Source: Sphyrna mokarran
Taxonomy: Eukaryota
Reading direction: 5' to 3'
Length of the DNA stretch: 64,000 bases
Assembly (NCBI GenBank): GCA_024679065.1
Contig: JAGIQG010000003.1
Span: forward strand, 60,822,001-60,886,000
The notes under the pieces are model-generated. The model made no database searches. It saw nothing but the letters and a program-made list of their open reading frames with translations, and was not told where the DNA came from. Positions 1 to 64,000 of this stretch are shown here, piece after piece (position 1 is the first letter of the stretch; each line of letters begins with the position of its first letter). A program made the position numbers and the translations under genes.

Positions 1-1552
1 GAACTGCTGCATGCATCACCCTTCACGTCAGGTCCCCCAGGGAATTGGAGGAGATCCCTCCATAGAGGGACTTCTGCCGCCTGGTGGCAACAAGGCCCGC
101 TAAGGTGTATCCGGGCGACAGACAAGGAGTGGTAGCGGAAAATGTGTAGCATCAGCTCCGCGTGATGGAAGAGGACACAGAGGACATTTCTGCAAGACAG
201 CACATGTTGCGGGGTACCTGATCTGCGAAGGTGGGCATAGGCTTTGGGTCAATGTGGAATTCTGTCCAAACAGGGGGACATTTGGAGGGGATCCCACCGC
301 ATGCCTGCACTGTCTCAAGACCATATGCACATTTGGGGCTGAGCATAACCATTCTAAGGTCTTGAATGGCTTTGGCTGTGCGCCACATGGGCACCCCTGC
401 GCGTTCAGCCAGCATGTGGGAGACATCCAGCCTTGATCCTAGTTACCTTGGCATTCACAACCCTCTTCTCCACCAGCCACCTGAAGTTATACAGCTGGAG
501 GAGTGGATTCCTGAGCAGCAGCTCTTGCAACTCCTGAAACGCACCCCAGATTTGTATACAGGAGCTGCACATTGTAATTCAGGGAGTGCAACTGATGGAA
601 GAAATATGTTGCTAGTGCACATCATTGTGGAGAAGGCTCAACATAAAGGTACCTCTACAGGGTCTGAAGGCAAAAGGTTGCCACCTGCGTCCGAAGCCTC
701 ACAAGACCTTGACTACCCTCCGCAAGCAGAGATGCAAAACCGTGGCAGAGAGTGCAGTTTGTTGTCCCAGAAGAACTGCATGAGGGATTTCTGGAGATTG
801 GTAACAAAGCCAGAAGAAGGGATCAAAGAGACCGGCCAGTACCACAATATGGAGATGAGCAGCTGGTTTATGATGAGAATTGTGCTGTAGGACCGCACTC
901 GGAGCAGTCCTGTCCAGAACTCAGGCGGGTGGAAACTTTAGCCTCTAGGTCCTGCCAGTTAGCTGGCCAGGATTCGTTGACTGGGCAGAGATGGGCCCCC
1001 AAGTAGAGGAGGTTGGTCCTGCTCCAAGTGAAAGGCCTCAGCTCCTCTGGAAGGGGATCCATCTCCCACAGACCAGAGGTCCGGAGCACTTGACCCAGTT
1101 GATCCTGGTGGAGTATTTGGCAGAGTACACCACGAGGCATTTTCATATCTTCCACAGCCGAGTCCATGAACACGAGGAGCATGTCATCGGTGTAAGCCAA
1201 CAGGACCATCCCTATATGCATGCTGCGCAAAGCCAAACTTTGCAAGAGGTGCAGGAATGGCTCCACGCATATAGAATACATTTGGTCCGACAAGGGGCAG
1301 CTCTGCCGTACCCCTCTCCCAAAGCGAAAGGGCACCATCGGGGACCCGTTAAACTTAATTAGACACTCTGCGGCAGAGTACACTAATGGGATCCGGGCAA
1401 CGAAATGTGTCCCGAACTCGAATGCCAGCAGAGCTTTGAGTAAATGCTTGTGCTCCTCCTTGTCGAATGCCTTTTCCTGGTCTAATGACAAGAAGGCGCT
1501 CGACAGACTAGCCCTCTGGGAATGATGGATTAAGTCCCGAACGAGATGGAGA
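1..1552 (-). mobile_element. Tx1-clade (L1 superfamily) non-LTR retrotransposon, 5'-truncated, degenerate ORF2 (RT); continues off the left edge
   Basis: Minus ORF 868-1491 carries the RT motifs SLDQEKAFD, GRGVRQSCPLS and LAYTDD, typical of Tx1-like RTs. Bases 1-130 closely resemble 3444-3580 (same family). Confidence 0.9.
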
Positions 1553-1706
1553 CTAAGATGTGCGAGTTAGGTAGATTGGCCACACTAAATTGCCAGGGGT
1601 CTAGCTAGGGTAAATGCATGAGGTTATGGGATAGGGTCTGGGTGGAATTGTGGACGGTGCAGATTCAGTAAGTCAAATGGCTTCCTTCTGCATTGTATAA
1701 TTCTAT
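1553..1706 (+). mobile_element. 3' half of an HE1/V-SINE-like SINE (CR1-type tail)
   Basis: Sequence aagatgtgcgagttaggtagattggccacactaaattgcc followed by tail aaatggcttccttctgcattgtataattctatga. Matches the complete copies at 40000 and 50092. Confidence 0.8.
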
Positions 1707-2164
1707 GAAGATTTGCACCCTTTCTGGTGTATCATAATCACTCCTTTTACTGTAGCTGATATTTAAAATGATGAATTGGCAACAGCCAAGGAACATACAT
1801 TTGAAATATGGCTCTTATGTGTCTTGTTCAAGAGCAGCATCATAGAAATAATAAGTTACTTCCAGAGTGATTAACTAAATGAAATTATTTTTTTAAGGAT
1901 CATAATGATTGAAAGTAGAGCATTTCAGTTCCATTATTATTGGTACATCTTGGGGACCAGGACTTCAGTACATCGGTCATCATCTCAAAGTTTGCTGATG
2001 ATACAAATATATTTTACAATGAAGACAGTAACACAAATTAGAAAGAAAAGAACTGGAAAAATGGGCAAACAGGGATTAAAATTGTAAAAATTATACAAGA
2101 ACTTAAAAATGTTTGGGAACAGGACAGTGAAAACCCAAAACACTGAGCAACTTTCAGAATCTAT

Positions 2165-2430
2165 TTGCACCTACCCATCTGGTCATGTACATCCCTGCTA
2201 ATTGAGATGTACAAGATTATAACAAGTTTGGAGAAGGTGGACAAAGAAAATCTGTTCCCATTAGTTGATGGTACAATGCTGAGGGAGCACATATTTAAGG
2301 TATTAACAAAGGATTGCAGGGGGACTATGAGGAAAACATTTTTGCACAGTGAATAATATGACTGGAACTCACTGCCCATGAGAGTGATGGAAGCAGAAAC
2401 AATAAGATTACCACCTCTGCTTGGACATAT
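2165..2430 (+). mobile_element. CR1-type LINE 3' fragment
   Basis: Translates as LIEMYKIITSLEKVDKENLFPLVDG..R.H.FKV, the CR1 ORF2 C-terminus; compare 20480-20740. Confidence 0.75.
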
Positions 2431-2827
2431 TCGGAGAGATATTGGAGGAAGTAACGTCACAGAAAGTTGGTGGCATAAGCAAAGTGGCTTTCAGGAACTG
2501 CAAGAGAGGAAGATAAATCAATTTTAATTATGCAAACAGGATAAATTTGCAGTGAGGGTGACTAATGATATCAGTTTGGAGGGAAAATAAACTTTACTCA
2601 CTTTTAATACAAGCGATTTCAGTGATATAAAATCTGCTTACTCTGAAGGGAATTTTTTTTTGTCTCTACCTGTGTTTTTAATGAACTAAAAAGATCTGAA
2701 CTCCCACTCGTATCAATTGCACATGTCCTAACATCTGCTGCTTGTGCACAATCTTTACATGAAATTCAAACACTAGCAATCCCAATGCAGCCAGCAAAAT
2801 CCCAGCGAATCAGACTCATTTTCAGTG

Positions 2828-3720
2828 ACACACTGATTAGCACTGCTGTCTTACAGTGCCGGGGACCCTGGTTTGATTCCCGGCTTGGGTCATTGTCTAT
2901 GTGGCTCTGCACACTCTCCCCATGTTTGTATGGGTTTCCATTGATTGCTCCAATTTCCTCCCACAGTCCAAAAGACATACTGGTTAGGCCTCTTTTAGGG
3001 CAAACCAAATAAATCAACTCAAATTAACTCAGGGATAAAGTAAAAGGGGCAGGTTCCCAAAAGGAGGGGGAACAGCCTGAACAGGAGTCTGGGTGCGGTA
3101 GGCATCAACTGTGCCCGGGCACACTGCAAGTTCCCTCTTCAGGGACACCTGACTGTGAAAGTAGCCTCGGTAGAGGGTCAGACAGTTAGGATGGATGACC
3201 CCGTTGATTGCCTGCTGCCTGGGCCTGTTAGTGATGAGTTTTGCCAGATCCAGGTGCAGGTTCACGAGTAGGTCGCCAACCCAACCCGCCCCTGTCTGCA
3301 CCAAAATCAGGATTGAAGTGCAAACAAAACATCAATAAAAGATCCTTCAGGAAAACAAAAATGGAGTGCAAACTAAAACACAAAACAAAAACATGGTCCA
3401 TGGACTCCACAAGGCCACAAAAGGGGCAATCTTGGGAGCCGAAACTGCTGCATGCATCATCGTCCATCCCAGGCCCCCAAGATAATTGGGAAAGATCCTT
3501 CCGTAGAGGGACCTCCACTGGGAGCCTCCGCCGCCCGGCAGCAACGAGGCCCACCAAGGTGTATCCAGGCGAGACAAGTGCTGGTTAGGTGATTAGGTGA
3601 ATCGTTCAAAATTCTCCTTCAGTGTATCTGAACAGGTGCCAAAGTGTGGTGATTAGGGGATTTCCATAGTAACTTCATTGCAGTGTTAATGTAAACTTAC
3701 TTGTGACAATAATAACTAAA
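2828..3720 (+). mobile_element. HE1/V-SINE-like SINE (2828-2988 plus 3581-3720) split by a Tx1 insertion
   Basis: tRNA-like head (ttagcactgctg...ggtttgattcccgg) and V-domain ...ctcccacagtccaaaagacatactggttagg. The SINE resumes at ctggttaggtg (3581) with tail ...aacttcattgcagtgttaatgtaaacttacttgtgacaataat. Confidence 0.8.
2989..3580 (-). mobile_element. Tx1-clade LINE 3' fragment with C-terminal CCHC zinc knuckle; TSD CTGGTTAGG
   Basis: Minus translation CPFCGLVESMDHVFVLC and ...LLVNLHLDLAKL. CTGGTTAGG is duplicated at 2980-2988 and 3581-3589. Confidence 0.85.
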
Positions 3721-4659
3721 CTTAGCTCTTGGCTTTCTTTCATACTTTAAGTTTTAAATTTGATTGGGCAGCACTGTGCTGGAGCTGATTTCACCTTGTG
3801 GCAATACCTCATAATAGTGGGAGCTGTAATTTCTTCCCCTTCTTGGTGGTTGCTGATGATAATTGGGTTGAATTTTAAAAAATATTGTTTTAAAATGAAG
3901 GAAGTAAATTTTCAGCATTATGAGCAACAAATAAGCAATGGGACTGACAGGATTGCTCTACAGAAAGCTGGCAGAGTTGAGGGGCCAAATCTCCTTGAGT
4001 GCCATAAACAACTCAATAACTTTAGCAATTACAAGACTGTCCATGTGGGCTACCCTCAAGTTCCACTCCAAGCCAGACAAAACCATTCTGAATAAAAACT
4101 ATATCATTCAGTCACTGGATCAAAATCCTAGAACTCTCTCCCTAAGAGAAAGATTTGAATGAGGTGTTCTTACATATGGTGTTCCTACACCATATGGACT
4201 GCAGCCATTCAAGAAGGCAGCTCATCATTACCTAAGGGCTGCAGTTAAGTACTGACAATAGCAATTGGCCTAATCAATGACACCCATATGCCATGGATGA
4301 ATAAATAAACAAAAAATCTGGAAAATACATTGGAACATAGAACAGTATGCTATGCCGAACATGACATCAAATTAAATTAATCCCTTCTGCCTGCACTTGG
4401 TCCATATCCCTCAGCTTCTTCCCTGCTTTTGAATGAACGTCCCTCATATTGAGTTGATCTTTCCCTACACGTTAGCTATGTAATACTACATTCTGCACCT
4501 TTTCCTTTCCTTTTCTATGTATTTCCTTTTCAACAGCCTTTGTCTGTTTAGCGCAAGAAATAACATGTGACCATAATAAATCAAATCAAATCTATTCCAT
4601 CCATTTTTGCTTCAGCCATGAAGATGCCCAAGCAGAGTTGTTGGTGTTGGAATTGGTGT

Positions 4660-5300
4660 TGTCTCGCCGCCAGCCTCACCCTGTTGATGTCATCGCGCCG
4701 CCTGCGTGGCGACGGTGCGGCGGGACCGGATGTGAGGTAGGGCCCGCGGGCTGGCCGGAAGTGGCGATGTGGGCTGGCAGTTGCTGCGCAGCGTCGCTGA
4801 TGTGAGGCGGAGAGAGAGGGAACGGAGGCTGCAATCGGCGGAATCAGGGTGGGTGCCGTTCCTTTGCTCCTTCCCTGCGCGCCCCGGTCCGCGGCTCAGA
4901 CTAACCCCCCTCCCCTCCGTCACCTCCCGGTCCCGGGCTCCATTGCTGGGTTTGGGGCTTTATGATTGATATTATTTGACGCCGAGGCCTGGCGAGCCCG
5001 GGCTCCCCCTTTCCTTCCCTAAGGGAAGATGGGTTGCCCCACCCCCCTCATCGCTCTGCGCATCGTTGCATCCCGATTCCTGGAAAGGAGTTGGCGGCGA
5101 CAGGGCGCTTGATGTCCCCCCCTTTTGTTTTTGGGAGATGGGTGGGTGGTTGTTTCGGCCCGGGTAGGGAGTGGGCGTGGGGGGGCGTTACCTCACAATG
5201 TCGGCGTTACCTCCTGGTCTGTGTTTGCGGCCATTGACAATTGGCCTCCTACTTGTCACCCTCGGAGCCAAAGTAACATCGGTCTCGCGAACTGAGACCA
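4660..5300 (+). promoter_or_regulatory. CpG-island promoter of FAM168B with two ETS/GABP-type sites
   Basis: The only GC- and CpG-rich island in an otherwise CpG-depleted window. ACCGGATGT at 4725-4733 and CCGGAAGT at 4755-4762. Confidence 0.75.
4770..4848 (+). other. FAM168B: Putative non-coding exon 1 of FAM168B (start approximate)
   Basis: Lies inside the CpG island and ends at donor AGG|GTGGGT (GT at 4849-4850). The next exon begins at 15011, 15 nt before the ATG. The TSS is inferred. Confidence 0.6.
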
Positions 5301-8300
5301 GCTGATGGGTAAAAGAGGACTTACGGAAGGCACATTCGAAAAGGCTTGTATTTCAAACTTGAATATTGGCCCTTTCTGTGTGCGTGTGGTCTTTGCTTTG
5401 TTATTGTCGACAGTTCCATGCAAAGTGGGATCTAAAGCCCCACATCCGAGATTTTAATTGCACGGATCGTTATTTTGACCCACTCCGATTTAGAACCAGC
5501 ACTGCTACTTAATTTACCATAAAAGAGGGAAAAAAAGGCAACTTGCAAAACCATGCATAAATTTGTATTGAGAACAGAAAATGATGAAACTACTCAGCAT
5601 CTGTGCAGAGGGCAACAGAGAAAGCGTCTCAAGCCAATCATCTTTCACCAATGTTCGAAAGTGTTTCACTTTCGATAATGAGGCCTTCTTGAAATTAATG
5701 TATTATTGCTTCTTACTGTGGTGCATTCTTGCTTCAGGTAAAGGGATGGATTTACTTTTTATAGCAACTGCAAGATATTTTTGTTTACAAATTGTGTGGC
5801 ACTGAGACCAGTTGTGCCATCCTCTAATAAGTCTGAGAGAGTAAAAAACAAGAATTGTGAACAGCAGTAAAAAAATTCAGAATGTGTTCTTTATAAAACC
5901 CCACACAATTGAGGGTGCCTCACCAGTATTCAAAATCCCAATTTCTCAATTTGGTGTTGCCTTGGCCCTCTTTAGAGAAACTGGCCTGTGAGCCCATTAG
6001 GTAATTTTTGCAGTTCAGTTTGACCCTGGTTGAGTTGTTCCTGCGCTCCATTTATCCATCTTAGCTCTTTATTTGTCGCTACCCTTACCTAACATAAATC
6101 TATGGATTTCAGTCTTGGAATTAGCCAGTCGTCTACAGCCTGGAGACTTGAGATTTTAGCTTGAACCTGTAGGTTCATGTTGTGTCGTATTTGTTCTTAA
6201 TTCATTGTACATTTCTGCTGTAACTGAAGATGGAACTGAAACCATCAATACTTTGTTTTGATTTTGCTTATTTCATGTTTGCTGTCTTCAAACAAGTTTT
6301 ATAGTTTCTCAATGGTTCAAGTAGACATAATGCCACATGTCACTGTACTAAAGTACCAATGGCAATGTGTGTAATTCATTGTTACTTCTAATTCAAATGC
6401 TCCATCATCATAATTAGCAAACTTATGCAGTAGGAAAATAGGAATTCATGTTTAGTCTGTGATTTGACTGTTGAGCCATATTTTTGATGTAATGTGGAAG
6501 GCACAGTGAACCGTAGAGATTCTCTTTGTGTGCTTTGGGCTCTTCTCTCACTTCCTGTAAATAATTTAATTTTTAAACCGTATTCAAGGCCTTAATAGCA
6601 GTATTTTCTGAAACTTGAGGATGCTTGGAAGAAGTTGCCTGAATTGTGTAGGATATAGATTTGAAAAGCAATTTGGAATAAAAATGTGCAGAATTATTAG
6701 AAATGTGTTTCAGTGTGAGATGGTTATGGGTGATTTGAATTATATGAATATAGGTGATATATATTAATACTCTTAAGTGTTATGACTTTGTTAAATACAA
6801 TAGCATGCTTAGATTATGTGGCAGACTAAAATGAGCAGACTTTTGCGTAGATATTAGTTTTCCTGCTAATAACAATGCAGTAAGCAACTAATATTCAGCA
6901 TAAATATAACAAAATATTTTAAAAATTATGCTTAGCTACAGTTAAACTATGGTCTTTGGATGATATTTAGCACTACGTCAATGCTAACTGTGTAGTACAG
7001 AACAGTAGACTTTGCCACAATGGAAATCCGCTTATGTAAGTGGCTGATATTGAGTTTTGTAATTGAAGAAAACACAGGGAAAATAGATGTTGGTCTAATC
7101 AGATATATTTTCAATCATAAGAGATTTTGTTTGCTGATAGGGCATTTCTTAACAGCTTCTATGTGTAGCTTGAGGTTGTGTGCATTGTTTTGATTCGTCC
7201 CAACAGCGGTATAAGCCACATGAAACTTTATTTACTTGTTTTTATTGTTAAGCTTAAGACCATGAACTGACCATGTACCTTGTACAGTAACATTACTGAC
7301 CCACTTTAAGATGCAAAATTGCGATATTGCACCCATGTCCCATTTGTGTTGTGTACTCAGTTGCAATTGATACAAGACATGTGCTTAAGTTTGCAATTTT
7401 AGATTGTGACTCAACCTACTCAATAGCTGAGATTCAAATTTTAATATGGGTGTACGTGGCAGAGTGACCCAGTGCCATAAAGCATTGATAGTATCTAAGC
7501 AATATTTACTTTGTAGTTGGAACTATCTACAATTTTTGGAATTGTCTGCAAATTATCTCCTATTCAGTCTTGGATCCTCTAAGTATTGATGCTACTTTGT
7601 TCATCAAGCCATCAGTATAACTGGATCTAATGTGTATTTACATTTGATCTAAATACGCCATGAATTGGGTATTGCCTTATCATACTACTGACGTTATATT
7701 CGCAAAGATGTTGGTGGCTTCCTTTTTAGTATCTTATTTTAAAAAAACATTGAAAAATGTTGCAGTACAATGAAACATGAATTGTGCATTAGTGACTTGC
7801 AGACCAAATTTGTTTCAAAATTGGCCAAGTTTTCAAAATCATAAGCTGCAGCAATTAATTCCATTGTTTTCCTCTGTTGTGCCATCCCATAAATCTATAA
7901 AGTAGCTCTCTTACTAGAAAGTACCAATCATTGCTGAGTATGCATTTGGTCTGTTCTGCACAATGTAATTGGCAAGAATAAAGCAGAGATGCATGTCTTA
8001 CTGAAGGAGAGAAAACCTTTATTATTACACCAGGCAACAACGTGTTTGTGCTTTCCATTTGTAGTATCACATTAGTGTGAAGTGGACAATCATATCAGAA
8101 ATGCTGTTTTCTTTTGAGTGTATATGTTGACCTGCTTGAATTCACTGTTCAGCATTTTTATTCATCTTTATAAAAGATGAAAATTACTTATTGGATTCTT
8201 ATTGCTATTGTACTAGGTGTAATTTCATCAAATGCAGCCTATCAGTTACATGGAAAGATTTCAGTTGTTACTTCCCACTGTACTGCACACCAGTTCCCAT

Positions 8301-9698
8301 TTGGGCAAGTGTGGAATACCAATGTTTATGATGGTTAGGGAGAGGCTGGAATTCTAACAATTATCCCAGCCCTTGGTCATTCTGCTCAGTGTGCAGATGG
8401 GTTATTGTGAAAGCTTATAGTCAAATAGACTTTGAAAATATATTAATAAATGCCAAGGTAGAATTTTTGGGTCTCTGTAGGAGTCCAGGGCCTTAAATGA
8501 ACTGTTCAATTGGGTCACCTCTAAGATGCAATTGTATTATACAAGTGATACTGTTTTAATTTGAAGTTATTAAATGCCTATTGAATTCAAGGATTGTCCA
8601 TTTTCTTACCTTCCTGTATTAAATAAACTACTTGTGAATGGGAGTTCTTGTTGCTGAATTTCCAGTTAATGATTTAAAAAGAATTCAAAACAAGAACCAC
8701 CAGACAGCAACAGTTTCCAATATGAAGAATGGAAGAGTAACCAAACAAATCAATTTTTTAATTGAAAAAATATTTTTGATCACACTTTACTTAATTAGCC
8801 TCTCTGTATTTATAAATGCATGAATAATGCAGTAGGTTGGCTTCAGGCCAAATTGGTTAAGACAGAGTTTGTCTACCTACCTCTCAGCATTGCCAAACCA
8901 CAATAGCTTTCTGACCCTGGTTGTTTAGTGCTGCCAAGATCACAAGTTTCCTTACTTTTGCCATGTGTTCTGCAACCTCGTTTATTGTTTTCTTTATATC
9001 AGTTCTGCAAAATGAAGAACCTTTCTTGAAATCCTTCCAAATCCTAGAACCTTTTATCGAATAGAATTAACTCGAGATACAAAACAACCCTCCCAACATT
9101 TAAAAGTATAAGAATTATAGATCAGTTATATTGACATCCATTTTTCGGAAGTTTTGTTAGTTGTCAGTTTTCAAAGGGGTCATGATCATTCTTTCTAATA
9201 AGAATTGTTTTGAATAACCATTGCCAATTTCTGTTTAATACAGTGCTTTTGTAGCCATTAGTGTTTTGTCATTCTTTGCTATTTTTAATCTTTCCCATTA
9301 TCCAGTATCAATGATATTTTTCAATTTTTGCAGACTTTCTTTTCTGGTGCTATGTTTTCTCTTACTATTTTAGTTGTTTTTTTTGGTCAGATAGAACTCT
9401 TGTGTCTTAGACCATGTATAACACATTACATTTTGAATATCTACTGATCTTGAGTCTCTTTATGCATTAACAGTTTATTGTGGAGTCTCTGATCTGGCCT
9501 ACTGAAATCAATCTTGAGTAAATCTAGAGCGTTAGTAGCTGTTTTAGTAGTGTTACGCCTTTTCAAAGACGAAGTTGAATCAATCATACGTAATCTGGAG
9601 TTCTTACCCTAAGTAGCCTACGTGTAACTCCAGACTTAGAACAACATGATTACCCTCTGAAATGGCCTAGCTTGCCATTCATTTGTATCAGGGATATT

Positions 9699-9990
9699 GG
9701 CGGCATGTTAGCACAGTGGTTAGCACTGCTGCCTCAGCATCAGGGATTTGGGTTCAATTCCCATCTTGGCTTACAGTCTACCTGGAATCTGCATATTCTT
9801 TGTGTCTGTGTGGGATTTTTCTGAGTGCTCCAATTTCCCCCCCATCGTCCAAAAGATTGATTAGGTACATTGGCTGCACTAAATTCCCCATTTTGTCCTG
9901 CACAGGTGCTGGAGTGTGGCAACTAGGGGATTTTCCCAGTAACTTGATTGCAATTTTAATGTAAGCCTACTTGTGACACTAAAACAGATT
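9699..9990 (+). mobile_element. HE1/V-SINE-like SINE, alternative (non-CR1) tail
   Basis: ggcggcatgttagcacagtggttagcactgctgcctca head, GGTTCAATTCC B-box, tail ctaggggattttcccagtaacttg...gtaagcctacttgtgacact. Confidence 0.8.
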
Positions 9991-10944
9991 AACCATCTAC
10001 CATCATCCTAGGTGTGTCCCACATCTGAGAATCTATTCAAAAGCTGTCATACAGGCTGGCATGACATAGTCACACTCGCTGAATCTTACCATAAGATCAT
10101 TGTTCCAAAAGCATCTATCAACGTTCTTGGGCACGTTCTATTCTGTTAGTAGGACTGACTGACTGCAGGTGACCGAGTGGTAAACAGTTGAGAGTGATCC
10201 TGGGAGTCTTCAACATTGATTCCAGATTTGATGAAATCTCATTGTAACAGGTCAAACAGGGTCAAGGACATCTCCTGCTGATGACCGCCTGCTGCACTGA
10301 TGATTCGGGAAGTTGTATTCTGAGATGAGGGGCTACAATATCCATGACCTGGAGTTGCTTGGCAGCACCACTACTGACAGAGCTGGTAGAGTCCTGAAGG
10401 ATATAGCTGCTACATTGTGTCTGCAGACATATTGTGGGCCAGATATGGCTTCAAATGTCATAAATATTTTCCAGTGCAATTACAATATGGGCATCTATCC
10501 AACAATGAAAAAATAAAAATTACTAGAGATGTTCACATCTGGCAGCAACTGTGAAGAGAGAAACAGTGTTAATGTTTCAGTTCAATGACCTTTCAGCTGA
10601 ACTGGAAAAAATCAGATGTAGCAGGATTGAACCAGGTACAGAGATGAGGAAACCTGGGAGGAAAGGAAAAGAAACGAAGGGATCTGTGATGGGGTGGAAT
10701 ACTCTGTACTTTGCTGAATGAATGCAACTCCCAAAAACATTCAAAAGGCTGAACACCAGCCTGGGCAAATCAAGGGGGCTTGATTAATACTCCATCCACC
10801 GCCTTAAATATTGACTCAGTCCATTGCTGTTGTAGCATGGCCAGATGCCATTAAAGGATGCACTGTAGCAACACTTTAAGACTTCTTTTATGACACCTTT
10901 CAAACCTGCAGCCAATGTAATTTAGGACAAGGGCGCTAAATATG

Positions 10945-11222
10945 GACAACACAGTGGTTAGCACTGCTGTCCCTCAGCTCCAGGACCTGGATTTGCTTCC
11001 CAGCTTGGGTCACTCTACAGAGTCTGCACATTCTCCCCTTGTATTTGTGGATTTCCTCCCACGGTCTGAAAGACATGCTGGTTAGGTGCATTGGCATTGA
11101 TAAATTCTAGGTCACTGTACTTGAACAGGCATTGGAATGTGGGGTCTAGGGGATTTTCACTCACTTCATTGTAGTATTAATATAAGCCTACCTGTAGCAT
11201 TAATAAATAAACTTCTAAACTT
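10945..11222 (+). mobile_element. HE1/V-SINE-like SINE, alternative tail
   Basis: acagtggttagcactgctg head, gacatgctggttaggtgcattgg core, tail ctaggggattttcac...taagcctacc...aataaataaac. Confidence 0.8.
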
Positions 11223-12599
11223 AAAAATCCCAGGAATGAGTAGAATACTGAATCCTGTTGCACAGAACTTTTAACTTGGTAGTTTTTCTCAGATGCTGTT
11301 AGGATAGTATTTTGGAGAACTTCAGTTTAGTGAATTTCTGGCTTACGGTTGAAATGCAGAATTTCTGAGATTTGACCTCATTGTATCAGATGAATTTAAA
11401 CTGAGTTGGAACATTTGAAGCGTCTGGCATAGGGGAGTTATCAATTGAATTGCTCTGGTAAGAATGGGGACGAGACAATTCAAAACCAATCCCACTCTCC
11501 TCTGGTCATATTTTTAAATAGACCAAAAGAGGGTTGCCTAAGGTAGTTTATTATTATGTACTGAAGCTTCTTAATTAAATGATATGAGAATAAAATTCTG
11601 AATTACTGAAAATATTCAAAATAATTTAATTGTCGATTGTTTTAGTACTTAGCCATTGGAGGTAGTAGTCAAAAGTGAGCTGGGTTTCCAGGGAGTAAAA
11701 ACTGTGGCGGGGTGGAGATAGAGTGCTTGAAGCAACAAACTGAACATGGGGTAACTCGTGACAATACGGAAAGGGGTTGTGGTAGAGGCTTAGAAGTCAT
11801 TAAATATTACACTCTTGGTTCCTTACCCCTAAAGGAAGAAAAATAATTGGAGAGAATTATCGATGTAGAAAATGTATTGCGATTGCATTAAAATGCACTT
11901 TTTAGGTAAACTAGGCTAGTTTCACAATTTGATATTTCTTGCACTGATGCATACAAACACTGGTATGTATTAATTTAAAAGTGTACTCAGAAATGTACAA
12001 AACTTCACTAACTTATATTAAATTTCTGTATTCAATTGCAATTAACCCGAGAACCTACTTGTAAATTCATTTAAGTCAATGAAGTGATTTTTGATCATGT
12101 GCTGAAATGATTGCTCTAAGATTGCTTCTGATTTATTTTTTCAAAATGTTTGAAAATGACGTTTATAAATCTTCTTCAACTAGTCATTCTGATTAGACAG
12201 TTGATTGCCCAAGAGCACAGTTTTGAGTTATAGTTCACTGACACAGTACAGCAATGGGTATAAATGTCACTTGTACAAAAAAGCCATTGTAGATCATAGG
12301 TTAGATTTTAATTTTTGTTGAATATTGACACATCATAATTCATGAAGCTTACTGTTGAATTTTGTGTGTAGATTTGTAGTCTGGAGGGCAAATAAAATGC
12401 ACAGAGAATTCAGAGGTAGCACAAAAGAAATAGTAAGATGTTAAACGGGGCTAGTGTAAGAGAGAATGCAATATCTTCTAAGTTTAGTTTACTGTTCACA
12501 TATGTGAAAGCACAAGAGAATGGTAAACTGCAGGCTCTTCTCCGTGTTGATAAGAGATCACAGATTTAAGAAGTGATGTCAAAGAAAGCTTGGCAAAGA

Positions 12600-13370
12600 T
12601 GTGCGGGGCATCTTGTAGGGGATACAACTACCACTGTACACTGGCAGTTGTGGGAATGAATGCCTAAAGCTGATGAGTGGTTTGATTTATCCAGGGTTGT
12701 GTCCAGATCTTCTTTGTTGCAACTGTGTTCATACAGGAAAGTGAAGAATATTCCATTTCACTCCTGACTTTTGCCTTGTAGATGATGGATGGTCTCTGGG
12801 GAGATTGGAGATGAATTACTGCCACAGATTTCCCAGCCTCTGACCTGCTCCTTTAGCTACTGAGCTGATGTAATTGGTTCAGTTAAATTTTTGTTCAGCA
12901 CTAACTTCCATGATGGTGATGGTTAAGCCATTGAATGTCAAGGGGAGGTGGTTAGACACACTGTTGGAAATGATCTTTGCATGGCGCTTGTGTCATTAGT
13001 GTTACCCCCCACTTAGTGGCCCAGGCTTGGATGTCCGGGACTTGCTGCATGTGGGCATGGTTTGCTGAGTTGCCAATGGGACTCATCACTTAGCAGTCTC
13101 TCTTCTGAATTCATGATGGAAAGAAAGTCATTGATGAAGCAGTTAAAGCAGATTGGACCTAGGACGTTACCCTGAGGAGTTTCTATGATGTCTAAGGGGC
13201 TCTGGTAACTGTCCTCCAACAATCACTACTACCTTTTTTTAACTAGATATAACCAGTGAAGAGGTTAGCCCCCATTGATTTCAATTTTGTTATGGCTCCT
13301 TGATATCACTGTCAAATACTGTCTTGATGTCAAGGGCTGTCTCTCGCTTCACATCAGAATTCAAGCCCTT
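12600..13370 (-). mobile_element. Degenerate LINE (CR1/L2-group) RT fragment
   Basis: Minus ORF 13013-13222 contains PQGNVLGPICFNCFIND (RT motif PQGSVLGP.LF..FIND). Confidence 0.7.
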
Positions 13371-15025
13371 TGCCTTTGTTTTGACAAAACAGCAATATTA
13401 TGGCAGTTTAGCATTTGCTCTGTGTAAATTCTATTCACAAATGGTGGTGCATTTCCAATCATTATAATGTAAGATATGTTATTGGGTGGTGCAAGATAAG
13501 AATGTACAGCAGGAAAGATTTTTTTAGATATCATGTATTTTTGACACAACGGTTGATTTTGGTTACCAGGATTAGATTAATCTCATGTCTCTCAGTTAGG
13601 AAGGGGAAAAGTCAATTAGTGTCAGTGTTCCTGATAGCCCAGTAATGCTGGGAGGAACACATCTTATCTATCAGATCACATTCTGAGGTAAATGTTAGAA
13701 GGCAGCTGGAGATCTCATGGTTCAGGGGGAAGATCACACATGTAAACTGGTGTTCCACAGTGTGCATTTTCCAGTCAGTAATCATTCTAACTCCCCATCC
13801 TTGATTTCCCAAAGCAAGCAATGCTCCTTCAAAAAAATCAGAAAATAAACAGTTAAATCTTATTTGCTCAAAACTGCAATTGACTAACTAACATTAGCCT
13901 GTGGTTTTAAATGTAAAAATGTCAGAGGTACATGGAATAGAGATTTCGATTGTACTGTAACAGAATTTCGCCATCTTGCAAAATAGTGTTGTAAAATTCA
14001 CTTGTTTATAATAGGAAAATAATTTGTGTTGTTCAGTGTTAATTGCAAAACAATTTGGCATATAGTATGTTTCATTTTTATTGCCTCTTCCTCCAAGTTT
14101 ACCACTGATAGTGTAATTTTTGATTTAAAAGTCCAGGCTTATGTCAGAAACAAATATCAAAAAGTTATTTTTGCTATTATCCATCTTATTAAAAGAAACA
14201 AGCGCTATTTCCACTGCAACCTGCAAATGTCCTTTATCAAATCTGGTGTTGTTTTCTCTATATGCCTTAGGTGATCACTGTCTGCCTTGAAATAGCAGTT
14301 AGATGTACTTCTAAATTTTTAAATTTACTGGTTGTGCAGTAATTCCCAGGGATTTAGAAATTTGCATGGAGTTGACCCCCACAATCAATAATTATTATTA
14401 CAATATTGAAATTTGATTTCATTTTTATTTGAGACTTGGTGAAAAGCTATGACTAATTGTATATGGTAACCATTGGTTCAACATAGAAGTGCTTTAACTA
14501 TTGGCAGAGTTATATACCTTAAGAAATCAGCTTCTTGTTAGCACAAATTTTGTGTAGAAGTTTTTAACCCTTCTAGTTGATTTAAACCAAAATATTTATG
14601 GTGAAATTGCTCAGTTATCTGTTGCATATGGAATTGAAGCTAGTGGCTTTCAAATCTTACTCTATAAGGGCTCTGCTGATATTGTTAGTAGCCTCCTGGG
14701 TTTCTTTCTCTTTCAGCTTTTCCCATGTTATGTGGCATTGCCGCAGTGCTAAATGCGATATTTACAGGGTCAACCATTTTGTTTTGCCATTGTTGCTCAT
14801 CTGAAATTGAATCAAATTGTCTTATGCTTTGCTTTTAGAGAACAACTTGTAGGAAATAGTTTCAGGAGGAACAAGAGACTTTTTTTCTACTCTGGTTTAG
14901 TTTTGACCACAAATTTGTTGCATTATTTTATAGAAATGGATATTTCATTGTTTGAATTTTTACAGTAGGAACAGAAAGATGCTGAACATGTATTTTTTTT
15001 TGTTGCACAGCTCCTGAGAAACACC

Positions 15026-15095
15026 ATGAACCCAGTATACAGTTCAGCCGCCTCAGGGGTTCCATACGCAAATCCAAAAGGAATTGGATACCCAG
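15026..15095 (+). CDS. FAM168B: FAM168B coding exon (exon 2; exon starts 15011): MNPVYSSAASGVPYANPKGIGYP
   Basis: Acceptor ttttgttgcacag|, Kozak aacaccATG, donor CCAG|gtaaat. The peptide is recognisable as the FAM168B N-terminus. Confidence 0.95.
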
Positions 15096-15871
15096 GTAAA
15101 TTGATGAATTAATCTTTGAAATATGTTTGGTTAATAAAAAATATAATTGATTATTGTTGGGAGGGGTGGGAGAGATTAATGGAGAAGATTAAATGAAGTA
15201 GTGATTCCTCATGACTTTATCTCAGGAGCTACACTGGATAAATTAAAACGGCCTGACTGCAGAAACACAAGATGTATATATCCTGGATAATGTAGTGTCG
15301 TTACTGTTATTGGGGTTGGATTTTAAACAGGCTACCGCCAAGTCACTTTTCATTGCTATGACTTCAATCTTTCCATATTTGTGTTCGTGGCTCACATTCA
15401 AGTCACTTTTACACTGTGGGTAGAGTTATTTCCTTCAACCTCACTTTATTTGAGTCCACCCTGTCATCAGCACTTGGGAATGGAGGGATACAAATGGATT
15501 ATCTAGTTAGGAACACATGATCAGTGCAGGCTTGAAGGGCTAAAGGGCCTGTTCCTGTGCTGTATTGATCTTTGTTCTTTGAATTTGAAGAAACATGCTT
15601 GAAGACAAGGGTATTATTTGATCATTGAATTGTATAAAAAGGGAAACTGATATTCATTTTTGAACCTTCGTTCCTTCTGTCATTGGACAGTGATTCTGAA
15701 ACCCTTGGAATGTAGTAAGCAGCATAGTCTAGATTTATACTGAATAGTATTTAAACTTTAGTTTCATGGGAAATCACATTTTGTGTAATGTACTTGTGCA
15801 TAACTGTTGCTTCTGTAGTAATCAATCTAATTCTTTTGACTAATTTTAAATTTGATCTCTTTTAAACAAAG

Positions 15872-15955
15872 CAGGTTTTCCGGTGGGTTATGCAGCGGCT
15901 GCTCCTGCCTTTTCTCCTACTATGTATGCTGGTACAAACCCAGCCTTCCCTACAG
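15872..15955 (+). CDS. FAM168B: FAM168B exon 3: (A)GFPVGYAAAAPAFSPTMYAGTNPAFPT
   Basis: 84 nt, phase 1/1. Acceptor aaacaaag|CAG (NAGNAG), donor ACAG|gtatca. In frame with neighbouring exons. Confidence 0.93.
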
Positions 15956-16237
15956 GTATCACACTTTGTTAATGATTACCTTGTACGTAAGTGGTCTTGC
16001 ATAGCAAAAGTGTCTGTTTAACATTACAACTCTAATTGATTTACAAGATAGACAATGATTTCCTTAATATCTTAGTACAGACTGGAACTGAATAATTTGA
16101 AATATTCTGCAATTATTCGATTTAATCCTTAAAGGTAAAAAGTAACGAGTGAATGATCACGTATCTTTAAATCAGTAAATGCTGCATTATTTGAGAGTTG
16201 ACGTACCAATTTACTTGAGCAGTATTAGAGCTGAGTT

Positions 16238-16334
16238 TGTTCACCTGACGAAGAGCACAGCCTCGAAAGCTTGTGTGAGTTTACAATCAAATAAATCGAT
16301 TGGACTTAAACCTGGTGTTGTTATACTTCTTACT
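16238..16334 (+). ncRNA. Penelope-derived short repeat with minimal hammerhead ribozyme core
   Basis: cac-CTGACGA(16245-16251)-a-gag..ctc-GAAA(16265-16268)-GCTT-gtg, followed by the family tail aaataaatc..ttggacttaaacctggtgttg..cttact. Confidence 0.65.
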
Positions 16335-17559
16335 TCGTTCTGCTTTGACTGGTAGCTTAGCACCAAATGCAGGAGACTTCTACCTCATGAGTGAGATTAA
16401 AAGCTTGCATGCAAAACATTCCAAAATCAGAATTATTTGCAGCGTATTAACTGTTATGGGCAAAAGTAACAGCCATTTTACATAGTCATATCTCACAATA
16501 TATGATGGCCAGTAAATTTGATTTTTGACAATCGTTGGGCCTGTGATGTTAGCCAGATTACTGGCAGAACCCACTGCTTCTCTTCAAATGGATATGCCAC
16601 TTCCTCCCTACTTGCTAAATTTAAATGTTAATTATGTGCTAAAGTTGATTCTGCAAGCTACTGACTCAAACGAGAGCACAATTGATGAGCCACGTTAACA
16701 CTCTTCAAGGATTTTCATTTCTTACATCCTTGCGATGACTTGGATAATTGGGTAACTGCAACCATTGCTGTGTAGAAACTGGGTTGAGAGCGCTCCTAGT
16801 TAACTTGCTGAAGAAATTTGCAATAGGTAATGAACTTTCAACCCAATTCAATTTTTGGTTCTGCAAGTTAAAGCGCTAACCAACAGCACACTTTGTGAAG
16901 TTCATATAAATCCCACATCCATTCGAGAATAGGCATTTGATTTTACTGTCTCATGTCGGGAGGCTGTGTACTCCAAAAGGAGAAACATTTGAATGGGTAT
17001 GTGCTAAGTATTTCTGAGCTGAACATTTCTGTAATTCCAGTAATTTGAATTTATTTAACACTTTTGAATTGATAAATATGGTGAGGTAGCAGAGATCCCG
17101 AGTAGTAAAAAGAATTGGAGAATGCAGGTATTAACATAACTTAAGGATAAAACATTTGTAGTTTTATGGAATTAAAACATAAGATTCATTAAGAGACGTT
17201 AGGTATTTCCTGATCCCATTGTTCATTTGGACAGATGAAATGAGATGCCAACATTTGTGTGCAAATCAATTACATTCAGCCACTTATCAGTCAGCCTGCA
17301 GACTTACGGCCTAAAGCACTGTATTGTTTGCTTTGGAAGGGGCAAGTTGGAGAATCACTGTCAAGTTTCATGTCTTCACAAAAGCAGGAATGATGCAGAC
17401 ATTGTGGTTGAGGAGTGTAAAATATGGGATGAGTTGAACGTAGTGAAAAAAAGAAATACTAAGGTGTTCACTATCTTTGAAAGTGGGTTTATCACTAGCC
17501 TAGTTGAATTGTATCCCAAGTTTTTAAAAGATGCAAGAGACCTTCAGCATAATTTTCCA

Positions 17560-18830
17560 ATTCTCTCAGGCATGATGTTGGGCACTGTTAACTTTACTGT
17601 TTTAAAAGAGAGAAAGGGATTAATTAAGTCATTGTAGACTAGTCAGCCTAACGTCAGTGCTAGGACAATTGGAAAAGAATTGAGAGACAGTATAAAACAT
17701 AATTTAGAAAGACGAGGATTAATCAGTGACAGTTGTGCATTTGTCAAGGGAAGGTTGTGTTTGCCTAACTTGATTGAACTTTTTAAGGTGGCAAGGAAGA
17801 TCAGATAGGGTAGTGTATAGGTGCCTGGATTTTAGCAAGGATTTTGACAAGAATCCCAGTTGGCAATCTGATCAGAAAACTAAGAACCTTTTGAATCCAT
17901 TGACAAATAGAAGGTTGGATCTGAAATTGGCTCCCTTAGAGAAAGCAGTGGATTATGATTGGTTTTGCTGTGACTGATGATTTGTTGCAAGATTCTGCAA
18001 GGCTCAGTACTCAGTCCATAGGTTTTTGTGATTTATATCAATTTTTAGACAAAATGCTAGCAACATGTTAAGCTTTCAGTAGATATGAAAGTTAGTTGCT
18101 GATTGGTAGTGAGGAAGAAAGCTGTAGGCTGCGGGAAGAATTTCCTGTCAAGCTGACAGAAAATTGGTAAATGGAATTCGTTCTGGAGACTTGAGAATTA
18201 AGGCGTTTGGGGGACGCTGAAAAGTGGACCTTGGAGTGAATGTCTGTCCACAGATCAGTGAGGGTAACAAGACAAGAAGATAAAGTAATTAATAAGGCAC
18301 ACTTGCCTTTATTAGCTGAGGCATAGAATATAAGAGAGGGTTAATTATGCTAGAACTATATAAAAAAACTAGATTACAGTTAGATAACTGCATACCATTC
18401 TGGTCACAATGTTGCAGAAATGATATGATTACACTGGAGAGGTGACAAAGGAGATTTGAGGATGTTGCGAGAAATGCGGTAACTTAATTATGAGATAAGA
18501 TTGTATAGCTGGAGTCGATTTCTTTGGAGGAGGCTGAGGAAAAATTTAGTTGAGGAATATAGAATTAAATGAGCCTGGAGTGGATAGGAAGGACCTATTT
18601 CCCTTAAAGGAGAAGTCAATAACTAGGGGACATAAACTTAAAATAATTGCTAGAAGGATAAGAGGGGAATTCACATTTCTTTTTCCACAGAGGTAGCAGG
18701 GGTCTGGAGCACGTCGGCTGAATGGAAAGCAGAGCCAGATCTTAATGTATCTTTACAAAAATGTATACATGCACATAAATTGTTGTAACCTACAAGGCTA
18801 TGAACAAAGGGCTGGGAGGTTGAATTGAGC
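17560..18830 (+). mobile_element. Old degenerate CR1-type LINE (RT region to 3' end)
   Basis: Fragments such as FVKGRLCLPNLIE, LDFSKDFDK, QGSVL and YCIPFWS, with many stops and frameshifts. Confidence 0.8.
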
Positions 18831-18832
18831 TT

Positions 18833-18933
18833 GATACTGGCGTTTGCCTGAGGAAGACACAGTGTTGAAAGCTCGCAATTTTACTATCAAATAAATCGGT
18901 TGGATTAAAAATTGGTGTTGCTAAATTCTTACT
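18833..18933 (+). ncRNA. Penelope-derived short repeat with minimal hammerhead core
   Basis: ttgc-CTGAGGA(18848-18854)-agacacagtgtt-GAAA(18867-18870)-GCTC-gcaa. Same tail as 24790-24841, ending cttact. Confidence 0.65.
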
Positions 18934-19073
18934 GAGACAAAATGGACCAGATCAAGGTCTATAATGTTGTAAACGTTTCCATGTTTCTCTTTCTGCCATA
19001 GGCTTTGCTTCTTAGTAAATTATGAATCCCTGGTTGGTAATTGTTCTAACAACTGAATTATGTTTTGTTTCAG

Positions 19074-19216
19074 GTTATACACCAGGCACACCTTATAAAG
19101 TCTCATGTTCTCCAACCAGTGGAGCGGTGCCACCTTACTCCTCTTCTCCAAACCCATACCAGACAGCTGTATACCCAGTTCGAAGTGCCTATCCACAGCA
19201 GAACCCTTATGCACAG
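19074..19216 (+). CDS. FAM168B: FAM168B exon 4: [48 protein letters not shown]
   Basis: Acceptor tgttttgtttcag|, donor GCACAG|gtcagg, 143 nt. Near-identical to the FAM168B peptide as recalled. Confidence 0.96.
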
Positions 19217-19496
19217 GTCAGGATAGACTATTTGTTTAACAAATCTATTAGAAATTACATGCCTTTCAAAATCAAGTATTTGGGCTTCGTCATTCAGTCA
19301 AACATAACTAACATCTCTGTTAAAGAATGAACCCATCGTTTTGCTGTGATATTCAAGCTGGTTCATGTAAACTGTTCATCGGTTGCTGCAATGCAGATAT
19401 TCTTGACTTATAGTTTGTTATACAAAGAAAAGTACAGTACAGGAACAGGCCCTTTGACCCTCCAAGCTGGTGCCACACGTGATGTCGTAACTAAAC

Positions 19497-20831
19497 AAGG
19501 TATTGGAGAGAATTATTAGGGATAGGATTTATAGTTATTTAGAGAGAAATGAATTGATTGGGGATAGTCAGCATGGTTTCGTGAAGGGTAGGTCATGCCT
19601 TACTAACCTCATTGAGTTTTTTGAGAAAGTGACCAGAGAGGTGGATGGGGGTAAGGCGGTTGATGTAGTATATATGGACTTTAGTAAGGCTTTTGATAAG
19701 GTGGCCCATGGAAGACTTCTACAGAAAATGCAGATGTGTGGAATAGAGGGTGATTTAGCTAATTGGATTAGAAATTGGCTGGCAGATAGAAGACAGAGGG
19801 TGGTGGTTGATGGGAGATATTCATCGTGGAGTTCGGTGACGAGTGGTGTGCCTCAGGGGTCTGTTTTGGGGCCCCTGCTGTTTGTAATTTTTATAAATGA
19901 TCTGGATGAGGGTATTGAGGGATGGATCAGTAAATTTGCAGATGATACTAAAGTTGGTGGTGTGGTAGATAGTGAAGAGGGGTGTTTTAGTTTACAGAGT
20001 GACTTGGACAAGTTGCAGAGCTGGGCCGAGAGGTGGCAAATGGAGTTTAATGTGGAAAAGTGTGAGGTAATGCACTTTGGCAGGAACAATAAATGTGTAG
20101 AGTATAGGGCTAATGGTAGGGCTCTTAATAGTGTTGAGGAACAGAAGGATCTTGGTGTATATGTCAATAGATCCCTGAAAGTAGGCAGTCAAGTGGATAA
20201 AGTTGTTAAGAAGGCATATGGAGTCTTAGCTTTTATTGGTAGGGGGATTGAATTTAGGAGCCGCAGCATCATGTTGCAACTGTACAAAACTCTAGTGCGG
20301 CCGCACTTGGAGTATTGTGTGCAGTTCTGGTCCCCACATTATAAGAAAGATGTGGAGGCATTGGAGAGGGTACAGAGGAGGTTTACCAGGATGTTGCCTG
20401 GTATGGAGGGCAGGTCCTATGAAGAGAGGTTGAAGGATTTGAGGTTGTTTTCGTTAGAAAGGAGGCGGCTAAGAGGGGATCTTATTGAAGCATATAAGAT
20501 GATTAGAGGTTTAGATAGGGTGGACAGTGATAGCCTTTTTCCTAGGATGGAGAAAGCTAGCACGAGGGGACACAGCTTTAAATTAAGGGGTATGAGTTAT
20601 AGGACGGATATCAGAGGTAGGTTCTTTACTCAAAGAGTGATTAGGGAGTGGAATGCCCTGCCTGCAGCTGTTGTAGATGCGCCAAGTTTGGTGGCGTTTA
20701 AGAGGTTAATTGATAAGTATATGGAAGAGAAGGGAATGGTTTAGTTTGGAGGGGCATTGCTTTTTATTTTGGTCGGCACAACATCGAAGGCCGAAGGGTC
20801 TGTTCTGTGCTGTATTGTTCTATGTTCTATG
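19497..20831 (+). mobile_element. Young 5'-truncated CR1/HER1-type LINE with uninterrupted 413-aa RT ORF (19503-20744); TSD TAAAC
   Basis: SQHGFVKGRSCLTNL, YMDFSKAFDKV, GVPQGSVLGPLLF, KFADDTK, RPHLEYCVQFWSP, with no stops. (TTCTATG)n tail. TAAAC at 19492-19496 and 20832-20836. Confidence 0.95.
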
Positions 20832-21490
20832 TAAACTTTAAAAAAAAACCCTCTTAACCTTCTGCCATTATTTGGTCCTTCTCCCTTTGTTGCTCCCCCA
20901 TTCATGTATCCAGTCATTTGCCTCTTGCAACATTGCCTGTTTCCACCTCTAGCAACACATTCCAGGCACACACCACACCCTGCATGAAAAAAAATTCCCC
21001 CATCTGTCTCCCTTAAACTCCACACCCTCCTACCTTAAAAATGTGCCCACTTGAAGCTGATACTTTCAGCCTGAGAAAAAGCCTCTGACTATCCATCTTG
21101 TCTATGACTCATAATTTTGTACATCTCTATCAGGCTTCTCCTCAGCCTCCATCTTTCCAGTGAAAACAATCATAATTTATTCAACCTCTCCTCGTAGTCA
21201 ACATCCTTGAGACCATGCAACATCCTGTGAACCACTTTCTTCAAAGCTTCCACGTCCTTCTGGTGTGGTGACCAGAACTATACGCAGTATTCTAAAGGTT
21301 TTATATAGGTGCAACATGATTTCCCAACTCTTGTATTCAATGCCCTAACTATTAAAGAAAAGCATGCCATGTGCTGTGTTAATCATTTTGGCCACCTGTC
21401 TTGCAGCTTTTACAGAACTGTGGACCTGCATGTCCAGATTCCTCAATGTTAATGTTCCTAAGGGTTCTTTCCTTTACAGTATAATTCTCC

Positions 21491-21694
21491 GGTTTCCTCC
21501 CACATCCCAGAGGTGTGCTCTTAGGCTAATTGGCAAAACAAATTCTCCCTAAATTGTCTCAAATTTGGTTTTTAATCCATAGATCTATAAACATGGACAG
21601 GGATCGCGGGTAGAGGTGGGAACATCGGGGTGGCAGCATGGGCTCGTTGGGCCGAAGAACCTGTTTCCCGTGCTGTTTTGTTCTTTGTTCTTTG
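21491..21694 (+). mobile_element. 5'-truncated V-SINE-like insertion with CR1-type (TTCTTTG)n tail; TSD ATTCTCC
   Basis: ggtttcctcccacatcccagaggtgtg..ttaggctaattgg core and gggccgaagaacctgtttcc tail. ATTCTCC at 21484-21490 and 21695-21701. Confidence 0.7.
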
Positions 21695-23503
21695 ATTCTC
21701 CAAAATGCATCACCTCGTATTTGTCCTGATAAACTCCATCTGCCATTCTGTGCTCAAGTCTCCAATCCATATCCTGTTGAATCCTTTGGCAATCCCCGGC
21801 ACTTTGAGCAACTCCTTCAATCTTTGTGTATCTGCAAGCTTACTAATCAGACCACCCACATTTTCTTCCACGTCATTTACGTACACTACAGAAAACAGCA
21901 GTCCATGCAGTGATCCCTGCAGAAATACCACTAGCTACAGATCTCCGTTCTGAAAAACACCTTTCCACCGAAATCTGAATTCTGGCTCAAAAATAGGACC
22001 ATTTTCAAGTATACAGATTTCCAGTGGGCTATCAAGGCTGCTTTAATTACTGTTCTTAAGCTTTATTTTTGGTCCCTTGGTTTGGAAGCATTTTAGAAAT
22101 CCTGAACACTTAATTTGTGAATTTAGTCCCACTGCATGATCCAAGTTTGTACGAGATGCTTCTTTAATATTAGCCTCTAAAATCTGTCCACCTTTGTATA
22201 TCAATATGGTTTGAGGAAATAAATCATCAGACAGGTTTATTATTGAAGACTGAGAATTGTTGACTGTAATGATGTTATTGCATTACACACAAGGTCTTGA
22301 ATTCCCATTAAACAATCGCTAATCAGGAAGTTAGCTGATTAGCTCGTATCTTGTTTTAAAATGCTTCAGGGTAGACCTGAGAATGGACCACATGATTTGA
22401 CTTTTGGAAGCTGAGGAATATATTTAATTCATAAACATGATGGTTAGTTGTGTGTTGCCTGACATCATCCTTGCAGTTCATAGCTGGGATGTAGCAATGT
22501 TAGCGGTTTCAGACTCAATTTCTAGTACATCCCCTATTTATCAAGATTTTTAACTTCTGCAATCAAGAATTCAGGAATTTACTAATGTGTTTTTAAAATG
22601 GAGAACTAGCTGGCATGAATTCCAACAAATAATTTAAGCTAAGTCTTTGGGTATTTCTATTTTGAGTTGTACCAAGTTATTAGAATTCTTGTATAATTCA
22701 GTCTGCTAGCATTGAAGAAAGTGAATGAAATATTTGTTGCATAAATTTTGGTGGGTAGATGAAAGACTAAGCATTATCTGCAGCGCAACTTAAGTTGCCA
22801 TACAAGATCGTAATTCACATTGTTGGTTATGTAGCCCATGTATTTGAAAATTGGCAGTGTTTCTGCCCTGATGCTGAACAGTAGAGAACTATAAGAGTTG
22901 ACAAATATTCTGGATTTGCTTGCACAGTGAGCTACCTGTATTGTGGTGTAGGCAAAGGAACGTCATATACACAACTTTACACGCAGCCTGGGCTCATGGG
23001 TGATTTTGGAACTGTCATTTATTTAAAATAGACACTGATGAATTGTTAAGATGACTGCCAGTGGGTCAGGTGAATTTTGCTTAGTCAACACAGACTTATC
23101 AAGCTTCCAGAAAATTTCACGTTGTTTAACTGTGGATGTAATGGACATAAGATAAACAAGTGGATAATCTGCCATTATTTAAACCTTGCACAAAACACAA
23201 TCTAGGAGTCCATTGGTTCTCTCCAGATTTGTTTTTAGAAAACGGAACCTGATGAGACCAATTATCAATCTGTTAAGTGTAAAAGCTCACCATGCAAGTC
23301 CCATTGTATTATCAGTGATCATTTAGCTTTGAGCCATTTTGGGTGAACTATGGCTGTTAATCATTATACCAAAACTGGCTTCTGATACTGAGATCCCTGT
23401 TATCCCAAGACCTGATGTAGAGATGCCGGCGTTGGACTGGGGTAAACTCAGTAAGAGGTCTGGCAACACCAATTTTAAATCCAACTGATTTGTTTGATAG
23501 TAA

Positions 23504-23543
23504 ATCTGCTAGCTTTCGGCGTTTGTGCCTTCATCAGGCAAAT
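23504..23543 (-). ncRNA. Minimal type I hammerhead ribozyme (minus strand, left arm)
   Basis: atttgc-CTGATGA-a-ggc acaaac gcc-GAAA-GCTA-gcagat. Stem I atttgc/gcagat is fully paired, stem II ggc/gcc, palindromic AGCT stem III. Confidence 0.75.
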
Positions 23544-24747
23544 GAGGTGTTCTGGTCTCCAGAAGCACACGTATCAGCACAGACAGTTTACAGATTGCTG
23601 ATTAGAATGCAAATCCTTACACCTAACCTGCTATTCAAGTCTTAAAGTGGCTAACAAAGGAACACTGAGTGCTGAGGTTAGAGAGATGTGTATTGTCTCC
23701 AGACAGCACAGTAAGTGAGATTTTTTGCTAACCCAGGCAAGTCATGGGGGTTACAGATAGTGTGACATGAAGCCAAGATCCCTGTTAAGACCGTCCTCAT
23801 GTGAACTTGGCTATCAGTCTCTGCTCAGCGGCTCTGCGATGTCATGTGTCATGAAGGCCCCCTTGAAGAACGTTTACCTGAAGGCCGGAGGTCGGAGACC
23901 GAATGCCCGTGACCGCTGAAGTGTTCGTCCACAGGAAGGGAACTGTTTTGCCTGGTGATTGTCGAGCGATGTTCATTCATCCGCTGTCGTAGTGTCTGCA
24001 TAGTCTCCCCAATGTACTATGCTTTGGGACATCCTTTCTTGCAGTGTATTAGGTAGACAATATTGGCCGAGTTGCAAGAGTATGTACCGTGTACTTGGTG
24101 AATGGTATTCTCATGTTTGATGATGTCATCCATGTTGATGATCTGGCATGTCCTGCAGAGGTTGTTGTGGCAGGGTTGTGTGGTATTGTGGTCACTGTTT
24201 TCCTGAAGGTTGGGTAGTTTGCTGCGAACAGTGATCTGTTTAAGGTTGCGCGGTTGTCTGAAGGCAAGAAGTGGGGGGGTGGGGATGGCCTTAGCGAGAT
24301 GTTCATCATCAATGATATGTTGAAGACTCCGGAGAAGATGTCGTAGCTTCTCCGCTCCGGGGAAGTACTGGACAACAAAAGGTACTCTGTCCACCGTGTC
24401 CCATGTTCGTCTCTTGAGGTCAGTGTGGTTCATCACTGTAGCACGTCGGAACTGTCGATCGATGAGTTGAGCGCCATATCTTGTTCTCACGAGGGCACGG
24501 TCTTAACAGGGATCTTGTCTTCATGTCACACTATCTGTCACCCCCATGATTTGTCTGGGTTAGCAAAAAACCTCACTTACTGTGCTGTCTGGAGGCAATA
24601 CACATCTCTCTAACCTCAGTGCTCAGTGTTCCTTTGTTAGCCACTTTAAGACTTGAATAGCAGGTTAGGTGTAAGGATTCGCATTCTAATCAGCAATCTG
24701 TAAACTGTCTGTGCTGATGTGTACGCTTTTGGAGACCAGAACACTTC

Positions 24748-24787
24748 ATTCGCCTGATGAAGGCACAAACGCCGAAAGCTAGCAGAT
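24748..24787 (+). ncRNA. Minimal type I hammerhead ribozyme (plus strand, right arm; sense in FAM168B intron 4)
   Basis: attcgc-CTGATGA(24754-24760)-aggcacaaacgcc-GAAA(24774-24777)-GCTA-gcagat. Confidence 0.75.
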
Positions 24788-25117
24788 TTACTATCAAATA
24801 AATTGGTTGGATTTAAAATTGGTGTTGCCAGACCTCTTACTAAGTTTATCCCAAGACCTAGCAGAGAACTGGACAGGCACCAACAAGATGATAGTTGCAG
24901 AGAAAGTCTGTGCCATTTTTGCCTTCTAAGAGCACTCAGTTGCCACATGGTTTAAGAAGCAGGCTCTGAAACTTGCTGCAAGTCATCAAGCAGCAGAAGT
25001 ACTTGATCTATTTCCTCTTCCAAAGTTCACCTGAGAACCAACCTCCAAGATATTTGATTACAAGAAGCTTCATAGTTTACCGTGAATCCTTTGTTTTATA
25101 AGACCTTCATATCAATT

Positions 25118-26700
25118 TCAAATCATTGAATGCATTCAAGATACCGAGACCTGCAACGTGGGATACTAGAAGTTGTAAATCAGAAGCTGAATTAACTGTA
25201 ATCTTAAAAAATGTACTGTCTAATCTTTGTGAGCATGTGCGCATGTATGAGACTGAATGTGTGGCATTGTGTTCATTTGGGGTAAATGTGGAAATAAATA
25301 ACCTTATTTTAAACTCATGAAAGCTTGCTGCTAAATAATTTAATTAGATTACACGTTCAAAGGGTATAGAAAGGCACATCTCTTTCCATATAAACATCCT
25401 GATTAGGGATAATAGAGCAAGTACATTCACTCTGATACCTGCCAAGATTAGGAATTCATGCTGCTGTTCGTGGACCTAAAAGGGTGATGAACATAAAAAG
25501 ACAGGAAGTCAAATTAAATAGCTCATAGTAAATTACCTTACTATGACCAAGTGCAGTTATCCTCCTGAACGAGGGAATTGTAATAATGTAAAGCACTGAA
25601 GAATGCTGAATCTTTAAATCATTAGTAGCATTAAGCCATTTAAATCTTGACATCCAACTTTACAATGACAGGTCCCATTTACAAAGTATGTTTAATGAAG
25701 CAGGATTTTAAAATTGTAGCTACTGAAGTTGCCATTACAAATTGTTCTGAGGAGAATGTTAGGAAATGACTGATCTCAGTTCCTTCCTATTGCTGAAGAA
25801 GCAGCAATGTTACAATGTGGTCTGCATATAGAGTGTGCACGTTCAAAACAGACAGACAGAGGGGGACGGAGCCACCCCTCCCCCAGTTTAAGACTCAAAA
25901 CGTCAAAAATATTCATGTGTTCCACATTACAGATTTTTTTTGGTTGAAGTAGCTGTATTAGAATATCATAGTTTAGTGTGTGACTAGGAAACAAGTTGTT
26001 GTCTCAGACTTTTCATGCTTGTTTTGCCCATTATCCAACGTAGTATTTTATCTATATGTTTGCAGCAGCAAGATATTTGAAAGAGAATTATGTACTTTGG
26101 GATGCAATTTAAAGTTTTTAATGTGTTATGGATTCCACCAGTTGTGTTAATTTGTTTTTTTATTTTCCTCCTTGTAACAGCAAGGCACTTACTACACACA
26201 GCCACTGTATGCAGCACCGCCTCATGTAATTCATCACACCACAGTTGTTCAGCCGAATGGAATGCCTGCTGCCATGTATCCACAACCAATTCCTTCACCC
26301 AGAGCAAATGGTGTTGCCATGGGAATGGTAGCTGGGACCACTATGGCAATGTCTGCAGGTGAGTATCTGCATAAGCTCAACTCTTGTACCTTGCATTTTA
26401 ATTCTCTCAGTTTTGGATTTGGCAGTCAACCATATGTTTTGTACAGTGTGCTACAGATGGAACAGCCTGGAGATGTATATGTTAAAAGGTTAAATAAGAG
26501 CCAGACATAAAAAAATGTTGGATATCTCAAGTTATCCAGCAAAAGATACATTTTCTAAAAAATCAAATCATTGAATGCATTCAAGATAGCATGACCTGCA
26601 ATGTGGGAGGCTAGAAGTTGTAAATCAGAGGCTGAATGAACTATAATCTTATAGTTTATCTATCTGTATCTAATCTTCATGAGCCTGTACACATGCGTGA
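25118..26700 (+). repeat. Dispersed direct repeat of ~130 bp (25118-~25250 and 26563-~26700) bracketing exon 5
   Basis: tcaaatcattgaatgcattcaagata..gacctgcaa.gtggga..ctagaagttgtaaatcaga.gctgaat.aact.taatctta is present twice. Confidence 0.85.
26181..26358 (+). CDS. FAM168B: FAM168B exon 5: [59 protein letters not shown]
   Basis: Acceptor ttttcctccttgtaacag|, donor GCAG|gtgagt, 178 nt. Contains the FAM168 hallmark [14 protein letters not shown]. Confidence 0.96.
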
Positions 26701-26829
26701 TTGTATCAATCATGTAATGCTTAAGTCATAGTCGAAAGGTTGAATTTCTATCCAAATGGTGCATTAACATTGTCAGCTCTTCTATTTACAACTTGTAAAA
26801 TTGCAGGAGGATCAATTACAAATTTAGCA

Positions 26830-28150
26830 TTGTTGACTGTCAGTTCCACACCCATCTTTCCCACAGATCTCTGTTAAATCCCTCCAGTCATATTTCAGCT
26901 CCCACCACAATACTGAAGTGGTTGTTGTCAGAGTCACAAATGATATCCTATGTGACTGATCTCAGTAAACTATCCCTCCTCTCGCATTTCAAATTGGCTG
27001 TAACCATATCTTTTTCATTCAATGCTGCTCCTCTGTTGCCCAGCTGGGTAGAACTGACCTTACCTAATTTGGATCTGCCCAGTTGCTACTGATTTGATTT
27101 GATTTTATTGTCAGATGTATCAGGATAGAGTGAAAAGTATTTCTTGCATGCTATGCAAACAAAGCATACCATTCATAGAGTACATAAAGGAGAAGGAAAG
27201 AAGGTATAGAATTTAGTGTTGCAGATACAAATAGGTGAAGAGAATGATCAGCTTAATAGATGCCAGATCCTCTGGGAGCAGGGAAGAGGCTTCTTTTGGG
27301 TGGTTGGTACGTGACTCAGACTTTTGTATCTTTTTTTCGATGGTTGAAGGTGGAAGGCAATATGTTCGGAATGAGTTGGTTCCTTGATTGTGCCGGCTGT
27401 TTTTCACAGGCAGTGGGAAGTGTAGACTTAATTAATAGATGAGAGGCTGGTTTGCGTGAATAACTAAGTTATGATCACAACCTTTTGTAGTTTCTTGCAG
27501 TCTTAATCAGAGCAGGAGCTATACCAAACTGTGATACACCCAGAAAGGATGCTTTTCATGGTGCACCTACAAAAATTGGTCAGAGTTGTAGCAGATGTGC
27601 CAAATTACCTTAGCTTCTGAGAAAGTAAAGGCATTAATGGGCTTTCTTAACTATAATGTCAGCATGGAAGGCTCAGGTAGAAACTTGAAGCTCTCAACAT
27701 TTTCATTTCATCACTACTGATGTAGACTGCGTTTCCTAGTTGATGACTACCTCCTCCATTTTACCAACATTGAGGGAGAGATTATTGTCATGATACCATT
27801 TCACCATATTCTCAATCCCTTTCCTTGAATTCATGTCATCAGTTGTTGAGATCCGAGATTGATGGTGATGTCATCAATCAGCTATAATGGTTTCTGCTCC
27901 CTCTTGTATATTGTTGCTCCCGGAGTCATCCCAAGAATCTATCCTTGACATTTTCGTGCTTTCAACTGCTTTAGCTACAACCTTGCTACTGTTCTCCTTT
28001 AAGGTGAGCCTTAAAATAGGCATATTTGACCAAAAATTTGATCATCTTTCCTTGTATCTCTCTTTGTAGTTCAGCATCAAACTTTATTTGTAACCCTCAT
28101 GTAAAATACTTTGTGACATTTTACCATGTTAAACATTTTGTATGATGTGA
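26830..28150 (+). mobile_element. Degenerate L2-like LINE fragment (26830-27085 plus 27870-28150) interrupted by a Rex/Babar element
   Basis: tactgaagtggttgttgtcagagtcacaaatgatatcc resembles the L2 'TETAL.KVTNDIL' region. L2-like 3' tail near 28000-28150. Confidence 0.5.
27090..27870 (-). mobile_element. Rex1/Babar-like LINE 3' fragment with (TCAAA)n tail
   Basis: Minus translation HDNNLSLNVGKMEEVVIN matches the Rex/Babar NNL.LN..KTKE motif. gatttgatttgatt tail; the same tail family occurs at 4440-4590 (+). Confidence 0.65.
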
Positions 28151-28700
28151 GTTGTTGATCTGCTATTGTAATTGAAATCCATCATATGATTATATATGGA
28201 CTGCTTGAATTGGGTTTCTGGCCCATGTCAGGAGTGTTAGACTTCCTTGCATGTGCCAACTTGTTTCTTGAAGCTGAACCAGTATGATTTCCTATCTATT
28301 TGAAAAATTGTGGTCAAGGATAGTTAAAGAATTGTTTACTTTTTTAAAAAAAAGCCATACAATTTTGAATGATAAATACATTTCCATCAAATCATTTAAT
28401 TTTCTTTAAGCCAAAGGTTTCAGTTGGTCCATTTAAAAAGCAACATTGACTTAAATCTCAGACTTACTTATCTTCAATGCTCAGCAGTGTCAGAATATGT
28501 GTTACAAGTTTGTGGAAAGAAGAAAAATTTGTACAAATAAGTATTAATTTTATCTTAATTATATTTATTAAATTTATCCAGCACTTCAGTTTTTCGGATT
28601 TAAGCTTTTTTTTTATAACTCATACCTTTTGAGCACTTCTGTGCTTTAACTGAATCTGGCATTGAGATTGAATTTCATTTAAAAAATTATTTTCTTGCAG

Positions 28701-28813
28701 GTACTTTGTTGACGACTCATTCCCCAACTCCAGTAGCTCCACATCCTGTTTCCTTGCCTGCTTATAGGACTCCAGGAACACCTACCTACAACTATGTACC
28801 GTCGCAGTGGTGA
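28701..28813 (+). CDS. FAM168B: FAM168B last coding exon (exon 6): [37 protein letters not shown]
   Basis: Acceptor ttttcttgcag|, TGA at 28811-28813. The spliced CDS is 70+84+143+178+113 = 588 nt = 195 aa. Confidence 0.95.
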
Positions 28814-31285
28814 TCACCCAGTCACTGGAAATGCAAGTCTACCTTCCTTAATTGTAAAGTAGTCATCTTTTAGAGCTTGAGCAACAACAGCTGATTTAAG
28901 AAATCTAATGTATAGGTTATATTAGATATCAAATCAGATTTGGGTTTAAGTTCAACTGAACTTCAAGAAGTTCATTCAGATAGATTTATGCCGCTTGAAA
29001 ATACATTATACCTGAAATTTTACACTTCTGCATTTGTTGTTGTACCTGGACATTGAATTCGCAAGAGATTCAGTTCAACTGTTGGTTTGGCTCTCTTTGA
29101 TAGGTTTGATAGACTCCATTAAGATTGAAATGAACACTTGCTATCTGTGGCTCAGTTGACCTTGTATGCTAGTTGATGACAAGGGTTGTTGCACACAAGG
29201 AATCTCAACTAAATATAGTCATCAGACAAAATGGTTAGAGGATAGGGGATCAGTGGAAAGGACACACTAATAACTTCCAGTCACCCACTTTTAAGACTTG
29301 CATTCTGCGAACTGGAAATTGCTGAGAGCACATGAATAGTAATGGTCCATCAATGGCCTACAGTACAGCAGAAATGCATGGATTTTGCAGAATATTGGGG
29401 CATAACGGATTCAGGTCACCGTGACGTGTCAGCTACACCAATATTTTCTGGGTCTTTCTGGTCCCCCAAGGACCTTTCTTAAAATGTGAATAGAACTTCC
29501 TTGGCTCCTTTCTCCATAAAAACACTGATAGCCAATTTGCTGGATTAGCACACTTCGTTATAGCTGCCACTTCAATAGTGCCCTTTGGATTCAATTCACC
29601 TATCAGATGTGTATTTATTGCTCCAAGGTCACTTATCCTTGAGTACAGCTGGCTTTTTATCAGATTTTGTTGATTTATTTAGCTCGTACAAAAAATTTGA
29701 CTTTTGCACATACTGACTGGAATGTGTTCCGTTAAATGAAATTTAATTTTTAATATCTCTGACATTTATATCTATTTGCTTGATTCTTAATTCCTTAACA
29801 TTGTCAATTATTCATTTGGAATATTAATCTATTCAGAGTTAAGATGACTGAAGGAATGTATAGCTGCTCTGATGTTAGGTGCAACGATATCTGAAAAATG
29901 AGCTTTGAAATAATTACTCCCCTCAGAGATTGTATTTAGTTTTTGATATAATTCCTCTGCAAAACGCAGGACATGTGTTTTGAAATGAATGTCTCCACCA
30001 ACATCTGGAAGTGATTACAGTTTAGAAGCATTAAGTTACTTCAGGTACGTGCAGCTACATGTGCTGTCCGTATTACACCCAGAAATTGCATTCACGTAAC
30101 ATTCTTTATGTTTAGAGAACAACATAAATAACCTATCAGATTTGTAGTAACTTCATGTGATGAGGCCCACCAGTCAAACGTGAACTTATAAACCAGAACA
30201 AAAATTGGAAGAGTCCTAACTACTGCTCATATGATCAAAATCATAATTGACGGTGAACAATCTTAATTTGGCATTACTGGAATATACCCCACTGTGGTAT
30301 ATTCTGATGAGTTCAGTGGCAAATCCTGTCACAAATTCAATACTGAAGAGTCACGCTGCCCAACACTACAAAAGCATTCAGGGCCCTTCCAGCATTCAGA
30401 TAATTTCAAAGCTCTGTCTTTATTTTTATAACATTAGGTTTTTCATTATTTAGTTAAACAGTAGATTTTGACATTTCTGGCAGAAGTTAAAGTATTAAAA
30501 TTTCTTTTGGGCATAATCTGAAGACCTGGGAGGCACAAAACTAAAGCAGCATCAATATAAGTTTACAACCACAGGAAGACAAGTTTACATCAGCACTTGC
30601 CAGTATAACTGTGGACTTCAAATTTATACTGGGAAAAAATTTATTTGGCAACTGTGGCAACATAAAAGAAGGGTGTGTGAAATGGGAAATGCGCATAGAG
30701 GACATTCTCCTCCTCTCAAAGACTTGGACCTCACTGTTTAGAGGCAAGAGCTGAAGTAAATCCAAGCTTCAAAACCATTCTCCTATTGTTCAACAGAATA
30801 CATGATGAGTACTTTCTGAACCTTTCTTAAACACTGTCCCAGTTCAAGATGATATATGCAAAAGAAAACGTCAGGTTTATCTAAATGGATTATGCAGTTA
30901 TAATTTACCATCCTTTGTGACAGCCATTTCAGTATTGACTAAAAATTTAACCTGGTTTCTGCTAATCTATATAGCTCAGTTGTTTGTTGCTGAATTAAAC
31001 TTTGACTGTACATTAGAAGCCTTATTTTTGAATGGAAGAGACCAGTTAATGTAGAAAAGAAATGCCAGTGAAAGACAAAGATTTATGTATCCAGCAAATA
31101 CATTTTATTGCAAGTAACACTGCTTTGTATTTGCTGACACAGCCTTCTGGCAAAAGTGTAGCTGCACTGGTTGACACTTTCAACACATAAAATACTTGTA
31201 ATGATTATTGAGCACCTTGGGTAACTATCGAATCTCTATGGTTTGGTCTTGAGCTTGTTTGTGAAAAGTTCAGTTTCCAAGTTAT

Positions 31286-31391
31286 ATTAATGCACCCTGA
31301 TGATTTTAATCTTGTAGCATTTGGAAGAATAATGAGGAATTAATGCATCCTGATGATTTTAATCTTATAGCATTTGGAAGAATAATGAGGA
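31286..31391 (+). repeat. Tandem duplication, 2 x 53 bp
   Basis: attaatgca(c/t)cctgatgattttaatctt(g/a)tagcatttggaagaataatgagga occurs twice, with 2 mismatches. Confidence 0.95.
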
Positions 31392-31629
31392 AAGATGTTT
31401 CCATGTTTTCTCAAATGATCTTGCATAGAATTTTGACAAGAGTCACGCATACTGGAAATTGAGTATTTCACAGAAATGGAACTCTGAATTTTTTTCAATA
31501 AGTACTTAAATTTACATCTTATGATTTTATAGTTATTGGAAGACTGCTTCTATATACAATGGTTGTTTCGATTTGACTTGGATATTAAGAAAATTAAGAA
31601 CTAAGTATTTAAAATACTCTCTTTCACAG

Positions 31630-34600
31630 GTTGAAAGGTGGGAGATATGCAATCAAACAAGTCTTAACACTTGGTGCTGATTCCCACATGCCTCCAACCA
31701 GGATCCTTCCTTCAAGTACATCAATGCTCTCAACATTTGCCAAACACTACCAAAAAAAACTTGGAAGATTATCATGGCTGCATATCTTGCATCTTGGAAC
31801 TCGGCAGTGCTCAAGTCTTATGACAAAACCTGTTTTGTGGACTGTCTTGCAATTTTATAGATTACACAAAAGGGAGTATAAGCATATTTGGATTCATATC
31901 TAGTTCAATGCATGTTACAAAATGCTTGCTCAAATCTACCTGCAGTGACTAATGCAAACCATCATATGCAAAATCCAAAGGAACCAAGGTTCAAAAAATA
32001 TTTTGCAACTTAATTTCAATAATGCAGAGTCTTATTGTATGTAATGTTTAAAAAAAAGAGTTGTGCAAGTGAATTTCTATAACTGACCAGAAAAACAAAA
32101 CTTCTGGCTGATCTGTCGGACTTGATGTTTTTTAATGGGAACAGTTATGTTTCTTTAGCCAGATTATTCATTTACATTCTTGGTAGCAGATGCATTTACA
32201 GCACAACACCTGGTGGAGGTGTTAAGGTAGGCATGAAATGAAACCTGTAAGCATTGACATGACAGTCCTTTTTTTCATTTTAAACTGCATTAGAGTGTAA
32301 TAGAGAAAAAGGCAACAGTAGACATTAAAGTGAGGTGAATGGAGGAAATGTGCAGACATTTTTTAAAATGAATTTGGAACAGCCAGTAGTTGGGGAAAAT
32401 AGAGGTATTTTTATATTCTTTGATTTAATATTGCAGTAACATGTTATGAATGCCTCTGACTTAAAATCATGACATTTGATGGTTTGTAGGCTTTTAGTTT
32501 GATAACCATTATATATACACTTTTTCCATATCTCAGAATTTTCCATGGGTTTCTGTAGAATCCAAATCACTGATTATTGTTTTGGATAATAGTATAAAAT
32601 ATAATTTTCCTTTTCAAATTTGTCTATTCCTCACAGAATTCCTCATTGTGAGCATTGGATGTGTGATTGGTTGCTGCCCAGTAGTGGACACATGTAATAT
32701 AGGTGACATTGTTTTTAAAGTCTGCATATAATTTTCATCACTGTCTCATTTGATTTGTTCCAGGTTATGTATTACATAGGATGACTTCATTGGTCAAGCA
32801 AGGTTGAATAACATTTTTGAAGGCATTTATGACTAAAGCTTCTGAATATTCAAACTGTAGTATAAAACCAAAGGAGGTAAATTTCTTAATATTGCTTTAG
32901 GGAATCTGTCCATTACATAATCCCATAATTTTCATTGGATTTTCATAGGGTTTGCTGGTTTCTATAGCAGTCACATTTGAACTGTGCAATGGATTGCTAG
33001 TCAAATAACTTTTGATTGTTAAATGGGAGAAAAGGCAGACCTTCTTTATTCAGCATTTGTTAGAAGTTTTCTTCCCAATCTCTTCATGCAATCCACTGAG
33101 CAATATCTGCCCTTGGTTCCCAGACCCCAGATAATTCCCTCCTTGAGCTTGCTGTTGGAAGATATTAGTGAATAGTGTAAGTCGACTTATCTTTCAACTT
33201 TTCCTATTTGGGCTAATTGCCTTAGCCAGATGGCTTGGCTAAAATCCAAACCTCACTATATTGGATTAGGAATTACAGGGAAAACAATTTGAGAAGCTTG
33301 AATTATGGTATCCAATGTAAAAAGCACGAGTTCCACTTGCATTTTTTTTAATTGTTCATTGTTGTAAAAGTAAATCAATAATGCGGATCTAAAAAGTCAA
33401 GTGGACAAATTGGCAAGCATTTATGTTCATAATGACCAAGTTATTTTGGTTAGGAATCTCTTTAGTTTTTCTATGTTTTGTGGCCCCTAGACACTGCACA
33501 ACAGTTTCAATATTTAGGGTGTTCATTCTTTTGCAATAGGAAACGTATTGATAAAAGGGAATAAGACACTGCCCATCTTGAGTTCCAGTCCCACTTAGAG
33601 ATTGATAATCATATCCTTCAACTATCGTGAAAGTTCATTTCAGAAATTACCCCTAATCTGTGGTGAAACTTGGTGTATCTGTGGATTAGGATTGTCTGAC
33701 AGTTCAGCTGAGAGCATTCAGCTATCTTCTTGGCTGTGCTTATATAAGTATTGCAGGGACTATTTTGGATTGCTGCTGGCACTGTACATGATGCAAGAGG
33801 ATCCAAATTCTTAAGTTATGTTTTTTCTAGACTCTTTTATCAAATTTTACCTGAATTAGCACAAATTGAGGAAAATAGTTGTGGAAACCATTGAACAGCT
33901 TAATTTAATGTAGAGGAATTAGTTTAATGAAGTAGAATTGTTTTTTGATAATAGCTAGCAAAGAAATATTTGAGGGGAACAAGCACACAACTTTTAGAAT
34001 TCGTATCTTTCCTATTCCATTTTTCTATATTGAACTTTTATAATGGATTTAGCATGTATGTTAACTTCATTTTAAAATATTCCCATGACCAATTATTGAC
34101 TTATTTTCAGATAGCCAGCAGCGTTATTGCTGGAAATAGTAATGGCATTTAACTTTAAAAATTGAGCAGTCTGAAATTTACTGGGTTGTTTACTGAATAT
34201 AAACTCAAGTTTTAATATATCAGATTGCACTAACTGCAATTTGCGTGTCCAATGCAGTGGTTTTGCAAAAGCTTTCGCAGATAGTGGTGTCATGCAGTCC
34301 TAAAGAGCAGTTCCTTTCAGGAAAATCATGACTGTTTTGACTGGTACTTCTGAGGTTGTCCTTTGCAAACCCTGTATTAAAATAGCATGAACAAGAAAGG
34401 AATTTTAAAATTGAATATGTTCATAATCTTCGGATTCCTCTTCAGTTTGGACCGGGTTAGGTTATGAACTCCTCACTCATTTTCGAAGGAAAATTCTGTC
34501 TAATGTTGCATCAGAGGGGCTTGTTTTCTGACCTGGCATTACAGGGCTTGGAAAATTTCGGATGCTTCACTGTAATATGGTTTTTCAAGCTTTAAACATA

Positions 34601-36895
34601 CACTGTGACAGACTACATTGACATTCTAAAAGATTCCTTAAAAAAGACAGGTTGCAATTTTAACAGAAGTTATAAGCATGACTACAAAAGAAAGTTTAAA
34701 GGAAAGTGTATTTGTTGATAGTTTCTTTAAAAATTTACAAGTCACAAGTCAGGACTTGGTATAAAATGAAGATTGAACCTAAAGTGAATAACCTATAATC
34801 AACACTGTACACTGGACTAACGTTTTGTTTGTTTCCCTTTTTAAATGTCATCTTTTTACATTCTTCTCCCTGCTTCAGCTCACCTGTTATGCTGTGATGT
34901 ATGCTGAAATAGTTTCAATATTGGCATCCGTGTGGACTGTGTAACTGAGTGCAGCATGGAAATTTTATTAATCAGTGTGGTTTTTCAAATATGTGGCCCC
35001 TATAGCATCACTTGGAGTCAGTTGTACTTCTGTAGTAGTACTGCATTACAGAAGATAGTAGTTGATCCAAATAGTGAAGGCTAAATTAACAGTGCAAAGC
35101 TGCTGAGACAGCATTTTGGCCAGCTTGCACAATTCCTTTTCTTTAATGTATGTCTTAAGGAGAAAATAATGGGTACTGAGATAAAGAAAAATCAACCATG
35201 GAAACCTGCCATGGGCAATGTTTAATATAAAGCACTGTTTAAATCTGGGAGTTTCTTCATGTTACACTGCTGTACATGCACTCATTTATGTTGCGTTTGA
35301 AATTTAGTAGGTTTTTGTATTTAAAAAAAGACTTGGTAGACCAAATTATGCTTTGTTGCACAAATTAAGATGAATCACTCTTTTGGTGCTTTAGCCACTT
35401 AGTGTTCACGCTGGTTACTTTTTGCATTTCTTGAGATGATTACAGTTTTGTTTGTTAAACTGGGTGGAAGAGAATCCAAAATTTCAGTCTCTTAGCATCC
35501 AGAAACTTGTGGGTGCCCAGGTTTAAAATTCACAAGTGGCCATCCAATTTTCTGCACTTTGCAATGGGAGACATGCAGTCTGGGCTCATGTTGCATTTTT
35601 GAAGGAACATGCAAGCTTAGCATACTAATTCTACTTGTTCTCTCTTTCAAAAGTTCTGTCTGGAGGAGAAAATTTACTGACTTGTAGAAATCTATAGCCT
35701 CATGCAAATTTGGCAGTTGCTTTAGAATATTTCCAAGCCTCTTCAGGGGCAATATATGCCATATGCTCAGGGACTGATTGAGAATGACAACCTTGCGTTG
35801 AGCTAAAGTTTGTGTATTTCACCATGGTTCATGATTGAAATATACTTTCTATTTAACCTAACGCCTCAACACTTCTCGTACTCAAATTGCGTGCATTCTT
35901 TCAATGCAATTCAGTGTTCGACAGAAGTAATTTAAAGTTAACTTCTATTTTAGAATATTGGGTTGGGGCAAAAAAAAAAGAGCTGTATGATTAACATGGA
36001 TCTATGGGACAAGTGTCTCTTTATACATTGTGTATGTTTGCATGTTCTTTTAAAGCAGTTAACAACTGGGTTGACTAACTTTGCAAATATTGGATCCCTG
36101 CCAAGCAATGAAATGCTGTTTTTCCAATTCTTTTTATAGGGGTGTAAAAGGTTCTGCTTCTTCTCCTTTCCTCTTTTACATTGAGCATTTATTAGAAAGC
36201 AAACAACAAAACCTAATTTGAATTGAAGAATCATTAAGACACACAACATAAAAGAGCTACCCATCTGTTTTCAGAATCCTCAGCTACCACCCCTCCTCCG
36301 ATTTATATTCTCATCAAACCCAGTGTGAGTCCATGTATTCAGTCAGCTGCTTGGCAATAGTCTAGGTGGATGTGAACTGATCTATTTCCCTGTTTAATTA
36401 AAAAAAAAATGAGATTTTAAATTGCAGAATCGTACAGGATGAGTAGATTGTGTTTGTTGGTGTGCAGTGTAGTGCTGTATGACAGCTTTTCCGTTCAAAG
36501 TAAAATGAGCATATGCAACACAGGCACAGCAGAATCACCCATTGAGAGTTATGTACATTTTTGTTAGAGGCACACTTTTTTAAAAAAAATTGACTTTTGA
36601 ACACTATGCTTAATAAAAATATTATTTTGGTACATATTTAGTCTCAGTCAGTGTCGTCTTCCGGAAATCAGTTTTGAAGCACCGTTTTACATTGGATAAC
36701 ATAAACCCAAATTCTAACAATTCCTTTCTGAGCCAGTTCAATTATGTGTAAATTCATACATTGTTATTTTTTTAAAAGCAATCTGACAAGTAGATGAGCT
36801 CAGATTTAAAAAGAAACTTCAAGGCATGTTTATTGTAACAAGAATTGTTATGTATTAATACTTAAGTTTTCAATAAAGATTGACTTGTGTTGCTT
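31630..36895 (+). other. FAM168B: FAM168B terminal 3'UTR exon (~5.2 kb)
   Basis: Acceptor ctctctttcacag| at 31629. The opening sequence (cctccaaccagga, aatgctctc, ctgttttgtggactg) resembles the mammalian FAM168B 3'UTR as recalled. No recognisable TEs; ends after AATAAA. Confidence 0.7.
36872..36877 (+). terminator. Polyadenylation signal AATAAA (a second one at 36612-36617)
   Basis: AATAAA followed by a GU/U-rich downstream element (ttgtgttgcttatcgtgtcttgtg) and preceded by TGTA motifs. Confidence 0.7.
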
Positions 36896-37037
36896 ATCGT
36901 GTCTTGTGAACTTATTTATGCTTTATTTTACATTATTGATGTACTATCCATTAAATGACATTTGCAGTTTGAGGACAACATAACTCGTTACAAGTCATTA
37001 GATCAAACTGATTAATCTACATTATACAGGTACAGAG

Positions 37038-37360
37038 GAGGTCTTGTGGCACAATGGGTAGTGTCCCTGCCTTTGAGCTAAAAGCTCCATGTTCACTTCC
37101 CACCCCAGCACTTGATGGCTGAGGAAGGTGCATTCATAACATGGCTAAACATTTGGGTGTCAACCTGCAGATCTTTCCTAGATGCCAATGACTGGCACAA
37201 AGAGTAGGAAAAACTCTGGTCAGCCATGCTTGTTATACAGTGGCAATCCTCAAGCTTTAAGCCTCTGGCAACATACTAATGGCCTGTACCAGGAATAACT
37301 AACTGTGGAAACAGACAACAGTCTGCCTTAATACATCACTAGTTGCGGGAAAAGAATTGG
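37038..37360 (+). mobile_element. tRNA-derived SINE (different family from HE1)
   Basis: A-box-like tggcacaatgggtag and B-box-like gttcacttcc at the 5' end. Confidence 0.45.
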
Positions 37361-37729
37361 AGTACAGATATAAATTCCAACGGTAAATCAACTTGTGGTC
37401 TTACTGATATGGACAAGAAGTATAAGCAAGTTATTTGTATACTTCATATAATATGATGTTGGAATCTGTGAACAAATCAATTCAGTAAAGTTGGTATGGA
37501 TATTATGTTCATTAAATGTGAAATTGAGAAGTTCATTCCATTTCTCTTGTCTTGTGTTAAATTTGTCATATGCCAATTTGAAACATTCCTCATTGTGATC
37601 CATTATTTAGATAAGTATTGTTCCAGATTTACCTTTCCAATTGTGCAATTAGGCAAGAAGGTTAAAAAAAAATTACCCCTTCCTAATCTTTGGGTTTTCT
37701 GTGCTAAAAATGAGTGCAGTAGCTAAACT

Positions 37730-39975
37730 ATGGTTCAGATAGGGCATTATGGTAAGAAAGCATTATAATTTCTCCTTTTGCTGTTTTCAGTTAACATTGA
37801 TGAGGTAATGGTTGTTCTGGCAAGTGCAGGCAGGATCAATTCCAAACACCATGCCTGGTTCACTGTACAGGGGACCAGGAGGAAGAATGAGATAGTAATA
37901 GAAGATGCTATAGCTGGATGAACAGACAAGTATTTCTGGATCTTCAAAAGTGTATCCAGGATGGTATGTTGGGAGTAAGGAAAGAGACAACGTGCTGGGA
38001 AGAAGACAAGCAAACAATTTCAGAAGTAATTTCTGGATTAATCCCAGTGCAATGTGGTAATGAGTATAGAAAAATGGGAATTGAACAAATTAATGCTTAT
38101 GAGATAGTATGAAAGGGCGAGGGCTTTAGATTCCTGGGACTTTGACAGATTCAAGAAGACCTGGGGTCTGATAAAGGCAAGATGGGTTGCACCTCAACTG
38201 GGCTGAGACCAATATCCACACAGGGGTATTTGCCCTCAAATTGAGATTAGTTTAAATTCACTTTTACAGAGATGAGAGCCAGGACATAACATTAGAATTG
38301 AACAAAGTATGTCAAGGAACTGGTGAGATAGATAGTACTAGGTAAATCAGTACCAAAGATTGTCATGCAAAACTGAAACCTGCCTTTGGAGAGATGGTTA
38401 GGTATCATTCAGGTAGAATCCATGAGGAGAAAAGTAGGGCAGTGAAAGTTGGATGAGGAAAGACAATAAGATAAAGCAGAAAATGGGTTTGTATGACATA
38501 TTAGGTTGATACAAATGAGAAACAGACTGAATATGCAGTTTAAAAGGGAGATGAAAAATGTATGAAACAAAGTATGAGGTGAAACTGACAGCTGACATAA
38601 AAGTCTCCTATAGCATACAAATAGTTAAAAAGTTAGTGAAAGGAAGAATGTGACCATTTCAATTTTATTTATTAGTGTCACAAGAAGGCTTACATTAAAA
38701 CTGCAATAAAGTTAGTGAAAAGGCCCAGCAGAATCAAAAAAGGGATTTGGGCACAGAGGTAGAGTGTGTGCCCCAGAAAAGCCAGCTTAACCTTGATGGG
38801 AAGGATTTCTGAAACAAATCTGGGATAAAATTAACAATCACTTGCACTAAATGTAGATTACTTAGGAAAAGTCATCATGGATTTGTTACAGCAATCTTGT
38901 TTAGTTGAGCTTTTTTGATGAACTAATAGAGTTGGTGAGAGTAATGCAATTGATCTGTTGTACGTGGACTTCCAAAAAATTTTTGATAAAGTGTCCCTTA
39001 ATAGGCTTGTCAACAAAGTGGCAGCATTTATGTGAGCGACAGAAAACAATAATCGTGATATGAAGTTGTTTTCAAATTGGATATTGTGTATATTGTGGGG
39101 TTCCCAAGTATCAGAAATAGGATCACTTTTTCTTGATCTGTGAATGTGTCGGGCACGGTTTTAAAAGATTATGGATAGTGCAAAACTTGGTGGTGATAAA
39201 GAGAGCATTGAATAGCTGTTGGAACTGGTTGATTAAAGTTAATGCCGAAAATTATGTATGATATATTTGGGAGAAAGAACGAGAAGTACCACTATAATGT
39301 AGAGAATACAAGTCTGCACTGATCACAACCCCACCCAGGCCCTATTTCCATAGCCCACATATTTAAGCTGCTAATCCCCTGAAACTAGAATCAATTCAGC
39401 ATAGCCAATCAACCTAATGTGTGCACCTTTGGATTGTGGGTGGAAACTGGAGCTCCTGGGGGAAACCCATGCAGACATGGGGAAAATGTGCACACTCCAC
39501 ACACACGCTGACCCGAGACTAGAATTGAGCCCAGGTTTCTGGTGCTGTGAGGCAGCAGTGCTAGCCATCACGCTGCCCATCTTGGTGTGCATGAGCACAG
39601 ATCATTGAAAGGGCAGGTTGAGAGATTGGCTATTAAGGCATATGGCACTGAGATTTTTAAATCAATGCATGGAATACAAAAGAATGTGATTGTGAATCTT
39701 TATAAAACTGATCAGTCTTGACTGCAGTAGTGTGTACAAATTCTGGATATACTTTAAGAAGGGTATAAGAGCATTAGAGAAGGTGCAGAAAAGATTTGAG
39801 TGTTTCCAGAGATGAGTTTCAGTGCATAGACTGGAGAAGCTGGGGCTATTCTGAAAGAGAAGGTTGAAAGGAAATTTATCAAAGTGCTCAAAATCATGAG
39901 GTATAGACTTAGTGAATCGGGAGAAAGTTCCTATTGAGAGAAGAATTAAGAATCAAGATATGAATTTGAGATGAA
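37730..39975 (+). mobile_element. Old degenerate CR1-type LINE (ORF1 esterase-like region through RT 3' end), interrupted by SINE pieces
   Basis: VIISGLIPV/GFRFL-like ORF1 remnants, YVDFQKIFDKV at 38960-38995, and CR1 C-terminal remnants at 39700-39950. Confidence 0.65.
39315..39578 (-). mobile_element. HE1/V-SINE-like SINE
   Basis: Reverse complement of head (gcagcagtgctagcca) and V-domain (ccaatcaacctaa..ctttggattgtgggtggaaactggagc). Confidence 0.85.
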
Positions 39976-39999
39976 TGTCATTGGTTTTTTGCCAATGTG

Positions 40000-40350
40000 G
40001 GAGGCACGGTGGCACAATAATTAACACTGCTGCCTCGCAACATCAGGATGGTGGGTTCCATACTAGCTTTGAATAAGTGAAGTTTGCACATTTGCTCCAT
40101 GTCTGTGTACGGTTACTCCAGGTGCTCTGATTTCCTCCCACAGTCCAAAGAAGTGAAGTTAGGTGTATTGGCCAAGTTAAATTTCCTCTTATTATTTCAA
40201 GATGTTTTATTTGGGAGGGGATTAACTGGATAAGTGCGTGGCATTGTGGGATAGAGCAGGAAGATGGGCCTGGATATGATATTCTGTTGGAGTATCAGTG
40301 CAGACTTGATGGGTTTGAATGGCCTCCTCCACTCTGATGATTCTATGATA
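40000..40350 (+). mobile_element. HE1/V-SINE-like SINE, full length, CR1-type tail
   Basis: ggcacggtggcaca..cactgctgcctc head, ctcccacagtccaaaga..gttaggtg.attggcca core, gaatggcctcc..gattctatga tail. Confidence 0.85.
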
Positions 40351-42089
40351 TGACGAAAAACATTTTTTAAGCTATCCCTCTTTAGGGTCTGTAATATGTT
40401 GCTTCAGCATTGAGGACACATTCAATTATGGCTGTCAAAGGTTTCTACGTGGGAGAAATGATCAAGTGTTGTACTGGGAACAAATCTCCCATCATCTTTG
40501 AGGACAGGTGAGGAAAGAAGGCACATCAAATTCAGTTTGTGAAGTTATTGCATATTTCTAAGCTGATATGAGTGTATGATGGCTTGAATTTTGCTTGTAA
40601 TGTGCAAAATTCCTTAATGGAAAGAAAATGGGAAGTACTTTTTTCTGCATTTGGAGGTCTCTATTTTTGCTCCTCATTGTAACGTAATGAACCTGTTTCC
40701 AGATTTTACTCTGAGCTCTAACATCTGACATATTGAACTGAAAAATGCCATCTGGAACTGAATATTAACTGGCAGTGTTGTGGAAGGATATAATTAATCT
40801 TATGGGATTCTTGTGAATGGTGCCAGATACCTTGTAAACTCATGATTACTGTAGTCTTGAAATATTTTACTATGTTAAAAGTGCAATATAAATGCAAGTT
40901 GTTGCATTCCTGGTTTTAAGTGTTAATTTTAAACATTGTCAGAAGATAATTTAACACATGTTTATTGGCATGCATGTTTTAGCCATTCCAAATCCAGGAG
41001 CTATACTCAGCTCTCTCTCTGACCTCATCATCTTCCCCAAAATCCCATTTTGTTATTCTTCGGTCTTCTGTTTCCATCTCAGTACGCAATCATGGTACCT
41101 TTTCTTCCTAAATCCCTGCCCCAAACCTTTTCACTATTTCCTATTCTGTTGCCACTATTCTTGCTTGATTCATCTTTAAATTGGGTCACAGCTATTCTTT
41201 GTTCCTCTCAGCTCTCTGTAAAGATCCCAATAAACACTACAACATACCTCAGTTGTGTTTTGCACATCTCTCAGTGCACTTAAAGGCTACTCTTGCCAAC
41301 CTTATTTGAACCACAGTCCTACCCTCATTACTTTTGGATTCTGCCAGTAGACTGACACCCCTCCTTCCCCATCGCCAACAATGTCCAGCCATTCAGGCCC
41401 TTGCCAATGATTGCATTAGTAAAATGACTGACAAACTTGAGTTGCAAATGTCAAAATCATGACCCTTTCCCATGCATCGCCATCCAGTTATGCTATTCCC
41501 AATTCGTTGCAGCGCTAGTGTGACCATTTCACTACATCATTCTCCTTACTGTTCTATTATATCCTCCTTTGATCATTATCATTATTACTATTCCTATCCC
41601 CGATTATCTTCAATTTGAAAACTGCTATTATCATTTCCCCCCATCCCCTCCATGTTCCCTGCCCAAATAAGGGATCTTATTTGTATGTTCAACGTCTATG
41701 TTCACCTTTCTTCCACAGGACTTAAATGCTCTCAATCAAAGTTGCAAATAGCATGCTTTGACAGTGGTACATCATTCTACGGAATTGGGCTGAAAAGTAT
41801 TAGTTAAACCTACAATGATTGGACCATTAAGACTAGGCACAGCTTCCATTTCTCTACTGTATCTCTGTAGCCTCTTTATGATTTCCTCAGAGCTTCCTTT
41901 CCCATGTAACTTTGTTAACAATTTTAAACCATTATTTGCTAAACTTACATTAAATATTTAAAAATTCTACTTCTATATTTCTAACTTGATTGTCACCAAA
42001 ATCTTCAATAGTCAATATCTGTAACTGTGTAGTATAAGAAAGCTCTGTTTCATAAATTTAGTGAAAGCCTTTTTCCTGCATTTCTGCAC

Positions 42090-42960
42090 TTCTAGTGTAG
42101 GAAAATATCTTGAGGCACCTCACTAAGGATAAGCAGGATAAAAAGGATATTGACCAAAGATGAGATGCTGAGAGAAGATACACAAGTTTGAGGGAACCAG
42201 TTATGTGGTATATTTGGACTTTCGAAAAACGTTTGACAAAATCCTGCACAGGAAATTATCGTGCAAGATTAAAGAGCATGGGATTGGGAGAATGTATTGA
42301 AACAGATAGAAAACTGTTTGGCAGAGAGGAAACAAAGAATAGGAATTAATGGGTCCTTTTCAGATTGGTAGGCAGTAACTAGTAGGCTGTCACAGGGATT
42401 GGTACCGGGACCCCAACTATTCCCAACATATATTAATGATTTGGATGAGGGTATAAAATGTAACATCTCAAAGTTTGCAAATGATACCAAATTGGATGGA
42501 AAGGGTGAACTATGATGAGGATGCAGAGATCTTTCAAAATGATCTGGGCAGGTTGGGTGAGTGGGTAAATCCGTGGCAGATGGTAGTATAATTTGGATAA
42601 GTGTGAGGTTATTTATTTGGAAGCAAAAACAAGAAGGCAGTAAATTGGGAGAGGAGTAAATTGAGTGATGTGACAGGGTGGGTGCAGGGAGAATGCCCCC
42701 AATGGTGGGGGAATCCAGAGGTCACAATTTGAGATTCAGGGTAGACCATTTAAGACTGGGATGAAGAGACTTTTTTTTAACCAAAGAGTGGTGAGCTTGT
42801 AAATGCCAAAATGTTAAATGTATTGATATAGAACTTGGAGCAATGGGATAAAAGATTATGGGGAAAAATCAGGATTAAGCTACTGAGTTGAACAATCATC
42901 CATGATCGTAATGAATAGCAGAGCAAGCTCGAAGGGCCTCCTGCTCCTTTCTTCTATGTG
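42090..42960 (+). mobile_element. CR1-type LINE RT fragment
   Basis: VVYLDFRKTFDK, KQRIGINGSFSDW, YINDLDEG and ISKFANDTK on the + strand. CR1-like tail at ~42930-42960. Confidence 0.8.
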
Positions 42961-43099
42961 ATTTAGGTGCAACAGCAAAATGTGAGTTAAGCAAGCCTTT
43001 AAGAAACCTGAAACTTTTAACCCTCATGGGGATTACTGGTGTCAATATGTGGAGCGCCTTCAATTATTTATTAGAGCCAACATTGTAGAGGGGGAGGAG

Positions 43100-46000
43100 A
43101 AATAGTGAATTATCCTGTTGTCAAAACATGGAGCCCAACATACAAAATGATCAAGAACTTAACTTCTCTGGAGGCTCCTGATACTATACAATTTGAGCAG
43201 CTGGTGGCATTGTAAAGGGGTACCTTTATCCCAAACTGTCTAATCGTGCAGCAGTTTAAATTTAATTTAGGAGGAACCTGGAGACTCTGTCGCAGAGTTT
43301 GTGGCAAGATTGAGACAGCTGTCAGAGCAGTATGTTTTTGGAATCATGCTTGAAAATATACTCAGAGACAGACTAGTCTGTAGGGTGAACAATTTGACTA
43401 TACAGAAAAGACTTTAGCTGAAATGATGGAGATTGCACAGGTTTTGAAGGGTGCTGAGATGGGTACTTTGGGCCTACAGAGGAAGGTGATGATAGTGGTG
43501 GTGACACAAAGAAAACAACTCTAAGTGTGTGATATGGAGAGCAACTCTGAAGACGAGTCTGTGGTAACAGTTGAATAATTTAAGTGTGTGTAAATCCTAT
43601 CATAATTGAATTGTTGCTCAATGGCTTTCTCTGCATGGAAGAAGATACTGGAGCATCAGCTACCGTGATGGGAGAACATGTGTATAAATATTTAAAAGAT
43701 AGTATTCAAGAGATTAGGTTGAAAGACCTTGGTGAGGTTAGCTACATGTATGGGACAGTCCCTAAAAATATTGGGAACAACTTCCATGCCAGTGATGTAC
43801 CAGTATCAATTGGATCAGCTATCTATCCTCATTGTGAAGGGTCAAAGGCTTAGCCTAATGGGACAAGATTTGTTGAGGCATAAAACTAAATTGGCCAGAA
43901 ACCATCAGTATAACTGACAACAGTTTCTAAGGTTTTAAGGAAATACCAAGAGGTATTTTGTAATGAACGAGGGGAAATATGGGATGTCAAAGATAAGGTC
44001 TGTGTTAATTCAGACGCTTAACCCAAATTTTTTAGAGCTCGTCCAATTCACTACACTTTTCAGTAGAGGTGGACTGAAGTAGTTAGAAAAGTTGGAAATA
44101 ATAAAACCAGTACAATTTTCAGAGTGGGTGGCTCCTATTGTCCCTGTGGGAAGCCAGGCAGAATGGTTCCCATAAACTGAGATTAAACATTAGCCACAAA
44201 ACAAGTGGCCAAGATAGATGGTTATGCAACCGCAAAGATTAATGACTATTGGCAAAGTTAGAAGGAGGACAAAGATTTACCAAACTTGACCTGAGTCATA
44301 CATACCGCATTGGAGCTGGATGAGGACTCAATTAAGTAAATGACAAAAACTATTCTCAGGGGTCTGTACTAATATAACCGGTTGCCCTTTGGAGTTTCAC
44401 CAGTTTGTGCCATTTTCCAGTGAAACATGGAGAGTTTATTGTAGGGTATGCTGAGGGTGTTGTTGTACGTAGATGATGTGTTGGTCACAGGGGTGTCCCA
44501 AGCAAAACAATTAGTGAATCTCAAAGCGATACTGAAGAGATTTAAGGATGCAGGAGTAAGGCTCAAACAAGAGGTGTAATTATCAGGTCTCCAAAGTTCC
44601 ACCCATGTCTGAGCTGAAGTCTTCCTTGGGCATGGAATATTATTATGGGTGTTTCATACCCAATCTGTCAACACTATTAGCACCTCTACATCAGCTGTTG
44701 AAATAATACCAACAAAATTGGTATTGCCCTGCAATCTTCAGACTTGACCAGGAAGCAAAGATTGTGTTAATGTCAGATTGTCACCGTGTGAAGTAGGGAC
44801 AGTGTTGTCATATGAGATGGGAGATGGGACAGAGCGCCCATGGCCTTCACATGAAGAACCTTGGCGGATGCAAAGAGGGGCCATTCCCAGATTAAAAAGG
44901 AGGGTTTGGTGGTGATCTATGGGATTAAAACATTTCACCAACATATGTGTGGGCGGAACTTCAAACCATTATTGGGCTTGTTCAAGGAGGATAAAGCCAT
45001 TCCTCCTATTGTCTCAGTCAGAATCCAGCATTGGGCGTTGCCTATGAGTACTTATTTTAGCGTAGACTGAGTACTCAGTTCAAACACAGTTGCCTGCCCT
45101 TATCACAGAGTGATTACCACCGACAGCACTGCAAGAGATCATATACACCCCAAACCTTTTGGATATTCAATTGATTTCTGCCCAGCAAATCCAGACTTGG
45201 ACCCAGGGAGATGCAGCACCGGCAAAGGTAAAAAGAATGGTCCTTTGCAGTTAAAATGATGACAAGTCTGAGCAGTATCAGACCTATCAATTCCAAAAAG
45301 AGCAGCTGAGTGTAGAGTGAAATGTGTTTCATGGTGGTAACATTTGACACCTTGCTGGCCTGGCAAAACTTGCTATCTGTTGCCCCATTCAAACTGCTTT
45401 AGTGATTAGACCTGACCATGAAACAACAACTCAGTTTATCAATGAGCTCAACAACTTGAGAGCATGCATCTTCCAGTTGGGCACTTTACAGCTTTCTGGA
45501 CTGAACATTGAGTTTCAGCAGCTTCAGAGGGTGAGCTCTCTCATCCACCATCATCCCATTTTCATTTACTTTATCTCATGTTGTTTCATCTCGTTCATCC
45601 ATTTTATCATCTTTCTTTCTCACTTCTATTTTTCCCACTTCTCCATTCCAGCTTTCCTTCTTCACCACCAGAACATCCTCCCCACCACAACATTTTGAAG
45701 GCAACTACCATAATCCTAGGCAGTCCCTTACCATCTCTCCCTGTTTTGCTATTCACACATTCCAATCATTTAGTGGACACTCTTAGTACTTTCTCAGTTT
45801 TCTGCTTCCCCACTTACATTGCCTTTGTCTCATTTCATGCCCCATCCTCATAGTATAAATCTGCAGATTCTCTTACCTCTGACGAAGGGTCATCTAGACT
45901 AGAAACATTGGCTCTGTTTGCTCCCCGCAGTTACTTTCAGACCTGCTGAAATTTCCCAGCATTTTCTGTTTTAAGTCAGTTTCTCAGATGCCTTGGCCTC

Positions 46001-46690
46001 CTTGGTGAACCTTATCTTATGCCAGTCCTTATAAAACCAATCATCATTCTCCTGAGTCAGGGAGCTTCTACTGAGGAATTATATGTAGCCCTATCCTGGT
46101 ATGACTAATATGAAGATGCTGGCATGCAGCTGCATCTACTGGCTAGGCCTGGACAAAGGCATTGAGATTGTGGTCAAGCGATGTGACCTATACCAGCTGC
46201 AGCAACAGCAACCCCCGGCAGGCCAGTTACACCCTTGGGAATGGTCTAGCCAACTGTAGATATGGATCCATATTGATTTTATAGGATCATTTCTACGTGC
46301 CACATTTCTTATTATACAAAATGGATAGTTGTATATGTGATGAGATTCACAGCCTCAATGATGATGACAGGAGCAGACGCTTGCCAATCATGAGTTGCCA
46401 GATAACGGCTCAACTTTCATCAGCGAGGCATTTCTTTATTTTTTTACAACGAGAGAGGAGATTGGGCATGTTAAAACAGCACCTTATCAAGCTGTGTCCA
46501 ATGGGTTGGCAGAGTAAGTGCTTCAGATCTTTAAAGCATCAATTAAAAAGAGATTGTTGGCTCCCTCAATCTAAAGTTTTGAGGTTTCTATGGCTTACCA
46601 GACCATTCTTCATGTCATCAGGTGTTCCCTGCTGAATTGTTCATGGGTGGTGCCTTAGGACAATCCTGGATTTCATATTTCCAAGTTTCT
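43100..46690 (+). mobile_element. Degenerate Ty3/Gypsy LTR-retrotransposon internal region (gag-PR-RT-RH-IN), interrupted at ~45070-45975
   Basis: gag RDRLV../IQKRLLAE; protease DTGASATVM; RT VAPIVPV, FTKLDLSH, YNRLPFGVS, YVDDVLVTG; RNase H KEGLVVIYGIKTFH; integrase PLHPWEW..IHIDF. Many stops. Confidence 0.85.
45070..45975 (+). mobile_element. Degenerate Penelope-like element (second family) with hammerhead-like core at 45879-45905
   Basis: IFQLGTLQLSGLNIEF (PLE C-terminus), pyrimidine-rich 3'UTR, CTGACGA-agggtcatctagacta-GAAAC, and tail gacctgctgaaatttcccagcattttctgtttt. Confidence 0.65.
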
Positions 46691-46999
46691 TTTTTGAGCG
46701 GGGAGGGGTAGCTATAACAATTTGCTGCATTTTCAGTTTTTATATATGTCAGAGTTTCACCTGCAATATCACTGCTGTGCTGTGGGTGTCAGCAAACACC
46801 CACAGGTCACATTACAGGCTAGAGATACTATGCTGAAATTCAAGCAGTTATCTTGAATCAATTATCATATTTCCTAGCAAATGATGGCTGCCAAAACAGA
46901 TATTGAGGAAAACCTGCTGGGAGTTTTATAATTCATTGTTGCATCAACCCCTCAGCAATATTTATTCAGGGTTGCATTTCTACTGTAAACCTTCCATAA

Positions 47000-49750
47000 A
47001 TAAGACTAATTGGAAAAGTCCAAGGCACTTCACAAGTGATATTGACCAACATTTGACAAAGAGTCACGAGAAGAGGTATCAAGGCAGCTAATCAAAGAGG
47101 TAAATTTTAAGGAAGATGTTAAAGGGGTAGATAAAGGAGAAGAGAATAGGTTTAGGGAGCAAATTCAAGAACTTGAACAATCAAAAGAACAATGGTCAAT
47201 TATGTATAAATTAAAATTGGTTGTGCAAGAGACTAGAATTGGAAGAGATGAGCAATAGGATGGTTTGGCTGGAGGAGAACAGCGTTCAACGGGAAGAAGG
47301 AGTTTGAAAACAAGGATGGGAACTTTAAAATTATAGCATTGCCAGACTGGCAGCCATCGCTAGTCAACAATGCGAGTTACTATCTGAGCAGTCAAGTTTT
47401 GAATGAACTCCAGTTAGTTTGGTAGAAGGTGGGAGCCTGGCAAGGAGAGAATTGGAATAGACAAGTCTAGATGGATGACAAAGAATGGTTGGGTTTTTTC
47501 AGCAGCAGAGGAGCTGAGACCAGGGCAGAGTCAGGATATGTTATGGAGTTTGAAATATGTAGCCTTGTTTGTTAAATGGATGTCTGGTCAGAAGCGTATA
47601 TCGATGTCAAACATAGTATCAAGTTAAGATTGTTGCCAGTTAGAGAGCTGGGAAGTGGTGGTTGGCGAATGATTCCAGTCTCTCTCTCTACCAAAACTGA
47701 ATCTAATGCGTGACTGATTGATATCAGTGATACATCTACACCATAAATTAGATATCCCATCTGTTAACCCTTTATACTACACCTCTCTCAAGTAAACTAT
47801 CCACTTTTTAACAACAGCTTGAAATGCTATTTTTTAACTATTTACATTACATTTCTGTACCTTCCTTTTTACAACTCTAAGTTGAACTCAACTCCTACTC
47901 TTCCTTTCCCCAAATCACAGTTCTGGGGTGTTTAACTTCTCACAGCATTCTTGGCCCTTATGGGAGTCATCTTGGAGAATGAGAGTTTTCTTATACATTT
48001 GGTAAGACATCATCATCTGCAGAAAAGGACAACATTTTAGCATCATTGATGTCAGTGTTGCTGGGAAACAGAGTGCAGCTTGCAAGATGACACAATTCCA
48101 AGGACAACAAAGACTTTTCAATCAAGGTCTGATTCAAGGCAGAGGACTGAAGAAAATTGGCCTTTGGAATCTCTGGGACTAGAGAATTCCAAGATATTCT
48201 ATGGGACTTGGGGGAAAGCGTCAGTAGAGAAATGAGCTTAAACTCCGAGGAAGGCTATCATAGCCATGTCTGTCTATTGATGACAGAATGGGCATTGGAA
48301 ATTTGAGATATCAATAAACTTAAGACAGCGAACTAGTTAAGCAATACAGGTTGATTAGAAATAATTGAATCAATTCCCTAGATCATTGCAACCACTAGTT
48401 AAAACATGCTCAATAAATTATTACTAAAATAAGAATGTACTTAAATTCTCAGTAGACTCCTGGGTCCTCTGCCATAGGATAATATCATCTGCTATTGGAC
48501 TTACAGCACAAAGAAAGGAACTGACTTTAAACTATTTTTCTTTTTGGTGAAAGCCTGTTGCTACTTGATACCAGAAAACTCCTACTGCTGGTCTCTCTGT
48601 GAGGCTTTGAGACAGTCAGACAGGTGAGACAAAGGCAAAGACTGCTTAGCATATATGGTTATTGTTGCCTCTCTCCAGGGTGCTGCCTCCTTCTGCCAAT
48701 TTTTTAACAAGATGCTTTCAATAGTTTCTTCACTCTGGCTCCTTTCATAACATTAATGAGTTTTTTACATCAACATTGCCACTGCTGCCACCACTGTTCT
48801 GAGAAAGTGCTTTGATGTTGGTCTCTAGGCATGGAGTTTGGTTACTAGGCAAGCTGCAGATATACTCTACTATCTGCTTAACAACTGTTTATTATTACTA
48901 TATCTAAACAGGATGTTGCTTCTCGGCATGATTCTAACCAGAGAGAGTCCAACACATGACTAACTGACTGTCAGTATTACATCATCATCTACATCATATA
49001 TTTTCATCTCCCATCTGTTAACCCTTTAGACTTCAATGATAGAATTGAAGGTAGAGGAGATGCTACCAGAGGAGAGGGAATATTTACAGTATCAGCTAAC
49101 ATGGGACATTGGGTGGTCAGCAGTTTAGAGGGAATAAGTTCAAGAAAACGAGGTGGGTCTTGTGGACAAAATTACCTTAAGAATGGTATTATGAAAGATG
49201 GGAGAGAACATGGAAAAAGATGTGTGCTCAGCGCTTGGGCGGTGTGGAATTTTAGAAGAAGATTAGCAGTGGAGTAGGAGATGAGAGGGATGCAGCTGAA
49301 GTGATGATTTCAATCTATGTGACAAAGTGGTCATGCAGCTCCATGCACTAATTATTAAAGTGGGGGATTTCAGAAAACTGTAGAAGAGACTCATGATTTT
49401 TGAATAATGAGCAGGTATAAACAAAGGAGAGCAGGACCCAATAGTGTTTTATATAGACCAACCAGACCTATTGATAAATGGCTAGACCAGTTGTCCATCA
49501 AAGTTGTCAAGGATGTGCAATTTTAACTTATGGGATTGAAGATAATGGCCAGGGAAAGGTCAGGTGGAGAGTAATGGTTTTAATGAAAATAAAAGCATTG
49601 GAGATGGTAGAGTGTATGTGATTAAGTTAGTAGGTAGCTGCAGAAATTTCATAATGTAGGTCTATTGGCTCCAACAGTTTGAATTTGGAAAGTGTAGCTG
49701 TAAGGGACTCAAAGGGCAATATTTCAGAGCGGGCGCAGCATGAAATAGAT
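47000..49750 (-). mobile_element. Old L2-like LINE remnant split by the LTR element
   Basis: Purine-rich reverse L2-type sequence on both sides of 47670-49035, e.g. gcagagga gctgagacagggcagagtcagg. Confidence 0.45.
47670..49035 (-). mobile_element. Internally deleted (non-autonomous) LTR element with two LTR copies, PBS and PPT
   Basis: Direct repeats end ...cccatctgttaaccctttatactaca (47781) and ...cccatctgttaaccctttagacttca (49035). PPT-like cctctctc at 47782-47789. PBS-like TGGTGGCAGCAGTGG on the minus strand at ~48779-48793. Confidence 0.6.
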
Positions 49751-50091
49751 GATGGATTTGTCTGCCAAGCTGCATCACATTAAATTACAATGTCTTATTA
49801 ATAGAACAGTAGAGAAGGAAAGAAAAGGAAGTAAATCCTACACTCCAATCCTACTATCCCATTGGATGTATCGTCCCATGTGCCCAAAGATCTGAGGTCA
49901 AGAATCAACCTGTTCAGTCATATGAAGACTCACAAGAGAAACTGGCAATCCTGAGTAGATGTCATCTTGAATCAAGGGACAATTGACATTTTAAACATAC
50001 CTGTTAAACAAACTTGCACTACGAAGGCAGAAAACATGAGACAGATTTGCCTTGCCTTCTGGGAAACTGAATAAATTTAAGGTATTTAAGA

Positions 50092-50440
50092 TGGGTGGCT
50101 TAGTGATTAGCACTTCTGCCTCACAACACCAGGCACCCAAATTTGATTCCAGCCTTAGATTAATATGTGGGGTTTATGCATTCTCCTCATTGTGCATGGG
50201 TTTCCTTTGAGTGCTCTGGTTTGCCCCCATAGTCCAAGGATGTGTAGGTTAGATGGATTGGCCATGCTCAATTGGCCCTTAGTGTCACAAGATATATAGG
50301 TTAGCGGAAATAGTGGTATACATACGTGTGATTATGGAGTTAGGTCAGGGGTTGGGTCTGGATTAGACGCTCTGTTGGGATTTGATGCATTCTCAGTGAG
50401 CTGAATGGCCTCTTTCTGCACTGTAGAGTTTCTATAATTC
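50092..50440 (+). mobile_element. HE1/V-SINE-like SINE, full length, CR1-type tail
   Basis: ggtggcttagtgattagcact head, gatgtgtaggttagatggattggccatgct core, gaatggcctctttctgcactgtagagtttctata tail. Confidence 0.85.
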
Positions 50441-52616
50441 TACATTTGTGAGGTTGAGCCCCTAATTGACTGCATCCATTTCCCAGAAAAGAGTTATGCT
50501 CAGGTACTATCTGAAGGGCCTCCAGTTCCACTCCACTGAGTGAAATTAGGTTGTTGTTTGTTGCTCGATAGACATCCCCATTGCAATTGACTGGTGATTA
50601 AAATGAATCCATCTCTCAACACCTTACAACATTTGTCCTACATACAAAAAACAGAGCAGGAAGAAGCACAAAATATTGGTAGTATCCCTGCCTCAACTTT
50701 AAAATTTCTCATCCTTGTTTTCAAATCTGTCCATAGCTCTTCACTCCCTTAAAACTGAGGAGGCCTGTTTGGGTGAGATTTAATCTCCCAAAAGATTCCT
50801 ATACTGCCCTTACTCATATATGCGTCATTGGATAACATACTACCTAACAGAGATGGAACATGAAATAGTCATCCCATTAAAAGTTCTGGATAACATCCTA
50901 ATCATTATGACACTAGTTGAGTTGGTGGAAACCTGATAATCCTCAGATGGTTACCTTAAAGGAGGACTGTCACCAAGCTGATCTTGAAAGAACTACTACA
51001 GGCTGCACTGTTAAACCCTCTTGCAGGGAGCATTATTTGTTTTTATAATAGCCTTCTTGTTTCCTTGTGGTAGTTTCCACCCTTTTGCCCTTATAGAATT
51101 TCAGGCACAGAGACTACAATCTGACCTGAGATCTGTAGGTTCAATAAAGAAAATCCAATTTTTTGCTTGGGAAAGGTTGCAAACATTTACTTAGGCCCAG
51201 TTACTGGCTACAAAGAAAAACCATGTCTCGATTGGTCACCACGTATAAATGCAGCCTAACTTCTCGGTCAATTTTTGGGTAAAATTCTGCATTATATTTG
51301 AAAATTATGATTTGCGTTCCTTATTTTAAAAGGTTGCATTTGTGCTGCAACACTAGGGGAAGAGCATTTTCACATGCAACAGCACCGTCAGTGCCTGGGA
51401 CATCACTGACATTGACATTCTGAGCAGTTGCCTGCAGTAAAGCAAAGACAGGCAAGAAAATCCATTCATATTTTGGTGTTCCAACGGCCCCTCCTCCCCC
51501 TCCTGCCCCTCCCCATCTTCTGCCTCCTTGCTCCCCATCTTGCTCAGCCCTGCAATATTTTGCTACATTTTCTCACTTGTTACATTTTCGTACTGCCCTT
51601 CAATGCCCCCTCTTGCCTTCCACTCCCTCCTGTTTCCACTGCATAACCTCTCTTTACTTTGCTTCCCTCGATAAAATGGAAGATTTGATCATTATTAATT
51701 TGGAAAGATTAAAAGATTTCTTTTAGTTACTTGGCTTTTAAGAAATATCACTACCACAGGTTGTTTTTAATATTATCCTTAATCTTGGTTGCTTATCTCA
51801 TAGACCATAGCTCAGAGATTCATATACAAATCTTGGTGACATCACAAAAGGAGTCTTGGTTACCATTCTGTCTCCATCAATAATCAATGGCTGTTTTCTC
51901 TTATTATTGATCTGCCAAATAGACATAGTTACTTTCAATGAGTTCATCTGCAGGACAAACACAATGGATATTTGATCAAAGACTAGTTTCTTAGCGGTAA
52001 CTTTGGCCCTTGTAAATAATCAAGCAGAAAGGTAAGATTAGTTGATCGAATGTCCAATTATGAAGTCTTCAAATACTGGGAGCAAGATACATTTTCCCTA
52101 AGGAAAAATGTGCATGTTTAAAGGATAATTTGATATTTGAATTGAAGTAGAATGCTCTTGAACACAAACAAATAATTGCTTTGCTGAATGGAACAGCCAT
52201 ATAGAAAGAATATGGAAGAGTACAAAAACCAATGCTTGTTAAATGAGTAAATTTAACATATAAACAATCTGGTGTTAAGATGTAGAGGGAATGTTTCATT
52301 CGTGCAAGATACCTATTCCCCATTGGTAAGTTGTAAACATACCAATGGGGAATGTACTTACAATTTCACCACCCATTGATTGCAAAATTCAACCATGCAG
52401 CACTTTACCTGACCTAGTGCTCCTATGCATTGCAACCAAGTAATTATGTACCATGACAGGTTGAAGGCTGTTGATTTTGTTGGGAGAGAGGGCAGATGTT
52501 CTCTTGCAGAAGGCCAGGCTTTGGACACCACTATCTTGTCATTACCAGCAACTGTCGGGCAACAAAAAAGGGCACAAGCCAAGTGGCAGTGGTTGGCACG
52601 TGAATGCTGTCATCTT

Positions 52617-52947
52617 CATAGAATCATAGAAACCCTACAGTACAGAAAGAGGCCATTGAGCCCATGGAGTCTACACTGACCATGATCCCACTCTTGCCCC
52701 ACCTCATATCCCCACACATTTTACCCACTAATACCTTTAACCTCAGCATCACAGGACACTAAGGGACAATTTTAAGCATGGCCAATCAACCTAACCAGCA
52801 CCTCTTTGGACTGTGGGAGGAAACCGGAGCACCCAGAGGAAACCCATGCAGACATGAGGAGAATGTGCAAACTCCACACAGACAGTGACCTAAACCGAGA
52901 ATCAAACCCAGGTTTGGAGCTGTGAAACAGCAGTGCTACCGTGCCAC
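52617..52947 (-). mobile_element. HE1/V-SINE-like SINE, full length
   Basis: catagaatcatagaaaccctacagtacagaaagaggccatt (reverse tail) and gcatggccaatcaacctaaccagcacctctttggactgtgggaggaaacc (reverse V-domain). Confidence 0.9.
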
Positions 52948-55900
52948 CTGTTGTCTTGAAAGACAGTGTTCCAGCTAAACAGAACCACTTACAGTCTCCA
53001 AAGCAATGTCTCAGCAACCTTAGTCATCTGCTGGAACACTGATTGCTGAACTGTTATGAGAGTCTGCATGTGACATTGAGCACTTCGGGCATCAGTATCC
53101 CATGGCAGATATCTGAACCTGATAGCAGCAAGCATGGATCTTTAACCTGTCTGAGCTCTCACTGTGACACTGAAATGCTTGCTGGCTTCTACCTGTGCTG
53201 CAAATTGAAGTGTTGGCCACTAGAAACTGCATTACAGTTGGATCTGGAAGTGCTTTCATGGAGTTGGCTGCTACCTCGGTGCTTGAAAGGCTGGTCTCCA
53301 AGCTCTGTTTGAAACTCTGTGTCATGTTACAGCCAAATTCCACTGTGGCTCTTGATATCAATAAGTGGTTCTGTGGCAGGGCTGCTAATGCATCCAGCTG
53401 CTTATTCATATAGTTTAAATTTCTGGGTGGTTTGTTTGAATTTGTATGTCACTTGACATTTCCAAAACAGTTTTTGACCTGCTGTCAATGACTATCTGCC
53501 TTACTTCACCAGTTAAATGGAATGATTGCTTTTGAATAAACAAAGATAATGCTGTTTTGTTTTGTCCTGGGACTTGCCCTTTAATATCAGATATTGCTTT
53601 TACAATTTTCAAGATATGTGCTTGGACTAAATTTAAATGTTTAATTACAGTCTCCCTGGTAAAAGAATGAAAAGATTACTAAATTCAAGTATTGGCAGCC
53701 AATGTGATTGATTTAGTTATGGATATGATAATGCTATGATTTTTTTGAATTAAGTGTGTTATGGTCCTCGGCCAGACCGCAAGCTGACAGGTATGCTCAG
53801 TTAGGGTCAAATAATGTTATATTTAAAGTGGACAAATTTTGAGACACAAAATACTGACTAAGTGAATAAAGCCATAAAATTTCACAGGTTTGGAACTTTA
53901 CAATACCAATTCAGAAAAGAATACACCTTACAATATCTATCTTATATTCAGAGATTCAGGTTAATTTTGATGTACATATGAATTAATCAGTGAACTGTTG
54001 GCAAACTCTTCATATTACATAACAAATACCTGATGTGACCAAACCCAATTCCATGGATTTCTGTATAACCCATGTAAATGCCTCATTGTGTGCAAACCAA
54101 TCTCACTGAAACTTTGACTTTCTCACAAGGGTTTCCAATCACCGCCTTGGAATTCTCTTCAAAGTTCTCTCCCACTTGGATGGTTTTGACAGTGACTCAT
54201 CTCTCAGAGTTTCTATCTCACCTTCTAAGATTCTTTCCCTTGGATTTCCAAAGATGCTCAAACATCTTTTTGCAAGCTCAATTTCAGAACTTTGGCTATA
54301 AGAAGCAGAATACCACTACCTCAAAGGGGTTTCTCCGTCTGAATGGAAGAATTTAGTCACCATCCTTTGGCTATCCGGGCTTTCTTTGTGCTCCACTTTG
54401 TCTAAATTCTTCTCCTACAGCTTTTTTTTAATTTTGTAGGTTTTTTTCTCTGCTCCTTTAGTTTCAAATTTCTGCCCCTGTCTTTTTCCCTTAGCTAAGA
54501 TTTCCCTTTGGCTCCTATCCCCATCTCCCTCCCTGGTTTGATACCTCTCTCTGTCTTTGTTCTGTGCCTCTCTCCCTTGAATACTCATTCAGCAATGGCA
54601 TTCCGTACGAAGTAATTGGACCTGCATCTTACACACTTTTCTCCTTTCTCCCTCTTGCATAGGCATCTTGGTCTGAAAAAAAGTAAACTACCCAGACTAT
54701 GCACACAGGGCCACTTCCTGCCGATGCATGCTTGAAAGTCCTAAGAGATTTGGGGATCTAGAGTTCCTGAATTACGAACTCAACAAGATAAGTTTCAATA
54801 GGTTTCATCACAAGGTGCAGCTATGCATTTGTAAATCGCCTTGGCAAAATCTCAAATGGCATAGATAAAAAGGAGCAAACAGGAATTTTTGAGTCAAAAA
54901 GATTAATTTCATTTTAGGAGGTTGAATAGCTGGCACTCCCAGCTCATAAAAAATATAAGAAGAATGGAAGCAAAGCATGCAGAAGTTGTTTATAGAAGAA
55001 GACTTCAATATAAACATGGCAATCTTTCCTTTTCAAGGAAATGGATAATAGAATTTCCAGTGTAAATAAAGGTAAAAGGTAATTGCTAATTCATTTCATT
55101 ATTTGCTTAATAGTTATACAATGTTAGAGCAAAAATTGCAATTCTATGATCAGAACAGAAAATGTTTAAAAAGCCCCAGCAAATCAAGTTAACAACAAAA
55201 CTAATGTAAGCATTTAGTTCAGCACTTAATAATAACAAGGTTAGCTAGCATGAAAGAAATTCTGAGAGGACTTCAGAAAAAGGTTAAAGAAGTGATTTTG
55301 TATTTGTAAGAGAATTCTCTGTTGTATGCAAATGTACAAATGGTGTATGCAAATGTAACATTGGAATTTGAGGAAAATAGGTAAGGATTTTGAAATGTGG
55401 GACCACACAAGGATGTTGGTGAGAATGTGAAGAACTTTGAGCATAACAAACACCACCTAGCATGAAAGATTCACATTTCACTAGGACTGTTAGTTTAATC
55501 CATCTGATCACGCTTCCTGTGCATGTCCTACTGTTCCCTGATTCTGAAACAGGACCTGGATATCATGGATGGAGTTGGAAAATTTGTGGCTTTAATGGTG
55601 ATGCAGTTGATAAATGTCCATGTGCTTCCCCCATTTCCTTCACCCCACCATTGGCAGCCCAGCCTTTGGATCCCAAGCTCTGGAACTCCTTCCGCAAGTC
55701 TCTCCATCTCTCTTTCCTTCAAGGCCTTCCTTATAACTTAGCTCTTTGATCTCGTGTTTGGTCTAATAGCTGATGTTCAGTCAGCTTCTTTCACTCTCAT
55801 TCATTGTTGCTGCCATGTTGGGTTGTCAACAATTTGCTTCCGTGAGATAGTTTACTGATAGAAATAAGCCACTTGAAGTTGCACAGTAAATCATTGATTT

Positions 55901-56643
55901 TTATTGGTGATAACAAATAGAGAATTGCATTCATAAGACCTTTAAAGCATGAGCATAAAATAGAAATGTACCATAGTGAATTACTACAGAATAATAAATG
56001 TTATGAGAGAGGTTATACTAGATTCATAAATGAGTACTCAGTTGTGAGTAAATTTCAGGAAGCTATCAGTAAGGCTGGCTCTTGGGCTGTTTCTACTTGA
56101 CAAAGTAAAATAAGTATCTCTCTGAAGCAATTGCTATGGATGATTCTTCAGAGTACATTTCTTTCTTAATATTTCTGAAGAAATTGTGGAACTGAAATGG
56201 ACAAATGTGAGCTCATGATATAATCTCCACAAAATGAAAATCAGAATTACAGAGTTAAAAATTTCCCTAAGATAATAAATAAATTACACGTTATCAAAAC
56301 GGATGCCGATATCTTACTTTGGGAAGTAGTAGTAATTAGGAGATGGACCACAATTAATATATTTGAGAAGGACAAAGATAAACGGTGTTGTGCGCAAAAC
56401 CTACCAGCAGAGGAAGGAACTGCACCACCTGATGAGTGAGGAGGAGAACACACTCATTTGATTCTGATGGTTCAATAACTTTTTAAACCTTGCGTGCCAT
56501 TTGCATTATTGAGCATGCCAATTTCCCATGTACTGTACTCATTTTCACCTTTTATCTGCATTCAGTCAAGCTCCATAGGCAAACATTCAATACAAAAGTA
56601 TTATGGTGTCAATTATTTTAAGCAAAGCGAAACATCCTCGTCA

Positions 56644-56852
56644 TTAAACGCAGAGATTTGAAATCGCATCTGATTCTGTTTCCGGGTCTAATGATGTTGA
56701 CGTATCTGTGGTGCTTGTACTTGTAGAGGAGCTAGAGGAAGACATTTGGGGCAGGTTTCCAAAATTGTGTTGATGAGGACATGTTGAAGCTTTTATTGGC
56801 ATTGCTTCACATTTGGAACTCACTGGACACTTGTTGTGCTGTTTGTACCTTC
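56644..56852 (-). CDS. Candidate terminal coding exon of an unidentified minus-strand gene (Ser/Thr-rich tail ...SSSSSSTSTSTTDTSTSLDPETESDAISNLCV*)
   Basis: Acceptor gtgtctttcataaacag| (phase 1) followed by 69 open codons to TAA. Downstream AATAAA on the minus strand at 55900-55905. Upstream exons not identified. Confidence 0.35.
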
Positions 56853-58907
56853 CTGTTTATGAAAGACACAGGCAAAAACATTGATCACAGGTATGAAAGG
56901 AAATTTCCTCACTATTTTTGTTATCTTCTTACCCATTCAAAACAAGATCTTGAGACAGAATATCAGGGATTGTGTTAAACTTCTCGCCATTATACTTCAA
57001 TTTCTTTTCTCAAATTGATTAATTTGCATTCCTAATGTATTTATGATTGTTTGAACCATTTTGCTAACTAATTCCACAACTCTTCTATCCAGTGTGAAAA
57101 AAAGGTTCTTCCTGATTTTCTTTCTTATTCCTACCTTAAAAGTTTGTAATTCCTATATGGCTGTTCAGCATGGCAAAGACTTCAATTGCCCATAAAGCTC
57201 CTTCAAAATGTTGAAAACGTCAATTAGGTTACTTGCAATTCTCCACTTTTTCAAAATACAATAAGCTCAACTTTATCTTTCATCCAAACAAATTCCTTGC
57301 AACTCAGATCACCTTTGTCATTTACCTCTGAATGCTCTTGATAGCAATGATAACGGTCTTATATTTGAAGAACAAAATGACACACGGTACCCTAAGATTG
57401 TGTCTGACTCATATGTTATAATAATAATAGTATGCTGTTTCCACTAAGTAAATGGTAACACTCACTAAAGTAACCAAAAACATACTGCAGCAGACAATGA
57501 TTTGTTGTTTGTGAAGTAAAAGTTCTAACACCACACAAAAAAATACATTTGAGTAGTTTAAAAGAAAACTATTAATTTAAATCATTCCGTTGATGCAAAA
57601 ATTTGACAATATAGGTAAGTACACTTGATCAAAGCTGAATAGTTATTCATTATACATCATGCTAACATCATGCGGGAATTGGTTTTACAGGAAAATGTAT
57701 GATATTTGTGATAGTTATTGGGCATTCTTTGTATGGTGGTTATAAACTGTTGTTCTGGCTAGACTATTTGTCTTCAGCATTGACTTCATTGATAGGATAG
57801 CGTACACAATTTGTGGCTTGATCAACAAGGGTAAAGATCCTGATATAAGTGTGGAGATTAACTGAACTGAATGGATTTGTTTCTCCAGTTTGAAGAATAC
57901 TTTATCTTGTAAAGCCCTATTTTGAAAAGGGGATGGATTAGATTTTTAATAATTGAAATATGTTCATTGGATATGATTGTTAAGTAAGAACCACAAATTA
58001 TGTCCAAATTGTTCTAAATAAAAATGGTTATTAATAATTTATCCTGGTAGATTTTCTTAATTTTTCAGATTGGATCACTTCACGATGAGCTGATCAACCA
58101 TCAAGACAATTGTTAAAGTTAGAAGATTACCTAGGATACCATCCAATTATATCAATTCATTGTACACGAGGTAAAATATAAAGACAGAGTGCACTTGAGT
58201 CTCAGTAAGTGAGAATTAGTTCTAATTAATGTAGTCTAGTATAGCATATAGTTATAAGTATCATATTGCGACAGGAGCCAGGCACAATTTCTTTACAATA
58301 TATATAATGTCTAGAAATATAATGTGTATGATGAGTACATAATATAAGTCAGTGAGTTGTGCTGCTGAGAGAGAGGAAATATAGGAACAGTTGGCCATAC
58401 TCTGCCACATATTAGAACAGGGGAAAAATTCTAGAAAACAAGTTACAAAAAGATGCATGAACATCATAAGTTTTGGCATAACTTACTGGTTACCCTGTTC
58501 AAGAACAATCCTGCCTATGATGTCCTACTTTTTTCATCTAAGAGAAAGAGTTGCATTGATTTGAATTGTTTTAGTTTGGTCAATAAAGGCTTCTTTGGAA
58601 AAAGTGAACTCTTTACCATTAGTCAGAATCATGATCAAAGTCGAAAGCTTCGATTGTTTGAAGTGGATCTTTATCTAATTTTACTATCATCATTTGGATG
58701 ATGATGTATAAAATATCTTACTTTAATTGGCAAGTATTTTTATATTGAACATTTGGATGGAGTTCCAATAACTGTAAATTACGCTATTATTATTAGGTTA
58801 AATTATGGTTACTTTTCAAAATGTGAGCTTAAAGGATACCGGTATTGTGATAACTTTACAAGAAAAAGCTTGGACTTAGGAGAAGAGGATTCTGTTTGAG
58901 AAAGACA

Positions 58908-59066
58908 TCCTTAGTGTCTCTAGATGTGTAGGTTAGGGGGATTAGCGGGGTAAATACTTGGGGTTACGTGAATAGGTACTACATGGGATGCTCTGTCAGA
59001 GCATTGGTGTGGACTCAATGGACCATATGGCCTCCTTGTGCACTGAAGGGATTCTATGAGTCTATG
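58908..59066 (+). mobile_element. 3' half of an HE1-like SINE
   Basis: cttagtgtc..agatgtgtaggttagggggattagcggggtaaata ... tggcctccttgtgcactgaagggattctatga. Confidence 0.8.
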
Positions 59067-59959
59067 ATATTCCCTTGAGTATTTCAAAATAAATGATAGA
59101 GCTTTTATTATTTTGCTGGTTTGCACTTGCAGAATTTCAATTAAGCTAAAAGTTATGATTATGGTCAGCAATTGAGATTGGAACCTAATTTCCTTTGGTC
59201 TTTATATGTTAACCAATATTAAAAATGTTAATGAGATGGCAATGAGTTATGTATTGTAGGAGTCAATGCTTAGACACCTCTCGTTCCTAATCTATATAAA
59301 TAACTATTATTGGAATGACTGAATATACGAGATTTGTAGACAATACTAAAACAGAGAAACAGTTGAAACAGATGATGCAGCTCATGACTTAGTGAAGTAT
59401 TTAGATCTGTTACACAATTGGAACAACAAATGAAATTTAATTTTACTACCAACAAATGTAAGGACATATAATCGCTAAATATTTCTACAATAAATAGTGA
59501 ATAATTAATAGGAACTTGTAAAGATACTTGCAAATAAAAGGCTGCATAGGGTTAATGTTAGATCATAGGTTCCCAAACTAGAGAGAGCATGGGAGGACAT
59601 AACAAAGTTATGTTTGTCTGTGAAGAGGATGCTGCGTATAGTAGCCAGGAAATTCTCCAAACCTACCCCCACTTCACCAGCACTAGTTTTGCCAGTGATA
59701 CAATGGAAACCCAACTGCAACTTCAAGTATCTGGTAAAAGTGCAATATGCCCTGAATCATTTAATCAATTAGTGAGAGAGCTATATATATTGCTTCTTTA
59801 CATTTTTTCAATTGTCAATTTTCTATTCTTCTATGGATTTAGTTTAATTATTGTATTCAACTTCTGTGTCATTGAAGTATGCACATTTCCCACTCATTTA
59901 TTGGCAGTTGTTGGGGGTTTGTATATGGGACAGAAGAGTTCAAGCAGGGATCCAGCAAA

Positions 59960-60525
59960 AGACAAAGTTTGGGAACTTTTGATCCAGATTAGATGAGGGA
60001 GCTAATAGATTGTTGTGATGTACAGCAGGACAATGGAGTACAAACTAATGCTGAAGCTTTTTATGTACTGGTTGAGCTATAACTGGACTATCATATTCAG
60101 CTTTTATTATATCACTCTAAAAGGATTCACAAAATTGGAAATTGTGCAGGGAAAACCAACAAAAATGATCAAGTATAATAGGGAGGAGCTATGAGGAAAG
60201 GTTACGGAAGCTGAGGTACGACAGTCTAGAGAGAAAATTTGAGATAGACTTTATCAAATTGTATAAAGGACAGTTAAGGACATAGGTTTAAGATGATGGG
60301 AAGTAGGTATAGAGGAGATGTCAGGGGTAAGTTTTTCATTCAAAAAGTGGTGGGTGGTGGAGGCGGATTTAATAGGGTCTTTTAAGAGGCTTTTAGGTAA
60401 GTACATGGAACTTTATAAGAGCGTTATAGGTAAGCCTATTAATCTCTAAGGTAGATTCATGTTCAGCTCAACTTTGTGGGCCAAAGGGCCTGTATTGTGC
60501 TGTAGTTTTTCTATGTTTCTATGTT
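59960..60525 (+). mobile_element. CR1-type LINE 3' fragments
   Basis: SYEERLRKL-like remnants, aggggtaagtttttcattcaaaaagtggtg, and tail gggccaaagggcctgtattgtgctgtagtttttctatgtttctatg. Confidence 0.7.
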
Positions 60526-62398
60526 TATCACATTGTGTAAAAGAAGTGAAATTGGCCTTGGCCAGACAGTTGAAAACTGCCATGGTAACAAATCAGCAGG
60601 TGATTCTTCTGTCCACTCCGTGACAAACTCCCTCAAAAGATTAGTTTCCCAGACCCTTTGTCACTTTTACTTGACTTGAAGTTAAAAATCTTGGCAATAT
60701 TTTCCAAGTCAATGGGAGAAGTTAATATCACCACAGAATATTAATATGGAATAATTTGCTTTATAATAAAGTGACAAGGATCAAGGCATTCAATTAAATG
60801 TATGGAAAGTTTTTTGGTGGCACAGAACTTAAACATTGCTGAAAAAGAAACATGTCAAAGATTTACTTTTGTTCCCCCTTATACTGGTTTTCTTGTGAAA
60901 CATCCTGATGAATGCAAGACTTGACATGTCTCATTTTTCAGTAACGCTATATATATGTAAATTAAATGTTACTCTGGGTAGTTTAAGAGATGAATCTCAT
61001 TGGATCCAGTCACAACTTTCTTGTCCATTACTGTCCTTAGATTTTTATAATTACATGCAAGTTATTTTATATTCATGCAACAGCACCATAAAATAAGCCA
61101 AGCCTGCGACAGTTTGAGTGGGTCTAACTCTGGTCATCTCTTACTCAAAATAGAAGGTCAGCACTCCACATGACACAACATGCTGCAATAGGCAACCATG
61201 TGAGCTGAAATTCAGAGATTGGGCTATGCCAGTTGGCAGAGGTGGGAAATGGAAATCAATAGCTTAGTCTAAGGTGATGAAATTTGAGGGAAGAGCTGAA
61301 GTACAAAATACATTTTAAATAATACTTGAAACAAAATTTAGTGGTTTGGGAATTTTTTTAGCCTGATTATTAAATACCAATTCAAAGTTCATAGGAAATC
61401 AGAAAGCAAATAGAATGTTATAATTTACAACAAAGGCTGAGATTTATAATTCAAAAGAAGTGATCTTGAAATTTTGTATGGTCTCAAGAATCTAGAGTGT
61501 TTTGATCTCCATAGTACAGAATGGTTGTAGGATTTTTGTAAGATTGAGAGATGAGCAATGGGGATCTTGATATAAAACTTAAATGTTCAATTATCTCAAA
61601 GAATTGGACCCAAGAATTTTTTCAATATGTGGCATGGCTGAAATTTCACTGTTAAATTTGCAATTTCATGCACACTTTTCCATCATTTATATCAAATAAA
61701 GACACTAAAGTAGATCTTCTGATCAGTTATATGCAACTGACAGATGTAAATCTCTGTTAAGGTTCCCCAGATTAGTGTCATATCCAGCTTTTCAAACAGG
61801 TTTTGGATTAGGATGAAAAGTATCCATCAGTTTGCAGTTAACAAAATTAAAATTATTCCCACTAACTTTGTTTAAAATGCTTAGAAGGTCCTGGCCCTCT
61901 GTGTATAGTTAACTCTAATTTGCCCATTCATTGTAAAATGGCACTCCAAACTGTTTATGGTAGTGCATTTAAAAAGTCACAATAAAATTCATTATAGCAC
62001 TTTGAGATGATTTAATAATTCTTTCTCTTCAGTGTTTGTTTCCTGCCTGTATCCATTTAGCTGATTAGAAAATGACGACAAATGTTATTTTTAGACATTC
62101 ACAATATCTAAACCATGGATTTTCCAGTTAATCTTTACTCCAATTCACAAAGACGTTCTGTCACCTAGCACCCAAACAATTTTCACATTTCCTTTACAAA
62201 TTTAATCTCTGCTAATTTCTGCAAAGAATCTTCGACAAATAATCCTCGTAGATTTCTATAAAGTATCTTGGAAAAATACCTTACAAAATCCAAATAGTAT
62301 CCCTATCTGTATCTTTGGCTTCTCTTTACAAACAATTCCACCAAGCATCTCTTTCATGACTTCCCTTGAGTTCATTTTTACTGGCTGAATTCTCTGGC

Positions 62399-62537
62399 CA
62401 TGATGTAGAGATGTAGAGATGCAATGCAGACCAGAACACCTCATTCGCCTGAAGAAGGCTACAAAGCCGAAAGCTTACAAATTTACTATCAAATAAATTG
62501 GTTGGATTTAAAACTGGTGTTGTCAGACCTCTTACTG
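62399..62537 (+). mobile_element. 139-bp Penelope-derived mini-element with hammerhead core; 13-bp TSD TGAATTCTCTGGC
   Basis: CTGAAGA(62449-62455)-a-ggct acaa agcc-GAAA(62469-62472)-GCTT. TSD at 62386-62398 and 62538-62550. The body matches 24733-24841. Confidence 0.8.
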
Positions 62538-63473
62538 TGAATTCTCTGGCTCCACCAGGGACACACTACCGCTAGAGGTTTCCTGGCGGTGTAGGCTGGC
62601 TTCAATAGAAATTCCCATAGATAGTAGTGGAATCAGTGGATCCAACCACCATTGATTAGTACATCATCTCCCATCACCATGAAACATGATGAGGGGAGAA
62701 TTTTACCTACAGATTCTTTTCAATTTGATTTGAATCTGCAGATGAGATTTTTGTCAATTCGGGGAGCTGAGTGTGCTGTATTTAACTGAAATCTGATTAA
62801 AGCAGTTGTTATTAATGGATTTTATCTATGCCAAGATAGTTCAGCTACTGCAATAAATAAATCCTGCTGAAGGGACACTTTTATGTATTTGAATAAATGT
62901 TGGTGTTGATACTTTCAGGTTAAGAAGCATTTTATCTTTGCTGGCATTGAATTACTATACATGGTTTTTAGACGCTTCTATCTGTATTGTGAATTCAGTC
63001 AATTATTTTGGTAAATACTCCACTACATCCCATGCAGAGGAGGTAGCAGGAGTTGTTTATGAAGTTATCCAAGAAAAAGGCAACACTTTCTTAACATTCA
63101 CTATGCGAAACCTATTTTTGGGCCTTTTATCAAACACCTTCCCATTCTCCTCCCCCGCACCCTCCCCACCGCACCTACCAGTGTCGTAGGGGCTTGGGTG
63201 AATTCTGCCCTTCATATTCAAGCTAAAAAAAATGAGGTCTATCCAAATTAGAAATCCTAAGTTACAAAGAATTTAAAAGAATCCTTGGTGGTATTAATCA
63301 CTGAGGGACACTCTCTGTAACTATGCTATGTGCGTTGACAAACCAATTCATGGAGAGACTACACTGAATCAATGTTTTTGCTCCATTCTTGACTCTTAAA
63401 CACTTTGACTCAAGGAGGGATTTGAGATTAATGTCTTAATGTTATGCATTTCCTTCTTAAATATTGATAAAAA

Positions 63474-63830
63474 TTGAAATTAGTAAAATTTGGCAGGAAA
63501 ATGGTTAAAGTTTCAAATAATATGACCATTCAAGATCTGAATGATTTTGATGACACAAAGTGGGATATTTTTATGCAGGATAAAGACATATATAAGAGAA
63601 TAGATATTATAAATGATGATATCATCTTCTATGAACAGATTTGGGTGAAATTCTTCCATCCTGACACTATGTTTCATGAAGGGGATGGAATTGTGGAGTG
63701 GTTCCCACCACGGTGGCCAGTGGGAAAGCATGCCAAATCTTCAGGCCCTGACCTCAATTAATTATGCAGCTGGCTATTTTGTTCCATATGCCATGACGGA
63801 GCAGGCCTGATGGCACATAAATAGTGGCCC
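63474..63830 (+). pseudogene. Possible degraded parvoviral capsid (VP) fragment (endogenous viral element candidate)
   Basis: INDDIIFYEQIWVKFFHPDTMFH aligns without gaps, by eye, to the parvoviral VP motif (AAV-like [23 protein letters not shown]). After a frameshift, SINYAAGYFV resembles FITQYSTGQV. Similarity is weak. Confidence 0.25.
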
Positions 63831-64000
63831 TATCCAGACGTCATATTGAAAAGATGTCCGAATCACTGACCCACTATTGAAAGAAGGTGGATCTCCCAAA
63901 AATGAAAATGGATCTTCAGCTACACTTTGAGATTGAAAGATGAACCGCCTGAGAAAGAGAAAAGTAAAATCAGTGTCCAGGAACATTCTGAAGCGAGATG

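Follow-up and report, generated by a model that had tools for sequence, protein, structure and literature searches.

A Tx1-like LINE subfamily with a preference for one position in the V domain of V-SINEs

The first part of the window (the whole stretch of 64,000 nucleotides analysed here) holds two Tx1-like LINE copies that each adjoin V-SINE sequence, and this raises the question of whether a LINE family uses a fixed position in an abundant SINE as its landing site. The original prediction held that the family lands after GGTTAGG in the V domain, that both window copies are evidence of this, and that the specificity could derive from the targeting of telomere repeats. The features of the window and of the loci fetched for comparison are collected in Table 1.

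Table 1. Coordinates of features in the window and of groups of loci elsewhere in the assembly
Feature	Position or loci	Strand	Remarks
Tx1-like LINE copy 1	1-1552	minus	broken ORF2, reverse transcriptase to C-terminal part; 5'-truncated at 1552
Open stretch in copy 1	871-1554	minus	reverse transcriptase match RVT_1, E 7.4e-11
V-SINE 3' half, tail type t2	1553-1710	plus	begins 19 bases upstream of target base; 5' half absent
V-SINE 5' half, tail type t1	about 2836-2988	plus	head and V domain up to target base
Target-site duplication CTGGTTAGG, left copy	2980-2988	plus	putative first nick after 2988
Tx1-like LINE copy 2, subfamily A1	2989-3580	minus	ORF2 3' end and 3' UTR
Target-site duplication CTGGTTAGG, right copy	3581-3589	plus	
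V-SINE 3' half, tail type t1	3590 to about 3720	plus	same SINE as 2836-2988
Subfamily C 3' junctions	L035, L037, L041, L044, L047, L048, L049, L052, L057, L018, L184, L193, L202, L237, L243		
Promoter-like 5' starts	L188 about 7300-7520; L189 about 7640-7760; L183 about 7550-7600		
Loci of the C771 cluster	L002, L004, L005, L009, L015, L021, L027, L093, L095, L112, L139-L141		

The second window copy gave a clear answer for its own locus. As predicted, it lies antisense in a V-SINE directly after GGTTAGG, and CTGGTTAGG flanks both of its ends, a duplication that extends to 11 bases if one mismatch is allowed. The SINE half beside it corresponds to positions 1-160 of the SINE profile, which places the junction at offset 0, and its ORF2 end retains the CxxC...HxxxxC motif and has an internal deletion of 75 bases. 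Copy 2 is an insertion of the A1 type, a subfamily delimited below, at the V-SINE target base. Three other features of the window were recorded. Between the two Tx1-like copies (1960-2400, plus strand) lies a decayed LINE fragment with a KFADDT-like reverse transcriptase motif, which we take to be of the CR1 type. A GC- and CpG-rich segment at 4650-5300, about 1 kb from copy 2, resembles a promoter or first exon. Close inverted copies of one further repeat occupy about 23430-23820 (minus) and 24470-24860 (plus), each with a GGTTAGG unrelated to the V-SINE.

A C-terminal CCHC zinc finger in ORF2 is a feature of the Tx1 clade. When the reverse transcriptase of copy 1 was compared with PDB, the five best of ten matches were LINE-1 ORF2p-type chains (the best being human), ahead of R2. 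By this comparison and the RVT_1 match, the ORF2 reverse transcriptase is of the non-LTR kind found in L1 and Tx1. The frame at 3228-3584 (minus) reads CPFC...HVFVLC, for which Pfam returned only a weak zinc-ribbon match (E 0.036). Members of the clade also have an N-terminal APE-type endonuclease. Tblastn with P0006 and P0007, the latter carrying PF03372, located an endonuclease region in the long relatives L188, L189 and L196, all of other subfamilies; Pfam found no endonuclease domain in 24 broken frames, and no A1 copy reaches that region. Likewise, a reverse transcriptase search yielded no long A1 copy with an endonuclease among the 29 loci examined of 40 other matches, returning other subfamilies or fragments that lack the 3' end, and the longest A1 copies are below 1 kb. 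None of the seven proteins returned by a protein search is named Tx1. The label Tx1-like is accordingly a probable one, drawn from the L1-like reverse transcriptase, the CCHC motif, known features of the clade and the original prediction. Two of the protein models encountered, P0002 and P0004, are ray and shark gene models that include pieces of the reverse transcriptase of this LINE, probably through annotation read-through into repeats. Together with the V-SINE content, the ray and shark matches suggest that the host is a cartilaginous fish.

To describe the target, 67 near-full SINE copies, taken from the window and from the fetched loci, were used to build profiles. They fall into two tail types (t1 and t2) with a head and core common to both. 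By eye, the core resembles the V-domain rows of Ac1, MER6 and V_HCD in the available part of the PMC6887750 supplement, and the agreement extends to the cut, where TTAGG precedes a TTGG motif; the cut lies in the 3' part of the V domain. This conserved central V domain would place the target repeat among the V-SINEs, the superfamily to which HE1 of sharks and rays, a SINE of the tRNA-headed type, is assigned in the accessible text of PMC4824008 and PMC3747384. HE1 has a 3' tail in common with the HER1 LINE. Stretches like box A and box B were seen by eye in the SINE head, and Rfam returned nothing in window positions 1-12000 at E<=1. The site is abundant: one exact 20-base form has 30,348 matches in the genome against 179 for the control. 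In 375 kb of background sequence, 69 SINE pieces cover 3.9% and offer 83 sites (counted generously), which gives a chance of 5.5e-4 per insertion of landing within 2 bases of a site on the right strand.

Searches over the 2.77-Gb assembly then addressed whether other copies lie at the same position. A first similarity search found 29 other loci and no GGTTAGG junction among them (0/29), a misleading result because these loci were mostly other subfamilies and duplicates. A pattern spanning the junction had four genome matches and its control none; each of the four is independent, lies inside a V-SINE and has different outer flanks. A flank-free pattern gave 70 matches, all of which were fetched. 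They comprise 65 distinct copies, and 57 independent ones once seven duplicates on contig C771 and one internal repeat are subtracted. With the window copy excluded, 12 of 56 insertions lay at offset 0 in antisense orientation where 0.03 were expected (p 4e-28), and four more lay beside the site, two of them (L029 and L116) with the SINE 3' half only and two (L096 and L121) with a left junction 11-14 bases short. The site is also occupied by L062 and by the second copy in L126, neither of which enters the count of 56. Another two copies (L086 and L087) share a second V-SINE position at offset -64 in the same orientation, with no matching SINE continuation on the opposite side.

The copies at the site are differently truncated, with lengths between about 45 and 775 bases, and each has its own duplication. 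Insertions occurred in SINEs of either tail type and in either of the tandem V units. Kojima 2015 set the threshold for a target preference at more than 20% of flanks of one sequence kind, and the share found here is 12/56 (21%) for exact cases and 16/56 with the near cases, rising to 16/24 in subfamily A1. A single SINE insertion multiplied by duplication or hitch-hiking, or an overlap by chance, could in principle produce such a count: duplicated loci exist (eight distinct C771 copies of one insertion; L029/L030; L238), and V-SINEs are common in the background. However, duplicates were collapsed before counting, the observed number far exceeds the expected one, and every site copy has a duplication of its own, while lengths, outer flanks and SINE tail types vary from copy to copy. 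Multiplication or chance as the general cause is refuted by these independent flanks, lengths and duplications, and we give it almost no credence.

What distinguishes copies that use the site from those that do not? The copies can be sorted by two letters of the 3' UTR: among 24 with T/T, the subfamily A1, 12 lie at the site and four beside it, while sister copies with C at the second letter gave 0/29. These letters were picked after the first set had been seen. A prediction was written beforehand for new loci, namely that at least half of the T/T-type copies and none of the C type would be at the site. A second pattern with 73 matches supplied 27 new independent loci, a set that leaves out five new places (three of them in the C771 duplicate cluster). 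Nine of the 27 were at the site (p 2e-23); for one of these, L233, the placement comes from a motif of 15 bases, as no SINE was scored there. By subfamily, the nine came from 20 non-C copies, a set that includes some other-subfamily copies or altered ends, against 0/6 of the C type and 0/1 other. The T/T half of the prediction was thus narrowly missed (45%) and the C-type part held, and the held-out contrast between subfamilies is not significant alone (p 0.06). Copies of A1 found off the site numbered 8/24 in the first set and 11/20 in the held-out set.

In a tree of 93 3' ends, every one of the 16 site rows belongs to a single clade of 43 rows (support 99/96), which includes window copy 1, and 0/50 rows outside the clade are at the site. 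A wider pattern had 348 matches, and among the first 30 plus 11 picked loci none outside the clade was at the site. Within the clade the site copies are not monophyletic (11 changes), and the topology is star-like with end branches around 0.14, which indicates that the family is old. These results show that the V-SINE target preference of one decayed LINE subfamily is real and well supported. The enrichment in SINEs that the original prediction called for is present in both sets, and its central proposal, a family landing after GGTTAGG in the V domain, stands beyond chance in narrower form: it applies to one subfamily, and even in A1 the site is preferred rather than obligatory, with about half to two thirds of the copies using it.

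How the site is chosen can be approached through the duplications. Scored in 28 loci, they are 5-17 bases long, and those in good condition mostly have 13-16 bases. In most cases TGGATTGG or TGCATTGG comes next. Both duplication copies carry the letters of the local SINE or local flank, which argues against a transduced flank. Only about five SINE bases are retained before the cut in L029 and L116, and L003 and L239 are off-SINE insertions at sequences that mimic the target motif. Because of these short sites and mimics, and because tandem V units are hit, local sequence seems to be enough for targeting. Target-primed reverse transcription is an established mechanism. We consider it likely that the old A1 subfamily inserted repeatedly at one V-SINE base through endonuclease recognition of TAGG/TGSATTGG (the slash marks the cut). 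A putative A1 endonuclease would recognise this local motif and make the first nick in the SINE sense strand after GGTTAGG, from which target-primed reverse transcription would start, and the second nick would fall on the opposite strand about 14 bases upstream. Target specificity would then reside in the endonuclease, with the V-SINE serving as an abundant, mostly harmless landing site. This reading is ranked first because for Tx1L it is established, in the accessible text of PMC1950540 and PMC4494074, that the specificity of the endonuclease determines the target.

Alternatively, a read-through RNA from a master copy in a V-SINE might anneal to a nicked V-SINE and prime there, with an endonuclease of loose specificity. 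Read-through pairing is known in R1 and SART elements, a transcript that reads through a copy at the site would have the orientation needed to pair with the primer strand, and pairing would explain how sisters about 80% identical have unlike targets. We nevertheless judge it unlikely: the left duplication follows local letters (L029, L116 and L003) rather than one master flank, so that the read-through extension was not copied, and pairing still requires a nick at one base. RNA pairing may act as a helper. Tethering, in which polymerase III factors or open chromatin bring the LINE to SINEs and a convenient spot is cut, would suit a target of the tRNA-headed SINE type (PMC4824008, in the part available) and the two copies at the second SINE position 64 bases upstream. 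It is improbable, however, as SINE pieces that lack a head and the second of two tandem V units were hit at the same base (L029, L116, L090, L229 and L248) and motif mimics outside SINEs were used as well.

The target motif also bears on the proposed telomeric origin. Inheritance of the specificity from a telomere-repeat-targeting ancestor is suggested by GGTTAGG, which is common to the site and (TTAGGG)n, but the bases after the cut, TGSATTGG, are unlike the telomere repeat, and sister subfamilies have unrelated targets. None of 65 junction flanks and none of the four GGTTAGG junctions is telomeric, in an assembly with 14,375 five-unit matches; this is a weak test, given that SINE sites outnumber such units many times and that old telomeric insertions would be lost. 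TRAS1 and SART1 are telomere-specific LINEs of the R1 clade, not of Tx1. According to the part of the literature available, their target contains TTAGG, as the V-SINE site does; they insert in telomeric arrays, whereas the copies here flank none. The telomeric part of the original prediction thus found no support, and we regard such an ancestry as very improbable.

Window copy 1 proved to be a different case. Its 5' end is indeed joined to the second half of a V-SINE, as had been noted, but the junction at 1552/1553 falls 19 bases before the site, which lies after 1571 and reads AGTTAGG (1565-1571), one mismatch from GGTTAGG. The 3' end had been expected to abut the GTTAGG of a SINE. It lies 554 bases left of the window (about 9447 in locus L031) in a T-rich flank and abuts neither GGTTAGG nor a SINE; the 10 kb of L031 gave no SINE-query match at E<=1e-4. 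With the 3' end checked in L031, copy 1 has no target-site duplication. This end carries the letters of a non-targeting sister subfamily, D, and copy 1 is D-like at 5/6 informative columns of its first 314 bases, one of these columns being group-defining. The idea that the two window copies are one segmental duplication was ruled out by a mean column identity of 75%, unlike SINE tails and different flanks. As evidence for targeting, then, the pair reduces to copy 2, the 3' end of copy 1 belonging with sisters that gave 0/29 at the site.

On balance we lean towards copy 1 being a rearranged relic, in which an insertion at the site later had its 3' end and the SINE 5' half replaced or deleted; this is more likely than a clean case or chance. 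As to the route, our guess is that the copy suffered a deletion or recombined with a sister copy lying upstream. In the background, 7/69 SINE pieces start no more than 25 bases upstream of the site. This corresponds to about 9e-6 per base and strand, which makes a chance abutment unlikely, an estimate that holds for one copy whereas the locus was picked from many windows. Chance may account for copy 1, and for this copy alone. The same arrangement, with the 5' junction in a target and the 3' end elsewhere, occurs in L188 and L189 with an LTR-like target. The antisense orientation of the SINE piece relative to the LINE speaks against a template switch to SINE RNA at the 5' junction, and that reading was dropped.

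The sister subfamilies, although about 80% identical, have different targets: some use an LTR-like repeat, others T-rich sites, and in others no target stands out. Subfamily C always occupies one position in either of two short, related repeats, each roughly 230 bases long, which are LTR-like with TG...CA ends, a TATA-like box and AATAAA, and its duplications are 13-16 bases in L035, L044 and L052. Near-full-length Tx1-like copies start with the sequence just after the TATA-like box of this repeat, as if the LINE had taken its 5' end from the promoter of its target, by analogy with the U1/U2 heads of some Tx1-Mar families. In L083, L137 and L234, three A1-type copies that lie outside SINEs, the left flank ends in GATT and the duplications are 12-17 bases long, possibly another preference. 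A left flank ending in CTCTC is common to L131, L138 and L200, and T-run flanks occur in L070, L103, L123, L130 and others. Tx1-like 3' ends are stacked on or inside one another in L034, L046, L053, L113, L129 and L134, with up to four in L134. On C771, at about 105.7-109.4 Mb, one Tx1-like insertion has been multiplied in a segmentally duplicated cluster. L238 holds, at about 1500-1970, a pair of oppositely oriented Tx1-like 3' ends whose left flanks are almost identical, which suggests an inverted duplication.

Landing in other mobile elements is a known habit of Tx1. The targets given in the accessible text of Kojima 2015 (PMC4494074) are piggyBac, Mariner, Harbinger and LTR elements, microsatellites and RNA genes, with crocodilian Tx1-Mar in Mariner-N4_AMi, Tx1-9_AMi in Harbinger, and Tx1-8_Crp and Tx1-4_AMi in LTR elements; a 16-base duplication is given there for SINEU-3. 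Like these crocodilian families, A1 is old and prefers a fixed position and orientation inside an interspersed repeat, and in both settings sisters have different targets. A1 differs in that its target is the conserved V domain of a SINE, that text containing no SINE target, and in its host, a genome of the cartilaginous-fish type rather than a crocodilian one. Xenopus Tx1L, an APE-type LINE, likewise uses one site of another mobile element, the DNA transposon Tx1D, and its endonuclease nicks the target site in vitro (PMC1950540 and PMC4494074, in the parts available). Tx1L is described as stringent in contrast to the partial site use of A1. The endonuclease of Tx1L was assayed, whereas A1 is a decayed subfamily from which none was recovered.

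No SINE-targeting Tx1 was found in the openly readable full-text literature, nor in the accessible portions of PMC8869645, PMC3747384, PMC5786205 and PMC5499810. The V domain as an insertion target is likewise absent from the portions available of PMC4824008, PMC3747384 and the PMC6887750 supplement. Relative to the literature covered, the SINE is a new target for the known Tx1 habit of landing in other transposons.

More speculatively, and with considerable doubt, a single Tx1 radiation may have split at about 20% divergence into subfamilies, one per host repeat (the V-SINE core, the LTR-like repeat and T-rich DNA), with the V domain as a long-lived landing pad. The V domain is suggested as a pad for Tx1 lineages across vertebrates because TTAGG/..ATTGG is kept from sharks to teleost Ac1 and mammalian MER6. 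If true, the radiation would be a natural series for mapping the endonuclease residues that switch the target. The significance is limited by the element being old and broken here and by Tx1 landing in transposons having been described already. With genome-wide counts, a SINE, and specifically its unexplained conserved V domain, joins the targets of sequence-preferring LINEs. Close sisters with unlike targets in one genome offer a handle on how APE-type endonucleases change specificity, a change relevant to tools for site-directed insertion.
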